The position numbers and the translations under genes are program-made. Below the pieces are notes generated by a model, which was given only the letters and a program-made list of their open reading frames with translations, was not told where the DNA came from and ran no database searches. From assembly GCA_050012755.1 (NCBI GenBank), contig JBEKGO010000045.1, forward strand, positions 1 to 14,578: 14,578 bases of DNA, in the 5' to 3' direction. The DNA is from Candidatus Bathyarchaeia archaeon. GTDB taxonomy: Archaea; Thermoproteota; Bathyarchaeia; Bathyarchaeales; Bathycorpusculaceae. Shown here in pieces: positions 1-14,578 of the stretch (the first letter of the stretch is position 1; each line of letters starts with the position of its first letter).

Positions 1-201
1 AAGCAAAAAGCAGTCTCTATTTATCAGAAAGCGCAGGTCATGGATCATGGAGTTATGACTGCTGCAGAGTACATAGGTAACGAAAACTTCTTGTTAGAAT
101 CCAAGCGTAAGCAACTCTATCTTGATTTTCCACCTTCAGATGAGTTTGCGCGGTGGATGAAGACATTGAATAATAAAAAAATCGCGAAACCGCCAATTTA
201 A
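1..201 (+). CDS. Partial CDS (C-terminus), probable UPF0282-type archaeal MBL-fold metallo-hydrolase
   Basis: Frame 1 is open from the window edge to TAA 199-201: ...VMTAAEYIGNENFLLESKRKQLYLDFPPSDEFARWMK... The TAAEYxG...LLExxRKxLY pattern is recalled from the UPF0282 C-terminus. Not in the ORF track. Confidence 0.7.
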   Translation, partial: KQKAVSIYQKAQVMDHGVMTAAEYIGNENFLLESKRKQLYLDFPPSDEFARWMKTLNNKKIAKPPI

Positions 202-213
202 GGATGAAAAGAT

Positions 214-924
214 TTGTTTGAATTGAGCTTAGACGCTTTTATTGCTTCATTCATTCTGGTCGTTATAGCTGAAATGGGAGACAAAACACAATTTTTAGCC
301 ATGTCCTTCGCGACACGACACAACGTCTACAAAGTACTTCTTGGAATTTTCATAGCGATCGTTGCATGTTTTGCAATAACAGTAGCCGTAGGCCAAATCC
401 TAACAACAATCATACCCATCGACATAATATCGATAGCTGCTTCGCTCTCATTCATCGGCTTCGGACTTTGGGCGATCCGAGGAGACAAACAAAAAACTGA
501 GAACAAAAAACCTTCTCGCTTTGGAATAACCGCAACCGTAGCCATAACATTTTTCGTTGCAGAGTTCGGCGACAAAACCCAGCTTGCAACCATCAGTTTA
601 GTAGCGCAATACCAGAACGCAATAAGCGTTTTTTTAGGAGCTTCCATCGCGATGTTGGTTGCTGATGGCCTTGGGATAATTGTTGGAGTTGTTTTTTGTA
701 AGCGCATTCCAGAGCGAGCTTTCAAATGGCTTTCTGCAGCAATATTTGTTTTATTTGGGTTAATCGGTTTATATGAAGTTCTACCTGCCAAAATCGGCTT
801 AGACTACACGGCATTAGCTCTTGTGGGGTTGACCGTTTTTTCTGTCTCTGCAATGTTAATTCTGGCAAGAAAACAAAAAATGACATATAATTCTGAGAAA
901 AATCATAACTTGCAAAGATCGTAG
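214..924 (+). CDS. TMEM165/GDT1 (UPF0016) family Ca2+/Mn2+ transporter
   Basis: Two copies of the family signature E-x-G-D-K-T-Q (EMGDKTQ, EFGDKTQ) and 6-7 hydrophobic helices. The TTG start is approximate. Confidence 0.93.
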   Translation: MFELSLDAFIASFILVVIAEMGDKTQFLAMSFATRHNVYKVLLGIFIAIVACFAITVAVGQILTTIIPIDIISIAASLSFIGFGLWAIRGDKQKTENKKPSRFGITATVAITFFVAEFGDKTQLATISLVAQYQNAISVFLGASIAMLVADGLGIIVGVVFCKRIPERAFKWLSAAIFVLFGLIGLYEVLPAKIGLDYTALALVGLTVFSVSAMLILARKQKMTYNSEKNHNLQRS

Positions 925-1015
925 CCGCCAAAAACAAATGCTAAGTTTAGAAAAACTAGAAAGAAAACCAAAAAAAAAGTCAAACGCCTCAGCATTTAAA
1001 AAATTTTTAAAAATT

Positions 1016-1124
1016 GAGTTTTGGCAAATGCAGATTTAACCTAACGCAAACTAGAATTTTCGGAAGAGAGAGGGGGAACATGGCGCTTGCGTCTCAGTTA
1101 ACCGTTGATTTGCCAAAACGCTTC
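1016..1124 (-). ncRNA. Putative structured small RNA (long hairpin, C/U-rich terminal loop)
   Basis: Perfect 12-bp inverted repeat 1018-1029/1108-1119, plus inner stems 1036-1041/1096-1101 and 1043-1051/1085-1093. Three A-C mismatches on + become G-U pairs on -. TATATAAA (- strand, 1149-1156) lies upstream, and T-tracts (1009-1013, 998-1003) lie downstream. Confidence 0.55.
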
Positions 1125-1148
1125 GGATTTTTTTAGAACCCTATACGT

Positions 1149-1156
1149 TTTATATA
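1149..1156 (-). promoter_or_regulatory. TATA box for the putative ncRNA
   Basis: TATATAAA on the - strand, about 30 nt upstream of the hairpin 5' end. It also reads TTTATATA on +, so orientation is inferred. Confidence 0.5.
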
Positions 1157-1177
1157 CTAAATACTATACTTCGCAAT

Positions 1178-1206
1178 AAAAATTGATGTGACTGTACTAG
1201 CACAGC
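1178..1206 (-). terminator. Hairpin plus T-tract after the mobA-like gene
   Basis: The - strand reads GCUGUG-CUAG-UACAGU (stem with G-U pairs, 1191-1206) just after the stop at 1213, then TTTTT (1178-1182). Confidence 0.45.
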
Positions 1207-1212
1207 TACAAG

Positions 1213-1902
1213 TTACAACTGTGGTCTTTTAGTTCTTCGAATGGGCATACGGGCAGCTTTCGCAGCGCCTTTTTTTGATGTTGATGTTCTAGGTTTTAAC
1301 ATTACAACGGCTTTCTTTAGATCCAGCGGAGTAATTATTCGGAAAAACGTTTTGAAATCTGGATCCAGCTGCTCAATCACCATCGTTGACATGTAACGAA
1401 TCCCACGCAATCTATCCGCTATAGCTTCCACATCAACCTCGCCATTAGTTAACGCTTCTTTGGCAGCCTCCAAAGCAACCTTAGTATTGTAAACGGCATG
1501 TAAAGGTTCAACCTCACAATCAGGCGATCGTGCAATATCCGCTGATTTGCCCATGCCACAATCAAAAAGCAAAGTCACCACATCTGGGGAAACAAAGGGA
1601 GAATCAAACGGCAAAATCAACGAATATTTTCCCTCGGCCGCTTCAAAACCTGCTAAAGCAGCCCCTAAAAGCCCTTTTGATTCGTCCGCATCACAAACAA
1701 ATCTAACCTTAGGTGAAACAATTTTTGCGTAAGAATCCGCGCGTTCTTTCGAGGTTGTGACAATAATAACTTCTTCAGAAATCCCTTTAACAGCGTCAAT
1801 AACATGTTTCAACAAGGGTTTGTTATCCAGACGCAATAGCCCTTTGTCTTTCCCGAACTTGTTTGAGGAATCAAGTGCTAAGATGATGACTGATTTATCC
1901 AA
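1213..1902 (-). CDS. MobA-like NTP transferase (molybdenum cofactor guanylyltransferase fold) with degenerate nucleotide-binding motifs
   Basis: IILAxxSSxxFGxDKGLL, KPLLKHV, LPxDxPF, EPLHAVY and FFxIxTPxDL follow the MobA layout. Likely start is TTG 1902 behind a GGTGGAG SD; the ORF track uses ATG 1923. Confidence 0.85.
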   Translation of the reverse strand: MDKSVIILALDSSNKFGKDKGLLRLDNKPLLKHVIDAVKGISEEVIIVTTSKERADSYAKIVSPKVRFVCDADESKGLLGAALAGFEAAEGKYSLILPFDSPFVSPDVVTLLFDCGMGKSADIARSPDCEVEPLHAVYNTKVALEAAKEALTNGEVDVEAIADRLRGIRYMSTMVIEQLDPDFKTFFRIITPLDLKKAVVMLKPRTSTSKKGAAKAARMPIRRTKRPQL

Positions 1903-1972
1903 ATAGCTGACGTCTCCACCCATAAATTACAAAACAAGTTAAAAAACATACAGAGAAAGAAAAATGCTTTTT

Positions 1973-2749
1973 CTAGTTTACTTCGTTATCTTCTATTTTT
2001 CTTGCCATTTCAGCCAGTATCTTCGTGAACGGATGATCGGGTTTGTCTTGGACGAAAATCAGGTTGCCTTCAGCCCGCAGTATATCGCAGAAACATGGCA
2101 CAAATCCCAGCATGGGGACCTGGTATGCTGTTTTTATTTTGGCGGCCATTTCAGATTTCTTAGATGTTGCAGTGGCATCAAGCACTTTGTTCATGACCAG
2201 TCCTGTTTTCTTCTCAAACAAGTTGTAGAGTTCTTTTAGCATGCGTTTTGTTCCGTCTACGTCGGAGCGGTCGCCGGTGGTTGCTACAACTACGAAGTCT
2301 GCGGCTACTATGGCGTTTATTGAGGAGTATTGTAGTCCTGGGCTTGTGTCGAAGAATATGTAATCGAAGCCTTGTTCTGCTATTAATGATTCTTTGAGGG
2401 CGAGGAGTCTGCCAAGGGCTCGCATTTCCCATTTACGGTCTTTCGAGGACATGTCGCGGATTGCTTCCGTTTGTGGATTTGCTAAGCCAACGTAGAGTTT
2501 GCCGCCAGATACTCTGCTGCTTAAATCTATCAAGACATTGCCGATTTCGGCGGTGCTGTTTAAATAATCGTTAAACCAGACTTCTGAATTTTCAACTTTT
2601 AGTATGGCAAATAAGCTTGGGGCTCTGAAGTCTAAATCGAATAGGGCAACCTTTTTGCCTTTTTTCGCGAAGGTTGCGGCTAAATTGACTGAGAGAAGTG
2701 TTTTTCCTGTTCCGCCTTTATAAGAGTGTACTGCGATTATTTTTCCCAT
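1973..2749 (-). CDS. MinD/ParA family P-loop ATPase
   Basis: Deviant Walker A HSYKGGTGKT, switch I DLDFRAPSL, Walker B region FDYIFFDTSPG, and the GLVMNKV nucleotide-specificity motif. Confidence 0.93.
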   Translation of the reverse strand: MGKIIAVHSYKGGTGKTLLSVNLAATFAKKGKKVALFDLDFRAPSLFAILKVENSEVWFNDYLNSTAEIGNVLIDLSSRVSGGKLYVGLANPQTEAIRDMSSKDRKWEMRALGRLLALKESLIAEQGFDYIFFDTSPGLQYSSINAIVAADFVVVATTGDRSDVDGTKRMLKELYNLFEKKTGLVMNKVLDATATSKKSEMAAKIKTAYQVPMLGFVPCFCDILRAEGNLIFVQDKPDHPFTKILAEMARKIEDNEVN

Positions 2750-2755
2750 GATATC

Positions 2756-3139
2756 TCAACCTTGTGTTTCCCTATCAACGAAGAAATACGCTTTTCTTCC
2801 TTTGCGTTCTTTTTTGAGGTAACCCATGATTACAAGCTGATTAAGATACGCGCTTTCAACTGCTCTTGCTCGACTTGTTTGCACAGAGATTTCTTCAGCT
2901 GTTGCTCTCACGCATCTACAGATTGCCATGGCGGTTTTTCGCAAGTGATCAGGCATCGAGAGAAGTGTCATAACATCAAGAGATGCATCAGGCAAGCCAG
3001 GTGCAGACTTTTGATTGTCATTGCCAGTTTTCTGAATTTCAATAATAACTTCCATCTTATCATTTAACCGCTCAAGACTTTCTTCAATCTTTTCAAGAAT
3101 ATTCAGAGGTCTTTTGTTCATCGCTTGATCTTTAATCAT
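2756..3139 (-). CDS. Small DNA-binding protein: N-terminal coiled coil plus C-terminal winged HTH
   Basis: Heptad pattern ILEKIEESLERLNDKMEVII, HTH ATAEEISVQTSRARAVESAYLNQLV, wing GYLKKERKGRKAYF. GAGGG SD upstream; 6 nt from the MinD/ParA start. Confidence 0.85.
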   Translation of the reverse strand: MIKDQAMNKRPLNILEKIEESLERLNDKMEVIIEIQKTGNDNQKSAPGLPDASLDVMTLLSMPDHLRKTAMAICRCVRATAEEISVQTSRARAVESAYLNQLVIMGYLKKERKGRKAYFFVDRETQG

Positions 3140-3188
3140 TAATTACCCTCGAAGTGTTTTGCATGTATACAGATAGTGAATAAAACTG

Positions 3189-3217
3189 TTTATTAAGTAT
3201 TACGATACAGTAATACT
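3189..3217 (-). promoter_or_regulatory. TATA box with adjacent palindromic operator for the wHTH-MinD/ParA operon
   Basis: AGTATTAC-N6-GTAATACT perfect 8-bp inverted repeat (3196-3217), abutting TTAATAAA on the - strand (3189-3196). Confidence 0.6.
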
Positions 3218-3301
3218 GATTTGAACACAAGAAAAGAAATCTATACATTAATTTTGTAAGCTAATAAATTAATAAAATTAGAAACAAATAAGAAAAAGTG
3301 T

Positions 3302-3595
3302 TTAGTAGGGAGCCATTACTTGGCTTCTTGCTTCCTCTGCTATAGGCAAGACTTGTCTTAGCTCTTTGAAGTATTTCAGAACAGTGATACCTCGTTGTGA
3401 AACGGCATAAACAACCCGTCTTTTTCCAACGGTACGTTCTTCAACCAAGCCTTGCTTCATGAGAAAGTCAAGATATTCCTTGAGGACACTGCAGTTGACG
3501 TTAGCTTTGTACATTACATGCGTTAGCTTTAGTGGTCCTCTGTTAGCCAGAACTGAAAGGATATCTACATACATTTCTAGTTTTGAACGACGCAC
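3302..3595 (-). CDS. Winged-helix transcriptional regulator (HTH_45/COG3432-like)
   Basis: RRSKLEMYVDIL...KLTHVMYKANVN...LKEYLDFLMKQGLVEE...Y.VSQRG. Start reassigned to GTG 3595: a GAGGA SD precedes it, and a TATA-like TTTATATT (3635-3642) lies inside the longer ORF call. Confidence 0.88.
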   Translation of the reverse strand: MRRSKLEMYVDILSVLANRGPLKLTHVMYKANVNCSVLKEYLDFLMKQGLVEERTVGKRRVVYAVSQRGITVLKYFKELRQVLPIAEEARSQVMAPY

Positions 3596-3685
3596 TTCTT
3601 TATTCCTCTTGTTTTCTCCACTATTCATGTTTTTAATATAAATCATTTATGTAGTGCAAATCAACTTATTATCCATATGCACATG

Positions 3686-3865
3686 CTAATTATGGGTTTT
3701 TCTGCTAGCTTGGTTTAACACATTTAATCTATTTTCGAATGCAGTAACCATGTCATCTAGCAATATTTCACGCAATTCTGTCGTCAATCCGGTGATTTCC
3801 GACTGAAAAACATCAGCTAATTTAGATTCCATTTGTTTCCGATCTTTACTTGGAATTTGCTTCAT
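3686..3865 (-). CDS. Small hypothetical helical protein, 59 aa (not in the ORF track)
   Basis: ATG 3865 to TAG 3686: MKQIPSKDRKQMESKLADVFQSEITGLTTELREILLDDMVTAFENRLNVLNQASRKTHN. GGAG SD at 3874-3877 and TTAAATA box at 3909-3915. It fills the gap co-directionally with its neighbours. Confidence 0.8.
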   Translation of the reverse strand: MKQIPSKDRKQMESKLADVFQSEITGLTTELREILLDDMVTAFENRLNVLNQASRKTHN

Positions 3866-3993
3866 TCACTTTTCTCCAAATTATCGTATCAATTCATTAG
3901 ATGACGGTATTTAACTAATTTATGAAATCAGAACAAGTGTTTAAATTATTGATTTAGAATAATGATTTAGAGTCCAGGTTCAGGGAAATAGAG

Positions 3994-4434
3994 ATGGAAA
4001 TTGAGAATCACTGGATCCAGGACTGGCTTAGCTGTAGAGCTGAAGCTTACAAAACCGAATTAGATGAAAACTCGGAAATAGTGACGACAGAAATTCATCG
4101 AGATGAAGGAGAGATCGCTGGAGAAAATATTGTTAAGGCAAATGTTCCAGCGAAAGTTAGTATTATCACTGGCAACGCTTTGAAAGTCATCCCCACTTTG
4201 AAAGGTCCTTTTGATTTCGCATTTATTGACGCTGAGAAAAGTGAGCATTTTCAATATCTTAAATTGGCGGAGAATAAGCTACGTAAGGGAGCAGTTGTTT
4301 TTGGGGATAACGCTGGAATCTTCGCCGACCAAATGCGTGATTATTTGGATTATGTGAGGAATTCGGGCAATTACAAGAGTAGGTACATGCAAGTGGGCGA
4401 CGATGGTGTCGAAATTAGTGTGAAGCAAAGTTAG
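3994..4434 (+). pseudogene. N-terminally truncated class I SAM-dependent O-methyltransferase
   Basis: From ~4057 it reads EIVTTEI...FDFAFIDAEK...L.KGAVVFGDN, typical of cation-dependent O-methyltransferases. SAM-binding motif I (LEIGTxxGYS) is absent, and the first ~21 codons look unrelated. Confidence 0.7.
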
Positions 4435-4734
4435 CGGATGACATTAAACAGTTTTACCTGAACGTTTTAATGATTGTGACGGTTGCTTTGTCTTTGGGTG
4501 GGCGATGACGACTCTGGCCCCGAAGACTACAAAGGATGATGAGGATCTTGAGTGTGAGACGGTAAAAATGATAACTTTCAGGTTTGTACTTGATAGTTTA
4601 GATGCTGTCTAAGAGCCCACCTAATTTAACGCTTAAACCTTTGCATGTCTTGTACTTGCTTAGTTATTTGGCTTCATATCTAGCTGTAAACTGATCTGAA
4701 AGCGCGTGCTGAGGAAAGGAAGCCCGAGAGGGAA

Positions 4735-6747
4735 CTAATAGATCACCCTTATGACCCAGGCATTATCTTCATTGAATGCAACTTCATAATGAGGACTTTG
4801 TAGGAACAAATGCGGATCATAGTTGTTTCTCCAATTCTGGACCTGACTACTGACGGTATTGCTTAGATAAATGTATGAGACATTGTATTTCTTGAGGATG
4901 GATAGTGCCTCGGTTGAGTTAGGAGATTCTGCGACGATAATGCTCTCATCTTGTCTAGTAAACATAATATTTGACCATCCAACTTCGGATACGCTTAACA
5001 ATGGCATAACGATGCGTCTGTGGCATATCACGGGTATCCATGTACTTGGTGTTCCAACCCAGTGATCGTTAAAGATTACAGCATCTTGAGGGGTGTTATT
5101 TGAAATCCAAATCATTGCATTGTAGTCCGCTGTAGATATTCGGTTTGTTTGAATTTCAGCGTTGGCAAGAATCGGTTTTGATTCGAAGTAATAGGTAGAT
5201 AAAAGAAGAGATGCGACTATCAGAAGGGGCAAATAAGTTTTCAGGAATTTACGAGAAGAATATCGGAGTTTGTTTTTTAAGAAGTCATAAAGTTTCACAA
5301 ACCCAATTCCACCTAACACTGCTAGAGGAAATGACAACAAAGGACTGAGGAAAGCTCCTGATTGAAGATAGTACCAATCTGGAAAATGGATTTGGAATAT
5401 TTCATTTAACATTAAGAGAACTATACTTAGAAACCATGCTAAAAGAAAGCTTCCTATTCGCCTTCTAACCAAAACAGCAAGCAGACCTATAATTCCAAAA
5501 AGCAATAGCCAGTAGCCGTAATACATAAAGAGGTTTGCAGAGCCAAATTCACTTCTAACTGAATTGGCATTGAACCATATTAGAAGCGCCTGATACTCCT
5601 TTAAAGGTACTTTAATCGTTAACCGGCTGAGAATATTGAAGACCCAAGGTAAAGACAAGCCAACTCCGATGACAGTAATTGTGGCGCCTCCAAAAACGCT
5701 TTTTTTCCTGTTTTCAAAAAAGATCAATCCACAGGAAAAGAATAAGACAACAAAAATGGTAGCCGTGATGAACGAAACACTGTAGGTTATGAACAGGCTT
5801 GCCAATGTTATGCCTGCCAGTAACAGCATTTTACGGTTTCCACTAACTGAATAGAGATATGAAAAAAACAACAGGCACAAGGTTAATGCCACTCCAGCGA
5901 GGGCTGGAAACCGACCGTATGTCATCATTTGATAGAATCCAATTGAGAGTAGAGCTGAGAGAGCTGTTGCACAAAGCGCAATTCTATTGTCATGTGATAC
6001 CCTGCGTGTGAGGACAAATATTTCGCCATGGATTATAGCGAAAAATGCCGAAAAAAGAGATACAAGCAACGGCATGGACACAGAGGGGTCCAGGAGATAG
6101 AGAAAAGCTATCACTGACGGATATCCTGGCGGATAAGTGAATTGGGTTTGCTCAGGAAAATATGGTGCCCAAGACTGGGGGATTTTGCCTTGCTGGGCAA
6201 TCATAGTTGCCGCTAAAGTGGATGTGGCGGGATCATCTCCCATAGGTATTAAAATGCCGTTTTTCGGTAACGGAAGCGATATCAGAGCAATCGAAACAAC
6301 AATAAGGAGCATTAGAACAAAATATGAAAAAGACATTGAAGATGACCTGAAATGCGTTTTCAGTCTTCCTTTTTTCCATGAATATGCAAGTAAAGGAACC
6401 GAGAGTAAAAGCGCAGACAAAATGATTGTATATTCATTTATTGGCACATGTAAAACTGACAAATAAAGAGCCATCAATGACGTATAGGCTATCCCAATTA
6501 TGGGGGACAGAATCAGTTTTTCCAACAAATCAAATTCACGTGAAGTTACCGCCTGCAGAATAGAGAAGCCGGGAAGAAATAAAACGAATAGGACCCTGCC
6601 CGTGAGCGAGAGGGCAGATACACCCCCAACCAAGAATAAAATGAAAGCTAGAAAAAAACCAACAACTACAGTAGCAAACGTCCGAATATTCGGGTGCATT
6701 TCATGTTTCTTTAAGAATATTTCTTTTGTTATTTCTTGCCAAGGCAA
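4735..6747 (-). CDS. Polytopic GT-C-fold membrane glycosyltransferase-like protein
   Basis: Many TM helices; acidic GDDPA motif in an external loop followed by YPPGYP. The C-terminal soluble domain (DYNAMIWISNNTPQDAVIFND...LKKYNVSYIYL) resembles STT3/AglB-type C-termini. The N-terminal LFVLFLPGF module is DUF1616-like. Start uncertain. Confidence 0.75.
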   Translation of the reverse strand: MPWQEITKEIFLKKHEMHPNIRTFATVVVGFFLAFILFLVGGVSALSLTGRVLFVLFLPGFSILQAVTSREFDLLEKLILSPIIGIAYTSLMALYLSVLHVPINEYTIILSALLLSVPLLAYSWKKGRLKTHFRSSSMSFSYFVLMLLIVVSIALISLPLPKNGILIPMGDDPATSTLAATMIAQQGKIPQSWAPYFPEQTQFTYPPGYPSVIAFLYLLDPSVSMPLLVSLFSAFFAIIHGEIFVLTRRVSHDNRIALCATALSALLSIGFYQMMTYGRFPALAGVALTLCLLFFSYLYSVSGNRKMLLLAGITLASLFITYSVSFITATIFVVLFFSCGLIFFENRKKSVFGGATITVIGVGLSLPWVFNILSRLTIKVPLKEYQALLIWFNANSVRSEFGSANLFMYYGYWLLLFGIIGLLAVLVRRRIGSFLLAWFLSIVLLMLNEIFQIHFPDWYYLQSGAFLSPLLSFPLAVLGGIGFVKLYDFLKNKLRYSSRKFLKTYLPLLIVASLLLSTYYFESKPILANAEIQTNRISTADYNAMIWISNNTPQDAVIFNDHWVGTPSTWIPVICHRRIVMPLLSVSEVGWSNIMFTRQDESIIVAESPNSTEALSILKKYNVSYIYLSNTVSSQVQNWRNNYDPHLFLQSPHYEVAFNEDNAWVIRVIY

Positions 6748-7056
6748 TTGATTGCCATCCAGCCATCTATCTTTAGTAGTGTTAATTTAAGATTGTTTCG
6801 CATGGTAACCTTTCAAGTTTCCGACAAAACAGCTGCTTGCCATCTTGAGTGCATATCATGCAGTTGAATTTCAAGTGCACACTAAAAGCGCACCTACTTA
6901 TTATATAATATCACTAATTTCCGTGTAAAGTCATTGACAAAACTAAACAACAATAACTAATTTTTTTAGGTTTTTTCGTGTTTTATTCAAAAAAGGATAT
7001 CAATAGGCATACTCAAATAATCATGTTACAATATTAAATCAAAGGTTGAGAATATC

Positions 7057-7206
7057 TTGAGAAATAAAGGAAATAAGTACTATCAAAACACTCATGGAAA
7101 CGTTTTCAAAAGGGTAACAAACGATAAACGCCGAAAGAAGAAAGTTTTAATGAAGAAAAACTCAAAAGTTATAAGAGTTCCGTCGACTCCTACTAACCCC
7201 GTTTAA
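7057..7206 (+). CDS. Small very basic hypothetical protein, 49 aa (not in the ORF track)
   Basis: TTG 7057 to TAA 7206: MRNKGNKYYQNTHGNVFKRVTNDKRRKKKVLMKKNSKVIRVPSTPTNPV. AGGTTGAG SD at 7043-7050; T7 tract at 7230-7236. Confidence 0.55.
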   Translation: MRNKGNKYYQNTHGNVFKRVTNDKRRKKKVLMKKNSKVIRVPSTPTNPV

Positions 7207-7350
7207 AATAAATTGGATTGAGGAACAACTTTTTTTACTTAAATTTTAATCCACAAAAAAATATTCTGGTATAACACACTTGAGCGGTAACTTGTCATTG
7301 TTTTTCAAATGCACGCCCAAAGAGCCTGCCTAACCGCTTCCAAGAATACG

Positions 7351-7798
7351 CTATTTAGTCGCAGATTCCACGATATCCACTATACCAGAAATATTTTTCA
7401 GTAGCTACTCTGGAATATTGTGACGTTCCTTTAGATAAAGTGGCGAATTGTATGATACCCACACTTTCCCGTTTGCATCTTGGGAAACAAGGATCTTTAG
7501 CAAAAAATCAATGGCTACAGTTGGGGCAGCAATCATTAAGGGGTGTCCCCGCTTTCGGGTTGCCAAAGATTAGCAGTTAGGTTGGATTCATTTTTAAACC
7601 TGCATGCTCGGCATCTGCATTAAAATTTATGCTAGCAAAAATTGTTATCCCCCTTGACAAAGCAGTGGATTTTAGCCGTTCAAATGTGTCTCCAAAAGAA
7701 TGTTCGCTTTGCACCTGCACGATTCCGTTTTTTAATAGTTGACAATCGTAAGTCACATTTGTAATTTGCTTTGTAGGGTAATTATTGTTTTCGTTCAT
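7351..7798 (-). pseudogene. DUF302 domain protein pseudogene
   Basis: Reconstructed as ...SEHSFGDTFERL...GITIFASINFNADAEHAGLKMNPT*LLIFGNPKAGTP/LMIAAPTVAIDFLLKILVSQDANGKVWVSYNSPLYLKERHNIPE*LLKNISGI... Lesions: TAA 7577-7579, a 1-nt insertion in the run at 7540-7543, and TAG 7405-7407. Natural stop at 7351. Confidence 0.88.
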
Positions 7799-8023
7799 TG
7801 AGATTTTTGGTGTCTCAGGAAACCATTTTCTGTTCATCAAATCCCACTATGGAAGGGCACTTCTTGGACGCGAGAAAACCTTAATCGCTAAACTCCTGCC
7901 TCAAGTCCCAAAAATCTTTTATCTCCTGAAAGTTGGTTTATTTGTTTACTGCGCAATGATTAAGACCGAGCGAAAAAGGAGAAAGGCGAATGAGAGGCTC
8001 ATGTTAGTAAAAAGAAAGGTGGT

Positions 8024-8692
8024 GTGAGAATTATGAAAAGAATACGCGTTCTAATCGTGATGCTTTTCCTCGTAGCCTCGCTCGCCTGCACTCTCGTCTA
8101 TTTCACAACTCCAGCTTTGACGCTGTGGCTCCATCAGACTATTGAGCAAATTGCCGTCTCTTTTTTGGCGCTGGCCGTTTTGTCAGCTTTCATGGTCCCC
8201 GTCATCGCGAGGACGAGAAGGTTTGACAGGAAGGTCGCCGTGCCCAATGCAATCAAGGCCATTGCCCTGATCGGTTTTGTGGTAAGTACAATTGGATTTG
8301 CAATTTTTGGGTATGTAACGGCGACTTCTCATTACAACTCCTGGTCCCGTTCATTTCTCGTTTCATATTACTCCACATTTCCAATAGGCACTTTTTTTTT
8401 CGGTGTCGTCGGTTTCGCGTTCTTTGTTTCTGCTTCTCTTTGTCTTCTGGCTTACTTCCTCGAGAAAGGAAAAATGGGCGCATTCAAGGAAACGTTGCTA
8501 TTCTTCGTTTTTCCCGCACTCATTATCTATGAACTTTGGCTATCGTTGGCCGATCCTGTGGAGATGCCAATTCACGTCACCATGTTCTTGTCGAGCACTC
8601 CACTCGCAGGCATACTGACCAACTGGTTTATTTTTGTTGTCTCGTCAGGTCTCTTCGTCCTCGGGCTTGCGCACAAAAAGCTGGGGTTTTAA
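8024..8692 (+). CDS. Hypothetical integral membrane protein (~6 TM)
   Basis: 222-aa ORF with about six hydrophobic segments and an AGGTGG SD-like sequence at ~8018-8023 (true start may be ATG 8033). No family recognised. Confidence 0.7.
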   Translation: MRIMKRIRVLIVMLFLVASLACTLVYFTTPALTLWLHQTIEQIAVSFLALAVLSAFMVPVIARTRRFDRKVAVPNAIKAIALIGFVVSTIGFAIFGYVTATSHYNSWSRSFLVSYYSTFPIGTFFFGVVGFAFFVSASLCLLAYFLEKGKMGAFKETLLFFVFPALIIYELWLSLADPVEMPIHVTMFLSSTPLAGILTNWFIFVVSSGLFVLGLAHKKLGF

Positions 8693-8981
8693 ATCCTCAG
8701 GCCGAGAAAAGTTGTTGACCGTACCATTAACGCAGTGCATCCACCATGTTGAGTTTGGATATACGGTTGGCTGGATAAACCGAACTTACAACCACTGACA
8801 AAACAATCACTAACGCGCCAACCGAAAGGGTGAACGGCGACAGGCAGTTTCTATGGCTATTGACATAACCCTTGATAAGTTATAATTTTAATAGATTTTA
8901 TGGTACATCTCTTTACTAGTACATTCACTTACAAATACTGTTAAAAACAGAAGAAAACAATAACTTAAGTGAGATGAAACA

Positions 8982-9629
8982 GTGACTTTGAAAAAGACTT
9001 CGCTTGCCATAGCTCTATCGTTTGTTATTGTTTTCTCTTTCGTAGCCGTCATCCAAATGGAGAAAAATAATGTACTGGCGAACAATGCAATTAGTACTTT
9101 AACTGCATTCTCAGGGAATCAAATACCATATCAAGATATAATCAAAGAATCGCCTGTTTCGTCAATCAACAATTCAACAACTCGATTAGCGATTTACGAT
9201 TTTATCGCAACCAATCCAGGAGTTCAATTCAGAGGAATCTGCGCTGGATTAAACATCGCTATTGGAACCGCAGAATTCCATCTGGGCGTACTCAAAAAAG
9301 CTGGTCTAATTTCATTTTTCCGTGACGGAAAATATAAACGTTTTTTCACTTCGAAAAAATTTTCAGTGAAAGAAATGAAGCTAATTTCGCTTCTACGACA
9401 TGAGACAATAAAAGAAATTATGAAGAAAATAATCGCGGAGAAAACTGTTCATCACAGCAAATTAGCATCTCACCTTTGCATAACTTCTCAAGGCTTAACT
9501 TGGCAGATCAATCGGCTTAGAGAAGAAGGAATCATAAAAGAAACCAGTAATGGAGTAAAAATTACCTATTCATTAAACGAGACGTACGTTCAGGTAATGC
9601 CTGAACTTCTTTGCAGGGTAGAACAATAA
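8982..9629 (+). CDS. Tandem winged-HTH regulator (COG3398-like) with N-terminal signal/TM segment
   Basis: TRLAIYDFIATNPGVQFRGI...IGTAEFHLGVLKKAGLI...GKYKRFF, then a second HTH LASHLCITSQGLTWQINRLREEGII. Hydrophobic stretch at residues ~8-24. Confidence 0.85.
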   Translation: MTLKKTSLAIALSFVIVFSFVAVIQMEKNNVLANNAISTLTAFSGNQIPYQDIIKESPVSSINNSTTRLAIYDFIATNPGVQFRGICAGLNIAIGTAEFHLGVLKKAGLISFFRDGKYKRFFTSKKFSVKEMKLISLLRHETIKEIMKKIIAEKTVHHSKLASHLCITSQGLTWQINRLREEGIIKETSNGVKITYSLNETYVQVMPELLCRVEQ

Positions 9630-9716
9630 ATTGAAAACTCAACCTGTAAGCAAATGTACCTCAAGCTATATTATTAGTTATAGTTAACGTCTCCGTGAGT
9701 GAGAGAGGAAGTTGAT

Positions 9717-10409
9717 ATGTTCGCAGATCAAGACAGCATGGTTTACACGGAAGCCTTAGAAAAAACATACCAGATCGGCTCCGAAAAAATCGAAGTCCTA
9801 AAAAACATAACGTTGTCAATACCCAAAGCAAAATTTATCGCACTCTGCGGTCCATCAGGTTCAGGAAAAACCACTTTACTAAACATCATTGGTGGAATTG
9901 ACAAGCCGACAAGTGGCAAAATTTTTGTGGCAGGTCAAGATTTAACTGTTAAAGATGAAGATTTTCTTTCAGAATTTCGATGCAACAATGTTGGTTTTGT
10001 TTTTCAAGCCTATAATCTTGTTTCAACTTTAACGATGGCTGAAAATGTTGCTTTTCCTATGGAATGGACTCGAAAGCCTGAGGATGAAATTGAAAATCGG
10101 GTTTCTGAATTGCTTGAAACGGTTGGTCTGCAGCATCGAGCGAATCATTTTCCTTCGCAACTTAGCGGCGGCGAACAACAAAGAGTAGCTTTCGCCAGGG
10201 CGTTAGCCAATGACCCGCAGCTAATTCTTGCAGATGAGCCCACAGGCAATTTAGACACGAAAAACGCTCAAAAAATAATTCAAGTTCTCCAGATATTAAA
10301 GGAACAGGGAAAGACCATTATTGTATCTACCCATGACATGCAAATAACACAGTTGGCTGACCAAGTTTTATACCTCAAAGAAGGCAAATTGGCGAGCGAA
10401 AATGAGTAG
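9717..10409 (+). CDS. ABC transporter ATP-binding protein (LolD/MacB/FtsE-like)
   Basis: Walker [11 protein letters not shown]-loop VGFVFQ, signature [10 protein letters not shown], Walker [13 protein letters not shown]-loop STHD. ATG 9717 follows GAGG at 9705-9708; the ORF track starts at GTG 9699. Confidence 0.95.
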
Positions 10410-12273
10410 CGCTGGTTTCCCAATCAACGATCTACTTCGAAGGAAACTTCAGACAAGCCTGACCATAGCCACTTTAACGTTAAGTGTTGCCTCCACACTG
10501 TTTCTTTTGCTTTTTAGCAGCCGTTTAGGATATAACGTAGCCTCAGCCACAGGAGTTTTAACCCAAGGCTTAGACTCCATCTTTTCTCAATTCATTCTTT
10601 TCATTGGTATATTGATTTTTGCAGTCGGCGCGGTTTTGGCAGCCTTTATTGCCTTTTTGATGATGGCTCAAAGAACCCGCGATTTCGGTTTAATGAAGGC
10701 CGCAGGATGCCCAAATAGTCTCGTAGGAGGCTATTTCATGACTGAACTTTTGACAACAGCCTTTGCGGGATGCATCTTGGGCGTAGCTCTTGGTATCTTA
10801 ATGGATTATTCAGCGGCTAATCTTGTTTTTTCTTCATATCATATGCCTAATTTCTGGTTTGCACCACTGATTTTTGTCGTTTTCTTGGTTCTTACAGTCA
10901 TTGTTGGTCTTCAGCCAATCCTTAAAGCTGCCAAAATGTCTCCTGTAGATGCACTTTCACCCGTGCAGTATTACGGCTTAATCACGACAAACAAACATAA
11001 GGCAGTCTCAAGCTCAGCATTAACGTGGAGAATTGCTTCAAGAAGCCTATTTCGTCGGCAATCGGCAACTGTTAGAATTGTCGTTTTGCTTTCAATAGTC
11101 TTTATTTTGCTTACGGTTTCGGTTGCGGGAGGAATCATTGCCAGCGGCACCACCACATCGTGGGTTCAAAACACCGTTGATAAAAACACAGTTGCAATAG
11201 CAGACAACAGCATGGGAATTCAATACAAACTGCTGCTATCAAAGTTTTCAGGAGCCACAGAAACAGGCGAATTTAACTATTCAGACCCAAAGCTAGCCAT
11301 TCCACAGACAGTTATCGATCAGTTAAGCGCTCTGCCAAGTGTAAGTTTAGTTGATTCACGCTTGATTTTGAAAGAGCACGTTCAAGAAATCTCCAATTTC
11401 ACCGTTGACTATCCCACTCAGACTACTTATTCCGTGGGGGATAGCAGGCAGGGTGATTCGCTGGTTATCGGCATTGACCCCGAAAAACTTGCGGGCACAT
11501 GGTTCACACAAGGACGGTTTTTAGCGCAAAACGATGATTTGAAAGCCGTTGTTGGCGACACGGTAGCCAGCACGATGTATTCAATCGACCGCAGCAAAAA
11601 CATAAACATATCCAACGCCTTAGATGAAAGTATAGAGTTTCAAAACAACACTTTTAACATTGTTGGGGTCTGCACTGATCCGACAAACAATGGGTTAGTC
11701 GTCTACGTTCCAATTCAAACATTAATGAATATTTCAGGTTATAGCCCGAACTTGCTTCTGGTAACGCTGAATAATTCAACTGACCGCTCAGCCACCATTA
11801 CACAAATCAAAGCATTAATTCAATCGACAGATCCCAACTTGAACGTTTTTCCACTCGACAGTATTATTCAAAAGAACACGAATTTCTTAGCCTCAACTTG
11901 GCAAACTATAATGCTTCTGCCACTTTTCACGGTGGTTTCCGCTGCCCTTTGCTTGGTAGGTTATATGATGCTCGCGGTAGATGAGCAACATCAAGAATTC
12001 GCTGTTTTACGGGCTGTTGGAGCTAAACCAAAAATAATTGTTGCTATTTTAGCAATTCAGAGTATGATTGTTCTACTTTCAAGCTTTGGGGTTGGAGTAT
12101 CGCTCGGCACTGTCATAACTTTAATTATTTTAATCCAGCAACCACTGGTTACAAGTGTCACTATTCTTGAAATTACCGGTTGGTTTCTTGCAGCCTTAGC
12201 AGGAATGTTCATTTTTAGTCTTTACCCAGCTTTCAGACTTGCAAAAGCTTCAATCCTAAAAATTATGACTTAA
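10402..12273 (+). CDS. ABC transporter permease with two FtsX-type domains
   Basis: Two FtsX motifs (QRTRDFGLMKAAG, EQHQEFAVLRAVGA), a MacB-like extracytoplasmic domain (QGRFL...AVVG...FNIVGV) in the second half, and overlap with the ATPase stop. Confidence 0.9.
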   Translation: MSSAGFPINDLLRRKLQTSLTIATLTLSVASTLFLLLFSSRLGYNVASATGVLTQGLDSIFSQFILFIGILIFAVGAVLAAFIAFLMMAQRTRDFGLMKAAGCPNSLVGGYFMTELLTTAFAGCILGVALGILMDYSAANLVFSSYHMPNFWFAPLIFVVFLVLTVIVGLQPILKAAKMSPVDALSPVQYYGLITTNKHKAVSSSALTWRIASRSLFRRQSATVRIVVLLSIVFILLTVSVAGGIIASGTTTSWVQNTVDKNTVAIADNSMGIQYKLLLSKFSGATETGEFNYSDPKLAIPQTVIDQLSALPSVSLVDSRLILKEHVQEISNFTVDYPTQTTYSVGDSRQGDSLVIGIDPEKLAGTWFTQGRFLAQNDDLKAVVGDTVASTMYSIDRSKNINISNALDESIEFQNNTFNIVGVCTDPTNNGLVVYVPIQTLMNISGYSPNLLLVTLNNSTDRSATITQIKALIQSTDPNLNVFPLDSIIQKNTNFLASTWQTIMLLPLFTVVSAALCLVGYMMLAVDEQHQEFAVLRAVGAKPKIIVAILAIQSMIVLLSSFGVGVSLGTVITLIILIQQPLVTSVTILEITGWFLAALAGMFIFSLYPAFRLAKASILKIMT

Positions 12274-12300
12274 ACTCTGAAGGGTCCCTACAGTTGCATT

Positions 12301-12317
12301 GGAAAGCATTTATGAAA
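12301..12317 (+). promoter_or_regulatory. BRE/TATA promoter of thpR-cca
   Basis: GGAAAG followed by TTTATGAA about 40 nt upstream of ATG 12349, with a GAGG SD in between. Confidence 0.5.
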
Positions 12318-12348
12318 GTTAAGTGTTAGAAATACTGAGGAAACTGCG

Positions 12349-12927
12349 ATGTCTGAACAAATCAGAAGCTTCATAGCGTTTGACTTAGAAAATGAGCAGG
12401 TACTTAGCAGGCTTACGCAAGCGCAGAAACTTGTTCTTGAAACAGGAGCCGACCTCAGGCTTGTGGCGCCAAAGAACATTCATGTAACTATTCGTTTTCT
12501 CGGGGACATAAGCCCCGGCATGGTTGAAAAAGTCTACGAAGCCATGAAAAAAGTCGAATTCAAACCTTTCACCGTTCAAATAAGGGGTCTGGGGGTTTTT
12601 CCGAGCCTAAATTTTCCGAGAGTTGTTTGGGCAGGAATGACCGATGGAGTAGAACAACTCAGAACCATCTTTACCCAGCTCGAACCTCAGATACGCTCGC
12701 TAGGGTTCCAGGCAGATGTTTATGGTTTTAGCCCACACTTAACTATTGCACGGGTAAGAACAGGCGCTAACAAACAGCATCTAGCTGAATTTGTAACAAA
12801 AAAAGGCGACTTCGAATTTGGCACAATACAAGCCAACTGCCTGCGGCTCAAAAGAAGCCAGCTATCTTCGAAAGGTCCAACTTACTCAACAATTAAAGAA
12901 TATTGCCCAAATACAGAAACAAAATGA
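12349..12927 (+). CDS. thpR: RNA 2',3'-cyclic phosphodiesterase (2H family, LigT-like)
   Basis: N-terminal RSFIAFD, two HxT motifs (NIHVTIRFLG, FSPHLTIARV), PRVVWAG and GPTYS. Confidence 0.95.
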   Translation: MSEQIRSFIAFDLENEQVLSRLTQAQKLVLETGADLRLVAPKNIHVTIRFLGDISPGMVEKVYEAMKKVEFKPFTVQIRGLGVFPSLNFPRVVWAGMTDGVEQLRTIFTQLEPQIRSLGFQADVYGFSPHLTIARVRTGANKQHLAEFVTKKGDFEFGTIQANCLRLKRSQLSSKGPTYSTIKEYCPNTETK

Positions 12928-14354
12928 TAGCCATGCAAGAAACCGACCAGCTAACCAAACAAGTGCTTGAGAAAATCACTCCTGCAAAAGGGGATCGCGT
13001 AAAAGTTGAAGCCATAGCCCGCGAATTAGAGCTTAAAGTAACCTTGGCTTGTAAACAAGAAGGCATTCCAGCAATTGTGCGGGTAGAAGGCTCGGTTGCA
13101 AAAGATACATGGCTCAAGGACAACCCCGATATTGACATTTTTATGCGGTTGCCAACTTCAATTCCGAGAAAAAACCTAGGCGATGTAGCATTAAGAATCG
13201 CTAAAAAGGCTGCTGGCTCCTATAAGCAAACTGAACGTTTTGCTGAGCACCCGTATCTTCAATTAATCGTGGAAGATTACCGCGTCGATATTGTGCCCTG
13301 TTACGATACCAAGTCAGGAGAATGGCAAAGTGCCACCGACCGAACACCTTACCACACAGACTACATCAAAAAACATTTGGACAAAGACCTGCGCGGAGAA
13401 GTTCGGCTACTGAAGAAATTCATGCAGAGCACAGGAGTTTACGGGGCAGAAATAAAAGTCGGCGGATTCAGCGGCTACCTCTGCGAACTACTAATAATGA
13501 AATATCGCTCGTTCACCCAAACAATCGAAGCCTTTGCACACTACAAAAAACGTATAATAGTAGACATCGAAAAGTTTTATGCAAGCAGGGAAAACGATCT
13601 CTCACTGCTTTTTCCTGAGCCCTTAGTAATCGTTGACCCGGTTGACAAAGGAAGAAACGTAGCTTCAGCCGTGCAACCGACAAAACTATACGATTTTATC
13701 GGTGCAGCCAGAGCATTCTTAAATAAACCAGAACAAGTCTTCTTTTATCCACCAAAAACAGAAGCATTACCGATTGAAAAACTGAAAAGTCAGTTTGAAA
13801 ACCGCGGCTCAACTATCATGTTTCTAGTAGTCGATCAAATCAGCGCTGTTCCAGACGTTTTATGGGGGCAACTATTCAAGACAAAACGGTCCCTGAATAA
13901 GCTACTGGAGCTAAGTGAATACAAAATCCTCAACAACGCGGTTTGGAGTAACGAAAAAAACTTGAGCGTTTTCATTTTTGAGCTTGAACAACAGGTTTTG
14001 CCAAATATAAAAAAGCATCTTGGTCCACCGCTTGAGCGAGAAGTTGAAGGAGAAAATTTCCTCGCAAAATACAGAGACAATAAAACCGTGATTTCTGGAC
14101 CCTACATTGAGGATGGACGTTGGACGGTTATGGTTCCGCGCAAAACAACAGATGCGACAGCGCTCCTGAAGGAGAAGCTTGTGGATGACGCCAAAAACGC
14201 TGGCGTTGCTGAACTGATCGCCAAGTCAATCCAAAAAGGCTTTACCGTTCTGGTTAATTCCGAAATTGACCCAACTTATTTAGAAAATGCTGATTTTGCT
14301 GAGTTTCTTTCAGATTTTATATCGGGCAAACCTTTTTGGCTAAAAGTCAAATAA
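12924..14354 (+). CDS. cca: Archaeal class I CCA tRNA nucleotidyltransferase
   Basis: EGSVAKDTWL...DIDIF nucleotidyltransferase motif, AEHPY, VDIVPCY, DRTPYHT, GVYGAEIKVGGFSGYLCELL and DPVDKGRNVASA. ATG 12924 overlaps the thpR TGA; ATG 12933 is an alternative start. Confidence 0.97.
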   Translation: MIAMQETDQLTKQVLEKITPAKGDRVKVEAIARELELKVTLACKQEGIPAIVRVEGSVAKDTWLKDNPDIDIFMRLPTSIPRKNLGDVALRIAKKAAGSYKQTERFAEHPYLQLIVEDYRVDIVPCYDTKSGEWQSATDRTPYHTDYIKKHLDKDLRGEVRLLKKFMQSTGVYGAEIKVGGFSGYLCELLIMKYRSFTQTIEAFAHYKKRIIVDIEKFYASRENDLSLLFPEPLVIVDPVDKGRNVASAVQPTKLYDFIGAARAFLNKPEQVFFYPPKTEALPIEKLKSQFENRGSTIMFLVVDQISAVPDVLWGQLFKTKRSLNKLLELSEYKILNNAVWSNEKNLSVFIFELEQQVLPNIKKHLGPPLEREVEGENFLAKYRDNKTVISGPYIEDGRWTVMVPRKTTDATALLKEKLVDDAKNAGVAELIAKSIQKGFTVLVNSEIDPTYLENADFAEFLSDFISGKPFWLKVK

Positions 14355-14415
14355 ATTGCCCAACCTTAACATGTTTTGTGTAAGGAGCAGTTATGTGGGC
14401 TACTAAAAGAGGAGT

Positions 14416-14577
14416 CTATTGTGTGACCGAGTGGTACCAGCTGATTATGTATTCTGGAAGGTTTAATCCTCTCTGTCCAAGCCGCTCTGCCAATTTAACT
14501 GGCACCGGACTCAACACGTAAGCTGCTCTTGTATAGAAGCGTCTTGGAGTTAGCGGTTTTGCTTCTTCCGGCAAAAT
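14416..14577 (-). CDS. Partial CDS (C-terminus) of an unknown protein, convergent with cca
   Basis: Frame open from the window edge: ILPEEAKPLTPRRFYTRAAYVLSPVPVKLAERLGQRGLNLPEYIISWYHSVTQ, ending at TAG 14416-14418. No family recognised. Confidence 0.5.
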   Translation of the reverse strand: MLPEEAKPLTPRRFYTRAAYVLSPVPVKLAERLGQRGLNLPEYIISWYHSVTQ

Positions 14578-14578
14578 G

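What the first reader, a model, noticed from the sequence alone, without database searches (positions are those of the whole stretch)
998..1156. Candidate novel ~105-nt hairpin ncRNA with its own promoter, terminator and C/U-rich loop
Seen: the gap between the convergent GDT1 and mobA-like genes holds a three-segment hairpin. On the - strand GUUUUGGCAAAU pairs with AUUUGCCAAAAC (12 bp, perfect), UUAACU with GGUUAA, and GACGCAAGC with GUUUGCGUU. These close a ~33-nt loop containing UUCCCCCUCUCUCUUCC. Three positions pair only as G-U on the - strand, which fits RNA-level rather than DNA-palindrome constraint. A TATA box sits ~30 nt upstream, T-tracts follow, and the mobA-like gene has a separate terminator-like element. 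It does not look like tRNA, 5S, SRP, C/D or H/ACA RNA. Inference: an independent sRNA, either exposing an anti-Shine-Dalgarno-like seed or acting as a protein scaffold with Y-RNA-like architecture (the Ro60-binding bulged helix is not evident).
Basis: partly seen in the sequence, partly recalled or inferred. Interest (0 to 1): 0.8.

Follow-up and report, generated by a model that had tools for sequence, protein, structure and literature searches.

The report
New CU-loop hairpin sRNA family, Bathyarchaeia
The hairpin is a real, conserved small non-coding RNA gene of an uncultivated soil archaeon, one of several sibling RNAs that show the same pyrimidine-rich loop and share a promoter motif with stress-protein genes; its target is still unknown.

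Summary
The hairpin exists as described, on the minus strand (window 1018-1119), and folds far better than shuffles (z -3.27; plus strand z -0.27). It is not a lone oddity. A covariance model finds it in 68 of 120 genomes of the same Bathyarchaeia genus and in one sister genus. It finds nothing in 115 (order sample) and 135 (class sample) genomes of other families. No Rfam family matches.

Across 53 members, 27 of 31 base pairs show compensatory changes, while the apical loop keeps CUCUUCC in 48 of 53. The RNA is longer than proposed, about 145 nt (~1153 to ~1008), with a covarying 5' domain.

The same motif precedes CsbD-like genes, a KGG-repeat gene and other genes.

This genome has three clear copies plus two weaker CU-loop hairpins, so it is not a MITE. 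The host lacks Ro60, so it is not Y-RNA-like.

Mechanism is inferred: a trans-acting stress-regulon sRNA that acts through its CU loop. Target searches gave no specific or enriched target, so anti-Shine-Dalgarno pairing is unproven and a protein-decoy role stays open.

The parts
1175..1212 (-). Conserved promoter/operator block. It holds box 1 (CTTGTAGCTG), an 8-nt spacer, box 2 CAGTCACAT (1194-1186) and the TATA-like TTTTTAT (1182-1176). Box 1 and box 2 are the two halves of an imperfect dyad (ideal form TTGTGACTG-N8-CAGTCACAA).
   Evidence: A PWM built from sRNA promoters of other genomes scores 42.1 bits here. The motif passed the automatic test upstream of 46 of 48 family members examined. 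The perfect palindrome is seen at G000:C2:21673 and its orthologues.
1150..1156 (-). Predicted transcription start (inferred, not measured)
   Evidence: Inference from the usual archaeal TATA-to-start distance of about 26 nt (TATA centre near 1179). It also follows from the need to include the covarying 5' helices that begin at 1148.
1118..1148 (-). 5' domain: closing helix ACGU (1148-1145) with GCGU (1121-1118), and hairpin GGGUU (1141-1137) with AAUCC (1129-1125)
   Evidence: Helices 1 and 2 each have 4 of 4 pairs with changes on both sides in the 53-member alignment, with 92.5% and 90.3% of cells paired. They are also supported in the MAFFT-only alignment.
1018..1119 (-). Long three-segment hairpin: P1 1119-1108/1029-1018, P2 1101-1096/1041-1036, P3 1093-1085/1051-1043
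   Evidence: MFE fold. In the CM alignment, P1 has 7 of 9, P2 6 of 7 and P3 6 of 7 pairs with compensatory changes.
1052..1084 (-). 33-nt apical loop; invariant pyrimidine tract UUCCCCCUCUCUCUUCC at 1078-1062, followed by GAA
   Evidence: CUCUUCC occurs in the loops of 48 of 53 members; loops are 31-47 nt with a mean of 69% pyrimidine. The 12-mer CCTCTCTCTTCC (either strand) occurs 78 times in 41 genus genomes against 7 for the reversed control.
998..1013 (-). Two T-runs (U5 at 1013-1009, U6 at 1003-998), the candidate archaeal oligo-T terminator
   Evidence: Read directly. T-runs follow the hairpin in relatives. Their terminator function is inferred.
1008..1158 (-). Extent of the covariance-model match (family member 'type A')
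   Evidence: R1 scores 135.6 bits here against 32.9 bits on the opposite strand. R2 scores 127.6 bits, E 2.7e-24.
1213..1923 (-). Upstream, co-directional MobA-like NTP-transferase gene (syntenic neighbour of type A)
   Evidence: Pfam NTP_transf_3, E 6.9e-24. The RNA lies just downstream of this gene in 13 of 32 fetched mobA loci.
214..924 (+). Convergent GDT1-family gene. In most relatives this place is taken by a TFS-like zinc-ribbon gene on the RNA's strand.
   Evidence: Pfam GDT1, E 1.5e-41. The arrangement in relatives is shown.

Best explanation
What it is (about 0.9): window ~1153-1008 (- strand) encodes an independently transcribed structured sRNA of about 145 nt. It is one of three clear paralogues in this Bathyarchaeia genome. 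It belongs to a clade-restricted, multi-copy family of 'CU-loop hairpin' RNAs. Fast-evolving but always base-paired stems hold an almost invariant pyrimidine tract (CCCUCUCUCUUCC-GAA) in a 31-47-nt apical loop.

Regulation (inferred, about 0.6): it is transcribed from a TATA promoter preceded by a dyad operator and CAGTCACAT box. The same motif precedes CsbD-like genes, a KGG-repeat gene, and bPH, DUF2769, TrmB-like and other genes, plus other small RNAs. That looks like a stress or dormancy regulon under one dimeric regulator.

How it works (inferred, about 0.4-0.5): it acts in trans, and the exposed CU tract is the active part. Most likely it pairs with purine-rich stretches of mRNAs, such as Shine-Dalgarno-like or GA-rich sequences, to change translation or stability, as sibling CU-rich sRNAs do in bacteria and anti-RBS loops do in Methanosarcina sRNAs.

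The confidence value given is for the whole chain, including the pairing mechanism.
For: Structure and strand:
- z -3.27 on the - strand against -0.27 on the + strand.
- In 53 members, 92.6% of cells are paired and 27 of 31 pairs have changes on both sides. 0 of 500 shuffles reach this, and slid controls give 25-41% paired.
- A MAFFT-only alignment of 9 orthologues gives 95.3% paired against 19-41% when slid.
- There are 127 G-U cells against 44 A-C cells.
- The CM scores 135.6 bits forward and 32.9 bits reverse.

Distribution:
- 68 of 120 genus genomes have a match.
- Order sample: family f1 11 of 35, other families 0 of 115.
- Class sample: f1 4 of 15, other families 0 of 135.

Independent gene:
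- The promoter block passed the automatic test upstream of 46 of 48 members, at a fixed distance of 33-39 nt for most members.
- T-runs follow the hairpin.
- The window copy has no downstream same-strand gene.
- Paralogues sit in unrelated contexts.

Loop as the functional module:
- CUCUUCC is in 48 of 53 loops.
- The 12-mer occurs 78 times against 7 for the control in 41 genomes.
- In 17 of 20 further sampled sites the 12-mer again sits unpaired in the loop of a different long hairpin.

Regulon:
- The PWM from other genomes gives 19 hits above 12 bits in this genome, against 0 for the reversed PWM.
- Downstream genes include CsbD, KGG, bPH_3, TrmB, DUF2769 and Flavodoxin_5.
- 17 of 24 CsbD-like homologues in 14 genomes carry the full motif, with box 2 at -52 to -55 in 16 of them and -64 in one.

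Precedent:
- Anti-RBS loops of M. mazei sRNA154 and sRNA41 (PMC5867862, passages read).
- Multi-copy CU-rich sibling sRNAs with a shared upstream motif in Burkholderia (PMC5688073, passages read).
Against: No transcript data: no RNA run was listed, so the start, the end and even expression are inferred.

No target emerged:
- Words complementary to the loop are not enriched genome-wide. For 9-, 10- and 11-mers the counts are 191, 42 and 13, against 293, 61 and 20 for the reversed control.
- They are not enriched before start codons either: 7-mers occur in 66 genes against 82 for the control, of 2757 crude genes.
- Start regions pair better than internal windows (262 against 125 at -14 kcal/mol or lower), but 20 shuffled loops do as well or better, mean 316.
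- The best 12-nt complementary 5' UTR pair is not conserved in relatives.
- The loop is not an exact copy of the 16S anti-SD GAUCACCUCCU.

In many relatives a TFS-like gene starts 6-25 nt after the RNA, so read-through or leader function there cannot be excluded.

The stress reading of the regulon rests on bacterial annotations of CsbD and KGG. A very conserved housekeeping-looking RNA also carries a related promoter.
Confidence: 0.5

Rival explanations
1. Protein-binding RNA (decoy, sponge or RNP scaffold). The invariant pyrimidine tract, with the neighbouring U-run, is a binding site for a pyrimidine- or U-tract-binding protein such as a KH, S1 or Sm-like protein. The several co-regulated copies titrate or deliver that protein under stress, in the manner of CsrB/RsmZ-type RNAs.
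For: - A 12-13-nt sequence is kept almost letter for letter on many unrelated stems and in up to 8 sites per genome.
- Some members carry a second CU motif in the 3' tail (L202, L206, L216).
- There is no enrichment and no conservation of complementary RNA sites.
- U-runs directly flank the tract in types B and D.
Against: No candidate protein was identified. There is only one motif per hairpin in most members, unlike classic sponges with many sites. Conserved seeds of base-pairing sRNAs can be just as invariant. Nothing here tests binding.
Confidence: 0.3
2. Cis-acting 5' leader or attenuator of the downstream TFS-like zinc-ribbon and Hsp20 genes. The window copy would be a relic left behind by a rearrangement.
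For: In relatives the TFS-like ORF begins 6-25 nt after the hairpin's T/A-rich tail, with a conserved GAGATGA before the ATG, followed by an Hsp20 gene. Little room is left for a separate promoter.
Against: - The window copy, with GDT1 convergent, keeps its promoter, all helices and the loop intact and scores 127-136 bits.
- In this genome the TFS paralogue lies elsewhere, behind its own TATA-like box.
- Types B, C and D and 17 further CU-loop hairpins sit in other contexts.
- The T/A tail could itself be the TATA box of a leaderless TFS mRNA (inference).
Confidence: 0.07
3. A DNA-level palindrome (protein-binding site, cruciform or repeat element such as a MITE) with no RNA function.
For: The stems are nearly palindromic, so the opposite strand also folds and gives weak CM hits.
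Against: - G-U exceeds A-C by 127 to 44 cells.
- Covariation keeps pairing while the sequence changes.
- The loop is asymmetric and conserved, and a directional promoter and T-runs are present.
- The genome has only 3 strong copies, with no flanking inverted repeats or target duplications seen. Type A is syntenic next to mobA in 13 loci.
Confidence: 0.03
4. A small-protein mRNA. The AUG just before the CU tract would start a 23-codon frame (MFPLSLPKIL... in the window, read by eye).
For: AUG precedes the tract in most type A and type B members.
Against: - The frame relative to the tract differs between types A and B.
- Types C and D, and type A members L085 and L098, lack the AUG.
- No Shine-Dalgarno sequence precedes it.
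- Conservation is at the nucleotide and pairing level, not the codon level.
Confidence: 0.02

Closest known systems
Burkholderia 'toxic small RNA' double-hairpin sRNAs (Rfam RF02278; ncS27 and siblings) and Neisseria NmsRs
   Same: [quoted passage not shown]
   Different: Those are bacterial, with two short hairpins and a different sequence. No Rfam hit of any kind was found here. This RNA is archaeal and has one long three-segment hairpin plus a 5' domain. An RBS preference could not be shown here.
Methanosarcina mazei sRNA154 and sRNA41
   Same: They are archaeal intergenic sRNAs, conserved within one genus, with stable stem-loops whose loops carry anti-RBS sequence and mask ribosome-binding sites. 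They are tied to a specific regulon, in that case nitrogen (PMC5867862, passages read).
   Different: Different phylum, sequence and fold. This family is multi-copy and linked to CsbD/KGG-type genes rather than nitrogen genes.
C-rich-loop sRNAs of Firmicutes (RsaE/RoxS, UCCC motifs) - recalled, not from a call
   Same: A pyrimidine-rich (C-rich) unpaired motif targets G-rich Shine-Dalgarno regions, and the motif is kept across species.
   Different: Those motifs are short (4-6 nt) and repeated within one RNA. Here there is a single 13-17-nt CU tract in a very large loop. No Rfam match was found.
CsrB/RsmZ-type protein-sequestering RNAs - recalled, not from a call
   Same: A conserved short motif is displayed in hairpin loops, several RNA genes are co-regulated, and they act by titration.
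   Different: Those carry many GGA loops per RNA and have a known partner (CsrA). Here there are one or two CU motifs per RNA and no known partner.
Y RNA / Ro60 RNP
   Same: A long stem formed by distant segments, with a large pyrimidine-rich loop.
   Different: There is no TROVE/Ro60 gene in the genome, no Y-RNA Rfam hit, and no conserved bulged helix. Here the 5' and 3' ends do not form the main stem.

Membership tests
Any Rfam 15 family | Covariance-model score at or above the family's gathering threshold | tested here: not met
   There were 0 matches in the whole window at gathering. At E<=10 over 900-1260 there was only noise (best 14.6 bits against a threshold of 81). There were 0 matches at E<=1 for the two paralogue loci and three related RNA loci.
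Y RNA / Ro60 RNP | A Ro60 (TROVE) protein is encoded in the genome | tested here: not met
   PF05731 search of the 100%-complete genome gave 0 matches, while the control genomes Deinococcus and Bacteroides were positive.
Y RNA / Ro60 RNP | Stem formed by the 5' and 3' ends, with a conserved bulged Ro-binding helix | tested here: not met
   The consensus structure has a separate 5' domain, and the main hairpin is internal. There is no Y-RNA model hit.
MITE / dispersed repeat | Many dispersed copies with terminal inverted repeats and target-site duplications | tested here: not met
   The genome has 3 strong and 2 weak copies. Loop and promoter words occur only at the family loci. Copies differ by compensatory changes rather than being near-identical. 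Type A is syntenic beside mobA in 13 of 32 loci.
tRNA / tmRNA | Cloverleaf recognised by ARAGORN | tested here: not met
   0 genes in the window.
C/D box sRNA | C box RUGAUGA near the 5' end and D box CUGA near the 3' end, with a K-turn | tested here: not met
   Read directly from the - strand RNA: there is no UGAUGA, and the single CUGA is internal, between P2 and P3. The box consensus is recalled knowledge.
H/ACA sRNA | ACA box about 3 nt from the 3' end, and a pseudouridylation pocket with a K-turn or K-loop | tested here: not met
   No ACA trinucleotide in the 3' tail (CCAAAACUCAAUUUUU). The internal loops show no tandem G-A pairs. The consensus is recalled knowledge.
Trans-acting base-pairing sRNA (functional class) | Own promoter and terminator, independent of flanking genes | tested here: met
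   The conserved promoter block passed the automatic test upstream of 46 of 48 members. T-runs lie downstream. Contexts vary. This is computational only.
Trans-acting base-pairing sRNA (functional class) | A conserved, accessible seed with conserved complementary sites in target mRNAs | tested here: inconclusive
   The seed is conserved and unpaired. No enriched or conserved complementary sites were found. Gene calls were crude, and only one genome could be scanned whole.
Trans-acting base-pairing sRNA (functional class) | A discrete transcript is detected | not testable with these tools
   No RNA run was listed for this sequence.
Cis-regulatory leader / riboswitch | Constant position in the 5' UTR of one gene family | tested here: not met
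   A TFS-like gene follows in many type A relatives. It does not follow in the window or for types B to D and the other CU-loop hairpins.

The most novel reading that the evidence does not exclude
The CU-loop hairpins are not ordinary mRNA-pairing sRNAs. They would be the RNA arm of a clade-specific stress or dormancy switch. One regulator, acting through the dyad operator, would turn on CsbD/KGG/LEA-like protectants together with up to 8 genes per genome for a modular 'loop-display' RNA. The invariant pyrimidine tract of that RNA would capture a single cellular partner, either a translation or RNA-decay protein or the purine-rich initiation regions as a class. That would shut down or re-programme translation globally. 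On this reading the same promoter type and hairpin scaffold were re-used for other loops, as in the highly conserved C36 RNA and the C38 RNA.
Probability: 0.2. Interest if true: 0.8.

Novelty: new member of a known kind. Interest (0 to 1): 0.6.

Why it matters
Bathyarchaeia are abundant, uncultivated soil and sediment archaea. My paper searches found no described regulatory RNA for them (7, 1 and 3 papers, none on this by title or abstract).

This work gives a well-supported new RNA family, with strong covariation, a defined promoter and a clade-limited distribution. It also gives a candidate regulon: an operator motif shared with CsbD-like, KGG-repeat and other genes and with several further unknown RNAs.

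That makes two questions testable in metatranscriptomes and in vitro. First, how do these archaea respond to stress? Second, do archaea use sibling, loop-seed sRNAs the way bacteria do? The covariance model can be used at once to annotate genomes and to read expression from existing soil and peat RNA data.

Tried and rejected
- Rfam and ARAGORN: nothing found.
- Expression: no RNA holder was listed.
- Bacterial-type promoter and terminator scan: 2 sigma-70-like matches and 0 terminators. This is not informative for an archaeon.
- Loop complements, genome-wide: not enriched against the reversed control. The 12-mers gave 9 against 4, and 2 of the 9 are the RNA genes themselves.
- Duplex energies to start regions of 2757 crude gene calls: start regions beat internal windows, but shuffled loops score as well or better. 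I therefore reject this as evidence for a specific anti-SD design.
- Positional word test: no enrichment.
- Candidate target: two paralogous 5' UTRs of genes for large secreted proteins, one about 900 aa (C26:12874, C6:51678), carry CGGAAGAGAGAG. The UTR is found outside this genome only as a 26-34-nt 3' piece in 4 of 60 genus genomes. Rejected as a conserved target.
- rRNA as partner: the genome has no assembled 16S or 23S. For the rRNAs of relative G003, 3 of 30 and 12 of 30 shuffled loops pair at least as well. Rejected.
- GGAAGA motifs in the co-regulated C2:21673 RNA as an 'anti-sRNA': present in only 2 of 11 aligned orthologues. Rejected.
- Small ORF in the loop: frame and AUG are not conserved.
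- K-turn in the internal loops: none seen by eye.
- PWM threshold on CsbD promoters: only 1 of 23 passed 12 bits, because their TATA differs. The motif was then counted with a regular expression written after seeing those sequences (17 of 24), so that count is descriptive and not a blind test.
- Supplementary files of the papers were closed and were not consulted.
Full report
**1. The observation**

The intergenic gap between the GDT1 gene (214-924, +) and the MobA-like NTP-transferase gene (1213-1923, -) (Pfam) holds the three-segment hairpin exactly as described.

On the - strand:
- P1 is 1119-1108 with 1029-1018 (12 bp).
- P2 is 1101-1096 with 1041-1036.
- P3 is 1093-1085 with 1051-1043.
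- The loop is 33 nt (1084-1052) and contains UUCCCCCUCUCUCUUCC.

The - strand folds to -36.5 kcal/mol (z -3.27, 0 of 200 shuffles as good). The + strand reaches only z -0.27, with 68 of 200 shuffles as good. No tRNA was found and no Rfam family matched.

**2. It is a conserved gene family, not a chance palindrome**

BLAST in the window's own genome (2.41 Mb, 65 contigs, 100% complete) found a second copy on contig C1. It has the same loop but compensatory changes in the inner stem. Twelve other genomes of the genus gave matches with E below 1e-5. Record titles of mobA-containing contigs name the organisms as Candidatus Bathyarchaeota/Bathyarchaeia MAGs, including Ca. Bathycorpusculum.

I built a covariance model (R1) from nine orthologues, using a structure I wrote from the alignment.
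- It scores the window 135.6 bits on the - strand and 32.9 bits on the + strand.
- It finds the RNA just downstream of mobA in 13 of 32 fetched mobA loci.
- In the genus it hits 68 of 120 genomes at E<=1e-3, often several times per genome.

A second model from 53 members (R2) gave these results:
- Order sample: 11 of 35 genomes of family f1 (genus g1 8 of 11, genus g26 3 of 6) and 0 of 115 genomes of the other eleven families.
- Class sample: 4 of 15 in f1 and 0 of 135 elsewhere.

These are samples, so the correct wording is 'not found in those searched'.

**3. Structure is under selection at the RNA level**

On the 53-member, model-fitted alignment:
- 92.6% of 1512 cells pair.
- 27 of 31 pairs show changes on both sides.
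- No one of 500 column shuffles reaches the observed values.
- Sliding the partners by 1-3 columns drops pairing to 25-41%.

Because that alignment leans towards the model, I repeated the count on the sequence-only MAFFT alignment of nine type A orthologues. It gave 95.3% paired, 6 pairs with double changes, and slid controls of 19-41%. G-U cells outnumber A-C cells by 127 to 44, which fits transcription of the window's - strand.

Two short helices upstream of the hairpin also covary, with 4 of 4 pairs each (window 1148-1145/1121-1118 and 1141-1137/1129-1125).

**4. The loop is the conserved business end**

Loops are 31-47 nt long and on average 69% pyrimidine. CUCUUCC occurs in 48 of 53 loops and CUCUCUUCC in 42 of 53.

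The members fall into subfamilies:
- Type A lies after mobA (the window copy).
- Type B is the C1 copy.
- Type C has the loop UCUCUCUCCUCGCUCUUCCUGAA. The copy at C2:127532-127676 was found by R2.
- Type D is short and lacks P1 and the 5' domain.

The 12-mer CCTCTCTCTTCC (either strand) occurs 78 times in 31 of 41 genus genomes, against 7 for its reversed control. I picked 20 of those sites that were not among the listed CM hits. In 17 of them the 12-mer again sits unpaired (at least 9 of 12 nt) in the apical loop of a long hairpin with different stem sequences. This genome also has two weaker CU-loop hairpins, at C16:23301-23434 and C2:153924-153978. The stems drift and the loop does not.

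**5. Promoter and regulon**

A long alignment showed a block upstream of the RNA that is more conserved than the RNA itself. Its consensus is cTTGTTGTAGTG-N-TACAGTCACATCAttaTTTAT.

An automatic search found it upstream of 46 of 48 members examined, with the CAGTCACAT box 33-39 nt before the model start in most members. One of those placements was wrong and two further members are discussed under Tried and rejected.

In the window the block spans 1212-1175, with TTTTTAT at 1182-1176. With the usual archaeal spacing of about 26 nt (established knowledge), the start falls near 1153.

A weight matrix built only from sRNA promoters of other genomes gives 19 hits above 12 bits in this genome, against 0 for the reversed matrix. 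Three of the hits are the sRNA copies. The others precede:
- a KGG-repeat/LEA_5-like protein
- a bPH_3 protein
- a TrmB-family regulator
- DUF2769
- a flavodoxin-like protein
- small unknown proteins
- further non-coding hairpins

A looser pattern also finds a CsbD-like gene and a SnoaL-like gene.

In 14 genus genomes (this one included), 17 of 24 CsbD-like homologues keep the whole motif, with the box at -52 to -55 of the ATG in 16 and at -64 in one. That pattern was written after seeing the sequences.

At C2:21673 and its orthologues the element is a perfect inverted repeat, GTGACTG-N8-CAGTCAC. This points to a dimeric regulator (inference). CsbD and KGG proteins are general-stress proteins in bacteria (Pfam descriptions and established knowledge). 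In relatives the type A RNA is followed by a TFS-like zinc-ribbon gene and an Hsp20 gene. I therefore read the sRNAs as members of a stress-type regulon. This is an inference, and no expression data could be had.

**6. How it works**

Shown computationally: it is an independent gene, with a stable covarying scaffold and an invariant exposed CU tract. It is multi-copy and shares its promoter motif with other genes.

Inferred: it acts in trans through the loop.

I tested the anti-SD or purine-pairing idea in five ways:
- Complementary words are not enriched genome-wide or before start codons.
- Predicted duplexes with start regions are stronger than with internal windows, but shuffled loops do as well or better.
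- The best candidate UTR is not conserved.
- rRNA is not a special partner.
- The 16S 3' end is the ordinary GAUCACCUCCU, of which the loop is not a copy.

Pairing with purine-rich RNA therefore remains the leading idea, by analogy with M. mazei sRNA154 and sRNA41 and the Burkholderia and Neisseria CU-rich sibling sRNAs, but it has no direct support here. A protein-decoy role is a serious rival. A cis-leader role for the TFS gene is possible in relatives. It cannot explain the intact window copy, whose TFS paralogue lies elsewhere.

**7. Comparison and novelty**

It works like sibling CU-rich sRNAs, but it is a member of no described family. There is no Rfam match. It is not Y-RNA-like, since no Ro60 gene is present. 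It is not a MITE, tRNA, C/D or H/ACA RNA. Paper searches for Bathyarchaeota/Bathyarchaeia with 'non-coding RNA' or 'small RNA', and for Bathycorpusculum, returned 7, 1 and 3 papers, none about such an RNA by title or abstract. I rate it as a new family of a known kind, a regulatory sRNA, with an unusually clear promoter and regulon signature.

**8. Verdict**

The finding is a real, new, clade-specific sRNA family. Its mechanism and target are open. Interest 0.6.

Noticed in passing
G000:C36:3789-4019 (-) (locus L173/L185): Another unknown RNA, about 170-215 nt, lies behind a related promoter (PWM 18.3 bits). It has a P1/P2-like scaffold (GCUUGGCGGGUC...GUUAA) but a different loop, and an invariant 5' stretch GCGAGAAAUAGCCAUCCAAGAGGUACACCCAUG. 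It is single-copy and 73-88% identical in 33 of 41 genus genomes. There is no Rfam hit and the alifold energy is -54.6 kcal/mol.
   Followed up: partly
G000:C2:21669-21949 (+) (locus L174/L217): A two-hairpin RNA candidate lies behind a perfect palindromic operator, GTTGTGACTG-N8-CAGTCACATAATTTTAAATTTT. It matches in 23 of 41 genus genomes, 11 of them over most of its length. There is no Rfam hit.
   Followed up: partly
G000:C38:10412 (+) (locus L172): A hairpin RNA candidate lies behind a 27.4-bit promoter hit. Its P1 is UUUGGCGGAUC/GGUCCGCCAAA and its loop is not CU-rich (AUACCCCACUUAUCGAA). Contig C38 holds four motif promoters within about 9 kb (6526, 10412, 13495, 15700).
   Followed up: partly
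G000:C2:153924-153978 (-) and G000:C16:23301-23434 (+): Two weaker CU-loop hairpins (27 and 29 bits with R2). The first sits right after an 89-codon ORF that has a motif promoter (C2:154320). A similar hairpin is seen in G008, G013, G036 and G134.
   Followed up: partly
G000:C24:11092 (-): A TrmB-family regulator gene (257 aa) itself lies behind a 21.3-bit operator/promoter hit. It is a candidate auto-regulated factor for the motif, which is speculation.
   Followed up: no
L080:1667-2023 and 2157-2690 (G004): In relatives the type A RNA is followed by a TFS/RpoM-like double zinc-ribbon protein (118 aa) and an Hsp20-like protein (177 aa). Both were named by eye from their sequences and were not run through Pfam. 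In this genome the TFS paralogue is at C15:35881-35522.
   Followed up: partly
G033:C33:27581-27636; G008:C23:50213-50266: Two CU 12-mers lie 44 and 42 nt apart, that is, tandem CU motifs in one locus.
   Followed up: no
G000:C26:12874 (+) and G000:C6:51678 (-): Two paralogous genes for secreted proteins, one about 900 aa, share a conserved promoter and a 5' UTR hairpin with a GA-repeat (CGGAAGAGAGAG). The UTR was not found in other genus genomes, apart from a 26-34-nt piece in 4 of 60.
   Followed up: yes
window 4735-6747 (-) and 2756-3139 (-): A 670-aa ORF and a 127-aa ORF have no Pfam match. Their neighbours are a ParA/MinD-like ATPase (1973-2749), an HTH_45 regulator (3302-3646) and a truncated-looking O-methyltransferase (3994-4434).
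   Followed up: no
G000 whole genome; contig C11:1-270: No 16S or 23S rRNA is detectable with the Rfam models in this '100% complete' assembly. Only the last ~270 nt of a 16S gene sits at a contig edge.
   Followed up: yes
L052 (record DATIXS010000121.1): A contig labelled Candidatus Acidoferrum, a bacterium, carries the archaeal mobA gene (75% identity) and the type A RNA (173.7 bits). The contig is probably mis-binned.
   Followed up: no
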